A program made the position numbers and the translations under genes. A DNA stretch of 64,000 nucleotides, from NCBI GenBank assembly GCA_963677485.1, contig OY781964.1, positions 2,560,001 through 2,624,000 on the forward strand, written 5' to 3'. This DNA is from Armatimonadota bacterium (GTDB taxonomy: Bacteria > Armatimonadota > HRBIN16). How positions within the stretch are numbered: position 1 is the stretch's first letter; each line of letters opens with the position of its first letter. The notes below the pieces were generated by a model. It made no database searches, was not told the origin of the DNA, and saw nothing but the letters and a program-made list of their open reading frames with translations. Positions 1 to 64,000 of this stretch are shown here, in pieces.

Positions 1-957
1 TATGGCTACTTCTCACCATGGAACCTGCCTAACCTGCCGGAAGGACCTGAAGGCAAGTATCTGACAGATCACCTGGGCGATGAAGCGGTCAGGCTCATTG
101 AGCAGAACGACGGCACCCCCTTCTTCATGCACCTGAGCCACTACGCGGTTCATCACCCCCTGCAGGCACCCGCTGAGCTGGTGGCGAAATATAAGCAGAA
201 GGCCATCGACATGGGCCTGGACAAGATGAAAGTGTTGGAAGAGGGAGAGCCCTTCCACACCGAGGACAAGAAGGGGATGCGTATCCTGCGACGGCTGGTA
301 CAGTCGCACCCGGTGTATGCGGCGATGATCGAATCGATGGATACCAGCGTCGGCCGGGTTGTCGAAGCTTTGGAGCGCACCGGTCAGTTGGACAACACGT
401 TAATAGTGTTCACCTCTGACAACGGCGGCGTGGCGACCTCGGAGGGATCGCCCACCACCAACCTGCCCCTGATCGAGGGGAAGGGCTGGATGTATGAGGG
501 GGGAACCCGTGTGGCCTTCCTGGCTTCCTGGCCCAGCGTGATCGCCGCAGGCTCGCAGTGCGATCTGCCGATCACCAGCCCGGACCTCTACCCCACCTTC
601 CTTGAGGCGGCTGGTCTGCCGCTCAGGCCTGAGCAGCACTCCGACGGTGTCAGCCTGTTGCCCGCTCTGCATGGCGAGACCGAGTTATCCCGGGACGCGC
701 TGTTCTGGCACTATCCGCACTATGGCAACCAGGGCGGCACCCCCGGATGCAGCATCCGCAAGGGCGATTATAAGCTGATCCACTTCTTTGAAGATGACCG
801 GTTGGAACTCTACAACCTGGTAGATGACGTGAGTGAGCAGCATAACCTGGCCGATGAGCTGCCCGTTGTGGCCACCGAGCTCCACCGCGAGCTGTGGAAC
901 TGGATCGAGAGCGTGAATGCCCAAATCCCGCAGCCCAACCCCGACTGGAAGGGGTAG
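1..957 (+). CDS. Arylsulfatase-family sulfatase, 5'-truncated by the window edge
   Basis: Frame is open from base 1 (YGYFSPW...YLTDHL). Sulfatase motifs YAAMIESMD, VFTSDNGG, GKGWMYEGGTRV and ELYNLVDDVSEQHNLA. Confidence 0.93.
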   Translation, partial: YGYFSPWNLPNLPEGPEGKYLTDHLGDEAVRLIEQNDGTPFFMHLSHYAVHHPLQAPAELVAKYKQKAIDMGLDKMKVLEEGEPFHTEDKKGMRILRRLVQSHPVYAAMIESMDTSVGRVVEALERTGQLDNTLIVFTSDNGGVATSEGSPTTNLPLIEGKGWMYEGGTRVAFLASWPSVIAAGSQCDLPITSPDLYPTFLEAAGLPLRPEQHSDGVSLLPALHGETELSRDALFWHYPHYGNQGGTPGCSIRKGDYKLIHFFEDDRLELYNLVDDVSEQHNLADELPVVATELHRELWNWIESVNAQIPQPNPDWKG

Positions 958-970
958 AGCAGCGTGTTCG

Positions 971-1366
971 TCTGAACCACGGATGACACGGATGGGACCC
1001 AACGCAAAGGCGCAAGGGTGCAAGGACGCAAAGGGGTTTGTCTGAACCACGAATTACGCGGATTTACAGGATGACACGGATGGGGAGGTGTCATCGCAAA
1101 GGGAAGTCCCTGGGAACGCCAATCGCCTGATTGGCCTCCCTTCCCATTCGTGTACATTCGTGTCTATTAGTGGTTAATAAATCCGGAATTGTAACCACGA
1201 ATGAACACAAATAAACACGAATATCGGCCTCCTTCTCCATCCTTACCATCCGTGAAATCCGTGGTTCAGATAAAATATAGCGTCAATAAAATCCCCCTGC
1301 ACCTTTGCCACCTTGCGTCTTTGCGTTGGATTCCATCCCACCCATCCCCCTCATCTGTGGTTCAGA
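971..1366. repeat. Nested cluster of short inverted repeat arms built from 8-10 nt tandem units
   Basis: TCTGAACCACGGAT arms at 971 and 1041 with reverse copies ending 1270 and 1366. AACGCAAAG arm at 1001, reverse ending 1327. AACCACGAAT arm at 1193, reverse ending 1175. Confidence 0.9.
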
Positions 1367-1531
1367 TGGCTTCACCAAGAATTTACTGATATCCACTCGG
1401 TACAGTGCTTCAATCCCCAACTATATAAAGTATAATAATACATCAAACATCTCTATATTTCGTATCATACTACACATACACATTGCGTGAGGAACGCAAC
1501 GATCTGACGGAACTGAGCCGGAGGTCAAGCT

Positions 1532-3166
1532 ATGTATCGTATTACTTCAATGGGTGCGGTCATACATATCATACTACTGGCCCTACTGACGGCAACCCTG
1601 CCACAAGCGGTTGCTGCGGATGTGCCTGCCCCTACCATCACATCATTCACGCCCAATAGTGCTTATGTGGGTGAGTATGGCGATGTCGTCACTATTACCG
1701 GCGTGCATTTCACCGGCACCACACGGGTTGCATTTAACTACAATGCGCTTGTAGCTACTTTTACGGTAGATAATGACACGACCATCAGGACGATCGTGCC
1801 CGAAGGAGTCATGACGGATGTGATCTGCGTGACGACTCCAGGCGGCACCGCATTAAGCCCAGGTAATTTTACTGTGATGCCCATACCTGGTCCGACCATC
1901 GCCTCCTTCTCGCCGGACAGGGCATATGTGGGTGAATACGGGCAGACGGTGACCATCAAAGGCACCAATTTCAATGGAGCCGGACGGAATTTCACAGGCA
2001 CCACCAGAGTGGCGTTTAACTATAACGCACTACCTGCTGAGTTCAAGGTCATCGATGACACCACCATCGAAGCCATCGTTCCTGAGGGTGTGATGACGGA
2101 GGTGATCTGTGTGGTCACCGCAGGCGGCACCGCCCTCAGTCCATATGGCTTTACTGTGATGCCCATCCCACAACCCACCATTACCTCCTTCTCACCGGAC
2201 ACAGCCTATGTGGGTGAGCATGGGCAGACAGTGACCATCAAAGGTACCTATTTCAATGGGGCCGGACGCAATTTCACAGGCACCACCAGGGTGGCGTTCA
2301 ACTACAATGCATTACCCGCTGAGTTCACTGTCATCGATGACACGACGATCAAGGCCATCGTTCCCGAAGGTGTGATGACGGATGTGATCTGTGTGGTCAC
2401 CTCAGGCGGCACCGCCCTCAGCCCATATGCCTTCAAAGTGGTGCCCATACCCCCTCCGAGCATATCCTCCTTTACGCCAGACAACGCGCAAGAGGGGGTC
2501 TTTGGACAGAAAATAACCATCCGCGGCACAGGGTTCAAAGGAGCCGGACATAACTTCACAGGCACCACGCAAGTGGCGTTCAACCATGGTGCCTTGATCG
2601 CGAGCTTCACAGTGATTGATGCCTCCACCATCGAAGCGGTGGTGCCGGAGGGTGTCGTGACCGACTACATCAGCGTGGTCACCTCAGGCGGCACCGCCAC
2701 AAGCAATACGCCTTTCATCGTCTGGCAGCCGGTCACGTTGAATGTGGCGGTATATCCCGGTGCTGAGTATCTGGGCAGCATCAATGGTATGGGGCTATCT
2801 TATAGGCTGGTGGGTACGAAAGCATACGCAGGTTCACTCGATCTGAATGGTAATGGCGTCATGACGATCACCGGTTTGCGGCCCGGCAGTTACAAGCTGA
2901 GCATTTACGGCAGCCACTGGCTGGTCAGCACCACAATGCATGAATATGCCATACCCGAAACTGGTTTGATACAACTGTCACTTGCGAACGGTGATGCAGA
3001 TGGCGACAACCGCGTGAACCTGTTTGACTTCGTGGTGCTAGACACCAAATTCGGAACATCCAATTCCATGGCTGATCTTGACGGCGACGGTACGGTCAAT
3101 CTATTTGACTACGTGATCATCGACAGATACTTTGGTGCCCAGGGAGACACGTTTCTCCACCAGTGA
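1532..3166 (+). CDS. Secreted protein with four IPT/TIG repeats and a C-terminal dockerin-like (double EF-hand) domain
   Basis: Signal peptide; four repeats PTITSFTP...VTITG..FTGTT.VAF...I.A.VPEGV.T..I.V.T.GGTA; C-terminal GDADGDNRVNLFDF...DLDGDGTVNLFDY. RBS GGAGG. Confidence 0.88.
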   Translation: MYRITSMGAVIHIILLALLTATLPQAVAADVPAPTITSFTPNSAYVGEYGDVVTITGVHFTGTTRVAFNYNALVATFTVDNDTTIRTIVPEGVMTDVICVTTPGGTALSPGNFTVMPIPGPTIASFSPDRAYVGEYGQTVTIKGTNFNGAGRNFTGTTRVAFNYNALPAEFKVIDDTTIEAIVPEGVMTEVICVVTAGGTALSPYGFTVMPIPQPTITSFSPDTAYVGEHGQTVTIKGTYFNGAGRNFTGTTRVAFNYNALPAEFTVIDDTTIKAIVPEGVMTDVICVVTSGGTALSPYAFKVVPIPPPSISSFTPDNAQEGVFGQKITIRGTGFKGAGHNFTGTTQVAFNHGALIASFTVIDASTIEAVVPEGVVTDYISVVTSGGTATSNTPFIVWQPVTLNVAVYPGAEYLGSINGMGLSYRLVGTKAYAGSLDLNGNGVMTITGLRPGSYKLSIYGSHWLVSTTMHEYAIPETGLIQLSLANGDADGDNRVNLFDFVVLDTKFGTSNSMADLDGDGTVNLFDYVIIDRYFGAQGDTFLHQ

Positions 3167-3344
3167 CCAAGATCAACCCCAAAGATGGTGTGAGTGCCGG
3201 TTGGTGAGTTCACAATGGCGTATGTGCCCCGTGTGTGTTGATTGAACTAGCAAAACCGATGCGCTAACCGCAACCATGAATTTGTGCGCTGGATTGGTCG
3301 GATGCGTCCGATCCGACCGATCTAGCCTCATGTACCCGAAAACT

Positions 3345-4490
3345 TCACCCGCTGCCGTTGAGCCAGCGTTTGATGGCCGCGATGACGCCGGGGGTGCGTG
3401 CGCTGAACTGGTGGCCTTCCGGTTCCCACCAGCCGTAGACGCACATCATCACCGCCCCCTCGCGCGTCAGGCTGTCCAGGTGCGCATTCGCACCCTTCTC
3501 GGTGCGGCTGTTGTTGCCAAACTCCATCTCCACCGCACCCCAGTCAGGCTGGCGCATCTTGCGGAAATCATCGCCGATCACCTTGATGTCACAAACCCCA
3601 TCCATCACGGTCACACCCGGACGGCAGCTGGGGTTCACGGCAGTCGACAGAGGCAGCACACAGCCGTTGTCTGCCAGCACCTTCGGGATGTTCGGGGTGG
3701 TGATCGCGCCGGTCAAGTGCGTGTATATCCGCTGCTTCGGCAAACCAGCCCTCAAGCAGAGGCTTGCCCAAAACTCGCTGAAATCATGCACCACATCGGT
3801 CAGTATCTCACGGCGAACCTGCTTCGGTGTGATGCCTTTCTTCATGGCCAGCTTTTCGATCTTCGCGGCATTGTAGCCGCGCGTTGTGAGTGCGGCGAAT
3901 CCGGTTTCGATGAGGTCTTCGGCTCCGAATTTCACTTTTCCATCTTGAGGCCAGCTCGCAGGGTCATCCAGACCACACACGGTGGCGTCGTAGAAGCCGG
4001 TTTCCCAGCCAGTCACCACGCCTGCGAACAGATACTCTCGACCCTCTTTACGCCACCGCTTGAGTCGATCGACGATGGGGGGCAGTATCCACTTTGTGAG
4101 CCGCATTTTGATGTCTGCACGCACTTTTGGGCTCTCGAAGTTCCGAGGGGCCTCGACCCGGAACCATGTGCCCCAGTTGATCCATCGGCTTTTGGCGATG
4201 GGGCCTGTCTTGCTGCCAGTCGATGGCCAGTCGCTCCACTCCACCTCGGAGGGGTCGGCACTGGGTGCCGGGTAGTTCCAGTCGTCCATATGGATGAGCA
4301 CTGGGTAGCCGGTTTTTTCCGCTTTGTCCAACACGGAGATCACCTGTGTGCGGAGCTGCTCAGGTGGCGTGTTCAAGGTGTAAAGCACGGTTCCGAAGCC
4401 TATCTGCCGCGGCTTTTTAGGATCTGCCGCAGGAAAACACTGGCTGAAGCTCTCAGTATCGCCCAGGATGATGAAGTATTTAGTGTCCAC
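3345..4490 (-). CDS. Hypothetical protein, possibly a glycoside-hydrolase-like TIM barrel
   Basis: 381-aa ORF with AAGGGGG RBS before the GTG start. Trp-rich, with GVVTGWETG and WGAVE segments reminiscent of clan GH-A catalytic strands. Confidence 0.6.
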   Translation of the reverse strand: MDTKYFIILGDTESFSQCFPAADPKKPRQIGFGTVLYTLNTPPEQLRTQVISVLDKAEKTGYPVLIHMDDWNYPAPSADPSEVEWSDWPSTGSKTGPIAKSRWINWGTWFRVEAPRNFESPKVRADIKMRLTKWILPPIVDRLKRWRKEGREYLFAGVVTGWETGFYDATVCGLDDPASWPQDGKVKFGAEDLIETGFAALTTRGYNAAKIEKLAMKKGITPKQVRREILTDVVHDFSEFWASLCLRAGLPKQRIYTHLTGAITTPNIPKVLADNGCVLPLSTAVNPSCRPGVTVMDGVCDIKVIGDDFRKMRQPDWGAVEMEFGNNSRTEKGANAHLDSLTREGAVMMCVYGWWEPEGHQFSARTPGVIAAIKRWLNGSG

Positions 4491-4612
4491 GATGCCCCCT
4501 TAACCGCCGTTCAGCGGATCGTATAGAGATAGTATAGATGAAAAACATTCGAGAGTACCACATCCTACTCGTCCTACTCATCTGATCTGTCATCACCCGG
4601 TGCATATACCCG

Positions 4613-5941
4613 CTAACCGCCCACCTTCGGCAGCCAAACGGTGACTGTGGTGCCTTTGCCCTGCTCGCTCTCGATCGCGAGCTTGCCGCCATGCGCCTCG
4701 ACCATCCGGCGGGCGAGGCTGAGGCCCAGACCGATGTGGTTGTCGCCAGGTGATCTCGCGGCATTCACACGGTAGAATGAGTCCAATATGCGTGGAAGGT
4801 GTTCCGCTGGAATGCCCACACCGTTGTCAGAAATGGTCACGCACACGGGGTCGCCATCGGTGATGACCGCTCGCACCGTGGCCCCCTGACCCGCATAGCT
4901 GATCGCATTGCCCACGATGTTGTCCAGCACCTGGGTGATGCGGTCCGCATCCACCATCGCCTTCACTTGCACAGAGGAATCCACAGGCTGCAGCGTGATG
5001 CCTGCCTGTTGGGCGTCCGCTTCATAAGAGTTGAAAACCGCGGCCACGAGAACCTGCAGATCGGCTTCGGATTTGCTCACGGGCAGTTGGTCCAGATCAA
5101 GCTCTACCAGAGCCATCACCTCCTGAACCAGCCTCAGCATCCGCTCGGATGTTCGTACCAGCACCGACACCGCCCGATCCCTGCGCTCAGGCTCTTGGGC
5201 CAGACCATCCTGCAGAGCACCGGCCATGGTGCGCATGGTGGTCACCGGACTGCGCAGCTCGTGCGCCACATCCGCCAGGAACTGCCGTTGACGCCTGGCG
5301 TCCTCTTCCAGACCGCTGATGTGCTGCGACACCTCTTGCGCCATATCGTTCATGGCTGCTGCCACTACCGAAAACTCGCTTGTGCCCATGGCGGGCAACC
5401 GATAATTGTAGTTTTTAGACCGGAAGCTGCGGGCCCCATCGGCAAGCTGCATCAACGGACGGGTCAGCCGACGCCCCAGCCAGACAGCAGCCAGTATCGC
5501 CAGGCTGACCGCGATCACTAGCCGAAGCAGCACCCAGCGGATATCCTGAGGTGTGAACAGCCCGGGCGGGCGATCCCCACCACCGCCACCACCTCTGCGC
5601 GGGCGGTCACCGGGGGCATCGGCACCGGGCTCGATGATGGGAGGAACACGGTCTGGCGCACCCATCCCCTGATGTCTGCCTTGAGCTTGGTTATTATCAG
5701 TGGCGAGTCTGGGGGAGTGGGGCGGACGGCCCATGATGAAATCCCAAAATCCAAACGTCGGCTCCGGCATAGGCTGAGGGTATGCCGCCGGATAGGCCAG
5801 CATCTGCTGCCGCATCGACTTCATGCCCAGGTAGTTGATGTAGTTGGCCAGGCCTGTGCTTAGCACCCAGCTTAGCAGGATGGTGACTAATACCGCCATC
5901 GCGACCTGAAATCGCACACTATCCTTCGGGACGGTAAGCAT
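4613..5941 (-). CDS. HAMP-domain sensor histidine kinase (BaeS/CusS-like)
   Basis: Two TM segments, HAMP domain, H-box FLADVAHELRSP, N-box NIVGNAISY, G boxes DNGVGI and GLGLSL. Confidence 0.95.
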   Translation of the reverse strand: MLTVPKDSVRFQVAMAVLVTILLSWVLSTGLANYINYLGMKSMRQQMLAYPAAYPQPMPEPTFGFWDFIMGRPPHSPRLATDNNQAQGRHQGMGAPDRVPPIIEPGADAPGDRPRRGGGGGGDRPPGLFTPQDIRWVLLRLVIAVSLAILAAVWLGRRLTRPLMQLADGARSFRSKNYNYRLPAMGTSEFSVVAAAMNDMAQEVSQHISGLEEDARRQRQFLADVAHELRSPVTTMRTMAGALQDGLAQEPERRDRAVSVLVRTSERMLRLVQEVMALVELDLDQLPVSKSEADLQVLVAAVFNSYEADAQQAGITLQPVDSSVQVKAMVDADRITQVLDNIVGNAISYAGQGATVRAVITDGDPVCVTISDNGVGIPAEHLPRILDSFYRVNAARSPGDNHIGLGLSLARRMVEAHGGKLAIESEQGKGTTVTVWLPKVGG

Positions 5942-6632
5942 ACCCCACCCCCCTGATAGCCACTATCGGCAGGTCACTGCATCCCGCGGCCGAAAGCCGC
6001 TCTCTCATGCGGTAGATCAGGTTATCTACCAGCCGCAACTCACCGAAAAACTCACCACCCCATACCACCTCAACCAACTGCTCGCGGGTGAACACGATAT
6101 GAGGCTGTTTCATCAATGCCACCAGCAGCTCAAACTGCATGGCGGTCAGTTCGATGTTGGTGTCACCAACAGCCACGCGGTGTTCGTCCACAAATACCGC
6201 AAGGTTCTTCCATCTATAGCTCGGGCTGGCGACAGTGCCTTTGGACATGCGCCGGATCAGTGCCTTCACCCTGGCCACCAGTTCCAGCGCGTGAAACGGC
6301 TTCGTGACGTAGTCATCAGCACCCAGCTGGAAGGCACGCACCTTGTCGATCTCCAGGTTCTTGGCAGAAAGCATCATCACCATCACATCGGATTCTGCGG
6401 TGATGGTCTCACATACCTTCAAGCCATCGATCCCGGGCATCATGATGTCCAGGATCACCAGGTCGGGCTTGTTCTCCCGAAAGCGGGCGAGGGCGCTCTC
6501 ACCATCATTGGCCACCACTACCTCGAAGTTTTCGGCTTCCAGATACCAGCGCAGGCCTTCTATCAGGTCTGCATCATCGTCCACTATCAAAATCTGGTTT
6601 GGCACCGTGGTCACCACTCTTCCTAAGCGCAT
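5919..6632 (-). CDS. OmpR/PhoB-family response regulator (true start may be GTG at 6605)
   Basis: ILIVDDD, LDIMMPG, GADDYVTKPF and C-terminal winged helix ending IRGVGY. Overlaps the kinase start. Confidence 0.95.
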   Translation of the reverse strand: MRLGRVVTTVPNQILIVDDDADLIEGLRWYLEAENFEVVVANDGESALARFRENKPDLVILDIMMPGIDGLKVCETITAESDVMVMMLSAKNLEIDKVRAFQLGADDYVTKPFHALELVARVKALIRRMSKGTVASPSYRWKNLAVFVDEHRVAVGDTNIELTAMQFELLVALMKQPHIVFTREQLVEVVWGGEFFGELRLVDNLIYRMRERLSAAGCSDLPIVAIRGVGYAYRPEG

Positions 6633-6715
6633 CGAACAAGCTCATTGTAGCATTGTGCTGATATGAAGGCAATCCATATATCGTTGCAATAAGGCTGACC
6701 ACAGAAGGCGGATCA

Positions 6716-6760
6716 AACTGCGATGGAACCGCGATTTTACATTATGAACTCTGCCATAAT
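6716..6760 (+). promoter_or_regulatory. Putative OmpR-family direct-repeat box plus extended -10 for the Met-rich gene
   Basis: AACTGCGAT (6716) and AACCGCGAT (6727), 11 bp apart, upstream of TGcCATAAT (6752-6760). Confidence 0.5.
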
Positions 6761-6836
6761 AGCAGTGTCTATCTATATAGAGAGTTCTACAATGAATGAC
6801 TCTGAGAACGCACCCTAACGAACAGGAGCAACCGAA

Positions 6837-7844
6837 ATGAAGAGCCTGAAACTGATATCCGCCGCAGGATTGGCCGTGATACTGTGTAGCAGCATCGCCG
6901 CGGTGGGCAATGCACAGCAGCCCCCCGGCGGGAGTGGCCCGATGCCGGGGATGGGTCCGCAGATGGGCCCGATGAACATGCCTCAGATGATGCCAGGAAT
7001 CACCAAGGTGGGCGTGAAGGGTGTGTTCACACTCACGGGGAGCACGCTCAGCAAGTTGAGCCTGATCACACTGAAAAAGATTACCAGCGTGGAGCTGGTG
7101 CAGATACCCCCCACAACCCAGCCCTCCGGAGTCGGTGGAATGAGCGGGATGAGCGGGATGAGCGGGATGTCGATGATGATGGCCATGCAGCCGTCCAGAT
7201 CGGTGATGGTCCTCACCTCAGATAAAACCCTGGTCGTGCTCGGTGACCAGTTCTTTAGTGTCGATGCTGCCACGATGAAAATCGTGGGTAAAGCCACACT
7301 GCCTATGCCCGCACCCTCGATGCCCGGTATGCAAAACATGCCGATGATGCCTGGAATGATGGGTCCAGGCAGTTCTATGCCCGGAAACCCCAATCAGCAG
7401 ATGCCAGGTATGATGCCTGGTATGCAGGGCGACCCCAACCAGCCGATGCCTGGCATGATGCCCGGTATGCAGGGCGACCCCAATCAGCAGATGCCCGGCA
7501 TGATGTCCGGTATGCCTGGTGACCCCAACCAGCCGATGCCAGGCATGATGCCCGGTGGCGGACCACAGCAGCCAATGCCCGGCATGATGCCCGGTGGTGG
7601 ACCACAGCAGCCAATGTCCGGCATGATGCCCGGTGGTGGGCCACAGCAGCAAATTCCAATGATGATGAGTATGATGATGATGCGTCAGGGAATGCAGATG
7701 CCGTCGTCGCAAACGACCATCGAGGTTCAAGGCACCACAGCGTATGTCATCACCGGCTCTACGGTGGTCGCGGTGAATATCAACAACGGCAAGATCACAG
7801 GCACCAACCTGCCGGCAGCCCTAAAACCACCGGTTAGGAAGTAA
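6837..7844 (+). CDS. Secreted Met/Pro/Gly/Gln-rich low-complexity protein
   Basis: Signal peptide and AGGAG RBS. Tandem repeats GDPNQ(Q/P)MPGMM(P/S)GM x4, GGGPQQPMxGMMP x3 and GMS x4. Confidence 0.85.
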   Translation: MKSLKLISAAGLAVILCSSIAAVGNAQQPPGGSGPMPGMGPQMGPMNMPQMMPGITKVGVKGVFTLTGSTLSKLSLITLKKITSVELVQIPPTTQPSGVGGMSGMSGMSGMSMMMAMQPSRSVMVLTSDKTLVVLGDQFFSVDAATMKIVGKATLPMPAPSMPGMQNMPMMPGMMGPGSSMPGNPNQQMPGMMPGMQGDPNQPMPGMMPGMQGDPNQQMPGMMSGMPGDPNQPMPGMMPGGGPQQPMPGMMPGGGPQQPMSGMMPGGGPQQQIPMMMSMMMMRQGMQMPSSQTTIEVQGTTAYVITGSTVVAVNINNGKITGTNLPAALKPPVRK

Positions 7845-7861
7845 CCTGTTCGGTGCCTTTC

Positions 7862-7891
7862 GGGCGAACGGAGCGATCCGTTCGCCCATTT
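7862..7891 (+). terminator. Intrinsic terminator
   Basis: 11-bp stem GGGCGAACGGA/TCCGTTCGCCC with GCGA loop, followed by ATTTT, just after the stop codon. Confidence 0.75.
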
Positions 7892-7984
7892 TACTACTCA
7901 GCCATAGGGTAAGAAATCGCCCGTGTTGGCACGGCATCTGAAGAGGTGCGACCCCCGTTCGGGGGTAAACACTACGACTTTTGA

Positions 7985-8041
7985 CCAGGGGTATCGCTGC
8001 GCTCACCCCTGGCTATAAGAATCTTACCCACTTCGTGGGTG
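7985..8041. repeat. REP-like palindromic repeat (CCAGGGG..CCCCTGGCTATA..CCCACTTCGTGGG family)
   Basis: Near-identical reverse copies at about 20305-20364 and 47607-47667. Confidence 0.8.
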
Positions 8042-8080
8042 TCCGGAGGGATGGCTGTCCGCCTTTATTGCAGCCGATCG

Positions 8081-8482
8081 TTGCCTATGTCCGGGGCGGT
8101 CTGTGCGCAGGCTAATGGCTGCAGAAGGCTCAAGACCGCGCCGGTCTGGCGGTTAGCCATGAAAGATATGTGTCAGGAAAAACCCGGCCGGTCTATAGAC
8201 AGTCTATTACCCACAAATCCAGTTGGGATCGTATCGACCATGTGCCGCGACATAAATGTCTCGGCTACTGATCAACAAGCCCGCTAAACCGGGCTGCGGA
8301 GCTCCTTGCCGACAAAGATAACGTTAATGAAGACTGCTTCAGCAGTCTTGGTGTTCAATAACCGAGACATTTATGTCGCGGAATCGGTGACCTACTGGCC
8401 ATGCGGTATTTGTGGGTAATAGACTGGTCTATAGGCAGTGGCCTCCGCAGGCGTGCTGACAGACTGCCCCGGACATAGCCAA
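8081..8482. mobile_element. MITE-like element (TIR TTGCCTAxGTCCGGGGCGGTCTG) carrying a nested insertion
   Basis: Same ends and body as the uninterrupted ~168-bp copies at 28805 and 31502. Confidence 0.8.
8200..8426. mobile_element. 227-bp non-autonomous element with a perfect 19-bp TIR and a 9-bp target duplication
   Basis: CAGTCTATTACCCACAAAT (8200-8218) and its reverse complement (8408-8426), flanked by GTCTATAGA and GTCTATAGG. Confidence 0.8.
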
Positions 8483-8537
8483 CCAAGTCAGTTCAAGAAG
8501 AAGGAACCTTGATGGCGCACGGCGTAATGTAAGAAAA

Positions 8538-10175
8538 ATGGGAGATTCGCCACTTATGCCATCCACCACCATCTGCGTCAAGTGCCTCAGCAAGGGAGAT
8601 ATCATCTCCAAAAGTGCGGCAATATTGGGTCAGCAACTGAAGCAGCGCTGCAATATCAACGTCAGTCACTCAGGGAAGGCGGAGCTGAACGTGCAACTTC
8701 GGTTGAACCCAGAGCTTGGCATCAACGGATATGCGATCAGCCAGGAGGCCGCAACCATCACCATCGAAGGCGGCGACCAGCCCGGTGTGCTGTATGGTGT
8801 GGGAGGGTTCCTCAGAGACGGCACCTATCACAGCGATGGCTTTCAGCCTGGCCCCTGGTGCGGCCAGTCGACGCCCACACTGCCGGTGCGCGGTATCTAC
8901 TTTGCCACCCACTTTCACAACTTCTACCACGACGCACCGATTGAAGATGTGCAGCGGTATGTGGAGGAGCTGGCACTGTGGGGCGTGAACAGCCTGATGG
9001 TCTGGTTTGACATGCACCACTACCACGGCATCAACGACCCCGCCGCCCAGCAGATGATTCATCGGCTCCGCTTGATCCTGCAGACCGCGAAAGGCGTAGG
9101 TATGGGACGAGGTCTAGGGGTGATCGGTAATGAGGGATACGCCAACAGTCCTGTGGCGATGCGCTCCAAGGGGCCGGGTCGTGGCGGCTACTACGGTGTG
9201 GAAATCTGCCCCAACCAGCCGGGTGCGAAGCAGCAGATTGTGGGCCAGTTCCGCGAGCTGTTCGAGCAGTTTAAGGACATCGGCATCACCGATATGTGGA
9301 TATGGCCATACGATCAAGGCTCGTGCTCCTGTGAAAAGTGCCAGCCATGGGGCAGTAACGGCTTTTTGAGTATCGCCAAACCGGTGGCGGATCAGGCACG
9401 CAGCAGCTTCCCTGGTGTCAAAGTGTATCTTTCCACATGGTATTTCGATGAAACGGAGTGGCAGGGGTTAGCGGAGGCGTTCCGCGTGCGTCCGAACTGG
9501 CTGGATGCGCTCATCTCCGAGCCCGGCAGTGCCGCTTTCACCAAATCCTCCCCGGGTGGCTTGCCGGCTTTAGGTTTCCCTGAGATCAGCATGAACGGCA
9601 TGTGGCCATGGGGCGGGTTTGGCGCCAATCCTCAGCCTGCAGCCCTCCAGAGATATTGGGATGCCGTCGGGAAGCAGAGCATGGGGGGATACCCCTATTC
9701 AGAGGGCATCTTTGAGGACATCAACAAGGTCATCTGTGCTCAGCTTTACTGGAACCCCGACGCATCGATAGAAGATATTTTGAAGTCCTACATAGCTTAC
9801 GAGTTCAGCCCCGAGCTGCAGTCGGAGCTGTTGATGGTGTTGCATACGCTGGAGCAGAACCACCACTTCCGCGGGTGGCCGGGCCTGTTTGAGGACTATG
9901 AAGGCTGGTTCCCCACCAAAGGAATAGCCCCGCAATCGGACCCAGGTGCGGAAGCGGCTTATGAGGCAATCAAACAGGCCGACACGCAGCTAACGCCCTA
10001 CGCCAGGAAAAGCTGGCGCTGGCGTGTAGTTTATCTGCGCGTGCTGTTGGATGCCGAACTGAAGATGAATGGCGGCAAACCCAATCTTGCCTGCGAACGT
10101 GCCTTCAGGGAGCTGACGAAAATCTACCACGCGGAGAATGGGCAGATAGACGTCAAACCGCCGGCCGCAGGCTGA
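8538..10175 (+). CDS. Putative glycoside hydrolase with a GH20/GH67-type N-terminal domain
   Basis: GYAI...ITIEGGDQPGVLYGVGGFLR and PTLPVRGIY motifs typical of this N-terminal domain, followed by a barrel-like region (WPYDQGSCSCEKC). Confidence 0.65.
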   Translation: MGDSPLMPSTTICVKCLSKGDIISKSAAILGQQLKQRCNINVSHSGKAELNVQLRLNPELGINGYAISQEAATITIEGGDQPGVLYGVGGFLRDGTYHSDGFQPGPWCGQSTPTLPVRGIYFATHFHNFYHDAPIEDVQRYVEELALWGVNSLMVWFDMHHYHGINDPAAQQMIHRLRLILQTAKGVGMGRGLGVIGNEGYANSPVAMRSKGPGRGGYYGVEICPNQPGAKQQIVGQFRELFEQFKDIGITDMWIWPYDQGSCSCEKCQPWGSNGFLSIAKPVADQARSSFPGVKVYLSTWYFDETEWQGLAEAFRVRPNWLDALISEPGSAAFTKSSPGGLPALGFPEISMNGMWPWGGFGANPQPAALQRYWDAVGKQSMGGYPYSEGIFEDINKVICAQLYWNPDASIEDILKSYIAYEFSPELQSELLMVLHTLEQNHHFRGWPGLFEDYEGWFPTKGIAPQSDPGAEAAYEAIKQADTQLTPYARKSWRWRVVYLRVLLDAELKMNGGKPNLACERAFRELTKIYHAENGQIDVKPPAAG

Positions 10176-10284
10176 ATTATCGATGTCCACCGCCCGGCAG
10201 CTAGATCACATGCCGGGTCGATATTGGTCTGATCTGGCTGTTTGAAAAGCGTGAGCTGGGCGTTGTGTGTTAGACTAACCCTGA

Positions 10285-12102
10285 ATGCATCGCACGCATA
10301 CGCATCATTTCGAGTCACAGTTGAATAACAAAAGGTCTATAGATATAAATATTCCGCTATCTGTCATCTGGAGTTGGGATAGTCCGATCACGGCTGAACA
10401 AGCCGTCACGCAACTAGAAAGAATCGCTGAACTTGGGATCAAACAGGTGATGATCGAATGGTCTCCAGGTGCGGTTCCGTTCTGGAGCGATCGTTGGCAT
10501 AGTTGCTTCGAGGCCGTGCTGCATACGGCGCAGAGTATCGGGGTGCAAATCATACTCCGTGACGGCAACATGCCAGAGGACGACGCCTCCGAATGCTTGG
10601 CCGGGCGGCCAGGTGTCGCACGACATCTCAACCATAAGCTGATAATAGTCGGCCGCAATGAACGCCTCGTTGCCCCTCTGCCGATGGGTGATCTGGTGGG
10701 TGCCCGCGCATATGGCCTGGAGAACGGGCAGTTAAATGCGGAGAACAGTATCAACCTCGACCAGTTCGTGACCGGCAACCTGCTCGATTGGTATTGCTCG
10801 TTTGATTTGGCACTCATTACTGTGTTTTGCTCTGCGCTTGATGATGGCAATAGCTGCGATCAGTTCATATTTGATGATTTCCGGCTGCACTGCCTGGAAG
10901 CGAAGCTGGCGGAAATCCAGCGCCGCTACCAGGGTTATATGGGCAACACCCTCAGCGGCTGGGCCTTGACTGTGGCGGCCTGCCAGCATAGCCTCATATG
11001 GACGCCTCTCTTCCCTACCCAATTCGAGGATCGCACCGGTTACAACCTGGTAGACCATCTTGCGTTGCTGGTGCTAGAGGGAGCAGGATGTGAAACCATC
11101 CGCCGCGACTACCACGATGTGGCCGGTGATTTGATCATTGAAAACTTCCTGGAACCCAGCCGACGATGGATACGCAGTTGCGGGATCCGGCTTTACGGCG
11201 GCCTTAGTTGGGAAGAGAATGGGGACACTCTGGACAGCCTGTCGCTGAACCGGATGCGCCTGCTGAGGCACGTGGACAGTGCCCTGGTTGAGCAAATGCC
11301 GGAGCAACGGGACCTGCTCTCGATGTCGATGGCTTCAGCCGTCGCTGACCGAACTGAGTCTGTGCTGCGCGGAGCACTGAGCCAACCGATAACGGATTCG
11401 CTCACGCGCATACAGGAGTCATTAAAACTTGGGGCGGATTTGGTCTGGCTCGACTCCGTGGAAAGCAGCGACACCGAATCTGGGCTCATCGGCCTTCAGA
11501 GCATCATCAACGAGCTCCAATCCTCGGATCAGCTTGATGACCCAGCGGATTCCACCGGCATATATCATCCTAGCAAAACGCTGGCGGCTTACTCCGCGAT
11601 TTATGACCCGTTGAAAGGTCTACGCGAAAACCCAGCCATGGTTGCTGATGGTGATCGTGCCCGCCGAATGAACATTCAGTTGGAACAGATGTGCGAGATG
11701 ATGAACCAGAACAGCGTGAACGCGAAGATACTGGACACACCACTGCTATGCGGGCTGCAGGCATGTGATGGTGGTTATCTACAAGCCAGGCTGGGCGGCA
11801 TTCGTTATCGAAGCATCATATTGCCCGGCGTGCTGGTGGTCAGCCTGTCTGAACTGCTGTTACTGGAGGAGTTCGTCAGTAAGGGTGGATTGCTCATAGC
11901 ATGGGGATCACTGCCCACTCACAGTGCAGATACCGATGAGAGACATAGGCTGATGTCGTGTTGCCAGCGGCTTTTTGGTTGCGACACTAACCCCAAAGAG
12001 GCATGCAGTCATCCACATGGCTTAGGCAGATCGAACTTCATCCCTTTTGAGGCTGGTTCAGAAAAAGCGTGTATTCAGAATATGATCTCTATGGTCAGTT
12101 AG
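10285..12102 (+). CDS. Divergent GH106 (alpha-L-rhamnosidase)-like protein; start uncertain
   Basis: Conserved scaffold (WSW, FWSDRW, WTPLFPTQFEDRTGYNL, IRRDYHDV, YRSIILPG), but the usual acidic motifs look degenerate. Confidence 0.55.
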   Translation: MHRTHTHHFESQLNNKRSIDINIPLSVIWSWDSPITAEQAVTQLERIAELGIKQVMIEWSPGAVPFWSDRWHSCFEAVLHTAQSIGVQIILRDGNMPEDDASECLAGRPGVARHLNHKLIIVGRNERLVAPLPMGDLVGARAYGLENGQLNAENSINLDQFVTGNLLDWYCSFDLALITVFCSALDDGNSCDQFIFDDFRLHCLEAKLAEIQRRYQGYMGNTLSGWALTVAACQHSLIWTPLFPTQFEDRTGYNLVDHLALLVLEGAGCETIRRDYHDVAGDLIIENFLEPSRRWIRSCGIRLYGGLSWEENGDTLDSLSLNRMRLLRHVDSALVEQMPEQRDLLSMSMASAVADRTESVLRGALSQPITDSLTRIQESLKLGADLVWLDSVESSDTESGLIGLQSIINELQSSDQLDDPADSTGIYHPSKTLAAYSAIYDPLKGLRENPAMVADGDRARRMNIQLEQMCEMMNQNSVNAKILDTPLLCGLQACDGGYLQARLGGIRYRSIILPGVLVVSLSELLLLEEFVSKGGLLIAWGSLPTHSADTDERHRLMSCCQRLFGCDTNPKEACSHPHGLGRSNFIPFEAGSEKACIQNMISMVS

Positions 12103-12136
12103 CGAAATAACACCACAGCGACCATATCATGGCTAC

Positions 12137-13249
12137 CTACTTCTCCCACACGATCTTCACTGGATGCAGTTCGGTACACCAAAAAGCCCAGTTCAAGCCC
12201 GGATTCGCACTATACGCATATCCCAGATAGATGGGGCGTTTGGTGTCGATCTGCCCCTCCGGGTCGGCACTGATGCCGCAGTTCGATATCCATGTGCGCA
12301 GATTATGAGTTACATGGACGGGTTCACTCCAGGTGATCCCATCACGTGAGGTTCTCACAGCGATAAAGCTGTGATCAGTGAACCGGCTGGCGGTACTCAC
12401 GGCAATGAAGCATTTATATGCAGGAACGTACTTCACATCAGCACTATCTTCGGCATCTAGACGATCCCACGCGGCTCCAAAAAGCTTCAGCTTTGCGGGC
12501 CAGTTATCATCATCGGCAGGCGCGGTTGCCACCATGGTGCGGTCAATGCTCGCACTCTTGCCTCCTTGCCCTGGCCAGCTGCCAAGAGTGTAATAGATGA
12601 ACAGCCTCTTGCCCACGCGGACAAAGCTTGGTTCACCCGCACCCCACCACTTCACCGGGCTGTGAAATGAAACCAGCGGAACGGGGCTGGTGCCTCCCCA
12701 GCCTTTACCGTTCCATTTTGCGTATGGACCTGTGGGGCTGGTGCTGCGGGCCACGAACACTTCATTACGATTGCTCGGCATATTATCAACACCGGTCGTG
12801 CCCAGGTAGTAATATGATCCCAGCTTGATCACGCCAGGGTCGCAGGTGCTGTATTTTTCGCGTGAACTGGGGACGGGCCTGAGAACTACTGTCTCTGGGC
12901 CGGTCGGCTTGCCGTCGGCACTCAGCTTTTGGTGCCGGATCCAGTCCCACTGCCAGTACATTCCATCGACCACACCTTCGTATGGGTATGCCTCACCGAA
13001 CAGTTTTGCGCCGGCGAAATCAGTAGCCGCATTGTCATCTACCGAGCCGCCAGGGGCCGAAAAGAAGGCATCGATGCTGCCGTCTGGATTCATCAGCATG
13101 GTGGGACCATATCGGTATAGCCCTCCAAAAGTCACTTTTGAGGGGTCGAATATGGTCCAGCCCGGCCCCGCTTCTATGGTCAGACGACGGATGGGTGTAG
13201 GATGAGTGCTCTTGGCGACATCGCCCATGGCATGACCGCTTAGCGATAA
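12137..13249 (-). pseudogene. Main body of a secreted five-bladed beta-propeller hydrolase (GH43/GH32-like clan), interrupted by the IS110 element
   Basis: Motifs CDPGVIK, VARSTSPTGPY, WGAGEPS and RTSRDGITWS. Its first 19 codons lie at 15520-15464. Confidence 0.8.
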
Positions 13250-13350
13250 CCAGGCACCCGCCCGTAGGGGAACAACGACACAAAGACCGTCCCAAGGGGC
13301 GGGCACGTGAAGGATCACGTGCCTTTGCCCTGGGTTTACTGCACTTCATC

Positions 13351-13701
13351 TTAGAAGTTGCTTGGTTCTAAGGAGTTACGCGTTAGCGTATAGCGTGGTG
13401 TGCCGTTGAAAGTGCGCACACCAATAGTGACTGGCCAAAACACATCCCATCCAATAGAAGTGTATTCCTTCGGTGCCCACTCAGATACACAGTAAGTGGT
13501 GTCACCTGCAAGTATTTTGTAGTCCACCACTTCCCGTTGATCGTTGCCAACATATCTGCGATTGCGTCCAACAACTACCCCTGCAAGCATAAGGCCTTGA
13601 TGGACTGAACTCGTCGTGTCTAGGTTTTCCACGGATGTTTCACTACTAAACTCGTGGGTTGTCACGTGTGCAATCGTCTCGTTGGTTTTCGGGTCTATCA
13701 T
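13351..13701 (-). CDS. Small OB-fold/SSB-like protein (116 aa) coupled to the IS110 recombinase
   Basis: ATG at 13701 overlaps the recombinase TGA (ATGA). Five-strand OB-like pattern in the C-terminal half; ends in Phe. Fold assignment is by eye. Confidence 0.65.
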   Translation of the reverse strand: MIDPKTNETIAHVTTHEFSSETSVENLDTTSSVHQGLMLAGVVVGRNRRYVGNDQREVVDYKILAGDTTYCVSEWAPKEYTSIGWDVFWPVTIGVRTFNGTPRYTLTRNSLEPSNF

Positions 13702-15119
13702 TTCTTTACGTGGGGCTGAAGGATTACCTTCACGTGCATCAGGCATTTTTCGCCAACTCCTCTAATTTGTGATAGTGCTCCTGAATCGTAGGCTTTACCT
13801 AGTTCATCGGCAGTGCTGTAGTGTGATAGTAGCTTCGCGTAACGGCCATATTCATCCACAGTGAGAACTTTACCGTCATAGCGAGTAGGCTCGAAGTAAG
13901 TGTATAGTTCGTATTTGAACATCTCACCTCGGTTGCTGACGTGATACGATGCCTCGATCATACGTCGGGCTACCGCACCACATGCCTTTTTGAAACCTCC
14001 TTTCTTCTGTCGTTTCCACATATTGTATCCCCAGTTACCCAGCGCTTCCTTGGGTCTGGCAATGAGGATTTGTGCGGCATGAGTGAGTGCTGAGTGTAAC
14101 TTTTGATTCCCTCCACGCCTGGCCTGTGAGGTGACTTTACCTGCGCTGACCTTCAGGCTGGGGTCACAGCCGGCATATGCGGCTAGAGCCTTCGCATTTG
14201 GAAATCGCGTGGGGGTGATTACTTCCGTCATCCAGTAGAGGGTACTGAGTGGGCCGAAACCGGGGATGGAGAGCAGCAGCTCTTTCAATCGGGTTCCATT
14301 GACAATTTCACCCGTTCCCAGAGTAAACTCTGTTGTGTCAGCGGTTTTCTGGGCGATCTGTTCATACTTCTTGACTTTACTAATCGCATCGTCGTATTCT
14401 TTATACAGTTCATAGAAAACGGGTCTAACGGTTGGTGGGATGCCATCAGGGCACACACCGTTAGATCGAACAGGCCTATCCTCAAGCAAGTCTTGAATGA
14501 TGGCTCGGCCACGTGATGACACTACGGGGTCTTCTGCGCCTATGGTGTGCCCGTATCGCAGCAGAAAATTATTGATGCGGTTTGAGGCTCGAAGTGCCAT
14601 TCTTTTGGCGTCTTCGCGCATGTTTAGAAATATACGCAGCGTTTGTATGGGCATGGGTGCCAGGTATGATACCGGCCACATGCCAGTGATGGCATGGTAT
14701 GCCAACAGCCGAGAGTCCAGTACATCCGTTTTACGTCTGGACGGGCTAGCGAGTAACGGATTGACCACCGATGGGATACCACCAAATGCCCTGATGATGG
14801 GCAGGTGATATGTGCCGGTGCTCTCTATTGTGTATGCCAGACCGTGACTGTCAAGGGTATCTATGGCATCTTGATCGCCATATTTGAGTATGGTTTCTAT
14901 ACACCAATCTCGTGCTTGACAGAGTTGGTTCCATGAGGTAGTAAACTGCTGTTCGTGGCGTTTTACCCCATTTTCATTCCTGACATTGACACAAACTTGA
15001 ATGAAGCGCGAATGACAGTCAATACCCACACCAAATGCCTTAAGGCTATATGCTTCTACCGCATCCTCTTGTTGAGAGGGGTCGGTGAACGAATCTCCTA
15101 TTCGTGGTATATCCGACAT
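13698..15119 (-). CDS. IS110-family DEDD recombinase/transposase with a C-terminal HhH/alphaCTD-like extension
   Basis: GID (D34), IESTG (E99), KTDVLD (D132/D135). Transposase_20 region LLSIPGFGP...AYAGCDPSLKVSAGK...GGNQKL with the catalytic Ser retained. Confidence 0.93.
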   Translation of the reverse strand: MSDIPRIGDSFTDPSQQEDAVEAYSLKAFGVGIDCHSRFIQVCVNVRNENGVKRHEQQFTTSWNQLCQARDWCIETILKYGDQDAIDTLDSHGLAYTIESTGTYHLPIIRAFGGIPSVVNPLLASPSRRKTDVLDSRLLAYHAITGMWPVSYLAPMPIQTLRIFLNMREDAKRMALRASNRINNFLLRYGHTIGAEDPVVSSRGRAIIQDLLEDRPVRSNGVCPDGIPPTVRPVFYELYKEYDDAISKVKKYEQIAQKTADTTEFTLGTGEIVNGTRLKELLLSIPGFGPLSTLYWMTEVITPTRFPNAKALAAYAGCDPSLKVSAGKVTSQARRGGNQKLHSALTHAAQILIARPKEALGNWGYNMWKRQKKGGFKKACGAVARRMIEASYHVSNRGEMFKYELYTYFEPTRYDGKVLTVDEYGRYAKLLSHYSTADELGKAYDSGALSQIRGVGEKCLMHVKVILQPHVKK

Positions 15120-15192
15120 GTTGTTATCGTCGCCCCCTTATGCGCAGCCTGGTTAACAGTAGTCACGCTACTATTGAATATACGGCGCTGTG
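15060..15192 (-). ncRNA. Candidate bridge/seek-type RNA in the structured leader of the recombinase
   Basis: Downstream of a consensus promoter. Stems AAUAGUAG/CUACUGUU, GUCGG/CCGAC and ACGAAU/AUUCGU; 8-nt complements of both element ends. Confidence 0.4.
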
Positions 15193-15197
15193 TAATA

Positions 15198-15226
15198 ATT
15201 ATGGTGTATATATTTCTACGTGTCAA
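15198..15226 (-). promoter_or_regulatory. Sigma70-type promoter for the IS110 transcript
   Basis: TTGACA-N17-CATAAT on the minus strand, with an A/T tract upstream. Confidence 0.8.
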
Positions 15227-15279
15227 GGCTTTTTTACTAAATTTCAAGATATTTTTTCAAAATTTTTCGAAATTGGGTT

Positions 15280-15309
15280 TTGACACACTTTTTAGTCGAT
15301 AGTGACAAT
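15280..15309 (+). promoter_or_regulatory. Possible divergent outward-facing promoter in the IS110 left end
   Basis: TTGACA-N18-GACAAT. Confidence 0.45.
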
Positions 15310-15461
15310 AATTCGGTCGTATGGACCAAAATCGGCTTAGGTTTCTTTGAGGTATATTGCTGTGCTGTTCGGCGAAATGAGGTGTTTTTGCGGGCGGATT
15401 TGCCTAAACGGGTACGTACATTAATGTATAGTACGTACACTGTATATAGTCTTTATAGGAG

Positions 15462-15520
15462 AAGCTGCACACCAACGCAGTGATGAGAAACTGTATGAGT
15501 TTGCGAATACCTGTCGTCAT
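15462..15520 (-). pseudogene. 5' fragment (signal-peptide codons) of the interrupted beta-propeller hydrolase gene
   Basis: RBS AGAAGGGA (15538-15531), ATG at 15520, MTTGIRKLIQFLITALVCS then TT; joins in frame to 13247. Confidence 0.85.
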
Positions 15521-15708
15521 TTTGAGCTGATCCCTTCTGAATGCGAGACGGGGCATACTATTGATTCTCAGTATACAGCCTTAGCAGCACCGCGTGTCCC
15601 TTGCATGAGCAGTTGGTTATGTGCAAGAATCGGGTGATGCGGAACTGATGCGACTATAAATACAGCAATATCCAGCATACCGGAACTGATGAAATAGAGG
15701 ACAACTTA

Positions 15709-16692
15709 ATGAGTGCAATGACTTCCCGCGAACGAGTGCAATGTGTTTTGAACGGCGGAAAGCCTGACCGCGTACCGTTCAACTTCTGGATGGACCGCGA
15801 CATCATGGCCCGACTTGATGCGAAGTGGGGGGCGGACTTCCGGCTGACCCACTACGGTGTGGATGTGATCGAAGCCTTCGCAACGCTTCCTTTCTGGTGG
15901 ACAGTACCGCCCAAAATGGTGCATGACGCCATCACCTCATGGCAGGTGGAGCCCATCATCGATGACATTCGCAAAGCGCTGGATCTGCCCTTACCCACAC
16001 AACAGCACATCGATGCGGTGACCCTGGACATCGAGGCGAAGCGTGCAGCCAACCCGGATAAGGCGATCTTTGCCCTCACATTAGCTCCGCTGGATATCAT
16101 CTTCCCTCTACGCCTGATGGAAGGCGCGATGATCGATATGATGGATTACCCCGATGAGTTACATGAGGTGCTCAGGCGGTACCGGAGCATCATGATCCCT
16201 GCCATGGAGAAGGTCTGCGCATCCGATATCGATGTGTTGTATCTGGCGGGTGATATTTGCAGCGTGAACGGGCCGATGATCTCACCGAAGCTTCTGCGTG
16301 AGTTCCATTTCGAGTATATGAAGGAACTGGTTGATATCGCCCATGCGGCCGGGAAGAAGGTTCTCTATCACACCGATGGCCGGCAGAACCATCTGTGGCC
16401 GATGTTCATGGAATACGGCTTTAACGGCGTGAACCCCGTGGAGGCGCGTTACCACGACTACAACGACTTCGTGGCCGATACGCGGGGAAAGCTCACGTTG
16501 TATGGCGGTCTAGATAACTGCAACGTCATCCCCAACGGCACCGTGGACGAAGTGCGTGCTCAGGTGCGCAGCGTATTCGACATCGTGGGTAAGAACGGCG
16601 GGCTGATCTTCAGCTCACACGACATCCCCTCCTGCGTTCCGATGGAGAACCTCGACGCCATGGTGGATGAGATCAAGAGCTGCACTTATTAG
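15709..16692 (+). CDS. Uroporphyrinogen decarboxylase/MtaA-CmuA methyltransferase superfamily protein
   Basis: MTSRERV...PDRVP, GDICSVNGPMISP, YHTDG, GGLD, GGLIFSSHDI and PMENL motifs. Confidence 0.88.
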   Translation: MSAMTSRERVQCVLNGGKPDRVPFNFWMDRDIMARLDAKWGADFRLTHYGVDVIEAFATLPFWWTVPPKMVHDAITSWQVEPIIDDIRKALDLPLPTQQHIDAVTLDIEAKRAANPDKAIFALTLAPLDIIFPLRLMEGAMIDMMDYPDELHEVLRRYRSIMIPAMEKVCASDIDVLYLAGDICSVNGPMISPKLLREFHFEYMKELVDIAHAAGKKVLYHTDGRQNHLWPMFMEYGFNGVNPVEARYHDYNDFVADTRGKLTLYGGLDNCNVIPNGTVDEVRAQVRSVFDIVGKNGGLIFSSHDIPSCVPMENLDAMVDEIKSCTY

Positions 16693-16733
16693 GTTGCCGG
16701 CTTGAGGCATAAAATGGGTATCATGTGGGAAAT

Positions 16734-16763
16734 ACGGATGGCTAACGCGAGTCAGCCATCCGT
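16734..16763. terminator. Hairpin between convergent genes
   Basis: ACGGATGGCTAAC-GCGA-GTCAGCCATCCGT. Confidence 0.65.
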
Positions 16764-16764
16764 C

Positions 16765-18036
16765 TCATGCATCGTCAAACAGCCGGAACGGCCGCTTGAA
16801 TCCGTCTTTTGTCTTTTCCAGTTTGTCGGCATCGACCAGACGCTTGATCCAGTCTTTCGCGTGGGCTTTTGGGATGCTCAGCCGTTCCGCAACGGCCACT
16901 TCGGTGATTAGCCCTGGCATCGCGAGTATCAACTCAGATACCAGCTTGAATAACTGTATGGCCGCACTATCATCTTCTGAAGTCACCGAAGTTGTAATAG
17001 TTGGTGCTTGCTGGTACGGCGTCGCAGGCTCCCGTAATACAGCCAAGTCACCTACCGGCAGCTCAGGTTGAACAACCTCAGGTTTCGCAGGATTTTTGAG
17101 TGCTTCTGTCAGCGCATCAGAGTCGTTGGGGTTGGGCCAATCCACCGCCCCCTTGGCCTTGAGCGCCTGAAGGGCCCCGCCAGCATCGCTGGCAGCCCTG
17201 ACATATACGGTGATGCCCGTCCCTTTTTTATTTTTGGTAAGCTGCTCCACCGCCCCAGCCCAGGTACCGCCCTTTTCCAGGTCGCAGTTTACCACCAGCG
17301 CGGCGTCTGCTAGTGCATATACCAATTTGTTGCGTTGCATGGCATTGCCAGCATTAAATCCGGCCTTTGGGTCATATGGTGACATGAGCAGCAGTTGCCC
17401 ATCCATGATCGCCTGCCGGTGGCTGGTGTTCAACACAGACCGCTCCATACTGTCCGCGAGCACCCCGACCACCATTCCACCCCGCTCCAACCCGCCGCGC
17501 ATCGCCGACTGGTCAACCCCCCTGGCACCGCCAGAGACCACAGTACACCCCGAACGGGCGGCCAGGCGGCCGATCTCTTCAGTCCATTCCAATATCTCAT
17601 CATCGACGTGGCGTGAGCCCACAATCGCCAGTCCGCCGGTTTCACACAACGCGATGTCTCCGCAGCCGTATATGACCGGCGGAGCATTATGGTTCAACCT
17701 GTTGATGTAACGGCTTGGATAACCCTCATCGCCTTCAGAGACCACCCGGATGTTCAGTGCCCCCCAGCGTTCCAGAACCTGGGTCAGAAGGAAACCGCGT
17801 CCTAGTAACTGGTGAACTCGGCTTACATCGATGTCTTGCTGACATCCCAGCTCCACCAGATCATACACGCCGGGCTCGAGAAGTGCTTGCAGTTGGTATC
17901 CCCGTTCGGTCAGACGGCCGCCGAATCGGCGATATTCGCCCGGTGACAGCAGTTTTGCCTCGGGATCGGTGCGGCTAAGTATCAGTGGAGCGGTTAACAG
18001 CAGGGCTGCCTTGGTGTTTTGTGTCGGTGACATCAT
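16765..18036 (-). CDS. DprA/Smf-family protein with C-terminal HTH (RqlI-like)
   Basis: [30 protein letters not shown] and GGTWAGA motifs. Start overlaps the stop of the helicase PRTase portion. Confidence 0.9.
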
Positions 18037-20129
18037 CAATCCCCATGTCCGGTTTTTGCGAGCGCGAATGGAAAAACTTCGCCGCTGCCGTGTGTTCTTA
18101 GAAGCCAGCTAGCCACAGTGAATGTCCATTGGGAATCCACCATATCGTCCACTAGAAGCACGGCACCGCGTGGCAACTTTTCCGAGAGCACAGCCAGCGA
18201 ACCATCCACATTTCGCGCTTGCTGAATGCTGTTGGCCAAAAACTTCCGCTCTGGTCTCTGTTCTGTCCTATGTAACACTTCATGATACGGCTAGTTGAGA
18301 GCGGCTGCCAGACGCCTGGCAAAGTCCGGCACCAGCACAGGATGACGCAGCGACGGGATGCTGGTGACCCATGCAAGAGCTGGCTGCATAGCCCATTCGC
18401 GAACAGAAGCCGCACTGGCCGCGACCAATTCCTCACCGAAATGCCCCAGCGAATACTTCCCCAACCGCACTGCCTCACCCCAGCCCGCATCACCCCAGTA
18501 ACAGAGGGCTCGACCGGTTTGGGCATGTTGATTGGGCGGGATATTTCCCTTCATGCCATACTGAGGCATTCCCCAATTGGGCCACTTCTTGCGCGGTGTG
18601 ATGGGAAGACTCGTGCGCCGCAGGAAAGCTGCAGCCTGGAGCTGCAGCTGTGCATCGACAGAGACCGGTAGCGGCGCGATATCTGGCTGTGTCAGCCCGC
18701 AGATGTCACCATCCAATGCATTGATTAAAAAGGCCATGTGTTCATCTTTGAAATCGACATACTGCTGCATCTGCTGTTGTTCATCACGTCGGAGGGATGT
18801 CAGCCTTTCCGCCCGTTCCCAGAAGCTGTGGTGCAGGTTCGTGGTGGTGAGCTGCCATCGGGTGCCTGTTTTAGCGATCGGGGCGGGTGATTCCAGCGAA
18901 AGCAGATCAACCGTCTTGGATATGCGTCCCATACTGATGTTTAGTCTGGCGCACATCTCCGGCACTGATAATCCGTCAGGCTCACGCCCCAATGCCTCGA
19001 TGATCAGCCTGACTTCGTTCTGAGAAGGGAATGCGGATTCGATGAAGAAGTCGTTGATCTCCTGCTCCTCCTCTCCGCTCAGCAGAACCCCGTATGCAGA
19101 GTCAAGCGCGCGGCCCGCGCGACCAACTTGCTGGTAATAGGTCACTACCGAGCCAGGCGTCTGGTAGTGAATCACGAACGACAGATCAGGCTTATCAAAA
19201 CCCATTCCCAGCGCAGGCGTAGCCACCAGCGCATCCAGCTCATTATCAAGCAAGGCTTGCTCCAAGCGCTCGCGCCGTGAGGCATCATCATCGGAAGGCT
19301 GATCGCCGCCTGTGTATGCCTCCACATTCAACCCATGCGACTTCAGCCAGTCTGCCACCAGATGGGCGTCGCGCTTGGTGAGCACGTAGATAATGCCGCT
19401 GCCTGACATTCGGGGCACCTGCTGAGCCATCCAAGCCAGACGGTCAACCTGAGAAGGCATGCGAATCGTCTGCAGGAACAGCGATGGACGGCTTAAGTCA
19501 CCCCGCATCACACGCAGCTCTGGGCCCAGCACAGCCTGGAGGTCAGCCATCACACGGTTGTTGGCGGTGGCGGTGGTGGCTAGCAGGCGCATATTGCGCG
19601 GCAGCGATCTCATGATCCTCTCAATCGACCGGTATTTTGGACGGAAGTCGTGCCCCCAGTCCGAGATGCAGTGAGCTTCGTCTATCACCAGCAGCGAGAT
19701 GCTCTGGGCGATATGTGCCATCACCATAGAAACAAATTCCGTGTTGGTCAGACGTTCGGGCGAAATGAGCAGGATATCGACCTCGTTGCGATGTATGGAT
19801 TCGATCACTGAAGCCCAATCGTCCGTATTGTTGGAGTTGATGGTGGCGGCGTTGATGCCCATGCGTTTCGCGGCTGCGATCTGGTTGCGCATCAACGCCA
19901 GCAGGGGGGAGATCAGCAGGGCGGGGCCGCTGCCGCTGTCACGAAGAATCCGCGTGGCGATGAAATAGACAAAGCTCTTGCCCCAGCCTGTCTTCTGCAC
20001 AACCAGCCGCCGCCCTTTGTTCTCCACAATGTGTCCAATCGCTTCAGATTGGTGTTCACGGAACTCAGCCCTGGTGTCACCTACACCCAGCCGCAACAAC
20101 TCATGCGCATATAACGGATTGTAATCCAC
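18036..20129 (-). pseudogene. RecQ-like helicase with C-terminal PRTase domain (RqlH-like), split by an in-frame TAG at 18293-18291
   Basis: QKTGWGKS, DEAHCISDWGHDFRP, YYQQVGRAGR. After the TAG the same frame continues PYHEVLHR...VLLVDDMVDSQWT. GTG start at 20129 after GAGGAGG. Confidence 0.85.
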
Positions 20130-20304
20130 GTTACCTCCTCGATACATACACCTGCGATGGCACGTCATCCTATTCTGGTGACGTGTTAACTAGTCACTTC
20201 AGTTTGGCTAAAAGTATAGGTGACTGTAACTACTCAGCCATCAGATGAGTCTGCCGTGTGTCTGTTCAGGATGGGCGCAACCCATCACGCACCAGACCTT
20301 CCGT

Positions 20305-20460
20305 GCACCCACGAAGTGGGTAGGATTCTTATAGCCAGGGGTGAGCGAAGCGATACCCCTGGAAAGTGGCGCATCATACTTACCCCGAAGTGGGTCGCAC
20401 CTATTCGCGGTAGCCGTTCTATCAAGTCACCGAAGACGACCCACTTCGGGGGTGCCGGAA
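20305..20460. repeat. REP-like repeat cluster (same family as 7985 and 47607)
   Basis: CCCACGAAGTGGG..ATAGCCAGGGGTGAGCGAAGCGATACCCCTGG plus an inverted CCCCGAAGTGGGTCG pair. Confidence 0.8.
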
Positions 20461-20547
20461 GCTGCAGCATCATAAGCGACCATGGACTGATGCACGATCA
20501 TCGCCAATGGCTGAGTAGTTACAGGTGACTTCGGATTTTGCCTGAAC

Positions 20548-20952
20548 CTACCCAGACTGCAGCGCGGTCAGGGCGGCCTGAAGGCGTGCCTTCACCTCGC
20601 CAGGCAGTGCAGCGAGTGCTTTGGCGGTCGCCGCATCCACCACACTGAACATCACCTCGGGGTCCAGAATACTCACCTCAACATCGCCTTGCCCCTCCCG
20701 CAACACCACATTACATGGCAGCAGCAGACCGATATTGGGGTCGGCGGAGAGTGCCTGGTGGGCGAACTTGGGATTGCAGGCACCGAGGATAAGGTATGGC
20801 TCGATTTCCACGCCGATTTTCTCGCGCATGGTCGCTTGAACATCGATAGTCGTGAGAACCCCGAATCCTTGCGCCTTGAGCGCATCCAGCACGCGCGGCC
20901 GGATGGATTCGACGGTACCAGGTAGCGTGATACTCATAGCATATTGGGTCAT
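20548..20952 (-). CDS. DUF302-family protein
   Basis: GFGVLTTIDVQATM, YLILGACNP and IGLLLPCNVV motifs. Confidence 0.9.
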   Translation of the reverse strand: MTQYAMSITLPGTVESIRPRVLDALKAQGFGVLTTIDVQATMREKIGVEIEPYLILGACNPKFAHQALSADPNIGLLLPCNVVLREGQGDVEVSILDPEVMFSVVDAATAKALAALPGEVKARLQAALTALQSG

Positions 20953-21095
20953 TTTGGTATCTCCTTTGTGCTAAGTGTACCTTGTGGCTGGTGACTATAG
21001 TTGGCGGGAGCGGAACTCTGCTGAAAGCAAATGGTCGTTCTATGGGCAACCTGCACGATCGGTCGGATTAGTCCAATCCGTCGGATTCTAGCCAC

Positions 21096-21731
21096 TCACT
21101 CCTCCTGGTCGTCCAGCAGATCGCCTAGCGGCAGGGTGCTGGTGGAGAGCTTCTCCCGCCAGTAGCTCCGTAACTGCTCCATCTCGGGGTTATCGCCATA
21201 CGCCAGGTCGAGTATCAGCATCACCACATCGGGCCAGCGGCCATCGATCACATTGATCGCCACGGGCCGGTTGGGACGTTCATTGAGCTCGTTGTGGAAG
21301 GCGTGGATCAGCCGGTCGATCAGCATCAGCTTCTGACGGCTGCTCTGAGCACCTTCAAACTGCTCCACAAACGCGGTCACCGCGGTTAAGGCGTTGGTCG
21401 CCACCAACTGCTTATCCTTGTAGCTGCGGTAGTATTGCTCCCAACTCGTCTCCCATCCGCATGAGGGACACCTGATGATCTCCTCACCTCGCTGCTTACC
21501 CATGCGTTTATCGGTGCGGATGATGAGCTGTTCGCACTGTGGACAAGTCACACGCCCCTCTATCGCTGCGGTGACGGTGAGCAGACTCCGGCAACGCAAG
21601 AAAAGGGCGATGAACAGATCGTCCAGCAACTGCTCATCAAGCTGATCCCGTGCCTCGGATTCGTAGAGCTTCCGAATCTTATCAGGACTCACCTTAGGGG
21701 CCCACTTGATGCGGGGCGATTGCGCTGTCAT
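21096..21731 (-). CDS. Hypothetical protein with a CxxC..CxxC zinc ribbon
   Basis: CPQC and CPSC; GGAGAG RBS before ATG 21731. Confidence 0.7.
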   Translation of the reverse strand: MTAQSPRIKWAPKVSPDKIRKLYESEARDQLDEQLLDDLFIALFLRCRSLLTVTAAIEGRVTCPQCEQLIIRTDKRMGKQRGEEIIRCPSCGWETSWEQYYRSYKDKQLVATNALTAVTAFVEQFEGAQSSRQKLMLIDRLIHAFHNELNERPNRPVAINVIDGRWPDVVMLILDLAYGDNPEMEQLRSYWREKLSTSTLPLGDLLDDQEE

Positions 21732-21917
21732 TGACCACTCTCCTGTGATGTCAATGTACCTGTTCATATTTCGATATACAAGACAACGGGGGCGGGTGGG
21801 GGTCGAACCAATCCTGCCTTGACATCGCACGCTAAACGGGTTATAACAATCCAAAGCGGCATGGAATGCATAGGCGAATCGCCATGCGCGGCAGCACCAA
21901 CAACAAGAAGGTATACA

Positions 21918-24569
21918 ATGAGACTTTTCCTGATCTGTGCGCTGCTGTTCGCATCAGCGAATGGTGCGTTTGCCGCCAATCTCCCCACCCCATCCAATCC
22001 AAAGGACAAGGCCATGGAACGCAAGATCGAAGCATTGTTGAAGAAAATGACCATCGAAGAGAAAGCCGGTCAGGTCAACCAGAGCGGCTTTGGACCGTTC
22101 GAAAAGTATATGACCTCCAAAACCGGCCTTGGCCACCTGGTGCTGCAGTGGGGTGGAGGCACCACCTCTACACAGGCCGCGGCCGAAGTGAACCGGCTGC
22201 AGAAACTCGCAGTGGAGAAAACCCGGCTGAGCATCCCCTTGCTGGTAGGCTGTGATGGAATCCTGGACGCCCGCGTGGCCGATTCCGTCACCTTCCCGCA
22301 GGAGATAGGGATGGGCTCCACCTGGAACCCCGGCCTGATTCAGAAGGTCTACTCGGTGATATCCAAAGAGCTGCGCGCGGTGGGATACGGACGCACCTAC
22401 ACACCTAACGTGGGACTGGCCCGCGACCCCAGGTTCGGCCGAACCGGTGAGTGCTACAGCGAAGACACTTACCTCACTACCCAGATGGCCATCGCCGCGG
22501 TGCAAGGCTTGAAGGACGAGTCGCTGAAGACCGGCATCATGGCCACCCCAAAGCATTACGCGGCCTACGACGCCACAGACGGCGGGAAAGACTCATCGGC
22601 GATTGATATCTCCGACCGGCGGTTGCGTGAGGTGTGGCTGCCTCCCTTCCGTGCCGCGGTGGATGCCGGTGCTGGTTCGATCATGTGCGCCTACCACGCC
22701 GTGAACGGGGTGCCGGTCGCGGCCAACCACTATCTGCTCACGGACATCCTGAGGAATGAGTGGGGGTTCGACGGGTTTGTCGTCACCGACTTCGTGTGCA
22801 TCGAAAGCCTGCACAACTCCCAGCATGTGGCTGAGAGCTTCGATGATGCGATCAAGCTGGCCTTCGAAGCGGGCGTGGATGTGCATGACCACGACATGGG
22901 TGATGACTTCGCCACCCGGATGGCGGCCCTGGTTCACAAAGGCACCATTTCGGAGAAGGTGCTGGATGAGGCTGTCCGCCGCACTCTCCGCGCCAAATTT
23001 AAACTGGGGCTCTTCGACAACCCGTATGTGGATGTGGAGAAGGCCTCGCAGACTGTCGGCACGAAAGAGCATCAGCAGCTCTCTCTTCAGACGGCGCGCG
23101 AATCGATCGTGTTGTTGAAGAACGACAAAGAGGCCCTCCCGCTGAAGAAGGATGTGGCTTCCATTGCGGTGATCGGGCCCAACGCGGACAGCCTCAAGAA
23201 CCAATGCGGGGTATGGGTGCGTGACCCGCAGGGCTACACCTCGCGGATGGTCACCATACTGCAGGGCATCAAGAGTGCGGTCTCACCTGGCACTGTGGTC
23301 AACTACGCCAAAGGCTGCGAGGTGATGGCCGGATCGCTCTCGATGACCGATATCCCGATCCTCACTGCTGGCTCGCAGGCTGGCTGGCAGGCGGAGTATT
23401 TCAACAACAAGGAGCTGGAAGGCACGCCAGTGCTCACCCGCATTGATGCGAAAGTGGACTTCGACTGGGGCAACGGCTCTCCGGCTCCCGAGGTGAATGT
23501 GGATAACTTCTCCGCCAGATGGACGGGCCGCTACACCGCTTCCTGCAGCGGTAAGCACCGGTTTAACCTAGATGTAGATGATGGCGTACGCCTTTACGTC
23601 GATGACAAGCTGGTGATGAACGCCTGGCCAGACCATGTGGGTGTCACCACCGCCTTGGTTGAGATGCAGCAGGGGCAGCAGTATGAACTCCGCGTGGAAT
23701 ACCATGAAAGTACCGGCGGTGCGAAGTGCAAGCTCACGATGGAGACGCCCATCGCGGGTGAGGCGGGCATCGCCGAGGCGGTAGTTGCGGCGAAGCAGTC
23801 CAGTGTCGCGGTGGTGGTAGTGGGCGACTGCCCGGAACTTAACGCGGAGATTCACGACCGTGCCGACCTGAACCTCACCGGCTATCAGCAGCAACTGGTG
23901 GATGCGGTCTATGCAACCGGCACCCCGACCGTGGTGGTGCTTGTCAATGCCCGGCCGCTGACCATCAACCGCATCGTCGATGGTATCCCCGCCATCGTAG
24001 AGGCATGGAATCCGGGCGAGCAAGGCGGAACGGCCGTGGCGGAGGTGCTGTTTGGCGACTACAACCCTGGCGGTAAGCTGCCGATCAGCTTCCCGTATTC
24101 GGTGGGACAACTGCCTGTCAACTACAACCAGGAGCCTGGCTGGCACCAATCGGGCGACTACTGCGACGGCACGCCCTCCGCGCTGCTATACAACTTCGGC
24201 TTCGGGCTCAGCTACACCAGCTTCAAATACAGCAATCTGCGGCTTTCCAAACCAGAGATGGGCCGCGACGGCCAGGTGGAAGTAAGTGTAGACGTGCAGA
24301 ACACCGGACAGCGGGCGGGCGATGATGTGGTGCAGATGTATATCCACGACCCCGTAGCCAGCGTGGTCCGACCCGTCAAGGAGCTGAAGGGGTTCAAGCG
24401 CGTGCATCTGCAACCCGGTGAGCGTCAGAGGGTTATCATCGTGTTGAAGGCCGACCAGCTTGCCTTCTTCAACAACGCGATGAAGTGGGTGGTGGAGCCT
24501 GGCGAGATTGATATCATGGTGGGCGGCAACTCCGTGGAGCTGCAAAGCGTGAAGCTCACGGTGAAGTAA
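21918..24569 (+). CDS. GH3 beta-glucosidase/xylosidase with PA14 insertion and Fn3-like C-terminus
   Basis: RDPRFGRTGE, KHY, GFVVTD nucleophile motif, SIVLLKN, PA14 (FSARWTG, DDGVRLYVD) and RPVKELKGF. Signal peptide. Confidence 0.95.
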   Translation: MRLFLICALLFASANGAFAANLPTPSNPKDKAMERKIEALLKKMTIEEKAGQVNQSGFGPFEKYMTSKTGLGHLVLQWGGGTTSTQAAAEVNRLQKLAVEKTRLSIPLLVGCDGILDARVADSVTFPQEIGMGSTWNPGLIQKVYSVISKELRAVGYGRTYTPNVGLARDPRFGRTGECYSEDTYLTTQMAIAAVQGLKDESLKTGIMATPKHYAAYDATDGGKDSSAIDISDRRLREVWLPPFRAAVDAGAGSIMCAYHAVNGVPVAANHYLLTDILRNEWGFDGFVVTDFVCIESLHNSQHVAESFDDAIKLAFEAGVDVHDHDMGDDFATRMAALVHKGTISEKVLDEAVRRTLRAKFKLGLFDNPYVDVEKASQTVGTKEHQQLSLQTARESIVLLKNDKEALPLKKDVASIAVIGPNADSLKNQCGVWVRDPQGYTSRMVTILQGIKSAVSPGTVVNYAKGCEVMAGSLSMTDIPILTAGSQAGWQAEYFNNKELEGTPVLTRIDAKVDFDWGNGSPAPEVNVDNFSARWTGRYTASCSGKHRFNLDVDDGVRLYVDDKLVMNAWPDHVGVTTALVEMQQGQQYELRVEYHESTGGAKCKLTMETPIAGEAGIAEAVVAAKQSSVAVVVVGDCPELNAEIHDRADLNLTGYQQQLVDAVYATGTPTVVVLVNARPLTINRIVDGIPAIVEAWNPGEQGGTAVAEVLFGDYNPGGKLPISFPYSVGQLPVNYNQEPGWHQSGDYCDGTPSALLYNFGFGLSYTSFKYSNLRLSKPEMGRDGQVEVSVDVQNTGQRAGDDVVQMYIHDPVASVVRPVKELKGFKRVHLQPGERQRVIIVLKADQLAFFNNAMKWVVEPGEIDIMVGGNSVELQSVKLTVK

Positions 24570-24602
24570 GGCATAGAGCCGATTGGCCGGAAGGGAATGA
24601 TA

Positions 24603-24854
24603 ATCCACAGATTACGCAGATTACACGGATTCGGTCATGGCCGGTGCGGTTTTCCCTTCTGCGCCGGCAAGTAGGTCGGATGGATACAAACGCAATGACG
24701 CAAGGAAGCAAAGGCGCAAAGGGGAGGGTATATAACGGCGCGGTCATGAGCCATCTCCCCATCCGTGTCATCCGATAAATCCGCGCAATCCGTGGTTCAG
24801 ACAAAGGTCCGCGCGGTCATGACCTCATCTGTGTCATCTGCGTAATCTGTGGAT
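24603..24854. repeat. Bracketed repeat cluster between convergent genes
   Basis: ATCCACAGATTACGCAGAT arm and its reverse copy enclose AACGCAA.. and reverse TCTGAACCACGG arms. GCGCGGTCATGA occurs at 24738 and 24811. Confidence 0.85.
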
Positions 24855-24867
24855 TATGATTCCTGTG

Positions 24868-25959
24868 CTATTTCTTGCTATCCAGCACCTGCGACTTGAG
24901 TGCCTGAACCAGCTTTTGGGCCAATCCGGTGCTGCCCTCGGCGGTGGGGTGGACGGGGCCATCATACCAGCCGGTGGTGTCGATGTAGTACACACGGCGG
25001 TCACCGGCTGCATGGCAGTCGTCAACCACCGCTTTGATACTCGCCTCCTGCGAACCGATAAACGGGCGCAGAGCTACGATCTTTGTCTTGGGATAGGCTT
25101 TGCGGATCATGCCGATGTAGCGGGCATACAGTGGCTTATACTCTTCAGTCGTCATGCCGCTATCATTGGTGCCCTGGTTGACCACCACCACATCCGGCTG
25201 CCACTTATCACGAGGGCATCCCGCGTAGAACCAGTTGAAGGAATCCAGCGCCCCCACCGCTCCACCGCTTCCACCGTGTTGCAGGCCCGTGGCGCCGAAC
25301 CCGACCTGGCGCCAGGCGGCACCTAGAGCCATCGCGGTCTGCCCGGCATAGGAATTCCGAGCGTCGGTCAGCCAGCTCCAGGCACGCGGCATCCCTGCAA
25401 CCACACCGGCACGGCCTTCTTGAACAAGCACCCCCTCGGTGATGCTGTCGCCAAAGAACTCCATGCTCAAAGCGGGCTTCTTCCACTCGGGGAGCGCGCT
25501 CTCCAGCTTGCCACCGCGGCCGAATGTCAGTCCGGTGAAGGTCACACTCGCCACCAGCGGAGGTGTCCATCGGCTCTGATGTTCATCTAGACCGCGCACC
25601 ATCAGCATCAGACGGTGTTTGCCAGTGCTAAGACCCTCAGCCAGCTTGACTGAAGGGCCGATTTCCGCCTCTCTCCAGTTGCCGCCGTCGATCTGCCAGG
25701 CGATGGTGGGCAGTGCGCCTTTTTCGGTGCAAATACACTGCGCGGTGTTGGTCGAGATATCAAATGTGGCATTCAAACTTGTGCCAGTGAAGCGGGCCAG
25801 CAGGTAGCTTCCTGTGTTCACCGTGACCGCACGCTGTGGGGTGCGCAAATCCCACCGGCCGAAAAAGCAATAACTGCCCGGCCATGAGGGAGCCGCCTGT
25901 AACGCAGATGATGCCAGCAGTAAAATCGGGAGTACGATACCGTATGAGAAACGATGCAT
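24868..25959 (-). CDS. Secreted SGNH/GDSL esterase (CE2-like)
   Basis: FFGDSITEG, VNQGTND and DGPVHP motifs; N-terminal FFGRW beta domain; signal peptide. Confidence 0.88.
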   Translation of the reverse strand: MHRFSYGIVLPILLLASSALQAAPSWPGSYCFFGRWDLRTPQRAVTVNTGSYLLARFTGTSLNATFDISTNTAQCICTEKGALPTIAWQIDGGNWREAEIGPSVKLAEGLSTGKHRLMLMVRGLDEHQSRWTPPLVASVTFTGLTFGRGGKLESALPEWKKPALSMEFFGDSITEGVLVQEGRAGVVAGMPRAWSWLTDARNSYAGQTAMALGAAWRQVGFGATGLQHGGSGGAVGALDSFNWFYAGCPRDKWQPDVVVVNQGTNDSGMTTEEYKPLYARYIGMIRKAYPKTKIVALRPFIGSQEASIKAVVDDCHAAGDRRVYYIDTTGWYDGPVHPTAEGSTGLAQKLVQALKSQVLDSKK

Positions 25960-26114
25960 TGATCTCTCCTTAACGCCTGTCGTGTGTTGACTATCTTGCA
26001 GTATATCGCGGTTATAAAGATCATGGCAGGGGAGACGCATAAAGCGCAAGCACGCAAAGGGGCAAAGTCGCACTGGTGATCTGGCGTCTACCTAACAGGC
26101 TACAATCGCGGCCG

Positions 26115-26912
26115 TTATGAAATAACTGTGTTGGTGTTGGTATTCCAGTTCAGTTGATGAACTGGGTGGATACCGCTGTCGTGACTGGCCATCAGCTTCG
26201 GCCGCTCATTAACCATTGTGGGGCTTGTGGTGCGTTTCTTGAAGAATGATAGAAAGTGAGCCTGGTATTGCTCCAGCTTGGGCTGTTCATACCACTCGCC
26301 CTCGTTGAACATCTCGTAGATGACATGCTCGTATTTTGCGGTGGCCTCAATCAAGCGATGGCAGAACCGCTCTTGGTAGAACTGGTTCTTCTGCTGCCAT
26401 GTCCACACGGGGTTATACTGCGACGGCATTTCGTTCTGGTAGTCATGCAGCTCAATATACTGGTCTCTGCGATTCAGCGGACCACCGAGAGCACAGTTAA
26501 ACGGGTGACCCGAGAACAGCGTTGTGCTCCAACCGTCATGCACTCTCAGTATCACCACAATGCCCTTCGTCTTCGCGGTGTGTATGAAGTCACGTAGACG
26601 GAGGAAGTATTGGTCATTGATGGTCGACAGGTCAAACAGGTTGCCGGTTTTAGCCCAGGGCCACAGTTCAGAAGCACTGTAACCCACGCGTGCATCAATA
26701 ACCTGATTTCCTAGCCCGATGTACGACCATAACACCACAGCATTACATCCGTGTTTAGCCAACATCGAGAGGTAGGCTTTCCATTCGAAGTTGGTTCCCA
26801 GACCTCGCCCGCCGTGTGTCACCGAATCACCCACCAGAAGAGTGCGCTTGCCGTTCAGTGTGGCAAAGCGGTCGTCTAGAGTCAGCATTTGTATGGATTC
26901 GTGTTTCAGCAT
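26115..26912 (-). CDS. GH5/DUF4038-like barrel protein, possibly C-terminally truncated
   Basis: FDLSTINDQYFLRLR and VIYEMFNEG (NE acid/base-like motif); short for a full barrel. Confidence 0.55.
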   Translation of the reverse strand: MLKHESIQMLTLDDRFATLNGKRTLLVGDSVTHGGRGLGTNFEWKAYLSMLAKHGCNAVVLWSYIGLGNQVIDARVGYSASELWPWAKTGNLFDLSTINDQYFLRLRDFIHTAKTKGIVVILRVHDGWSTTLFSGHPFNCALGGPLNRRDQYIELHDYQNEMPSQYNPVWTWQQKNQFYQERFCHRLIEATAKYEHVIYEMFNEGEWYEQPKLEQYQAHFLSFFKKRTTSPTMVNERPKLMASHDSGIHPVHQLNWNTNTNTVIS

Positions 26913-26992
26913 TTCTGCACCCGATCACCCGATGTAGTCGCTCGTAAGGGTTATAAGGGTATAGACGATGTGGAGAGCCAATGGTTTATCAC

Positions 26993-27028
26993 AAACAAAA
27001 GCGCCTGCGGGTAATATCCCGCAAGCGC
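26993..27028 (-). terminator. Intrinsic terminator
   Basis: GCGCTTGCGGGA-loop-CCCGCAGGCGC followed by TTTTGTTT on the minus strand. Confidence 0.75.
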
Positions 27029-27053
27029 CTCATGTCTGAATTCGGGGTAGAGG

Positions 27054-28649
27054 TTACAGGTCGCCCTGAGCTCCGAAGTTCTGGTCGATGATCACATAGT
27101 CGAACAGGTTCACCAGACCATCGCCATCAAGGTCCGCCATGGCATAGCTCGAGCCGAAATGCGAATCGAGCACCACAAAATCAAACAGGTTGACCATGTT
27201 ATCGCCATCGGCGTCGCCGTTTGTCAGCGCAATGATCTGACCCGAGATGCCATCCACCGTAATGTTACGGAATACCCGCTTCAACCAGTGGCTGCCGTCC
27301 AGGCTAAGGGTATAGGTGCCGACACGCAGCCCCTTGATGCTGCCCTTACCGGAGTGATCCAGGACCAGGCTGCCGGTATAGTTATCGGCTCCGGTCAGGA
27401 TGTAAGTGAGGGTGATATTCTCATAGGCCCCTTTGTATTCACTGCCGGTGGTGATGGTCACATTGAAGCTGGTGGGCTGGTATACGATGAAATCAGTGGC
27501 ACTCTGCACCGATCCGCCTGAGGTGGTCACTTCGATCGGGCCGGTGGTGACACCCTGGGGCAGTGTCGCCTTAATAGTGGCGTCATCCACCACCGTAAAC
27601 TGCGCGTTCCAACCATCAAAACTCACCGATATGGTCCCTGCCGTGCTGGCGTTGGCCAATCCGATGAAGTTCTGGCCTTTGATGGTGATCTCCTGGCCAT
27701 AGCTGCCGGCGGCGGCACCGTCTGGTGTGAACGAGCTAATCAGTGGGGCCGGCACAGTCATCACTTGAAAATTCTTGGAGCTGGCCGCCATACCACCTGC
27801 GGTGCTGACCACGATCGGCCCGGTAGTCACACCTTGTGGCAGAATCACCGTGATCGTGGAGTTATCCACCACTGTGCAGGCCGCACCCCACCCACCGATG
27901 GTGACGCTGGTATCGCCACCGATGTGGTTGCCCACAATCTTGAAGTTGGTGCCTTTGATAGTGATCACCTTGCCGTACTCACCGACGAAGCACTTCTCTG
28001 GCGTGAAGGAACTGATAGTGGGCACAGGAACGGGTATCACCGTAAAATTACTGGCACTGGTAGCCGTACCGCCGGATGTGGTCACAGCAACCTTACCGGT
28101 GCTCACACCTTGCGGCACCGTCGCTTTGATGGTGGTGGCATTAACGATTGTAAAGTCCGCACCCCATCCGCCAATGGTCACATCGGTTGCGCCGCTAAAA
28201 TAGGTGGCGGCCACACTGGCAAAGTTGGTGCCCGTGATCGTGATCTCTTGACCATAATCATCTACATAACCAGTATTGGGTGTGAATGAGCTGACGGTGG
28301 GTGCAGGGATGGGCCGCACCTCGAAATCCTGTGCGCTTGATACGGAGCCACCCGGGGTCGTCACAGTAATAGGCCCTGATATCACCACCTCAGGAAGCAC
28401 CGCCGTGATCTTGGTACTGCTGACCACCGTAAAAACCGCTGGCAGCCCTGTAAAGCTGACCGCCGTGGTTCCGGTGAAGTTGGTGCCGTTGATGGTAATC
28501 TGCTGCCCAAAATCCCCCTCATAGGTGCTTGTAGGCGAAAATGTGCTGATGGTGGGTACTGAGACCGCAAATGCGGGGGCGACAAATAGGCATACTAAAA
28601 GCAGCCAGGCCGGTAAGAAGATGCATTTATGACGATTCATGGACGACAC
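27054..28649 (-). CDS. Secreted IPT/TIG x4 plus dockerin-like protein (paralog of 1532-3166)
   Basis: Same architecture and a near-identical C-terminus GDADGDNMVNLFDFVVLD...FGAQGD. Confidence 0.88.
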   Translation of the reverse strand: MSSMNRHKCIFLPAWLLLVCLFVAPAFAVSVPTISTFSPTSTYEGDFGQQITINGTNFTGTTAVSFTGLPAVFTVVSSTKITAVLPEVVISGPITVTTPGGSVSSAQDFEVRPIPAPTVSSFTPNTGYVDDYGQEITITGTNFASVAATYFSGATDVTIGGWGADFTIVNATTIKATVPQGVSTGKVAVTTSGGTATSASNFTVIPVPVPTISSFTPEKCFVGEYGKVITIKGTNFKIVGNHIGGDTSVTIGGWGAACTVVDNSTITVILPQGVTTGPIVVSTAGGMAASSKNFQVMTVPAPLISSFTPDGAAAGSYGQEITIKGQNFIGLANASTAGTISVSFDGWNAQFTVVDDATIKATLPQGVTTGPIEVTTSGGSVQSATDFIVYQPTSFNVTITTGSEYKGAYENITLTYILTGADNYTGSLVLDHSGKGSIKGLRVGTYTLSLDGSHWLKRVFRNITVDGISGQIIALTNGDADGDNMVNLFDFVVLDSHFGSSYAMADLDGDGLVNLFDYVIIDQNFGAQGDL

Positions 28650-28804
28650 TCCTTCATGGGCAGCAGTGATATCCGTCCATTATGGGCGGTTTCACTATGT
28701 ACGTTCCACTCATATCATACCCGTTGGTGTCACCGGTTTCCATATACAAGCTTCCGCCCGTCTATGCACGGCAGCTCATACTGTAACTGATGCGTTCCAA
28801 ATAT

Positions 28805-28972
28805 TTGCCTAAGTCCGGGGCGGTCTGCGAGTAGGCTAGCGGCTGCAGAAGGCTCGAGACCGCGCCGGTCTGGCGGATAGCCATGAAAGATAGGTGTCGT
28901 GAACAAGACCGGCGCGGTTTATCGACAGCGGGCATCATAGGCTTACTGACAGACCGCCCCGGACATAGCCAA
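28805..28972. mobile_element. ~168-bp MITE-like element
   Basis: Terminal inverted repeats TTGCCTAAGTCCGGGGCGGTCTG / CAGACCGCCCCGGACATAGCCAA. Confidence 0.82.
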
Positions 28973-29044
28973 CCCAGTTACATGCAAGCAAAACCCCTCG
29001 AACGATATAGCCCGAGGGGTTGGGGAGGGAAGCCAGGGGATGCT

Positions 29045-29974
29045 TTACTGGACGGGCTGACCAGTGACTGGATCGTAGACTGGTGCGTTGTTGCAAGAGT
29101 AGGCCTGTTTGCCCCACAGGAAGTTCGCCGGGTTCAGGGTTGTCTCCAGCTTTAAGAACTTGGCATGACCATCGGCGAACACATAGTTGGCTCCGCCGTT
29201 GTGGCGTGATGGGCTAATGTAAGCGATGTGGTGCTGTCCACCTGCGTTGTTGTTCTGCTTGGCGTAGTTGATGGCTCCCAGGGCCTGCGCGAGTGTCAAG
29301 GCATAAACCGGGCCTGTCACACCTTTCTCGCCATCGAACACGGCTCCATTATCACTGACCCCGTTTGTGGGTCGATGGCTTTTGATGGCCGCGCCACCTG
29401 TGGGGCTGCTGTCATTCATGGCTCCAAGCGTATCGGTAATCTCCGCGACCGCGATTACCTCAGCCGGACTGTCGACCGCACTGTTGGTGACCACATTCTG
29501 AGGAATAGCCTCGAACTTTTTGCGGGGCATCAGCAGTTCGTTGGCAATATAGCTCATGCGCCGTGCCTGGACGTCTTGTACACCGGCGGTTTGCGGTGTT
29601 TGCCCGGCGGGAGCATTGCCGCTTGTGAAGTTGGTAGGTGCAAAACCGTGCAGCAGGTGGCTGGGGCATGTCCAAACACCGCTGGCGGAATTCTTCTGTT
29701 TGGTGTAAGGATCAACCAACCCAGTCCACTGAACATAACCGTTGGCGCTGCTGGCCCCGTTGACGTAGTAGTAGGCCATCGGGTAGGTCTCGTCGAAGTC
29801 CTGGGCATACATTGTCACGGCCAGGCCGATTTGTTTCTGGTTGGAAAGGCAGCTTGCCTGCTTCGCCTTTTCGCGTGCCTGGGCAAATACCGGGAACAGG
29901 ATCGCCGCCAGGATCGCGATGATCGCGATCACCACTAGCAGTTCGATCAGGGTGAAGGCGTTTCTCTTGTGCAT
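29045..29974 (-). CDS. Prepilin-type N-terminal cleavage/methylation protein with H-X9-DG motif (DUF1559-like)
   Basis: [32 protein letters not shown]...CLSN; [16 protein letters not shown]. Confidence 0.93.
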
Positions 29975-30144
29975 CTTAACTCCTCGAAAGCTCATCGTCG
30001 GTCAAAAACTGTCATTGCCTCATGGGCAACAGATACAGCGTATCTAGCCGTTGTTATGCAGCAGTTAAGGTCATGTTAGCGTTCCGTTAAGGCTGGGATG
30101 TACCATATACAGGAGCCATTCGTGACTAGATAAAGGGGATCCAC

Positions 30145-31101
30145 ATGAAACTGCGTCAAACCATCACCATACTCGCGATCATCGCCTCAAGCAACTTGGC
30201 CGCATGGCTGTTGTTTCGAGAGCAAAAGATCCCGACGCAGTGGATCGGCCCCAGCGCATTTTGTGCTGTGACACTGGGCTCACTGATCATCGCGCTCATC
30301 CTGGCGGGAATACAAACCCGATTGGACCGGCTCCACGAACCGGCAGAACGTCGAGAAACCCCTCCAGACGATAACCCATGGACCGCCCAGGTGATGCTGT
30401 TTGGCGGGAGCGACCGCGAAGCGTTGCAGGCAGACCTGTACACGGCCAGCAAACTGGGTGCCGTGAAAGTCGTCGGGAAAAGCATGGAGCTCACTCCGGC
30501 CTCCGCCGAGGTATTGCCCGACCGAATTCAACGGCTTCTGCAGCCGCTGCAGGGCGGTCAGAAGAGCCACTTTGTCTCCACATATGAACTGATTCGCAGA
30601 AAGGCCGCACGGCAGGCAGGCAAGCAGATCAACTATACGGCCAGCTATGTGATGCCAGTGGGATTGTTCGTCCTGATGATGGGGTTAGCGATTGCCGCTC
30701 CTTTGGGTGAAACCACAAAGCCCCTGGTTACTCTACTGAGCTGGATCATCGCCTCCGCACTGTATTTGTCTATTCACACGCTTACCAGTTGGATGATGTG
30801 GACGGCGAAACCCAGGATTGTGGAGGGCCTAACCGCTGGATACTGCGTCTATGTGGTTGCAATGGCGGCGATGCAGGCCCACTGGCCAGACCTGATGCCG
30901 TTCTGGTTCCTGGGATTTATGGCCTCTGTGCTGGGTGGCATCTGGCCGCTCTGCTGGCGTGTGAAGGGCGCTCACCAGAGTGTACAGATGCAGTGGACGG
31001 CCTATTGGAGCTATCTGCGCAGTGTGGCGGCCAGCAATGACCCGGCGGTGCTGGAACGCCACAAGGCGATGCTCATCGCGCTGCATATGCGCCGGATGTA
31101 G
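30145..31101 (+). CDS. Hypothetical multi-pass membrane protein
   Basis: About six hydrophobic segments; AAGGGGA RBS. Confidence 0.7.
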   Translation: MKLRQTITILAIIASSNLAAWLLFREQKIPTQWIGPSAFCAVTLGSLIIALILAGIQTRLDRLHEPAERRETPPDDNPWTAQVMLFGGSDREALQADLYTASKLGAVKVVGKSMELTPASAEVLPDRIQRLLQPLQGGQKSHFVSTYELIRRKAARQAGKQINYTASYVMPVGLFVLMMGLAIAAPLGETTKPLVTLLSWIIASALYLSIHTLTSWMMWTAKPRIVEGLTAGYCVYVVAMAAMQAHWPDLMPFWFLGFMASVLGGIWPLCWRVKGAHQSVQMQWTAYWSYLRSVAASNDPAVLERHKAMLIALHMRRM

Positions 31102-31390
31102 GGGCGGTCGGCGGTGTATGCCCTGGGCGTGGAAACCACGCCCCTACACGTCGCGCGTGCCTGTCTGAACCACGGATTACACGGATTACACGGATAGGAA
31201 CGGATGGGACGGTTATATGTCTGAACCACGGATTACACGGATGGCACAGATAGGTTCAGGCGGAGAGGGAGGCCAATCCGGAGATTGGCGTTCCCAGGTG
31301 AATGCCAACCTTGCGCCATTGTATCTCTGCGCCTTTGCGTTAGAATCCCATCCGTGTCATCGAATTCATCCGTGTAATCCGTGGTTCAGA
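31098..31390. repeat. GTAG-type REP palindrome followed by a mixed repeat-arm cluster
   Basis: GTAGGGGCG...CGCCCCTAC. TCTGAACCACGGATTACACGGAT x2 with a reverse copy ending 31390; reverse copy of the 1110-1135 motif at 31272. Confidence 0.85.
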
Positions 31391-31501
31391 CGAATCCTCG
31401 GCGCGGTCTGGCGGATAGCCCAAGCTACTAGCCCACACACCCACGATTAGGGAAAGCCTGCAAGGAGGTTCCGTGTAGATACTGTTATTGACTCGCAAGC
31501 G

Positions 31502-31669
31502 TTGCCTAAGTCCGGGGCGGTCTGTGCGCAGGCTAGCGGCTACAGACTGCTCAGGACCGCGCCGGTCTGGCGGATAGCCATGATAGATCGGTGTCGGGAA
31601 CAAGACCGGCGCGGTCTATGGACAATGGCGATTGCCAGCGTACCGCCAGACCGCCCCGGACATAGGCAT
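31502..31669. mobile_element. ~168-bp MITE-like element
   Basis: Same TIRs and body as 28805-28972. Confidence 0.82.
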
Positions 31670-31706
31670 AACCGGATGCCCACGAGGGGCATCCGACGTG
31701 CGGACG

Positions 31707-33881
31707 CTACAACCTGATCTTTAGCAGCCGACCGGTGCAGGCCTTCGGCAGCTTGACTGTCAGCACACCGCGGTGCGCATTCCAGCTCCACTGACACTCA
31801 AACCCCTTGCTGGGGTATATCTGCTCGATGCAGGGCTTCTGGCCAGTGAAGTGCTTGAGGGGCAGCTCCAACACCTCGTCGCCCTTCTCCAGACGCCACA
31901 CGGCCAGGATCGCCTCGGTCTTGGCTTCGTTGATCAGTCCGACGCTGGCTTGGGTTTGGTGCTGGATGCCGGTCATGCCGGTCGGCCAGAAGGGGAAACT
32001 CTGGCGGATGAAGCTGCGCAGCTCACGGTAGAGCGATACGCCCTCTTGGATCAGCCCCATGTTGAACTCGTCGGCTTTGTCGATGTGCCCGCTCAGGTAG
32101 AAATTGCCCACCAGGCCGTTGACCACGTTGAACACGGTCTCTTCGCCGTCCGCCATCGTGGCTAGATACTCTGGCGTGTCCAATATCCCAGGGTTGGAGG
32201 TGTTTGGATAAAGCAGCGGATACGGAAACACCCAGTTGCCCAACTGCTCCGGCAGAATGCCGGCCAGCGATCCCACAATGATGCTGGGGCACTTGGTGTA
32301 GTATTCCTGGTCGCTGAAGCTTTGAACATGGAAATGCTTCAGTGCCTCGGGCTCTTCGCGCATCGCTCCCGACCCGCAGTTCTCAATGATCAGCCGGGGG
32401 TGCTTGGCACAGACCTCATCGATGAAGCTGTAGAAAGCGCGGTTGTTCACAATCAGGCCGTGTGCGGCACTGCTGCCCAGGTTGTCTGCTCCAACGCCCA
32501 CACACTCGTTGTAGTCGTTCTTGATGAAGCCTACACCCATGCCCACCAGCATGTCGATCACCCCATGCATATAGGCACGCACTCCCGGGTTGGTCCAGTT
32601 GAAGAAATAGCGGGTCTGACCAAACACACGCTTGCCGTGACGCATCAGGAACCAGTCATCCGGCTTTTTGGCGATCTCGCTGTCGAAGCCGACAATCTCC
32701 ATCTCAAGCCAGATTCCCGGGATCAGCCCCTCCGCTTTGATCTCGTCGAGCAGCCCCTGAAGACCGACCTCGCCAAACCGGTCAGGACTCGGTACCCAGT
32801 CGCCAAGACCGCTGCTCCAGCTAAACCCTGCCTTGCAGAACCAGCCGGCGTCGATGCAGTAGACATCCGATCCGGCCTTCTTGGCCGCTTTGAACAGGGG
32901 ACGCTCGTTCTCCAGGCTGGGGTTCGCCCAGATGGCGTTCATGTAGTCGTTAAAGCAGACCGGCCATTCGCCTTCCCAGGCGTCGACGGGCTTCTGCTGA
33001 CGCTTGTAAATGCTAAGCGCGCGCACGGCCTCTTCAAAGCCACCTTCGGTCACGCCCACCACAGCAGGCGCCGCGGTGAATGTGTCACCGGGTTTCAGCT
33101 CCAGGCTCCAGCCGCAATAACGCTCATCGGCACCATCAAGCTGCAGATACATCCCTGGTCGGCTGCCGTCCCAGTTGCTGTGTGATCCCACTTCGATATG
33201 CCAGTTGTGGCCACCTTCAAGGTGCGCAAAGTAAATCTTGCCCAGTTCGGTGTCTTCAAGCATGATCATGGGCATGTAACGTGCCGTCGACTGACTGCCC
33301 GTTTGTCCTATATGAACCGCTCCGGCGGTTTTGTGCCACTCTGAGACGACATAGAGGCCCAGCTCTTCCAGTGTGTTGGTCTGCCACTGGCCTTCGCCTT
33401 CCCATACGTTGCGGCATGTGTGAACCAGGATGCGCCCTGGGTCATTCCAAGGACGCACGCCATCTGTAGCAAGTCCCGGGAACAGTGCGCTGGAGAGGTG
33501 TGTCATGGTGATGGTTTCGGTGCCGTGGTTGGCGATGGTGGTCAAAACCTGGGTCACCGGTGTGCCCGGGCTGAGTTTGTATTCCACCTTCGCACTGAGT
33601 CCCTTCTCAGCGTAGAGATAATTCAGGATGTAGCCCGAATCGGTCTGCTCCTCGCTCTCAAGAAGAAAATGCCAGGGATATTCGGTCACGCCCGTGTTCA
33701 TGGCATGGCTGAATCCATAACTCTCACCAGCCACTGCCATTGCAAACGGCATCGTGCCGAAACTCTTCCAGATTTCCGAGCCTTTTTCGGTGGTATTGAG
33801 GGTGACCAGCAGTGGGCCGTTGGCCCCGCGGTCAAACTCCATCCGCATACCTTCGTGATCGATTGAATATGTCGACATCAT
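31707..33881 (-). CDS. GH36 alpha-galactosidase
   Basis: YCIDAGWF, LGDW, GIWLEME, FIKNDYN, IIENCGSGAMR and SFSD motifs. Confidence 0.92.
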   Translation of the reverse strand: MMSTYSIDHEGMRMEFDRGANGPLLVTLNTTEKGSEIWKSFGTMPFAMAVAGESYGFSHAMNTGVTEYPWHFLLESEEQTDSGYILNYLYAEKGLSAKVEYKLSPGTPVTQVLTTIANHGTETITMTHLSSALFPGLATDGVRPWNDPGRILVHTCRNVWEGEGQWQTNTLEELGLYVVSEWHKTAGAVHIGQTGSQSTARYMPMIMLEDTELGKIYFAHLEGGHNWHIEVGSHSNWDGSRPGMYLQLDGADERYCGWSLELKPGDTFTAAPAVVGVTEGGFEEAVRALSIYKRQQKPVDAWEGEWPVCFNDYMNAIWANPSLENERPLFKAAKKAGSDVYCIDAGWFCKAGFSWSSGLGDWVPSPDRFGEVGLQGLLDEIKAEGLIPGIWLEMEIVGFDSEIAKKPDDWFLMRHGKRVFGQTRYFFNWTNPGVRAYMHGVIDMLVGMGVGFIKNDYNECVGVGADNLGSSAAHGLIVNNRAFYSFIDEVCAKHPRLIIENCGSGAMREEPEALKHFHVQSFSDQEYYTKCPSIIVGSLAGILPEQLGNWVFPYPLLYPNTSNPGILDTPEYLATMADGEETVFNVVNGLVGNFYLSGHIDKADEFNMGLIQEGVSLYRELRSFIRQSFPFWPTGMTGIQHQTQASVGLINEAKTEAILAVWRLEKGDEVLELPLKHFTGQKPCIEQIYPSKGFECQWSWNAHRGVLTVKLPKACTGRLLKIRL

Positions 33882-33930
33882 AAGTTCTCCTGTGTAGATG
33901 ATTCTATGCTCATGTTACACTAAAATAGTG

Positions 33931-34632
33931 ATGAATACTCAACCCCTCTATCAGGTCCGCCGGAGCACCAGACGGCGCACGTTGAGCATCAAGGTCTCAG
34001 TGGATCATGGTGTAGTAGTCTACGCCCCCGCTCGGACACCGAACACAGATATCGCCCTTTTCGTGCTCAGCAAACGCGAGTGGCTGGCAAAAAGCCTGGA
34101 ACGGATCAACACATACCGCGAAAAGACCAAACGCCCCGCCTTCATGGACAGAACTGAACTTTTATACCGTGGTGTACGCCATCAGCTTCGATTTGATACG
34201 GGATCACCTGCCACGGTGCAGATTCAAGATGGCTGTATTACGGTCACCGCACCACAACAGACCACCCCTGAGGCCTACTACGAGCTGCTCTGGAAGACGC
34301 TGGTCAACTGGTTGCTGCAGGATGCGATGCAGAGCTTAAGCGAAATGCTGAAGCAACGGGCCACGGAGATGGGTGTGAGCTGGCGCATGGCATCGATCAA
34401 GAGCATGAAAAGCCGATGGGGCAGTTGCAGCCGAAACGGCAACATGAGCCTGCACTGGGCATTGATCATGGCCCCGCCCGAGGTGGCTGATTATGTGATA
34501 GTGCACGAGCTGGCCCACCGCACTCACATGAACCACAGCGAGAATTTCTGGAAACTGGTGGCGCAGTTCATTCCCGACTACGCCGTGCATCGAAAATGGT
34601 TGAGGCTGAATGGATGGGAGCTTTTGTTGTGA
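33931..34632 (+). CDS. YgjP/DUF45-like zinc metallohydrolase
   Basis: RRSTRRRTLSI, MKSRWGSCS and DYVIVHELAH..HMNHS..FW motifs. Confidence 0.92.
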   Translation: MNTQPLYQVRRSTRRRTLSIKVSVDHGVVVYAPARTPNTDIALFVLSKREWLAKSLERINTYREKTKRPAFMDRTELLYRGVRHQLRFDTGSPATVQIQDGCITVTAPQQTTPEAYYELLWKTLVNWLLQDAMQSLSEMLKQRATEMGVSWRMASIKSMKSRWGSCSRNGNMSLHWALIMAPPEVADYVIVHELAHRTHMNHSENFWKLVAQFIPDYAVHRKWLRLNGWELLL

Positions 34633-35270
34633 GCGCGCTTCTTAAGTTTAGTGAGTTGAGTTACACCATGGGTGAGTCACGTCGGCTCCGCGTATCTGGC
34701 GAGGCGACCTCTGGCGAGATACTGCAGATCACCGGCCCCAGCGGCTGTGGAAAGAGCACGCTGCTGCGCCTGCTGGCCAGGCTGATCCCGCGGGAGACCG
34801 GCCAGATCACACTGCTGGACCAGCCCGATACCGCCATCAACCCTCTGGTGTGGCGCACCAAAGTGCATTACTTCGCACAAAAGCCGATCATGACCGAGGG
34901 CAGCGTGTGGCAGAACATCCTATACCCCTTCACGCTGAAAATCCGGGCCGACCAGCCCAAACCAGACCGTCACGTTGCCATCCAGCTTCTGCAGAAAATG
35001 GCATTGCCGGCCGAGATTCTGGAGCAGACAGCGGCCTCGCTGAGCTGGGGTGAGAAGCAGCGTGTGGCCCTGGTGCGCAGCCTGCTGATGGAGCCTGTGG
35101 TGATGCTGCTTGACGAACCGACCGCCTCGCTGGACGACGGCTCGCGAGGAGCGATGATGGCATTGGTGGCGGAGTGGCTTTCCGAACGAGATGGCAGATC
35201 GGTGGTGCTGGTGTCACACAACAGCGAGCAGTTGGCCGGGGTTCCACTGAGGGCGTTGAGTTTGGGGTAA
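34629..35270 (+). CDS. ABC transporter ATP-binding protein (FetA/YbbL-like)
   Basis: GPSGCGKST, LSWGEKQR (deviant signature), LLDEPTASLD and VSH. GTG overlaps the upstream TGA. Confidence 0.85.
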   Translation: MSALLKFSELSYTMGESRRLRVSGEATSGEILQITGPSGCGKSTLLRLLARLIPRETGQITLLDQPDTAINPLVWRTKVHYFAQKPIMTEGSVWQNILYPFTLKIRADQPKPDRHVAIQLLQKMALPAEILEQTAASLSWGEKQRVALVRSLLMEPVVMLLDEPTASLDDGSRGAMMALVAEWLSERDGRSVVLVSHNSEQLAGVPLRALSLG

Positions 35271-35344
35271 GGGGCGGGCGAAGCTGAGCTTGTCAGTAAC
35301 TGGTCGTTATAAAGGTTATTCCGGCTAATTGCGACGGGTTCCAT

Positions 35345-35790
35345 CAGCCCGCTAAAGCAGGCCTCATCACCCGTCGCTTATCATCTGGCGGTCCGCTGAA
35401 GCGGACGCGGGCATAATCCCTGCGCCGGCCGGAGCGTAGCGGCGCCGGCCGCTAATGATCAGCCACGCGGTGTGGAAACCCCGTAGGGACGCCAGTCCCG
35501 TGGGGTGACTGAACCCGTGGCCATTTGCCGACATTATCCGTTACACCATGGGCTGCCGTGTCTGCACGGGCGGGTGCTTGTTCCTGACACAAATCATCAT
35601 GGCTAACCGCCAGACCGGCGCGGTCTTGAGTCTTCTGCATCCGCTAGCCTACGCACAGACCGCCCCGGACAGTGGCAACGCTTGGCTGCAATAGAGGCGA
35701 ATAGCCATTCGCATATCGATCTGTCGCCTCAGCGTGACGCATCAGTTGCAGCCTGGGCTGCCGTGTCAACACGGGCATGTGCTTGTCCTT
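35345..35790. repeat. Mixed REP/MITE cluster including a reverse partial MITE copy (about 35573-35678)
   Basis: GTCCGCTGAAGCGGAC palindrome; TGGGCTGCCGTGTC..CACGGGC duplicated at 35549 and 35754; MITE arm. Confidence 0.7.
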
Positions 35791-35940
35791 ATAACTCCGC
35801 GATCGGCACGGTGAGGATGCCAAATATCAGCGGGAGCATGTTACTGCCCGGAGGCCATGGTGGGACGCAAAGTTTGGATACAGGCAGTCATCACCCAGGA
35901 ACTCGTCACGCGGCCGTCGAGTTGTAGGTATAACTGCCTG
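35789..35940 (-). pseudogene. Decayed C-terminal remnant of a DUF4143-type ATPase/nuclease gene
   Basis: Encodes GSNMLPLIFGILTVPIAEL*, homologous to GSTALPLAPGILSVPITEL* at 37313. Confidence 0.55.
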
Positions 35941-35995
35941 CAGTTTCGGTGACACCACGAAGGGGGAGCCTTATCCCGCTCGCATTCCTCCGAGG

Positions 35996-37063
35996 TTATT
36001 TCAAAGAGCTCAGATCGTAGGCGTAGACCCGCCCAGTAGCCGCTTGCTGGATAGTGAACGACCTGAGAGCCAGATCAGCGGGAACATCATAGTAATATCG
36101 AACCCGCATCTCCTGTCCTGGCCCGAGATTGCCGCGTACGGCCTCGTCCTTGCTAGCGAAGAGAGCAGATTCGTTCCACCTTACATCACTACCGTCCTGA
36201 TCGATCAGACGGGGCTTAAATATATTCCATGCGAGTGATCTGTCGCCGGTGCATCCATTTTTCGCTGTCAGTATAGCCACAAAACGCCGCTCTCCCGGCT
36301 TCGGAGCTTTGCCCATGATCGGGGCGTCCGAGAAGCTCACTTCATCTACTTTGACATCAAAATCACGCAACGGGTAAGATTCGCCTATCTGTCCCGGGAC
36401 GGTTTCGAGGGCGGTCGCGCCAGTAGGATCAGCGGGGTCAGCGATCGGCTCGGGCAATGCCTTCACCGGATTGAGGTATTTGCCCTTGGCGTCCTTTTCC
36501 TGCAGGTTGTACCGGAGCACCAGGCGGTCACGTGATTGAATGACGAGTTTTGGCAGTGCGCCTTTTGCAGGCATCATAATCAGCGTGTAGAGCTGAACCT
36601 TCTGACCCGGCTTGAGCGACATGTAGCACTTCGCACCGGTGCCCTCCAAGGCGACATTAGCTACATACCGCAGGTTCTGGTTATTGGCATCTACGCCGAA
36701 TATCTCCAGTGTGCTCCATGCCAACCCGTAGTCGCTTCGGTTTGGATTGTGTAGTGTGTAGTGGAGCATCAGAAACTTCTGATCTCTATTTGTCAGGAAC
36801 ATCCCGTTATCGATGGAGACCTGATCCACAGTATACTCAGCTCTGTCTACGGTCACATTGATAGGCGCAGTTTTACCCAGGGTGTATGTATGGGTAAACA
36901 GTGCGTGATCATTCGCTCCCTGAAGCTGGGTTGTCCCCTTCGTGGCTTGATTCTTGGGGTTCTTCACGGGCGTCTTGGCCGCAAACGACATGCTGCATGC
37001 GAACACTAGAAGCGCGATCAAGATAGACCTGCGCTGCGTGACAGTTGTCTTCATGTTTACCAT
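35996..37063 (-). CDS. Secreted protein with two DUF4352-like Ig-fold domains
   Basis: Signal peptide; two similar halves ending LKPGQKVQLY and LGPGQEMRVRYYYDVP. Confidence 0.7.
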   Translation of the reverse strand: MVNMKTTVTQRRSILIALLVFACSMSFAAKTPVKNPKNQATKGTTQLQGANDHALFTHTYTLGKTAPINVTVDRAEYTVDQVSIDNGMFLTNRDQKFLMLHYTLHNPNRSDYGLAWSTLEIFGVDANNQNLRYVANVALEGTGAKCYMSLKPGQKVQLYTLIMMPAKGALPKLVIQSRDRLVLRYNLQEKDAKGKYLNPVKALPEPIADPADPTGATALETVPGQIGESYPLRDFDVKVDEVSFSDAPIMGKAPKPGERRFVAILTAKNGCTGDRSLAWNIFKPRLIDQDGSDVRWNESALFASKDEAVRGNLGPGQEMRVRYYYDVPADLALRSFTIQQAATGRVYAYDLSSLK

Positions 37064-37312
37064 CCTTATGAGTATAGAACACGGCTGATGATCGTCACTA
37101 TGACACCGATACCCAGGATTCGGCTAAGCCCCATATGGAGTGGTGCCATACCGATGTCAAGATCGACCATAGACTAATCGTACCTGATATGCAAGGCTTA
37201 GTGTGTACAGGATGTTGTGTGGTCGAAAAATCCACATGAAGATGAGATGGTGTGTAGATGGGGCAGTTACCAGACCGCCAATTGAAAATGAGGTTAAGGT
37301 TTGAGCCCCCCA

Positions 37313-37545
37313 TCACAGTTCCGTAATTGGCACACTGAGGATGCCAGGAGCCAACGGGAGCGCAGTGCTGCCCAGATGCACCAGCCAGCCCCGGTCCGTG
37401 CGGTCAGAGTAGTCCTCCATGAAGCTCTTCAGCCCGGAGGCCATGAGGGGCCGTGGGGTGGATGTCGACTTCACCTCAAGAGGGATCAACATCCCCTGTT
37501 GTTCGATCACAAGATCCACTTCGTGGGTGCCTGTCCGGATGCCTG
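37313..37545 (-). pseudogene. C-terminal fragment of an AAA+/DUF4143 protein
   Basis: EVDLVIE...IPLEVKS nuclease-like motif with no ATPase domain upstream. Confidence 0.65.
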
Positions 37546-37788
37546 ATGGCGTTATGTATATGCTAGACCAATACCCGGCAGATTTTACAGAATGCCGATT
37601 AGCTACGTATTTGGTGTAAATTTGCAATCGAAATGCAAATTTACACCAAAACCCACAGGTCAGCAAAAGACTACAACCCACATTTGGTGTATTTTCTGGG
37701 CTGCCCAAGGCGTTAATCGGACGGATTGGACGAATCGGGCGGATATTCACGATTCGCCCGATCCGTCCGATCTCAATAACTCGGTCAC

Positions 37789-38880
37789 CTACGGTTTCTC
37801 TAGAACTCCCGTGAACAGAAGCTCACCCGTTGCGTCGTTGCGCACTATGTACACGAACGGCCGGTTGAACAGCAGTGGGCGAGGCATGGATAACATGATG
37901 CCTATGCCGGTGGCTGCAGCGGCCTTGGTTCCCGCCTCATCCACTGTGATGGTGGCCTTTTGAAGTGCCTCATAGATGAACAAACCGCGTGATCCCGTGC
38001 CGCTCATCGCGCTGAAGTCAGCCTGTCCACCGAAAGGAAGCGTCATGCCCAGGGCATTCATCACAGGGATCAGTTTATGCTCAGAGGTCAGGTCGAACTT
38101 AGGCACAAAAAGCGATACTTTGGCCGTAACCAGGCTATTCTTGATATCGGTCAGTTTGGCCGCGGTCAACTCGTTCAGGAATTGGCTCATGGCTACGTTC
38201 GCATTGGGCATGATCAGCAGCATGGACCAGCCCTTCACATCATAATCCATTTGTACGGCTGTGTACAGATTGTCCTTACACGCGAACACGCCGGTCGTGT
38301 TCATAAACGGTACTTTTTGCATCATCTTGTTGCGCGTCATCCAAGGTGCAAGTGCTGTCTGTTTTGGGTCAAACTGCTTTGCCCATTTACCGTCAAACGC
38401 CACCGCATTCACCAGAAGCAGTGTGGTATCCGGATCAAGTCTTTCAAACAGCTTTTTGATGCGGCTCTTGGTCTTTTGCTTCACCCAGTTATTGACTTTG
38501 TCCACCGCGTCCCTCTGGCGGAAGTCCTGCTGGAAGGCATCTGCGCGATAATCGGTACCCACGCGACGGACATACTCGGGGTTCAACTTTTCATTTATCG
38601 ACATCCACATGCTGTTGGCGATCTGTAGCATTTCGGGCGGAAGCCCTGCCATCATCTGGCGTAGCGCGGTGTTGTTCTGCCGGTTGATCTCCGGAACAGG
38701 GCCGGTATACCCGAGCACCGAGGCCATCTGACGCAGCGTAGTTCCCGCTGCACCATTGAGTGCCATGCAGAATGTCATACGCACACTGTATGGAGACAGG
38801 CTCATGTTGAGCCCAGGTTTATAGCACTGACGGGTGAGTTTGAGAGCAAATTCGGTATTGGAGAGGGAAGTCGCAGCCAT
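37789..38880 (-). CDS. Serpin-family protein
   Basis: LSPYS, VNNWVKQKT, NAVAFDGKW, hinge DEAGTKAAAAT and FNRPF. GGAGG RBS before ATG 38880. Confidence 0.95.
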   Translation of the reverse strand: MAATSLSNTEFALKLTRQCYKPGLNMSLSPYSVRMTFCMALNGAAGTTLRQMASVLGYTGPVPEINRQNNTALRQMMAGLPPEMLQIANSMWMSINEKLNPEYVRRVGTDYRADAFQQDFRQRDAVDKVNNWVKQKTKSRIKKLFERLDPDTTLLLVNAVAFDGKWAKQFDPKQTALAPWMTRNKMMQKVPFMNTTGVFACKDNLYTAVQMDYDVKGWSMLLIMPNANVAMSQFLNELTAAKLTDIKNSLVTAKVSLFVPKFDLTSEHKLIPVMNALGMTLPFGGQADFSAMSGTGSRGLFIYEALQKATITVDEAGTKAAAATGIGIMLSMPRPLLFNRPFVYIVRNDATGELLFTGVLEKP

Positions 38881-39202
38881 AATGTAAAGCCTCCGAAACA
38901 TCATCGTAGAGTGGAGAGTTACCAATACAGGAGCTTGTCAGTTCCTGCACTGTTATTAGGACTGTCTGCTTCTTGGTATGGTTATCATGACGCCCACCGG
39001 ATTTCTCTGAACCACGGATTACGCGGATTGATAGGATGGCACGGATGGAGAGGGAGGACTGGGGCCGTGTATGGGCGTTTCGCGAAACGCCCTGGGTGAC
39101 AGTGCCCATACCATGCGATACCTGAGTAGTTACATCAACTGCATGGCATAATATACATAGACGGTTCCGAATACTAACTCTCAACCGCAAAGGATATTTC
39201 GC

Positions 39203-39733
39203 TTGTTATTACTAGCCGCCAGGACGCTTCAATCAGCCTCATCTGCCACCACAGAGGCTTTGAAAGGCACTCCCACGATTTGGGGTCATCTGTCTGTATT
39301 GATTGCCATACTGGCACTATTCGCGGTGGGATATTACACGGCAAAGTCCAATAAAGGCGGCCAAAAGGTTGAGCCAGAGGACCAGACAGATGGTAGCGTG
39401 CCCGTGTGCGAAGAGACCTGGGCCAACAGCCGTGAGCTTGGCACGCTTGTGGAGGAGTTCGACCAAGATGGTGTGCATGTTCAGATATACAACATGTGGG
39501 TGCAGATTGACGGGCTGATTACCTACCATCGTGCATTCTGCTTCCTGCCCGATAAGACGGAGCCTTTTCTGATCTTCAACCTCGATGGTGCCATGGGTTG
39601 CTTTTTCTTCAGCGTGCATAACCATCGCCACCGCATTGCCCATGCGCAGGTGCATAACAGTGTGACTGTGGCACAATGGCGTTCGTGGGCGATGTCGATG
39701 TTGCCAAGATACTATAAACCTGTGACGGAATAA
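39203..39733 (+). CDS. Hypothetical membrane-anchored protein
   Basis: AAGGA RBS, TTG start, one TM segment. Confidence 0.6.
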   Translation: MLLLAARTLQSASSATTEALKGTPTIWGHLSVLIAILALFAVGYYTAKSNKGGQKVEPEDQTDGSVPVCEETWANSRELGTLVEEFDQDGVHVQIYNMWVQIDGLITYHRAFCFLPDKTEPFLIFNLDGAMGCFFFSVHNHRHRIAHAQVHNSVTVAQWRSWAMSMLPRYYKPVTE

Positions 39734-39850
39734 GATTTCGACACCCCTTGCCAGATGTCTTGTTACAGGAGATCATTGAGGCAACCATCATATGATATTC
39801 CTCATGGGTTACACTACTACTAGAGTATTGAAAAACCGGGAGGATGCAGC

Positions 39851-41869
39851 ATGTTTGCTGTTGTCACGCCTTTTGCACTTGGCATAATCGCTGCATTCGT
39901 CATGATCTGCATCATCTGGTCATCACGGCATACCCGTACGGGCCGGTATTTTATCAAATTTGCTCTGATCATGATGTGGTGGAGCACATTCTACGTGCTT
40001 GAGTTATTCAGCACCACGAAAAACACGGCTCTGTTCTTCGCCAATATCCAATTTCTGAGTATTCCATTTTTACCCGGATACTGGTTTCTGCTGGTAAGGT
40101 CTCATCTGGGCATGGCCACTATGACTCGTCCAGCCAAAACATTGCTGTTTTTACCTGGTATCATCACGTTGGTTTTCGCCGTTACGGATCCCTGGTTGGG
40201 ACTCCTGCGTCATAACCCTCAATTTTTACAAGCGCCCGGCGGATCCTGGGTGGTTGATGCCCACTATAATCTGTGGCATAACGCTGTGTTTCTGCCATAC
40301 CTCTATATCACGATAGCCGTCAGCAGCAGCATCCTGCTCTTGCGCGTAAAATCAATGCCCTCGTATTACCGGTTACCCACCATCGTGCTTGCTCTTGTGC
40401 CTGTGCCGGTTTGTGTGGCTGGGGTGATATACCACATGGGATATAGTCCAATTCCCCATGTGAACTATGCGGTTGCGGTATTTAGTGTGATGTCAATCCC
40501 CGTCTGCTGGGGTATCTACCGCAAAAAGTGGTTGAATCTGGCACCACAAGCACGGGACCTACTCATTTCCTCGATGCAGGACGGTGTGGTGGTGGTTGAC
40601 CGAGACCACATGGTCATAGATTATAACCACGCCGCCGAGACGCTTCTTGAGTTGAATCTGGAGCACAATATCGGCCGCGCCATCAGCACTTTGATCCCTT
40701 ATGTTGACCACACCGAACAGATATTTCAAATCGGTGGCCGTTCCCTGCAATATACGCACCATGTGATACATGATCGCACAGGCGAGGGTCTGGGCTGGAT
40801 TTACGTATTCAGCGACATCAGTGCCGAGATACGTCTGCGGAGGCTGTTGCAGGTGGCGGTTCAGATGCTGCCTAACCCTACAGTTGTGGTTCAAGATGGC
40901 CAGGTGGTGCAGCACAGCCTAACCATGGAGAGCTGCTTTGGCTACCAACTATCTGAATTTACAGATTTCCATACCTGGGCCAAAAAGGCGATGCCTGAAT
41001 GGTCGTTTGACCCTGCCACCTCGCCCAATGCGGCGGCCACGGAGTATGTGATGCACTGCGCAAATGGCGTTCAGAAGCATGTGCAGGTCGCCAGCGCTGA
41101 CTTGGGTGAAATGGTCACCTGGACATTGACCGACATCACCGATCGGTACCAAATGGAGCAGAAGCTTCAGCAGGCACTTCATGAGCTGGAACATACGAAC
41201 CAGGAGCTGCAGAGTTTTGCTTACGTCATCTCCCACGACTTGAAAGCACCGCTGAGGGCGATCAGCAACATCAGCCAATGGATGCAGGAAGACTACTCCG
41301 AACAGCTGGATGACGCCGGTAAAGAGCAGCTTGCCTTGCTGGCGGACAGGTCAATCCGGCTGAGCACGATGGTGGACGGTGTGCTGCGTTATTCGCGCAT
41401 GAACAGCCGCGACTATGTCATGGACCTAGTTAACTCTGATGCGATGGTGCGGACGATTATTGATTCGTTAAGCATACCCGAAGGACTGCAAATCATCGCC
41501 AACCCATTACCAAACTTATATGGCGATGCGGTGAGGTTGGAGCAGGTGTTTCAAAACCTGCTGAGTAACGCGGTGAGGTTCATTGATCGGACTGATGGAG
41601 TGATCGAAATCCTGTATATGGGCGAAGAAGCCTGCTTCAGTGTGCGAAACAACGGCCCGAGCATCCCCGTCAGGGACCGCGAGCGTATATTTACGCTGTT
41701 TACCACCGGATCCAACCGCAAAGAAGACAGCACCGGGGTGGGGCTGGCTCTGGTTAAACGTGTGGTGGAGATGTATGGCGGGCATATCTGGCTGGAAGAC
41801 CCAGGGCATGAGGGCTGTGAGTTCCGCTTCACCCTGCCGAAGTGCATGGAGCGTCCAGAAGCCGTCTAG
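39851..41869 (+). CDS. Sensor histidine kinase with N-terminal 7TM region and PAS domains
   Basis: Seven hydrophobic segments; PAS-like DGVVVVD..YNHAA; FAYVISHDLKAPL; QVFQNLLSNA; GVGLALV. Confidence 0.92.
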   Translation: MFAVVTPFALGIIAAFVMICIIWSSRHTRTGRYFIKFALIMMWWSTFYVLELFSTTKNTALFFANIQFLSIPFLPGYWFLLVRSHLGMATMTRPAKTLLFLPGIITLVFAVTDPWLGLLRHNPQFLQAPGGSWVVDAHYNLWHNAVFLPYLYITIAVSSSILLLRVKSMPSYYRLPTIVLALVPVPVCVAGVIYHMGYSPIPHVNYAVAVFSVMSIPVCWGIYRKKWLNLAPQARDLLISSMQDGVVVVDRDHMVIDYNHAAETLLELNLEHNIGRAISTLIPYVDHTEQIFQIGGRSLQYTHHVIHDRTGEGLGWIYVFSDISAEIRLRRLLQVAVQMLPNPTVVVQDGQVVQHSLTMESCFGYQLSEFTDFHTWAKKAMPEWSFDPATSPNAAATEYVMHCANGVQKHVQVASADLGEMVTWTLTDITDRYQMEQKLQQALHELEHTNQELQSFAYVISHDLKAPLRAISNISQWMQEDYSEQLDDAGKEQLALLADRSIRLSTMVDGVLRYSRMNSRDYVMDLVNSDAMVRTIIDSLSIPEGLQIIANPLPNLYGDAVRLEQVFQNLLSNAVRFIDRTDGVIEILYMGEEACFSVRNNGPSIPVRDRERIFTLFTTGSNRKEDSTGVGLALVKRVVEMYGGHIWLEDPGHEGCEFRFTLPKCMERPEAV

Positions 41870-41894
41870 CGCAACCGCGAGGGGAGGGTTTGTG

Positions 41895-42140
41895 TCACGC
41901 GGAGACGCGGAGGGCGCGGAGGGGGAAGGTTCATCCACAGATTACGCAGATTTCGCAGATGAGGTTCTGAATGACCGCATCGGAAGGCATCTGCATAGAA
42001 AGCGCAAGTGTGACGATAAACCTCGCAGTTCATTCGCTTTCGCACGAATTAATCTGCGCAATCTGTGTAATCTGTGGATGATTCCCTCCGATGAAGCCAA
42101 CATAAGAACCAATAGGACATGTCAGACGAGTAGGACGAGG
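41895..42140. repeat. Repeat-arm cluster between convergent genes
   Basis: TCACGCGGAGACGCGGAG; ATCCACAGATTACGCAGAT with a reverse copy ending 42078. Confidence 0.8.
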
Positions 42141-42204
42141 TGGAGTTATTGCCACAATAACGTAATTATTCCGTCTCCTATCTCCTCGCTATCTCCTCCC
42201 CAAG

Positions 42205-44813
42205 CTACTCCATCCACTGCCGAAGCTGCTGGTCGTCGACCTCCAGCTCGCCGCGCAGCCAGGCGGTGATCCGCTCCAGCTCGCGGTCGGCCTGAGGCAG
42301 GCGGGTAGCCCCAGCCTCGGGCTCAGGGTAGTGCCGGTATTCCATGCCGTGCTCGAGGCCAGGCTGGCAGGAGTTCGGCACCGGGATGCCCGCCGCCTTC
42401 AGAAGCACCTCCAGCCAGGTGCCCTTGCAGTCGGGGAAGCCCAGCATCACCAACTGGTGAATCGGGCGGGTGCAGGCCACGTACCACAGCCGCAGCTCCT
42501 CCTCCCAGCTCCGCTGCCGTTCCCACTGCACGCACGCCTGCGTGAGGCAGCTTTCGCCCACCAGGTCATGCGCCAGCAGGTGCAGCGATGGCACGCAGCG
42601 CAGGGGGATGGTGCCCGGGTTGCGGGTGACCTTCCGCGTGATATCTGCCAGATAGACCACCGGAAACTCAAGACCCTTGGCACCGTGCACGGTGAAGATG
42701 CGCACCACATCGGCCTGCTCCTCAAGCAGCGGAGCCTCCCCCTCGCGCATCGCCAACTGCACCAGATCATCCGCATGGTCGCAAAACTCCAGCAGCGTGC
42801 CGGTGTGCTCCAGCGTGATCTCAATCAGCTTGCGCACGTTCAACCAGCGTTGCTTGCCATCGGGTCGGCAGATCAGCTTGAGTTGAAGTTGCGTGGCATG
42901 GGCTAATTCCTCCAGGCATTGAGCGGCGGTCAGACGCTCACCGCGCTTTTGAAGCTGGCGTACGGTGCTCACGAACGGCTCCGCCAGTGCCTTCTGCGGG
43001 TGGGGTTCTGAGCGGTTCAGCCAGTTGGTCAGCCGAATCCAGAACGGGTTCTTGGCTGGGTTAGCTCCGCCGTCGCGGGCGATCAGCTCCAGCGTATCGC
43101 TGTCCAGACCGACCAGCGGCGATCGCAGCACGCTGGCCAGTGCGATGTCCTCCCACGGAGTTGCGACCACCACGGCCGCGTTGAGCATATCCCGCACCTC
43201 CGCCCGATGGTAGTAGTGCCTTCGGGCCGTGTTGTAGAACGGAATGCCCAACTCAGTAAGCCCATGCTCCAGATCGGCCACATTGCTGGTCTGGCGAAGT
43301 AGTATCGCGAAGTCGCCGTATTTCCGACCATGCTCCTTGCGCTGATGCAGGATGTCGTGTCCAATCGCCCGCGCAGCGGCTCGCGCGTACTGAGCCTGCG
43401 AAGGCTGCGGATCGACCATCAGCAGCGCGGTGCAGGCGCTGCGGCTGGGCTCGAACTGTTGACCGGCACTCAGTGCCATGAAGCCAGACTGCCACATCGG
43501 CTCGAACGCCTTCTGCACAAATAGTAGCACGCCTTCGCGGCTGCGGTAGTTGGCCGTGAGCTGCACCACGGCACCCTCTCCATCGCGGCCGCCGTTTTGC
43601 GTCAGCCCAGATAATAGCGAGGGCTCCGCATGCCGGAAGCCATATATGCTCTGCTGCACATCACCTACCGTGAACAGCCGGCCAGGCGCGGCTACCAGCT
43701 CCAGCAGACGCATCTGCAGCGGGTTGGCGTCTTGAAATTCGTCCACCATCACGCATTTGAAGTGCTTCTGGTAGCGCTGCTGCACCCCGGGATGCTGGCC
43801 CAGCAAGTCGATGCAGCGCTGCAGCCCATCGGTGAAGTCCTGCGCAGATCTTTTCTGCTTGATTTCCTGGAAGTTATGCCAGCAGCTTTCGATGATCTGC
43901 AGGATGCCCGGGTTGAGTGCCATCGCCTGCTGGTTGGTCTCGCTGCCGACACCGCTGAGTATCCGCTGCCAGGCCCGGCACCGATCTTGTGCCTGCACAG
44001 CCACCGGATGCTGCAGGCTTCCGCGCGTTTGGTACGCCAGCAGCTTGCACAGCTCCTCAATCTCCACTCCGGATCCGTCGCTGCAGCGGTCCACAATCTG
44101 CTGCCAGAAAGGCTTGACGGGGTTGCTTCCGACCAGCGGAATGGCCGATGGCAGTATCCCCATCAGGCTGGTGATGGCCGCCTGGGATAGCTGCTGCTTC
44201 CACAACTCCGGCTGCGACTGCATCTGCTCGCGCCATTGCTGTAACTGTGGCAGGTCGAAACCGTATATGCGCAGGTTGTTGAGTATCTGAAACAATGCCT
44301 TGCGGATGGCTTGAAGGGGGTCGCGCAGATTGGAGTCGTAGTCGACCCGGCCGTAAGCTAGCTTCAGCACGCTGCGCGCCGGTTCGATGTGGTCAATCAC
44401 CAGCTCATCCATGCTCTGAGTGAACGCGGTGGCAAATATCCGCTGCTCCTCCACCTCGGAAAGCTGGCTGGTGTCGGGGTCATAGCAGGCATCAAACGGG
44501 TTTTCCTGCAGCAGCCGCACGCAGAACGCGTCGATGGTGCTGATGTAGGCGCTATCCAGACGGCGCAGTTGCTCCGACTGGCCCTCTTCGTTCAGCCGAC
44601 GGCGGATGCGGGCGCGCATTTCCCCCGCGGCTTTGCGCGTGTAGGTGATGGAGAGGATCTGCGTGACATCCGCCTCACCCTGCAGCACCATTTGGATGAA
44701 CCGCTCCACCAGCACCGTGGTCTTGCTGAGCCGGCGCCCGCGCTCACGATGATGTCGCGCTCGCGCAGTGATACCGCCTGCTGCTGGTGCTCTGTCAGCC
44801 TGATGTTCGCCAA
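42205..44813 (-). pseudogene. UvrD/AddA-like SF1 helicase with a 1-nt deletion in the Walker A codons
   Basis: N-terminal VSAGAGS then a frame change to KTTVLVER near 44726. Motifs TYTRKAA, VDEFQD, VGDVQQSIYGFR, TVHGAKGLEF and YVACTR. Confidence 0.85.
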
Positions 44814-44901
44814 AAATGCTCTTTTCCCCTGGGTGATCGGTGCTCTACAGGGCTATTATGCCACGAGCGGTGCTTGTGCTGCCTTTTTGGTGGGTGCAAT
44901 A

Positions 44902-45462
44902 ATCCACAGATGACACAGATTGCGCAGATTGGGTTGTGGTCTCACGCGAAGACGCGAAGGACTATACGGTCGACCTTCGCATCGGCGTCATCTGTGTCAT
45001 CTGTGGATTGCCCTTCTCCTCGTGCCGATAGCCATCCGCCTTGGAGCAAGACCGGCGCGGTTAGGGAAAACCGCCCCGGACATAGGCAATTGAGCTATAG
45101 CGGTCGTCTCCCCTGCGCCGGAAGGGCTGAACCACGAATTCGGAATTGTCTCACGCGAAGACGCGAAGGATCATACGGTCAACCTTCGCATCTGCGCCAT
45201 CTGTGGATTGTCTTTCCCCTCGTGCCGATGGCCATCCGCCTTGGAGCGAGACCGGCGCGGTTAGGGAAAACCGCCCCGGACATAGGCAATTGAGTTATAG
45301 CGGTCGCCTCCCCTGCGCCGGTCGGGCTGAACCACGAATGAACACGAATTCGGAATTGACTCACGCGAAGACGCGAAGAGTGTACGGTCAACCTTCATAT
45401 CTGCGTAATCTGCGTAATCTGTGGATTGTCCTTCCCTTCTGCCTTCGCGTCTTCGCGTGAGA
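44902..45462. repeat. Tandem ~210-bp composite repeat (two full units and one partial)
   Basis: Units start (T)CTCACGCGAAGACGCGAAG at about 44940, 45149 and 45360; closed by a reverse arm ending 45462. Confidence 0.9.
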
Positions 45463-45559
45463 CTTGACCGGCGGTGTCGTCTTCCGCCCTGTCAAGCCAT
45501 CTTACGGTAATATCTAGATATCACACGCGAATTGCTCCAGCCACTGAGGATACCAAGAC

Positions 45560-47455
45560 ATGCAGAGCCTACCGCCAGAGGAGTTGCCAGAGATGAAGAA
45601 GCCGCAACAGATTGCCCCCAGTATCTATATGTATACCGACTCCTGCAACTGCTACGCGCTGGTGTCTGGTGATAGCGCGCTGCTGATCGACCCTGGTGAG
45701 GGCGGCATCATCGACCACCTGAAGACGCTGGGCGTGAAGAGGGTGGACTGGGTGCTGCATACGCACGCGCACCGAGAGCTGGCCGGGGCCGACGAACAGC
45801 TGATCCGAATGGGCGCGAAGGTCGCCGTGCCGGAACGTTCGCGCGCGTTTTTCGAGCAAGCCGAGGAGCTGTGGCAAAAGCGGCACACCTACTTCACATT
45901 CGCCTACGCCGAGAAATATGCCTTGCCCCTGCGCAACATCGCGGTGAGTGCGGAGCTGAGCGGCGGCGGACGGTTCCTCTGGAACGAGTATGAGCTTCGA
46001 ATCCTCAGCACACCCGGCCACAGCGAGTTTGGCGTGAGCCTGATTCTGAATCAAGGCAGCCAGCGAATCGGCTTCACCGGAGACCTCATGGCCGCTCCGG
46101 GTAAGATATGGGAGTTTGACAGCCTGCAGACCGGCTATGAGGAGTTCATACAGGGTCCCGAGCTGGTGCGCGTGCCGGAGCTGCAAGCGAGTCTGAAGGC
46201 GCTGGCGAAGCAGGAGCTCATGTTGATGCTTCCTGCGCATGGGGAGCCGATGAAGAGTCCAAACAGTGGGATGATGCGGCTAGACAGGCAGCTCACCCGG
46301 CTGGTCGAGAACGCCAAAGAGACAAGGTATTTCGACGGTGGTTTTGATCCTGTGCCGGAGGTGATCGCCATTGGCACCTGCGCCATCCAGTATTTCATCC
46401 CAGACGGTCAAGGCAACTGCGTGATGATCGACGCCGGCTTCTACGACTGGGACGGCGGGCGCATCAACCTGTTCGAGAAGATGAAAGAGTACCCTGAGAT
46501 CAAGAACATCGAGATCGTGATCCCCACGCACATCCACTCCGACCATGTGGCACTCTGCCGCGCCATGCGTCACCGCTACGGCGCGAAGCTCTACGCACAT
46601 GAGTGTCAGGCGGACATACTGGCGCGGCCCGAGCGGTATTTCGTGCCGTGCCTATGCAATCAGCCCATCACCGTGGACCGCGTGTTCAAGGAGGGTGAGA
46701 GCTTCACCTGGAGCGGTATGAAATTCAGCATGTACCACTTCCCCGGGCACACCTACTGGCATCAGCTCACCGTGCTGGAGGTGAACGGCAAGAAGATCGC
46801 CTTCACCGGCGATGCGATTGACGATTTCGACCATGTGCGCAGCATCGACACCTTCAACTACAACCCCATCGGCGAGCATGTGGGCGCCAACCGCTGCGTG
46901 GACCTGCTGGAGCAGATCAACCCCGACTACCTCTGCACAGGCCACTGGAGCATCCACAAGTGGAAGCCCGAGTATGTGAAGGGGATGCGCGACTGGGTGA
47001 GCCGTCACAACCGGCTGATCACCCAGATGAGCGCGCAGGCCGACCCAAACCTGAGCTACCATATCCGCTGGGCCGACCTGCTGCCCTTCCGGAGCGTGCT
47101 GCAGCCAGGCGAAAAGAGGAAGTTGAACGTGAAGCTGCTGAACCACCTGCCCACAGTGGGTCAGTTTGAGGTCAAGCTGGAGCTGCCCGAAGGCTGGAGC
47201 GCGAAACCGGCCGTTGCCCACCTCAGCCTCCCCGCCAAGGGCAGTGCTGAGCTTCCGTTTGAGGTCACCGCCCCACGGCAGGCCAAGCCCATGCGCTACA
47301 TGGCCGGGGTGAACGTGGTGCTGAACGGTCAGGCTTACGGTGCCATGGGACTGGGCTGCCTGGACATCGGCGAGGACTGGAGTATCGAGAACCGCGACCC
47401 CAACCAGGTGCCCGGTGTCAGCCAGCCGGACTACGGTTTTCAGGCCAGCAGCTAG
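45560..47455 (+). CDS. Tandem double MBL-fold metallohydrolase with C-terminal NEW3-like domain
   Basis: HTHAHRE..TPGHS..FTGD..PAHG and THIHSDH..FPGHT..FTGD..TGH; LELPEGWS. Confidence 0.88.
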   Translation: MQSLPPEELPEMKKPQQIAPSIYMYTDSCNCYALVSGDSALLIDPGEGGIIDHLKTLGVKRVDWVLHTHAHRELAGADEQLIRMGAKVAVPERSRAFFEQAEELWQKRHTYFTFAYAEKYALPLRNIAVSAELSGGGRFLWNEYELRILSTPGHSEFGVSLILNQGSQRIGFTGDLMAAPGKIWEFDSLQTGYEEFIQGPELVRVPELQASLKALAKQELMLMLPAHGEPMKSPNSGMMRLDRQLTRLVENAKETRYFDGGFDPVPEVIAIGTCAIQYFIPDGQGNCVMIDAGFYDWDGGRINLFEKMKEYPEIKNIEIVIPTHIHSDHVALCRAMRHRYGAKLYAHECQADILARPERYFVPCLCNQPITVDRVFKEGESFTWSGMKFSMYHFPGHTYWHQLTVLEVNGKKIAFTGDAIDDFDHVRSIDTFNYNPIGEHVGANRCVDLLEQINPDYLCTGHWSIHKWKPEYVKGMRDWVSRHNRLITQMSAQADPNLSYHIRWADLLPFRSVLQPGEKRKLNVKLLNHLPTVGQFEVKLELPEGWSAKPAVAHLSLPAKGSAELPFEVTAPRQAKPMRYMAGVNVVLNGQAYGAMGLGCLDIGEDWSIENRDPNQVPGVSQPDYGFQASS

Positions 47456-47606
47456 CGTGTGGGATGGTGGGGGTAATTGGCCTACTCGTCGTAGCTGTCT
47501 TGTAGGGTATTTGCTACCCACCGGCGTAACCCGGCGGGCATTCCGGGTATCTAGTGGCTTACCATCTCCGGTATCATCACACCAAGCCATGTGCTATTGA
47601 TAGTCC

Positions 47607-47820
47607 GGCACCCACGAAGTGGGTAAGATTCATTATAGCCAGGGGTGAGCGAAGCGATACCCCTGGTAAAGGTTGCACCTTCTTACCCCGAAGTGGGTCG
47701 AACCATGTCGGCACCACAGAAGGCCCACGTTCGTGGGTAAATGATGTTGGGCTGCCTTCCACGGGTTACGCTTTCGCTCACCCGTGGCTATAATGAATCG
47801 CACCCGCTTCGGGGTGCCCG
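47607..47820. repeat. REP-like inverted doublet
   Basis: ATAGCCAGGGGTGAGCGAAGCGATACCCCTGG and an inverted diverged copy CCACGGG..CTCACCCGTGGCTATA. Confidence 0.8.
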
Positions 47821-47991
47821 GACAGTGCAAAACACATTCAGCAGCCTGATTCTACCGCCACCCATTACATACCACGTGTTGTTATGCACACTCCTTTCAC
47901 TTCGCATTGCCCCCCTTGACATATCGCATGAAGGAATCGCTATCAAGGCTGTCGAAACAAATGCTATGATACCCATCACGAGACAATTCCA

Positions 47992-48960
47992 ATGAACTGT
48001 ATTCCAATCAATATCACGATGTTGGCATCCGTGTTGGTGGCATGTCTGCTGGTTCCAGCATTCATGCTCATGGCTGCGAGGCGGGTAGTAGCACGAACGT
48101 TAATGCCGGAAGACAAGCGGTACTACGCAGAGATATGGTGGATGTGCCTCTATTGCGCTCTGCCTAACTTGGCACTACTATATGGATTGATTGCTTTTGC
48201 CTTCTCCATCACGGTCAACACGTTCAACATGCTGCAGTCACAGTTACTGTTGGACCTACCGGCCATCGTATGGTTTGTTCTATGCTATCGAAAAATGGCT
48301 AATCTGCGAGCCAGCCTTGTTCCTGACACAGAATACAAACAATATGCTCCCAAATGCGCAGCACTCAAGTTTCGTGGATATGCTTCTGTATTGCTGTTAA
48401 TGCCGTTTGTCATGGCAGTATCTGCAGTTATGATCGGATCGAATGATGATTTTACATTCTCTGTGCTGGTGAGTTTCGGTTTGTCTTTGGCGTATATCAT
48501 TCTTATGTATATCTTCGTGGTCCGTTACATCCCACCGTTATTCGACCGTATCATGCCTGCATCTGAAATGGAGATGTTGAAGAATAAACTAGCAGAGGCC
48601 AACCGCCTACTCAACCAGAACCTGCCAGACGGTCATATCCCCGTTAAGCTGGAGATCATGAGGATGATGCATTTCAAAGACTCCTTCCAGAGTGTTAGTG
48701 TCGACATGATATCCGAAAAACGCGTTAGTGTCAGCCTCCTTGGCCTGAAGCGGCTTGATGAGAATGAGCTGTTGTTTCTGTCACTGAGCGGAGCTTTTCG
48801 AGGCATATCTATGAAAAGCCAGGTTCTAGCGGACCAGCGCGCTCTGGCCATCACCGCAGACCGCCCCGCGGCGATTTCGTCCTTGAAGAAGGAGCTAGCG
48901 ACCGCCTTTAAAGAAGTGCGTCAACTGCAGAAGCGTATCAAGGCTTTGGAAGTGATATGA
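47992..48960 (+). CDS. Membrane protein with a degenerate M48-peptidase-like C-terminus (no HExxH)
   Basis: About five TMs; VSVSLLGLKRLDENELLF and ADQRALAITADRPAAISSLKK. Confidence 0.7.
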   Translation: MNCIPINITMLASVLVACLLVPAFMLMAARRVVARTLMPEDKRYYAEIWWMCLYCALPNLALLYGLIAFAFSITVNTFNMLQSQLLLDLPAIVWFVLCYRKMANLRASLVPDTEYKQYAPKCAALKFRGYASVLLLMPFVMAVSAVMIGSNDDFTFSVLVSFGLSLAYIILMYIFVVRYIPPLFDRIMPASEMEMLKNKLAEANRLLNQNLPDGHIPVKLEIMRMMHFKDSFQSVSVDMISEKRVSVSLLGLKRLDENELLFLSLSGAFRGISMKSQVLADQRALAITADRPAAISSLKKELATAFKEVRQLQKRIKALEVI

Positions 48961-49027
48961 AACAGCTGCCATTGGCAATCACGGCTGTCGAAACAAGAGC
49001 TATGATACCCATCACAGGACAAAACCT

Positions 49028-49978
49028 ATGAACTCAGAAATCTACACACTAGTGGGATGCCTGCTGTTACCGATCACGTTGGTGATCGCAGCCAAGCAGT
49101 CCTATATCAACGCCGTGTCCGATGAAGACAGACGGTATTTTACCGAAAACTGGCGAACGGGTATCAACAAGGTACTGCAATATGCGGTCATGCCTTACGG
49201 TATAACGTTGTTCTTGATAGACTTAGACCCCTCCAGGCATTCTATGGGCAGATTTGCCATTGCTCTAGCACTACTGGGGCTTGTGGTTCTCATAATCTGT
49301 TACCGCACAATGGCCAAGATGAAACACAGCCTGACGCCGGAAACAGAGTATAGCAAGTACGAACCTCGGGTGAAACTGATCAGCTCTGTGGTAATGGCGA
49401 TTTACATTCTATCTACTCTTTCCGTAATGGCAATATGTATACATTTTGCCGACTCGATAGATGATCCCATACTCTTGATGCTGGCTGCGATCGGTATGCT
49501 TGTGGCGATCTGTGGTTCACTGGCTATCATCGTGGACCGCTACGCAATATGGTATCGGGACCGCATCTTACCAGCCTCTGAAATGGAGATGCTGAAGAGT
49601 AAGCTGGCCGAAGCCGATCATCTGCTTAACCAGCACCTGCCAGACGGTCATATCCCCGTTAAGCTGGAGCTCATGGAGTTCATGATGGGTTTCAAGGACT
49701 CTTTGCTGTGTGTCAGCGTCGATATGAAATCGGAAAAACGCGTTAGTGTCAGCCTTCTTGGCCTGAAGCGGCTTGATGAGAATGAGCTGCTGTTCCTGTC
49801 ACTGAGCGAAGCCTTTAGAGGCGTCTCAAACAAAAGCCAGATAGCGGCTGACCAGCGCGCTCTGGCCATCACTGCTGACCGTCATGCGGCTATTTCGGCT
49901 CTGAAAAAGGAGCTGGCCACCGCATTCAAGGAGGTGCGTCAACTGCAGAAGCGCATCAAGGCGTTGGAGGTAATATGA
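49028..49978 (+). CDS. Tandem paralog of 47992-48960
   Basis: C-terminal ~130 aa nearly identical; TM region strongly diverged. Confidence 0.72.
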   Translation: MNSEIYTLVGCLLLPITLVIAAKQSYINAVSDEDRRYFTENWRTGINKVLQYAVMPYGITLFLIDLDPSRHSMGRFAIALALLGLVVLIICYRTMAKMKHSLTPETEYSKYEPRVKLISSVVMAIYILSTLSVMAICIHFADSIDDPILLMLAAIGMLVAICGSLAIIVDRYAIWYRDRILPASEMEMLKSKLAEADHLLNQHLPDGHIPVKLELMEFMMGFKDSLLCVSVDMKSEKRVSVSLLGLKRLDENELLFLSLSEAFRGVSNKSQIAADQRALAITADRHAAISALKKELATAFKEVRQLQKRIKALEVI

Positions 49979-51270
49979 AAAAGCAGATATTGGCCATTCT
50001 TCCAGCACTGGGGGTCATGGTGATTACCTGGGGGGCACCAAGGCTGCTGAACTATGTTCATCAGTTGAACACGCCGTCTATTGTTGGTCCCATGGTTCCG
50101 TATGGGGTGCCGGACGCGCAGCTGCCTCCTCCACCAGATGGTATGATGCCCGCACCCGCCGGTGATTCAATACCTGGCAATGTGCCAATGCCGTATCCTG
50201 GTGATGCCAAGATGTCCCACCCCACAACCGGATCATTCCCAAACCTGCAAATCAACTGGGTGTTGATATGGGTTGTGGTCGCTATAGAACTAGGACTATT
50301 TGGCAGATTGATATGGGCTGTCACACAACACCGATCTGAGCTTCCTGGCCATGCCCTATTCTGGGTTGTAAGCCAGGCGATTTTATCTGCATTTTTGAGT
50401 CAATCCTCCGTCTTCGACGTCATGGCTCATGGGATACTCCGGCCGATTGGCTTCTGCTTGATCGCTATCTCAATGGCAGGCACGTTGGTTGCGCTCAGCG
50501 AACTCATTATAAGGAGGCACATGCTATTTGGTGATGATGTTGTTGAAGTGCTGATGCATTTTGACAACCACACCGGGACGTCTTTGATGTTGATGTATTT
50601 CTGGCTCATCCCGATGTTGAATGCCGGAATGTATTGGATACTGAGTATCCAAGTGATTTTCACGATCGGTGTGCAGATATGGGTTTGGCTAAGCTCAGAT
50701 GCTTTACGAACATCGCTACGGCGCAGAGTGGACCCAGCGGCGTTTGACGTGCTTGAACAGAGCATCGCCAGGCTGCGCATATCGATGAGCAACCACTATC
50801 CAGGTAGACATGTCGATATGATGGCAAACAAAGAAGGCGACCACATTATCTCTTCGATGTCTCACCTAGATGGTAGTATTTCGGTGAGTGTGGCGGCGTT
50901 GCAGCAGCTCACCGACGAGGAAATGCTGGTGCTTTCGGCGATGCAAGCGGTGCGGCCTTTTTCCTATCGGTTACTCGATATACCCAACACGATGACGTTC
51001 ATGTTGGTAGGGATAGCTGTGATTGTATCAGATGGTCTATCCATGTTCTGGCTTATGTTGGTGCTGATACCGGTGCTCATGTCCGAATACTACCGCCGGA
51101 ATCTAGCTGTGGCAGCCGACCGGCGGGCCATTGACCGGTTGAACATGGAGAAGACCGCAGTGGCGGTGCTGCAAAAGCAGATTGAGGGCTCGACCGGTGA
51201 GGTTCGCAAGGGGCTGCTCATCCGTGCAGGTGCCATCTTCAAACACGGCGGAATTCCGTTGACTGAGTAG
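49975..51270 (+). CDS. Membrane protein with a degenerate M48-like region
   Basis: Multiple TMs; ISVSVAALQQLTDEEMLVL and AADRRAI. ATGA overlap with the upstream gene. Confidence 0.68.
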   Translation: MKKQILAILPALGVMVITWGAPRLLNYVHQLNTPSIVGPMVPYGVPDAQLPPPPDGMMPAPAGDSIPGNVPMPYPGDAKMSHPTTGSFPNLQINWVLIWVVVAIELGLFGRLIWAVTQHRSELPGHALFWVVSQAILSAFLSQSSVFDVMAHGILRPIGFCLIAISMAGTLVALSELIIRRHMLFGDDVVEVLMHFDNHTGTSLMLMYFWLIPMLNAGMYWILSIQVIFTIGVQIWVWLSSDALRTSLRRRVDPAAFDVLEQSIARLRISMSNHYPGRHVDMMANKEGDHIISSMSHLDGSISVSVAALQQLTDEEMLVLSAMQAVRPFSYRLLDIPNTMTFMLVGIAVIVSDGLSMFWLMLVLIPVLMSEYYRRNLAVAADRRAIDRLNMEKTAVAVLQKQIEGSTGEVRKGLLIRAGAIFKHGGIPLTE

Positions 51271-51357
51271 AGCCGTCGTGATTCTGTGTTCGCCCTGTGT
51301 TTATACGCCAGTTGGAAGGTTGTTGAACCAGCCAGTTTCGTCCGTAAAGGAGACATC

Positions 51358-52866
51358 ATGCCGCGTAAAATGTTGATTCTGCTGCTCTGCGGGGCGATGA
51401 TGCATTACTTCCTCGGGTTCATACCAAGGGGCATCGTGCCCAAGGATGTGAACCATCTGCTATCAGAGCAAATCAAGCAGATAAAGGAGGGTTACCGGCC
51501 GCCGGCTGTCATGCCAAAAAGCTGGCTGGTCATTACTGCAGGTAGCTCTTATCGAACGCTGCTTTACCTAAGCGAAAGCAATCCCGACCAGCAAGCCGTT
51601 GAGCGCGCGTTCACAAAGATGGGTGCGCTGCCTGGCGAGGTCACGTCCGGCATGAGCGGCCGCCGTTACGTGATGCGATGGCACCACCAGTGGTCATACT
51701 TTGGCCGGTTATATGCATCCACAGACCTGTATCCTGAGAATCTCCGCCTTCGGTTTGTGCGTGCCATGGGGCTGTCCGCACAAACCCCAACGATACCGAT
51801 GATGGTCTGCGTAGACAAATGCGCCGCGCTGGATCCTAAATCGTATGGCTACGGCGAGTCGGGCAATGAGTTGATGGTCGTTAATGGGAAGTTCGTCGCA
51901 GATGAGGTTCTGAATATCAGCCAGTGGATTGACTGGTACCAATGCATATTCTTCGTGGCGTTTGTGATCGGGTTTGTGTGGGATATGCTGAAATGGCGAA
52001 AAAATCATGACAAACGGTCGAATCTACAACTGCCATTGATGCAGCACGTGAAGATATTTAGGCAGACAACAAGCATGGTATTGGTCGTGATGTTCACATT
52101 TCTAAACCATAATGGATATCATGAGTTGTTTGGCAACGGGCTTATAGATATGTGGGCAGGTGGGACGCGAAACATATTGTTGGGGTTAGTTTTATTTTCA
52201 CCGATCCTGTGTTATGTGTTGGCAGCGGCGCCGATACGATACCACCTCAAGGCTGACCTGTCGAAAGCGGTATCACAGCAGCACGAGCGATTTCCAATCC
52301 TTCAAAAGACACTTTCTAACATAATATACAAGCGATCGAAACAGCTACGGCATGAAGACTACATCCTGGCAAAGTGTGACAGCCTCGACCTGATGGGAGT
52401 TCTGCTTTCAGTCGACCACAGCAGGAAGATCGTGTTCGTGCCGCCAATGGCACGGTTGGGTATGGATGTCGCCCAAATTGACTTCTGGATCACGCGAGCA
52501 CTTCAGGACCCTCACAGTCGACGCAACTACGACATGGCGGTCGGCTTATGCCTACTCGCCGCGGGCGGTTTCACGCAGATTATGGGATACCGGACAGCAT
52601 CCATCATACTGCAGGTTGTTTTTTTGGCCATTGTGTTTCTGTGGATCGGTGGAAGGTGGGGTATTGAGACGGTCAGGAACACCCGTGCCGACCTCGCTGC
52701 CATCGCGGTAACAGGTGACCCAGAAAGTGCCAAGCGGGCGATCAACCGGCTGTTTGGCAACGGCAAGACCGGTGCGATCGAAACCCCCAAACGCATACTC
52801 ACCATCGATGCGAAATACCCACCCGCTGCGAAGGCTGTCGAGAAGGTGCTTGAAGCCGTTCCGTAG
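51358..52866 (+). CDS. Membrane protein with a degenerate M48-like C-terminus
   Basis: AAGGAG RBS; RADLAAIAVTGDPESAKRAINRL. Confidence 0.72.
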   Translation: MPRKMLILLLCGAMMHYFLGFIPRGIVPKDVNHLLSEQIKQIKEGYRPPAVMPKSWLVITAGSSYRTLLYLSESNPDQQAVERAFTKMGALPGEVTSGMSGRRYVMRWHHQWSYFGRLYASTDLYPENLRLRFVRAMGLSAQTPTIPMMVCVDKCAALDPKSYGYGESGNELMVVNGKFVADEVLNISQWIDWYQCIFFVAFVIGFVWDMLKWRKNHDKRSNLQLPLMQHVKIFRQTTSMVLVVMFTFLNHNGYHELFGNGLIDMWAGGTRNILLGLVLFSPILCYVLAAAPIRYHLKADLSKAVSQQHERFPILQKTLSNIIYKRSKQLRHEDYILAKCDSLDLMGVLLSVDHSRKIVFVPPMARLGMDVAQIDFWITRALQDPHSRRNYDMAVGLCLLAAGGFTQIMGYRTASIILQVVFLAIVFLWIGGRWGIETVRNTRADLAAIAVTGDPESAKRAINRLFGNGKTGAIETPKRILTIDAKYPPAAKAVEKVLEAVP

Positions 52867-52900
52867 CGGTGCTGATGCATGCGGCGGTTTGCCTTTATTT

Positions 52901-53190
52901 AACCACGAATGGACACAGATGAACGCGGATACCGGAATCCAACGCAAAGGCGCAGAGGGGCAAAGAGCGCAATGGTTCAGTTCGAATCGCGGACAAAGCC
53001 GACCACCCAGCACGGTCATATACCTTTGCGTCATTGCTTCTTGGCGTCTTTGCGTTGAATCCCGTCCGTGTAATCCGTGGTTCAGACAATTTGTAACCAC
53101 GAATGGACACGGATAGACACGAATGGACACAGATGAACGCGGATACCGGGAATCTAACGCAAAGGCGCAGAGGGGCAAAGGGCGCAAAGT
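52901..53190. repeat. Composite repeat-arm units (~200 bp)
   Basis: AACCACGAATGGACAC, AACGCAAAGGCGCAG and reverse arms; near-identical to 54862-55262. Confidence 0.88.
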
Positions 53191-53321
53191 TGCTGATGAC
53201 CGCATCCGGTTCTTGACAAGCCGGAAATTGCAGGTTAACCTTATCCTTAGTAAACGTATGTAGTGGTGTATATTCATGAGACAAGATCACATTCACCAAT
53301 ACCGAAAACCAAGAAGCCATT

Positions 53322-54827
53322 ATGCCGCGTAAAATGCTGATCCTGCTGCTCTGTGGGGCTCTAATGCATTACTTCCTCGGGTTCATGCCGAAGGGTATCG
53401 TGCCCAAGGATGTGGATCATCTGCTGTCTGAGCAAATCACGCAGATCAAAGCAGGTTACCAGCCGCCAGCGACAATGCCGAAAAACTGGCTGGTGATTGC
53501 CGCCGGAAGCTCCTATCGAACCCTGTTTTACCTCAGCGAAAACAAGCCCGACCAGCAAGCCGTTGAGCGCGCGTTCACAAAGATGGGTGCACTGCCAGGC
53601 GAGGTCACCGCCGGTATGAGCGGTCAACGTCATGTGATGCGATGGCACCACCAGTGGTCGTACCTGGGCCGGATATATGCTTCGACAGATCTGTACCCTG
53701 AAAATCTCCGCCTTCGGTTTGTCCGCGCCATGGGGCTGTCCGCACAAACCTCTACATTGCCGATGCTGGTGTGCGTAGACAAATGCGCCGCGCTTGACCC
53801 ACCACAATATATCGACAGCGCGAACCGCGATGAGTTGATAACCGTGCAAGGACCGTTCGTCGCGGGCGAAGCGTTGAATATCAGCCAGTGGATCGCCTGG
53901 TGGCTGTGGCTTGTGTTGGCAATATTTATGTTTGCGTTCATTTGGGAGATGTTGGCACCGCGTGAACATGACAAACGGTCGGACCCGAAAATGTCGCTGA
54001 TGCAGCATGTGATGGCCTTTAAGCAGATAACAAGCGCTGTTGTAGTTGGGCTGTTCCTATTTCTGAACCATGATGGACTTCAAGAGATGCTTGGCAACGG
54101 GCTAGTCGATCTATGGGCGGGTGGGACGCGAAACATATCGTTAGGATTAGTTTTATTTTTACCGATCGCGTGTTTTGTGTTGACTTCGGTGTCGACAAGA
54201 TATCGCCTCAAAGCCGACCTGTCGAAAGCGGTATCACGGCAGCACGAGCGACTTCCACGCCTGCAAAAGACCCTCGCGGAGATCGTCTACAAGCGATCGA
54301 TGCAAATACGGCATGATGACTACATCCTGGCAAAGTGTGACCGTCTCGACCTGATGGGAGTTCTGCCCTCAGTGGACCATAAACGGAAGATCGTGTTCGT
54401 GCCGCCGATGGCGCGGCTAAGCATGGATGTCGCCCAAATTGACTTCTGGATCACGCGAACACTACAAGACCCTCGCAGCGGACGTAATTGGGATATAGGG
54501 ATCGGTCTTGGCGTGCTCATCGCAAGCGGTGTCACGCAGATCATGGGATACGACAACGCCTCCCTCATACTGCTGCTTGTTTTTTTGGCCATCGTGTTTC
54601 TTTGGGTAGGGGGCAATTGGGGTTATGAAGCGGCCAAGAACACTCGGGCTGACCTGGCTGCCATCGCCGTGACAGGCGACCCCGAAAGTGCCAAGCGGGC
54701 GATCAAGCGGCTGTATGGTTATAGCAAGAACGGTGCTAAGGAGACACCGAAGCGTATACTCGCCATCGATGTGAAATACCCGCGCGCTGCGGAGGCCGTC
54801 GAAGAGGCAGTCGAGGCTGTTTCGTAG
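53322..54827 (+). CDS. Tandem paralog of 51358-52866
   Basis: Colinear and highly similar along the whole length. Confidence 0.75.
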   Translation: MPRKMLILLLCGALMHYFLGFMPKGIVPKDVDHLLSEQITQIKAGYQPPATMPKNWLVIAAGSSYRTLFYLSENKPDQQAVERAFTKMGALPGEVTAGMSGQRHVMRWHHQWSYLGRIYASTDLYPENLRLRFVRAMGLSAQTSTLPMLVCVDKCAALDPPQYIDSANRDELITVQGPFVAGEALNISQWIAWWLWLVLAIFMFAFIWEMLAPREHDKRSDPKMSLMQHVMAFKQITSAVVVGLFLFLNHDGLQEMLGNGLVDLWAGGTRNISLGLVLFLPIACFVLTSVSTRYRLKADLSKAVSRQHERLPRLQKTLAEIVYKRSMQIRHDDYILAKCDRLDLMGVLPSVDHKRKIVFVPPMARLSMDVAQIDFWITRTLQDPRSGRNWDIGIGLGVLIASGVTQIMGYDNASLILLLVFLAIVFLWVGGNWGYEAAKNTRADLAAIAVTGDPESAKRAIKRLYGYSKNGAKETPKRILAIDVKYPRAAEAVEEAVEAVS

Positions 54828-54861
54828 CTGTGCCGATGAGTGCGGCGGTTTGGTTCCATTT

Positions 54862-55262
54862 AACCGCGAATGGACACAGATAGACACGAATGGACACAGA
54901 TGAACGCGGATACCGGGAACCCAACGCAAAGGCGCAGAGGGGCAAAGGGCGCAATGGTTCAGTTCGAATCGCAGACAAAGCCGACCACCCAGCGGTCATT
55001 TACCTTTGCGTCATTGCATCTTGGCGTCTTTGCGTTGAATCCCGTCCGTGTAATCCGTGGTTCAGACAATTTGTAACCACGAATGGACACGGATAGACAC
55101 GAATGGACACAGATGAACGCGGATACCGGGAACCCAACGCAAGGGCGCAGGGGTGCAAAAGCGCAAAGGTTCTGTTCGAGCCGCGGACATAGACGACCAT
55201 CCAGCGCGGTCATATACCTTTGCGTCATTGCTTCTTGGCGTTTTTGCGCTGAATCCCGTCCG
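54862..55262. repeat. Two tandem ~200-bp composite repeat-arm units
   Basis: Same unit as 52901-53190. Confidence 0.88.
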
Positions 55263-55344
55263 GTTCCCCATACACACTCTACGCAGGATTGCGAACTCCC
55301 GTTGCCGAACTATACAGCGATTGTTTGTTTTAGGGAGTAACTCC

Positions 55345-56949
55345 ATGAGGTTCTTTGCCGTAATGATAGCACTGTGTAGCTGCGCTGCGTTGGCCCAGAC
55401 GCAAAAGCCGTTCCAAGTGGGTATCGAGCTGCCCACTATGTTGCCAGTCGACCCCACCGTGGAGCTGATGTTGAAGGACCTTGGGGTGAACTACCTCAAC
55501 TTCTATACATTCAACAACTACGGCCCGCCGGAGCAGGATGCCATGGCGGTGTATGACGCGCAGGCGGCATTGGCGAAGCGGCTGGGGGCGAACTACCAAC
55601 TGGCGTGCCACCACATGGATGTGCCCGAGGCGGTGGTGCGCAAGGCGGCGCAGGACCCGCTCTGCCAAGGTGTGATCATTGATGAGTTGGAGCACATCCG
55701 GCTGCTGTGGCGAGTGGCGGGACCCTCTGCGGCGGTGCTCGCTGACCCAGCGACCTTCACCGACCTCTATGATGCCCACGACAAATCGGTGGCGGCCTGG
55801 CAAAAACTGGCTGATAAGTATCGCGGATACGGTCTGACCAACTTCAACAGCACGCACGTTTGGCCGGTGCTGCTCTCGGTGGCGGCGAAAGGCGGATGGA
55901 ACCCCACGCCAAAAATCTGCAAGGAGTTCTACTCGCCGGTTTCGCTTGCCATCGGCATGGGCGCTGCGCTGCAGTATGAAAAACCGCTGATGGTAGACTG
56001 TGACCTGTGGTTCTGGGATCTGCTGCCCGGTCACACGCCCGAGGAGTATCGCAGCAATCTGCTGCTGGCCTACTGGAGCGGTGCGGACGGCGTATATACC
56101 GAGGGTGCCGGGTTCAACCTGTATCCTGCGGGTCGGCAGGGGTTTCCACACACCCTCATGGCAAAGCTGACCGACACGGAGTATTCGCTCACAGCCCATG
56201 GCGAGATACTGCGCTGGTTCATTAAGGATTATCTGCCGAAGCACCCGCGTGCCTGGAGCTTCCGCGACATCCAGCCGGATGTGGCGATCATCCGGTTCGA
56301 GGATAGCTGTTTTGGCCAGCGTTTCAGCAATATGCCGGACACGCTGTATGGCAGCGAGAAGCTGAAGAGCGATGCCGACACCGAGGCCTGGTTCCAGATT
56401 TGGAACGTGCTGACGGGTGGCAAGACCGGCCGAGACGGTATCAGCATGTTCCGAGCCACCCAGGGCATGTTTGGCCTGGAGTATGTTCCGCACACCACGC
56501 GGCGCGACAGCTACCTCACCCGGCCCATGATGTCGGGTTCGCACAACTTCTGGACGCCCCTGAACAACGTGGTGGTGTTCGACGACACCGTGACCGCGGA
56601 GCGTCTGGGGCAGATCCCCTGCCTGTTCCTCACAGGCAAGCGGATCAGTGATGAGACTTGGCTGGCGGTTCAAGAGCGTGTGAAGCAGGGGGCGACTTGC
56701 GTGATCTGGGCTCCGCTGGCGAAGAAGCTGGGGCTGGAACCCAAGGGCGACATCACTGAACTGACCATGGGCAAGGGCAAGATGATCATCACCACCGATT
56801 TTGGGCTGACACCGGTCACCACCGCCGTGTGGAGCTTCATCGGCCGCGCCGACCAGATCCGCTACCGCTTCAAGCAGGGTGAAGTGGTGTTTAAGACGCT
56901 CGACGAAAACAAGGTGGATGTTCAGACCACGGTGTATCCCAACCCGTAG
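55345..56949 (+). CDS. Secreted hypothetical protein, possibly carbohydrate-active
   Basis: GGGAG RBS; signal peptide MRFFAVMIALCSCAALA; strong coding-type GC3 bias; GVIIDE motif. Confidence 0.7.
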   Translation: MRFFAVMIALCSCAALAQTQKPFQVGIELPTMLPVDPTVELMLKDLGVNYLNFYTFNNYGPPEQDAMAVYDAQAALAKRLGANYQLACHHMDVPEAVVRKAAQDPLCQGVIIDELEHIRLLWRVAGPSAAVLADPATFTDLYDAHDKSVAAWQKLADKYRGYGLTNFNSTHVWPVLLSVAAKGGWNPTPKICKEFYSPVSLAIGMGAALQYEKPLMVDCDLWFWDLLPGHTPEEYRSNLLLAYWSGADGVYTEGAGFNLYPAGRQGFPHTLMAKLTDTEYSLTAHGEILRWFIKDYLPKHPRAWSFRDIQPDVAIIRFEDSCFGQRFSNMPDTLYGSEKLKSDADTEAWFQIWNVLTGGKTGRDGISMFRATQGMFGLEYVPHTTRRDSYLTRPMMSGSHNFWTPLNNVVVFDDTVTAERLGQIPCLFLTGKRISDETWLAVQERVKQGATCVIWAPLAKKLGLEPKGDITELTMGKGKMIITTDFGLTPVTTAVWSFIGRADQIRYRFKQGEVVFKTLDENKVDVQTTVYPNP

Positions 56950-57145
56950 GGGCGACCGGCGGTCGCCCTTGTTGGTGGGGGATTCAATCCACAGATTACA
57001 CAGATTACGCAGATTTGTGGGGCGATGGGACGTGACGTCTGGCGTAGGGGCGGGGTCACCCCGCCCACCACACCCCAACCCGTAGGGGCAGGCCCCCGTG
57101 CCTGCCCCATATAACCATAGCCCCATGGACGGGGTCACCCGCCCC
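56944..57145. repeat. GTAG-type REP cluster between convergent genes
   Basis: Three CGTAGGGG-initiated palindromes (GGGCGACC..GGTCGCCC, GGGCGGGG..CCCCGCCC, GGGCAGGC..GCCTGCCC). Confidence 0.85.
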
Positions 57146-57156
57146 CCAAATCCAGC

Positions 57157-58227
57157 CTACGCCATGGGACGGAAATCGGTGCTGGCGTTGATGCGGCGTA
57201 CAAAGCCTGCGATCAAGCGCACACCGTTCTGCAGATCGGCCATACTCATCACCTCGCAGGGGGTGTGCATGTAGCGTAACGGCACGCTGATCAACCCGGT
57301 GGCCACACTGGCCCGGTTGAGCTGCATCATGTTGGCGTCGGTACCGGTGCCACCGGGGTTGACCTCAATCTGAACCGGGATGTCATCTTCCTTTGCGGTC
57401 CGCATCAGCAGATCAAACACCACAGGATTCACATTGGCACCACGGGTGATGCTGGGGCCTTTTCCGCACACGGTTTCGCCAAATCGCTTCTTGTCCGCGC
57501 CTGGGAAATCAATGCTGTGACACACATCCACCGCCACACCCACCAGCGGGTCGATGCCGTAGGCCGCCGTCTTGGCGCCTCTCAGTCCGATCTCTTCCTG
57601 CACGGTCGCCACGCTGTATAGACCGCAACCCAGATTGGCCTTCTCACTGCTCAGTTCGCGCAAGACCTCGGCCACCATCCAGGCACCCATCTTATCGTCA
57701 AAGCCGCGTGCGCACACCATATCGCCCAGCAGCTCTTCCATTTCATACTGATACGTAATGGGGTCACCCAGGTTCACATATTCCATCGCCTCGGATTTAT
57801 CTTTAGCCCCGATATCCACCCAAACTTCGTTCAGCGTGGGCATTTTAGACCGCTCATCGGGTGTCATCAGATGGATGGCGCGTCGGCCCATTACCCCGGT
57901 GATGGTGCCCTTGGTGCCATGCACGTTCACCCGCTGCCCAAAGGGGATCAGCACATCGTGCCCTCCCACAGGAGCGACATACAGCAGCCCCTCATCGCTG
58001 ACATGTTTTACCAAAAAACCGAGTTCGTCCACATGTCCACTGATCATCACCCTTACTAGCGAATCGGGGTTGATGACGGCGATGGTATTGCCATGAAGGT
58101 CGGTAGATATCTGGTCGGCGTAAGGTGCCAGATAGTCTCGATAGCATTTGGCCGCCTGCTGTTCATATCCGCTGGGACTTGGCATATTCGCCAATTGGGT
58201 GAGGAAGTTATAACTCTCAGATTGCAT
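57157..58227 (-). CDS. M42-family metallo-aminopeptidase
   Basis: SPSGYE, GHVDE, FDDKMG, TVQEEIGLRGA, VDV, GTDA and PLRYMHTP motifs. Confidence 0.95.
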   Translation of the reverse strand: MQSESYNFLTQLANMPSPSGYEQQAAKCYRDYLAPYADQISTDLHGNTIAVINPDSLVRVMISGHVDELGFLVKHVSDEGLLYVAPVGGHDVLIPFGQRVNVHGTKGTITGVMGRRAIHLMTPDERSKMPTLNEVWVDIGAKDKSEAMEYVNLGDPITYQYEMEELLGDMVCARGFDDKMGAWMVAEVLRELSSEKANLGCGLYSVATVQEEIGLRGAKTAAYGIDPLVGVAVDVCHSIDFPGADKKRFGETVCGKGPSITRGANVNPVVFDLLMRTAKEDDIPVQIEVNPGGTGTDANMMQLNRASVATGLISVPLRYMHTPCEVMSMADLQNGVRLIAGFVRRINASTDFRPMA

Positions 58228-58428
58228 GACATCATCTCCAGACCGAATTTATGGGCAATTCTGCCCGTAATTCTCATTTTACACTCAATTCAAAATATAC
58301 TGCATTAAGTTCTACTAGTATAGACAAATTTACGCTAATATGAATACACACTTTCCATGTCCGCGGCATTTTAGTTAAAAATACCTCTCAAAATTCGCAT
58401 TTATTTTTACATTTTAGTCACTATTTCG

Positions 58429-58513
58429 TTGAATAGTGGCCTATAAGAGGGTATTCTAAGTCTGTTGAGGCAAAATCAACAGTAAAGTGGGTGCAAAGTG
58501 GTGTCAAACTGGG
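58429..58513 (+). promoter_or_regulatory. dcw promoter with probable MraZ-binding repeats
   Basis: TTGAAT-N17-TATTCT, then AAAGTGGG / AAAGTGGT / AAACTGGG at 11-bp spacing. Confidence 0.65.
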
Positions 58514-58568
58514 TGCACTTTACATCCGATTTTTGTCCATACCGCAAACAAGGCGAGTGAAACCGAAA

Positions 58569-59108
58569 ATGTCCGATGAATCCAATCAGATTGAGCAGTT
58601 CGTAAACAACTCTTTGGCTGAAGAGAAGTCTGAGCCCAAGATGAGCCCGCTCGCGCAGATGCAGGGCTACTCCGAACACGCTCTCGATGAGAAATGTCGG
58701 TTGATACTGCCCGCTCGATTTATCAAGTGTTTTGAATCCAGGCAGATGGTCATCACCCGCGGTTACAGCCAGACGCTGTGGATATTCCACCCCAGCACAT
58801 GGCAGCAGCTGCAGCAGCAACTGGCTACCATGGCCAATACAAATGCAAACAGCTTATCGCTTCAGCGGTTTTTCGCAGGAGCGGCCGAGTCCGTGCCCAT
58901 CGACAGTGCCGGACGGTTTATGGTACCACAGCATCTTCGAGCACTGGCAGATATTCAACCATCAGCAAAAGATGAAAAGCCAGTGGTGCTCCAAGGGGTG
59001 CCCAACCGCATAGAGATATGGTCCAAGGCTAAATGGCAGAGCTACAATATGCAGCTTACCGATGACGATGTCATGTCGGCGATGGAAGCCACAGGCTTCT
59101 CGTTTTGA
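58569..59108 (+). CDS. mraZ: Division/cell-wall cluster repressor MraZ
   Basis: LDEKCRLILPARF and IDSAGRFMVP repeats, RIEIWS; directly upstream of rsmH. Confidence 0.92.
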   Translation: MSDESNQIEQFVNNSLAEEKSEPKMSPLAQMQGYSEHALDEKCRLILPARFIKCFESRQMVITRGYSQTLWIFHPSTWQQLQQQLATMANTNANSLSLQRFFAGAAESVPIDSAGRFMVPQHLRALADIQPSAKDEKPVVLQGVPNRIEIWSKAKWQSYNMQLTDDDVMSAMEATGFSF

Positions 59109-60034
59109 GTTCCGCTCCGCACGTGCCGGTGATGTTGGAGGAGTGTCTGCAGCTTTTGGCACTTCAACCCGGCGAAACTGCGGTTGACGCCACTTTAGGT
59201 GCAGGCGGGCACAGTATGCGCATGCTGCAGGCACTGCAGCCAGGCGGCACGTTGATAGCTTTTGATCGGGATGCCAGTGCAATCGAACTGGCCCAACAGC
59301 GTCTGGCAGCGGTGCCGGCGCAGGCCAACATCATATTGGTGCATAGTGATTACCGCGAAATGCGTCAGCAATGTTCAGATCGAGACATTGAACAGGTAGA
59401 TGCCGTTTTTTTTGACCTTGGCGTCTCATCAATGCAGCTAGACCTCCCAGAAAGAGGTTTTTCTCATCGCTTAGATGCTCCACTGGACATGCGCATGGAC
59501 CAGAGCCAGCCACTGACGGCATACCATGTCGTGAACGAGTGGGATGAAGTTGATATCGCAGCCGCCATTTGGGAATTCGGTGAGGACAGGGCCAGCAGAC
59601 GGATCGCACGCGAGATCGTGAGACACAGGCCTATTGAAACCACCGGGCAGTTGGCGGAAGTGGTCAGCAGAGCTGTCGGCAGATTTAAGGGTGAACACCA
59701 CCCGGCGGCGCGCACGATGCAGGCCATTCGGATCGTAGTGAACCGGGAACTAGAGGGGCTGCAGCAGATAGTGGAGCAATCCATTGAGATGCTGAAACCA
59801 GGGGGACGAATCGTGGCTCTTACTTATCATTCATTAGAGGCACGGGCCGTCAAACAAGCATTTTTGGCTTACAGCGGAAAATGCCAGTGCCCGCCCTCAT
59901 TCCCCATCTGTGTTTGCGGAGCAACGAAGCAGATCGAATACATCGTCAAGGGTTCATTGAAGCCCACAGAACAGGAAGTGGCCGCCAACCCCAGAGCACG
60001 CAGTGCTCAGTGCCGAGCGGCCAGAAAACTGTAG
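59105..60034 (+). CDS. rsmH: 16S rRNA m4C1402 methyltransferase
   Basis: HVPVM, DATLGAGGHS, DLGVSSMQLD, PLDMRMD and NPRARSA motifs. Confidence 0.97.
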   Translation: MSSAPHVPVMLEECLQLLALQPGETAVDATLGAGGHSMRMLQALQPGGTLIAFDRDASAIELAQQRLAAVPAQANIILVHSDYREMRQQCSDRDIEQVDAVFFDLGVSSMQLDLPERGFSHRLDAPLDMRMDQSQPLTAYHVVNEWDEVDIAAAIWEFGEDRASRRIAREIVRHRPIETTGQLAEVVSRAVGRFKGEHHPAARTMQAIRIVVNRELEGLQQIVEQSIEMLKPGGRIVALTYHSLEARAVKQAFLAYSGKCQCPPSFPICVCGATKQIEYIVKGSLKPTEQEVAANPRARSAQCRAARKL

Positions 60035-60117
60035 TCAACCAACCGGAACACCATCGAGTAATACTTATTATTTATGACCTACGAGGGGATACCCTCAAAT
60101 GCCAGGGAGAAGCTACC

Positions 60118-60498
60118 ATGTCTACTACCATTATCAGTCCTTCAGCCCGGCCCTTGCGGTCGAAATCGGTATCGGATTCGAGGATGAAGCACCATAAAGG
60201 TCTGAATCCACTCAGCAAATTGATCATCTCAATCAATGGGGTGCTCGTGCTGTTTTGGCTCTTCATCGCCTCCAGCGGGCCAGGCAATTTGAACAGGATG
60301 AGCACCGAACAAAGCCAACTCATTGCCGAAATAAACCGTCTCACCTATGCGAACCAACAGCTTAAAAGTGACATTCTCACAGAGACATCAGATGTAGTGA
60401 TTGAACGATGGGCGGCTGTTCACAATTTCGAAAAGGAGACCGCTCCTGAAGCATCTGCCGCATTGAACCGTAACCAAGCATCAGCAGCTTCACGATAG
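60118..60498 (+). CDS. ftsL: FtsL-like cell-division protein
   Basis: Single TM followed by a coiled coil; position between rsmH and ftsI. Confidence 0.65.
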   Translation: MSTTIISPSARPLRSKSVSDSRMKHHKGLNPLSKLIISINGVLVLFWLFIASSGPGNLNRMSTEQSQLIAEINRLTYANQQLKSDILTETSDVVIERWAAVHNFEKETAPEASAALNRNQASAASR

Positions 60499-60509
60499 AG
60501 TGAACCGGC

Positions 60510-62468
60510 ATGACTGACCGACCAGGGCGGCACAATCGTGTGACCGACCCCCTTACTATCACTGGCCAGAATGCGCTGTCTATAACAACTTTAATAGGCG
60601 GCGTTATGCTGCTTGTCATATTCCTAAGGCTGGCATGGTGGCAAGTAGGCAAGCATCACGAGCTCTCAGAGGCTTACGCCAACCAACACATCAAGGTAGT
60701 TTCCATACCCGCGCCTCGCGGACGCATCCTGGACAGCGAAGGCAATGAGCTCGCGATGAATAACCGGTGCGTTCATCTGCTAATCCAGCCCAAGCGTATC
60801 TTCGCGCCTGTCATGGCGGCTGACGTGATTTCCATCATCACCAAGATAGACCGTGCCCAACTGCTCGATCAGTTTTCAAAGCATAAGAGTTCATTTTACA
60901 TAATGAAAAATGCTCTAGGCCCCAAAATGGACAGGCTGATTGCGATGGAAACTATCATGAACCAACGAACCCGACGGCAGCGGGAAGCCACTATCAAAGC
61001 CAATTTCAAGGGTGCTGAGGCCCAACAGCTATTGCAAGTCGTCGAGGGTAAGAAGCAGTTTACCCCTGAAGAAGTAAAGACATGGACAGCCGGGGTGATT
61101 GTAGAGCGCGACAATGTACGCAAATACCCGATGAACCAGGCGGCATGCCAACTCATAGGCACGGTTGATAGCGCGGGTGTTGGGAGAGACGGGCTGGAAC
61201 TAAAATTCAACCCTCCACTTGATAAGAACGGAAAACCGACAGGAATCGGACTTCAGGGTAGAAATGGCCAGATGCAGGCTGAATTCGCCCGTGACGGACA
61301 TATCGTGCCAGGCACCGAGAAGGACCTGGTCAAGATGATTCCGGGGGTCGACGTCAAGCTGACCATCAACGGCTATATCCAATCAGCCGCAGAAGAAGCA
61401 TTGAATGAACTGGCTGCCAAACACAAGCCCAAACGGGCTTGTGCCATCGTGATGGACCCGAACACCGGCGAAATACTGGCCATGGCCAATGTGCCTGGGT
61501 ATGACCTCAACCAGCGCTCCAAATTGATACGCAAAACGGCCGATATCGAGAAAACCCGCAATATGGCCGCATCACACGCTTTTGAGCCTGGCTCAATTTT
61601 TAAACCGATTACCATCTCTGGCGGCCTGCACTGCCACGTGATTACCGAAAACTCACAGTTTTATTGTGACGGCAGCCTGCCCCTGCCCGGCAAGACGATC
61701 CACTGTACACACGGTGTGAAGCATGGGCAGCTGACGCCAAGGGAGATCATCGCTCAAAGCTGTAATGTCTCTACAGGACGCATCGCACTGAGGATGGGAC
61801 CGAAGACCTTGTATAACTGGATTGTTTCGATGGGATTGACCAAAAAGGCCTGCCGTGACATCCCGTCATCAAGCTGGGGATACCTACCGAACCCCAGCAT
61901 TAAGAGAACCCGATGGGGACAGATAGCGAATGCCAACATCGGATTCGGACAAGGGGTCACAGTCACTCCAATCGGGTTGTTGACCTCATTCTGTAGCTTG
62001 ATCAACGGCGGGGAGTATATTCCCGCTCAGATTATTAAGGGCAAGAAGGGCAAAGTACGCCGCTTGCTCACTCAAGAGGAATCAATGGAACTCCGCAGTT
62101 TCTTGAAAGCAACTGTGGACGAAGGCACCGGACCACTCGCACAAGTTCCTGGCTACCTGGTAGGGGGCAAGACAGGAACCGCACAGCGAGTGTATGAATC
62201 GGTGCGTGGGCAAAAGCGGGCAGGAACTGGTTACGAACAGGGCGCCTATGTCGCCTCCTTTATAGGTTTCGCTCCTGTGAATGAACCAAGAGTCGCTATT
62301 CTGGTTACAGTAGACCGTCCCACAGAGAATGGGCACTATGGGGGAACGGTCGCTGGGCCCGCTTTTGCCAAGATCATGGGTGAGTCACTCGCCCACCTAT
62401 CTGTCACCGCAGACCCGTTCATGAAACTGCATCCGCAGTATCACAAACGCAAGAAACTGAACGACTAG
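60510..62468 (+). CDS. ftsI: Class B penicillin-binding protein (FtsI/SpoVD-like)
   Basis: RGRILD, GRDGLE, EPGSIFK (SxxK), SCN and GKTGTAQ motifs. Confidence 0.93.
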   Translation: MTDRPGRHNRVTDPLTITGQNALSITTLIGGVMLLVIFLRLAWWQVGKHHELSEAYANQHIKVVSIPAPRGRILDSEGNELAMNNRCVHLLIQPKRIFAPVMAADVISIITKIDRAQLLDQFSKHKSSFYIMKNALGPKMDRLIAMETIMNQRTRRQREATIKANFKGAEAQQLLQVVEGKKQFTPEEVKTWTAGVIVERDNVRKYPMNQAACQLIGTVDSAGVGRDGLELKFNPPLDKNGKPTGIGLQGRNGQMQAEFARDGHIVPGTEKDLVKMIPGVDVKLTINGYIQSAAEEALNELAAKHKPKRACAIVMDPNTGEILAMANVPGYDLNQRSKLIRKTADIEKTRNMAASHAFEPGSIFKPITISGGLHCHVITENSQFYCDGSLPLPGKTIHCTHGVKHGQLTPREIIAQSCNVSTGRIALRMGPKTLYNWIVSMGLTKKACRDIPSSSWGYLPNPSIKRTRWGQIANANIGFGQGVTVTPIGLLTSFCSLINGGEYIPAQIIKGKKGKVRRLLTQEESMELRSFLKATVDEGTGPLAQVPGYLVGGKTGTAQRVYESVRGQKRAGTGYEQGAYVASFIGFAPVNEPRVAILVTVDRPTENGHYGGTVAGPAFAKIMGESLAHLSVTADPFMKLHPQYHKRKKLND

Positions 62469-62513
62469 CTTGACTCTGATAAAATAGATTGGTAACACAA
62501 CGGACTTATACGA

Positions 62514-63998
62514 ATGACAGCGCAGTATCTTCTCGACATGTTTCAAACAGTACACGGAGCACGTGTGCCGGCAGAGGCCAACCCACTCATTGAAGGAGTG
62601 GCTTTTGACTCCCGGCAAGTGAAGCCGGGTTATCTGTTCATCGCCCTTCAGGGCGATCATGTTGACGGCCGCCAGTTCATCCCATCGGCTATCCAGAACG
62701 GTGCCGTGGCGGTCATGACTGCCCTCCCCGCCGATACTCACCTGCCACAGGTCATCGTGCCCGACGCCGAACTCGCCATGGCGCAGGTGGCATGCCAATT
62801 CTACCAATACCCCTCCCGCAAGATGCGTGTGATAGGGATCACCGGCACGAATGGAAAGACCACCACCGCGATTTTGGCCGCGCATATCATGAGATATGCT
62901 GGCCGTAAGACGGCTGTGATAGGCACCCTTGGGGCGTCTTCGGACGGTGTTAATTGGAAGTCCACTGGTCACACCACGCCGCAATCGCCCGACTTGCAGC
63001 GCATTCTGGCAGAACTCCGCGATGAGGGTGTGGCGGATGTTGTGATGGAGATCAGCTCACATGCCATCAGCCAGAAACGCACACACGGTCTGGAGCTTGA
63101 TGTCGCCGCGATGCTGAACCTGACCCAAGACCACCTTGACTATTACGGCGATATGGCCAGTTATGCGGCCGCCAAAAAACAGCTTTTCACCGAGTACCCG
63201 GATTTTACCCAGAAGAAGTTCACCAGTGTCATGAACATGGCGGACTCCACCGCCCGAGGGTGGTCAGCCTGCCTTGAAACTAGCCAGCTAAACTTCGGTC
63301 CAGAAGGAAGCGGAGCAGATGCCGCTGTCAGTGGTGTTCAACTGGCGGTCGATTCCGTCAGCTACACGCTGACATATCACGGCCACAGCTATCAAGTGAC
63401 AGTGCCCCTGGGCGGTGGATTCCAAGTATGGAACAGCGCGGCCGCCTGGTGCTGCTGCGTATCAATAGGCATCGAACCTCAGATCGCGGCAGATGCACTG
63501 CGCTGCTGTCCCAGCTCACCAGGCCGTTTTGAGATGGTGCCTAATGATCGAGGCGTGACTGTGCTTGTAGATTACGCGCATACACCGGATGGATTAGTTA
63601 ACGTTTTGAACAGTGCCCGCAACCTGAACCCGCGGGAATTGGTTGTGGTTTTTGGATGCGGTGGAGACAGAGACGCCACAAAGCGGCCTGTCATGGGCAA
63701 AATCGCAGTGGAATCCGCTGACCGCGTATATGTCACAAGTGATAATCCGCGCACTGAAGATGCTGAGAGCATCATCCAACAGATAATAGCTGGTATGCCC
63801 CAGCCTCAGTCCCATCAAGTGAGCATAGAAGCCGACCGCAAATTGGCCATTCATATGGCTCTTGCCAGCCTGCAGCCAGGTGATATTCTGGTCATCGCAG
63901 GTAAGGGACACGAAGATTACCAGATCATTGGAACAACTAAATACCCCTTTGATGACCGCATCATAGCAACTGAGTGGTTTCAGGGAGATAGAAGATAA
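62514..63998 (+). CDS. murE: UDP-MurNAc-tripeptide synthetase (meso-DAP type)
   Basis: DSRQV, GTNGKTT, MEISSH, DHLDY, DYAHTPD, DNPR and AGKGHE motifs. Confidence 0.97.
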   Translation: MTAQYLLDMFQTVHGARVPAEANPLIEGVAFDSRQVKPGYLFIALQGDHVDGRQFIPSAIQNGAVAVMTALPADTHLPQVIVPDAELAMAQVACQFYQYPSRKMRVIGITGTNGKTTTAILAAHIMRYAGRKTAVIGTLGASSDGVNWKSTGHTTPQSPDLQRILAELRDEGVADVVMEISSHAISQKRTHGLELDVAAMLNLTQDHLDYYGDMASYAAAKKQLFTEYPDFTQKKFTSVMNMADSTARGWSACLETSQLNFGPEGSGADAAVSGVQLAVDSVSYTLTYHGHSYQVTVPLGGGFQVWNSAAAWCCCVSIGIEPQIAADALRCCPSSPGRFEMVPNDRGVTVLVDYAHTPDGLVNVLNSARNLNPRELVVVFGCGGDRDATKRPVMGKIAVESADRVYVTSDNPRTEDAESIIQQIIAGMPQPQSHQVSIEADRKLAIHMALASLQPGDILVIAGKGHEDYQIIGTTKYPFDDRIIATEWFQGDRR

Positions 63999-64000
63999 AT

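What the first reader, a model, noticed from the sequence alone, without database searches (positions are those of the whole stretch)
13351..15119. Candidate new system: IS110 recombinase translationally coupled to an OB-fold/SSB-like partner inside the element
Seen: a 116-aa ORF starts at the ATGA overlap with the recombinase stop and lies wholly within the mapped element ends. Its core (MLAGVVVGRNRRY / EVVDYKIL / YCVSEW / SIGWDVFWPVTIGVRTFNG / RYTL) follows a five-strand OB-fold pattern with exposed aromatic and basic residues and a terminal Phe, as in SSB or inovirus gene-V-like proteins. Established: characterised IS110/IS1111 elements work with one protein plus a bridge/seek RNA. Inference: a two-protein RNA-guided recombination system in which the partner binds displaced ssDNA or RNA, or controls excision versus insertion.
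Basis: partly seen in the sequence, partly recalled or inferred. Interest (0 to 1): 0.9.

Follow-up and report, generated by a model that had tools for sequence, protein, structure and literature searches.

The report
IS110 element with conserved OB-fold partner
A small gene overlapping the end of an IS110-type recombinase gene is real, is predicted to fold like a single-stranded-DNA-binding protein, and accompanies this recombinase lineage almost everywhere, so this branch of "one protein plus guide RNA" mobile elements seems to use a second protein.

Summary
On the minus strand a 473-aa IS110-family recombinase (13698-15119) is followed by an overlapping ORF ending at 13351. It is 116 aa from the ATGA overlap, but more likely 131 aa from an upstream ATG that has a GGAG-type ribosome site.

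- **Real protein:** a 53%-identical homologue exists, and dN/dS is 0.09-0.35 in 14 related pairs.
- **No named family:** Pfam, PHROGs and PDB sequence searches find nothing consistent.
- **OB fold:** AlphaFold2 gives a confident five-strand barrel. Its best structural matches are SSB and PriB (Z 8-9).
- **Tail:** the C-terminus ends in Phe in 77 of 85 complete family members.
- **Co-occurrence:** 87 of 96 loci fetched with the recombinase alone carry the ORF directly downstream on the same strand. Seven of the 9 misses have too little downstream DNA, one is a 37-aa recombinase fragment, and one has a recombinase cut short before its C-terminal domain.
- **Specific to this lineage:** the 17 other IS110-family genes in this genome lack it.
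- **Inside the element:** I mapped the ends at CT cores 13252-13253 and 15460-15461. An RNA segment in the left end covaries with the right flank in three independent copies, as a bridge-RNA guide would.
- **Extra domain:** the recombinases also carry a C-terminal helix-hairpin-helix-like extension.

Nucleic-acid binding and any role in recombination are inferred, not shown. I rate it a new variant of a known kind.

The parts
15460..15461 (-). Left copy of the CT core dinucleotide. The flank starts at 15463; T at 15462 is shared by all copies.
   Evidence: Three homologous copies (window, L106, L112) become alike exactly at TCTCC and differ before it. A metagenome contig (X8, record 18) matches up to 15462 and then runs on unlike the window. 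The core assignment comes from CT at both ends in all three copies.
15120..15459 (-). Left end (LE), 340 nt non-coding. It is the candidate bridge-RNA region and the recombinase leader.
   Evidence: LE is long and RE short, which is the IS110-group pattern described in PMC11208160 (passages seen). No Rfam family matched. The fold of the whole LE is not unusual (z -1.35).
15198..15226 (-). Sigma-70-like promoter, TTGACA-17-CATAAT.
   Evidence: 11 of 12 consensus matches. TTGACA is conserved in all three copies.
15158..15172 (-). Conserved hairpin in the leader (5-bp stem).
   Evidence: The alignment shows the stem AGUAG/CUACU in the window and AGCGG/CCGCU in both remnants. That is two compensatory pair changes.
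15147..15155 (-). Guide-like RNA segment UAACCAGGC. It is complementary to the last 2 nt of the RE, the CT core and 5 nt of the right flank.
   Evidence: At the same aligned column, 30-32 nt before the ATG, the three copies pair with 5, 3 and 5 bases of their own different right flanks. 0 of 20,000 random flank sets reach the observed sum of 13.
13698..15119 (-). IS110-family recombinase, 473 aa (RuvC-like DEDD domain plus Tnp domain with serine).
   Evidence: PF02371 E 1.2e-16. PF01548 E 6.2e-6, at 26.5 bits just under its 29-bit cut-off. IS621 recombinase 8wt6 E 1.7e-10 and ISCro4 9t56 E 1.4e-7. E99, D132, D135 and S325 are invariant and D34 nearly so in 20 relatives.
13701..13922 (-). C-terminal extension of the recombinase (about residues 400-473), helix-hairpin-helix / RNA polymerase alpha-CTD-like.
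   Evidence: It extends past the end of the IS621 match. RNA_pol_A_CTD matches 9 of 28 family members (best E 2.2e-5), HHH_2 matches 2 and HHH_5 matches 2; the window's own copy has no hit. The AlphaFold2 model has three helices, mean pLDDT 79. Foldseek found nothing significant.
13351..13746 (-). Partner gene, 131 aa (116 aa from the alternative start at 13701). Disordered N-terminus, OB barrel, short tail ending in Phe.
13378..13593 (-). OB-fold core (residues 37-108 of the 116-aa form).
   Evidence: Five strands, pLDDT about 97. VIA-align: SSB 3tqy Z 9.0, 7r4w Z 8.8, PriB 2ccz Z 8.4.
13254..13350 (-). Right end (RE), 97 nt. It contains an 8-bp hairpin (13302-13323) and the conserved terminal motif (13254-13289).
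   Evidence: The terminal roughly 40 nt are shared with L106, L112 and a solo copy in L110. All diverge after GCCT.
13252..13253 (-). Right copy of the CT core dinucleotide.

Best explanation
The ORF is a real gene for a small OB-fold protein: a disordered N-terminus, a five-strand barrel and a short tail ending in Phe.

It is the conserved second gene of a distinct lineage of IS110-type insertion sequences. In this lineage the recombinase also carries an extra C-terminal helix-hairpin-helix-like domain, and target choice appears to be guided by an RNA encoded in the left end.

The gene is co-transcribed with the recombinase, overlaps its 3' end, and has been inherited together with it throughout the lineage.

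Most likely (inferred, not shown) it acts as an accessory nucleic-acid-binding subunit of the recombination machinery. It would hold single-stranded nucleic acid, either the DNA strands displaced when the guide RNA pairs with target and donor, or the guide RNA itself. The terminal Phe tail would dock on a partner, either the recombinase or a host protein.
For: **Real protein**
- A homologue of 53% identity over the full length has a conserved C-terminal 80 aa.
- 43 cluster representatives reach E <= 0.001. 39 of them are small proteins of 69-169 aa.
- dN/dS is 0.09-0.35 in 14 of 15 related pairs; the fifteenth pair is identical.

**Fold**
- AlphaFold2 core pLDDT is about 97, with five strands.
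- All listed top PDB matches are nucleic-acid-binding OB domains, led by SSB and PriB at Z 8-9.
- Viral matches include Orf1 of Propionibacterium phage B5 (E 5.7e-4), a DUF3127 protein, and phage proteins named single-stranded DNA-binding, further down the list.

**Link to the recombinase**
- 87 of 96 recombinase-centred loci have the ORF on the same strand, overlapping or just after the recombinase.
- The open frame starts before the recombinase stop in 80 of 87.
- Mirror-tree r = 0.90; Mantel 0 of 999 permutations reach it.
- It occurs once in the whole 5.2-Mb genome, although that genome has 18 PF02371 matches.
- Two copies in one MAG (L008, L012) share 97.8% identity over 2231 nt that span both genes, with differing flanks.

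**Element and RNA guidance**
- The ends and CT cores are defined by three copies and one metagenome contig.
- A guide-like segment covaries with the flank.
- The catalytic-type residues of the recombinase are conserved.

**Tail**
- Phe is the last residue in 77 of 85 complete ORFs, usually after acidic residues, for example GEEF.
Against: - No experiment or computation here shows binding to ssDNA, RNA or the recombinase.
- There is no sequence-level relation to SSB: Pfam gave no consistent hit, the profile search of PDB sequences found none at E <= 10, and hhalign against the host SSB gave probability 0.2%.
- Foldseek E-values against the PDB are weak (0.009 and up). The tool notes that Z of 7-8 is common for models without a true match. 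The OB fold is secure; its SSB-like subclass is not.
- The window's own tail (…SNF) is not acidic and does not resemble the host SSB tail.
- The element is single-copy in this genome, and no empty site was found.
- One orphan, truncated copy of the small ORF without a recombinase exists (L133).
- Only one of the expected bridge-RNA guides was identified. No left-target guide could be shown.
Confidence: 0.55

Rival explanations
1. It is a regulator rather than a catalytic helper. The OB protein would bind the leader or guide RNA (the guide lies in the recombinase 5' leader) or the element ends, and so limit recombinase translation or transposition. Small ssDNA-binding proteins of phages are recalled to autoregulate translation in this way.
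For: - The guide-like segment and a conserved hairpin lie 30-55 nt upstream of the recombinase ATG, downstream of the conserved promoter, so one RNA may serve as both guide and mRNA leader.
- Weak leads point to gene-V-like families: the Atlas named clusters score 0.82-0.86, and PF17426 matches 1 of 39 members at E 0.077.
Against: - The Atlas scores are below the tool's own threshold for a lead.
- No gene V family membership was found.
- A pure inhibitor would be easy to lose, yet the gene is kept in 87 of 96 loci.
Confidence: 0.18
2. It is an SSB mimic that recruits host factors. The OB body would sit on ssDNA at the recombination site, and the Phe-ending acidic tail would copy the SSB C-terminal tip to bring host repair or replication proteins to the junction.
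For: - The terminal Phe is conserved in 77 of 85 ORFs, mostly after acidic residues.
- The closest folds are SSBs.
- The pattern of an acidic tail ending in Phe on SSBs is recalled knowledge, not a call.
Against: - The family tail (GEEF) lacks the proline of the recalled SSB tip.
- The window's tail is SNF, and the host SSB of this genome ends ...DYDPFADES, so there is no mimicry in this host.
- Elements found in many phyla would need a universal host target.
Confidence: 0.12
3. It is a passenger gene that benefits the element or the host in a way unrelated to recombination, for example anti-defence or addiction, and is only physically linked to the recombinase.
For: - IS110 elements are reported to carry cargo (bioRxiv 10.64898/2026.08.14.744561, passages seen).
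- No family or function is assigned.
Against: - Position and orientation are fixed, and the reading frames overlap in most loci.
- The gene is kept across recombinases only 37-60% identical, in MAGs titled as many different groups.
- The two proteins co-diverge.
- It is absent from the 17 other IS110-family genes in the same genome.
- The cargo described in that paper is variable adaptive genes.
Confidence: 0.08
4. It is not a protein gene. The frame would be a chance ORF, or an overprint on a right-end non-coding RNA as in IS1111-type elements.
For: IS1111-group elements encode their bridge RNA downstream of the recombinase (PMC11208160, passages seen).
Against: - dN/dS is 0.09-0.35.
- The fold prediction is confident.
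- The family has 43 cluster representatives with conserved residues and a conserved terminal Phe.
- The guide-like segment lies in the left end, not here.
Confidence: 0.02

Closest known systems
IS621 / IS110-group bridge-RNA-guided recombinases (solved structures 8wt6; ISCro4 9t56)
   Same: - Same Pfam domains and detectable sequence similarity, with conserved acidic and serine residues.
- Long left end and short right end (against the passages seen).
- CT dinucleotide at both ends. That IS621's core is also CT is recalled, not checked here.
- An RNA segment in the left end is complementary to the core plus the right flank.
   Different: - The recombinase is about 145 aa longer than IS621's, with a C-terminal helix-hairpin-helix-like domain.
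- A conserved second protein gene lies between the recombinase and the right end. The papers I consulted describe the system as one protein plus RNA.
- The element is about 2.2 kb.
- A full bridge RNA with two loops was not demonstrated here.
Bacterial SSB and PriB (OB-fold ssDNA-binding proteins)
   Same: - Best structural matches: Z 8.1-9.0, with 70-83 residues aligned.
- A single OB domain followed by a flexible tail ending in Phe.
   Different: - No sequence-family membership.
- The core is shorter, about 72 residues.
- The oligomeric state is unknown.
- The tail is much shorter, and in the window it is not acidic.
Small phage ssDNA-binding proteins (Ff gene V type, PF02303 / PF17426 / PF17878; DUF3127)
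   Same: - Similar size (about 90-130 aa) and a single small barrel.
- Weak hints from the Atlas (0.82-0.86) and BFVD: Orf1 of Propionibacterium phage B5 at E 5.7e-4 and a DUF3127 protein at E 1.6e-3.
   Different: - Pfam matched only 1 of 39 members, at E 0.077.
- The Atlas scores are below the level the tool treats as a lead.
- The genomic context is an insertion sequence, not a phage replication module.
RuvA (OB domain I plus helix-hairpin-helix domain II), which works with the RuvC resolvase
   Same: The three parts appear here split over two proteins: a RuvC-like DEDD domain and an HhH-like domain on the recombinase, and an OB domain on the partner. RuvA appears among the structural matches (7x5a Z 7.0, rank 49; 1cuk and 7oa5).
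   Different: RuvA ranks well below SSB and PriB. There is no sequence similarity, and no evidence of Holliday-junction binding. This is a resemblance of parts only.

Membership tests
IS110 family insertion sequence (IS110 group) | Recombinase with an N-terminal RuvC-like DEDD domain (PF01548) | tested here: met
   PF01548 covers residues 31-189 at E 6.2e-6, at 26.5 bits just under the 29-bit cut-off. All but one (P0038) of the 120 listed relatives carry PF01548 in the precomputed annotation. D34 is nearly invariant and E99, D132 and D135 are invariant. E99, D132 and D135 align to the matching IS621 stretch. Naming these the catalytic DEDD residues is from recall.
IS110 family insertion sequence (IS110 group) | C-terminal Tnp domain (PF02371) with a conserved serine | tested here: met
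   PF02371 E 1.2e-16, 61.3 bits against a cut-off of 21.3. S325 is invariant in 20 relatives and aligns to a serine of IS621 in the ESGSS stretch.
IS110 family insertion sequence (IS110 group) | No long terminal inverted repeats; a short core dinucleotide at both junctions; LE longer than RE | tested here: met
   CT is present at both junctions in three copies; LE is 340 nt and RE 97 nt. The criterion is taken from PMC11208160 (passages seen).
IS110 family insertion sequence (IS110 group) | LE-encoded bridge RNA with loops complementary to target and donor | tested here: inconclusive
   One guide-like segment covaries with the right flank (13 matched flank bases; 0 of 20,000 random flank sets reach this), and one hairpin shows two compensatory changes. 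No left-target guide or donor loop could be shown. No Rfam match. The whole-LE fold is unremarkable.
IS110 family insertion sequence (IS110 group) | Mobility: copies at different sites | tested here: met
   The element is single-copy in this genome. Related copies or remnants with the same ends lie at other sites in two genomes of the same genus, and at a fourth flank in a metagenome contig. One MAG holds two copies at 97.8% identity. Present-day activity was not tested.
SSB family (PF00436) | Sequence match to the SSB profile | tested here: not met
   No Pfam hit at E <= 1 for the window protein. None of 39 members matched PF00436 at E <= 0.1. hhalign against the host SSB gave probability 0.2%.
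SSB family (PF00436) | OB fold of the SSB type | tested here: met
   The top VIA-align rows are SSB and PriB at Z 8.1-9.0, and the top Foldseek rows are SSB domains. By the tool's own note, scores at this level support a shared fold, not function.
SSB family (PF00436) | Binds ssDNA; forms dimers or tetramers | not testable with these tools
Ff gene V type ssDNA-binding proteins (PF02303 / PF17426) | Sequence match to the family profile | tested here: not met
   PF17426 matched 1 of 39 members at E 0.077, and PF02303 matched none. The Atlas named clusters score 0.82-0.86 only.
RuvA-like Holliday junction binder | OB domain I and (HhH)2 domain II resembling RuvA | tested here: inconclusive
   The OB model matches RuvA at Z 7.0, rank 49. 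The recombinase extension matches alpha-CTD/HhH Pfam families in 9, 2 and 2 of 28 members, but Foldseek E-values are above 1.

The most novel reading that the evidence does not exclude
This lineage would be a mechanistically distinct, two-protein bridge recombinase. The OB partner would be an obligate subunit that captures the strands displaced by guide-RNA pairing, or the guide RNA itself. Together with the recombinase's helix-hairpin-helix domain it would form a RuvA-like (OB plus HhH) module beside the RuvC-like catalytic domain. That would give the complex its own Holliday-junction handling and perhaps control over the direction of the reaction (excision versus insertion).
Probability: 0.22. 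Interest if true: 0.85.

Novelty: new variant of a known kind. Interest (0 to 1): 0.72.

Why it matters
The papers I could consult present IS110-type bridge recombinases as the smallest programmable DNA-insertion systems: one protein plus one RNA.

A widespread lineage that has kept a second protein and an extra DNA-binding domain throughout its diversification suggests the minimal system is not the only workable design. The partner may supply something the single-protein enzymes lack, such as strand capture, RNA stabilisation, directionality or a link to the host.

This can be tested directly with existing excision and insertion assays. It could matter for engineering such recombinases, and it adds a previously unnamed family of small OB-fold proteins.

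Tried and rejected
**Searches that found nothing useful**
- Rfam over 12800-16200 at E <= 1 found nothing.
- PHROGs gave one family in 2 of 39 members at E 0.0028, and Pfam gave only scattered single hits.
- A profile search of PDB sequences found nothing at E <= 10.
- Foldseek on the model of the recombinase C-terminal extension gave no row below E 1.
- The whole left end does not fold better than shuffles (z -1.35).
- The four long proteins among the 43 representatives (P0138, P0140, P0143, P0164) match only by short repeated stretches. I did not examine them.

**Jobs without a usable answer**
- Co-folding of recombinase plus partner (complex prediction): no verdict, score 0.23 against a mark of 0.32. 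I do not use this either way.
- The look-up of sequencing runs listed no RNA holder, so expression was not assessed. All runs are held as contigs, so circle junctions and transcript ends could not be looked for.

**Questions left open**
- I looked for a left-target guide and donor guides in the left end. Only short, non-covarying matches appeared. A possible right-donor match (CCGCCCG in the window, CCCGAA in the remnants) is suggestive but unproven.
- I looked for an empty target site in the two genomes of the same genus. The neighbouring GH43-like gene is decayed or absent there, so no empty site exists to compare.

**Ideas considered and set aside**
- At first I read the 38-42-nt motif at 13248-13289 as a repeated target site. 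The alignment of the two remnants showed it is the terminal part of the right end.
- The weak A1 hit in G121 (L004, E 0.00115) is a 23-residue stretch with no recombinase nearby. I count it as chance.

**Limits of the literature check**
- Seven full-text searches and term look-ups in three papers found no description of a conserved second protein in IS110 elements.
- Supplementary files were not opened. The supplementary tables of PMC11208160 and of the 2026 preprint could list such genes.
- ISfinder could not be consulted.
Full report
**What is in the sequence.**
Both genes lie on the minus strand. The recombinase ORF is 13698..15119 (473 aa). It matches Pfam Transposase_20 (PF02371, E 1.2e-16) and DEDD_Tnp_IS110 (PF01548, E 6.2e-6, 26.5 bits, just under the 29-bit cut-off). 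Among solved structures it matches the IS621 recombinase (8wt6, E 1.7e-10) and ISCro4 (9t56, E 1.4e-7). In an alignment of 20 relatives, E99, D132, D135 and S325 are invariant and D34 is nearly so. E99, D132/D135 and S325 align with the matching IS621 stretches. Naming them the catalytic DEDD and serine residues rests on my recall of the IS621 work.

The small ORF ends at 13351. The frame is also open back to an ATG at 13746 (131 aa, 49-nt overlap). That ATG has AGAGGAG about 10 nt upstream; the ATG at 13701 has no such site. The collection's gene calls use the long form here and in the nearest homologue.

**The small ORF is a real protein gene.**
- Its nearest relative, P0002 (129 aa), is 53% identical over the full length. 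Nearly all identities fall in the last 80 residues, and the N-terminal part is variable.
- P0002 sits on a 2241-base contig. The closest recombinase homologue, P0004 (76% identity), is also listed with a longest contig of 2241 bases. This suggests the same contig but does not prove it.
- An exhaustive HMMER search of 1.84 billion cluster representatives found 43 proteins at E <= 0.001. Thirty-nine of them are 69-169 aa.
- Their alignment (A2, 39 rows) has invariant G36, G41, R46 and Y61, and nearly invariant G84 and the C-terminal F116.
- In 15 pairs of related loci, dN/dS of the domain is 0.09-0.35 in 14. The fifteenth pair is identical.
- No family is assigned. Pfam gives no hit for the window protein and only scattered single hits among the 39 members. 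PHROGs gives one family in 2 of 39. A profile search of PDB sequences finds none at E <= 10.

**Fold.**
AlphaFold2 with A2 gives mean pLDDT 84. The first 35 residues score 60-68 and are probably disordered.
- Foldseek against the PDB gives no E below 0.001. Most listed rows, and all of the top ten, are OB domains that bind nucleic acid: SSB domains, Teb1, PriB, Rim1, RPA and RuvA domain I.
- The Foldseek-independent search over 48,161 chains puts SSBs and PriB on top (3tqy Z 9.0, 7r4w Z 8.8, 2ccz Z 8.4; 70-83 residues aligned). Nearly all of the 50 listed rows are described as, or are recognisable as, OB-fold proteins.
- The tool warns that Z of 7-8 is common for models without a true relative. 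I therefore take the OB fold as well supported and the SSB-like subclass as a lead.
- The viral library gives two rows below E 0.001, one of them Orf1 of Propionibacterium phage B5. Weaker rows include a DUF3127 protein, phage SSBs and LEF-3.
- The ESM Atlas finds only unnamed clusters at 0.92-0.93. The named ones are small ssDNA-binding families, but at 0.82-0.86, below the level the tool treats as a lead.
- A profile comparison with this genome's own SSB finds nothing (probability 0.2%).

**Co-occurrence, starting from the recombinase.**
I fetched loci with a recombinase alignment only: 16 from species-representative genomes and 80 from metagenomes (the best 80 of 134 confirmed). I then scanned all six frames with an HMM of the small family. 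87 of the 96 loci carry the small ORF on the recombinase strand, overlapping or directly after it. The nine without it are:

| Loci | Reason |
|---|---|
| L016, L017, L019, L020, L097 | Fewer than 60 nt of downstream DNA |
| L086 | 185 nt downstream |
| L059 | 274 nt downstream; its 99%-identical twin L058 has the ORF further on |
| L018 | Only a 37-aa recombinase fragment |
| L082 | 908 nt downstream, but the recombinase match stops at profile position 431, before the C-terminal domain |

Several loci are duplicates or near-duplicates (L014=L070=L071, L022=L023, L095=L096, L003=L010, and others), so the number of independent elements is lower than 87.

These recombinases are 37-60% identical to the window's. 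The named records are titled Latescibacterota, Phycisphaerales/Phycisphaerae, Verrucomicrobiota, Limisphaerales, Armatimonadetes, Sumerlaeota and Clostridia.

Across the 87 loci:
- The small frame is open before the recombinase stop in 80.
- An in-frame start lies at or before that stop in 65.
- A 4-nt NTGA overlap start exists in 20.
- The last residue is Phe in 77 of 85 complete ORFs, most often as GEEF, GSDF, GEAF or DEEF.

Pairwise identities of the two proteins correlate (Pearson r 0.90 over 84 loci; 0 of 999 Mantel permutations reach it). Mean identity is 46% for the recombinase and 31% for the partner. This shows co-inheritance. Linked genes would show it in any case.

**Co-occurrence, starting from the partner.**
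- In the window's own genome the small-family HMM hits once (E 1.5e-30; the next hit is at E 0.41), although the genome has 18 PF02371 matches, most of them copies of another IS110-family element.
- In 401 genomes of the window's phylum, a two-sequence profile found the window, one true relative (G031, the same contig as L010, with the recombinase directly upstream) and one weak hit that I reject.
- In five genomes reached through recombinase loci, all eight hits lie beside a recombinase or its fragments.
- In 401 genomes of the phylum of the MAG titled Phycisphaerales, 2 had a hit. One (L133) is an orphan, truncated copy with no recombinase in the 1400 nt upstream.
- The family is therefore rare in genomes and almost always tied to this recombinase.

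**Element ends.**
Two genomes of the same genus carry remnants that keep the first 14-17 recombinase codons, the left end and the tip of the right end (L106, L112).
- In element orientation, all three copies become alike exactly at TCTCCTATAAAGAC and differ before it.
- A metagenome contig (run X8) matches up to 15462 and then continues unlike the window.
- At the other end the two remnants, the window and a solo fragment elsewhere in this genome share ...GTTGTTCCCCT(T/A)CGGGCGG..GCCT and diverge after it.
- Reading CT as a core present at both junctions fits all three copies. In the window the cores are 15461-15460 and 13253-13252, LE is 15459-15120 (340 nt) and RE is 13350-13254 (97 nt).
- The element is about 2.2 kb, and both genes lie inside it.
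- A long LE and short RE is the IS110-group pattern described by Durrant et al. (PMC11208160, passages seen).
- Independently, two copies in one MAG (L008, L012) share 97.8% identity over 2231 nt, with homology ending inside both loci. That block spans the recombinase, the small ORF and a third ORF.

**RNA guidance.**
The LE holds a conserved sigma-70-like promoter (TTGACA-17-CATAAT, 15226..15198). Downstream of it lies a hairpin whose stem changes by two compensatory pairs between the window and the remnants.

Just 3' of the hairpin, 30-32 nt before the ATG, each copy has a segment complementary to the last two bases of its RE, the CT core and its own right flank:

| Copy | RNA segment | DNA it pairs with |
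|---|---|---|
| Window | UAACCAGGC | GCCTGGTTA |
| G141 remnant | GUAAUAGGC | GCCTATTAC |
| G093 remnant | AUCAGGC | GCCTGAT |

That is 5, 5 and 3 flank bases at one aligned column. None of 20,000 sets of random flanks reached this sum of 13; the maximum was 11. This behaves like a right-target guide of a bridge RNA.

I could not demonstrate the other guides. Rfam has no match, and the whole LE does not fold unusually well. A complete bridge RNA therefore remains a candidate.

**The recombinase extension.**
The IS621 alignment ends at residue 401 of 473. The remaining roughly 75 residues are conserved in the lineage, with an L..R....L...G..T......AY..G.L....G.G.K.L pattern. They match RNA_pol_A_CTD in 9 of 28 members (best E 2.2e-5), HHH_2 in 2 and HHH_5 in 2. 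The window's own copy has no hit. The model has three helices (pLDDT 79). Foldseek gives nothing significant, although alpha-CTD, PolX and Hef HhH domains appear among the weak rows. I call it helix-hairpin-helix-like, with moderate support.

**How it most likely works.**

*Shown:*
- A conserved, selected small gene, with a confidently predicted OB fold, encoded inside the element.
- It overlaps the recombinase gene and is co-inherited with it.
- It is specific to a lineage whose recombinase has an extra DNA-binding-type domain.

*Inferred:*
- Co-transcription and coupled translation.
- Binding of single-stranded nucleic acid through the basic GR.RR loop and the conserved Tyr and Trp.
- Docking of the Phe tail on a partner.

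My preferred reading is an accessory subunit that holds displaced DNA strands or the guide RNA during synapsis. The rivals are a regulator of the leader/guide RNA, an SSB mimic that recruits host factors, and a passenger gene. The co-folding job gave no verdict, so I use it neither way.

**Comparison and novelty.**
The element passes the IS110 tests I could run, apart from a full bridge RNA. The partner is not a member of the SSB or gene V sequence families and shares only the fold.

The papers I could consult describe IS110 systems as a single protein plus RNA, with variable adaptive cargo in expanded elements. Seven full-text searches found no conserved partner protein.

I rate it a new variant of a known kind, with interest 0.72.

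Noticed in passing
G000 whole genome (e.g. C1:721222-722547, 1066600-1067925, 1660814-1662139): The genome has 18 Transposase_20 matches. About a dozen are apparently identical 442-aa open frames of a different IS110-family element, so that element is multi-copy while the element in the finding is single-copy. None of them has the OB gene.
   Followed up: partly
L106:1141-1842 (G093) and L112:639-1345 (G141): Remnants of the same element family in two genomes of the same genus. They keep the RE tip, about 320 nt of unrelated or diverged sequence, the first 14-17 recombinase codons and the LE. Their guide-like segments still match their own right flanks. They could be internally deleted copies or non-autonomous derivatives.
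   Followed up: partly
L110:1501-1538 (G000:C1:2795715-2795752, minus strand): A solo copy, about 38-45 nt, of the RE terminal motif with no element beside it. It is probably the last trace of another decayed copy.
   Followed up: partly
window 12137-13318 (minus strand): The GH43-like ORF next to the element probably starts at the ATG at 13228, not the GTG at 13318, because 13254-13350 is the element's right end. The element therefore sits 24 nt upstream of that start and may affect its expression. In G093 the orthologous gene is reduced to fragments, and in G141 it is missing at this site.
   Followed up: partly
L012:3021-3341, L008:4420-4740, L095/L096:4552-4914: In a few related elements a third ORF follows the OB gene, with its start overlapping the OB stop. 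It matches HTH_17, an excisionase-type helix-turn-helix (E 2e-7). It was found in 4 of the 96 loci, which represent three distinct elements.
   Followed up: partly
window 13302-13323: A perfect 8-bp hairpin (GGCACGTG, 6-nt loop, CACGTGCC) lies in the right end, 28 nt after the small ORF's stop. There is no T-run on the coding strand, so it may be a structural feature of the RE rather than a terminator.
   Followed up: no
window 15312-15330 (minus strand): A terminator-like hairpin lies inside the LE, within a 51-nt stretch that both remnants lack. It could mark the 3' end of a separate small RNA made from the outer LE.
   Followed up: no
proteins P0138, P0140, P0143, P0164: Four long proteins (499 to 4299 aa) match the small family through 4-14 short stretches each. 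These may be repeats of a related beta-rich unit or may reflect composition.
   Followed up: no
L134:1492-1965 (G000:C1:1022903-1023376): The host SSB (157 aa) ends ...DYDPFADES, so its DPF motif is not at the very C-terminus as in the SSB tail I recall from model bacteria.
   Followed up: no
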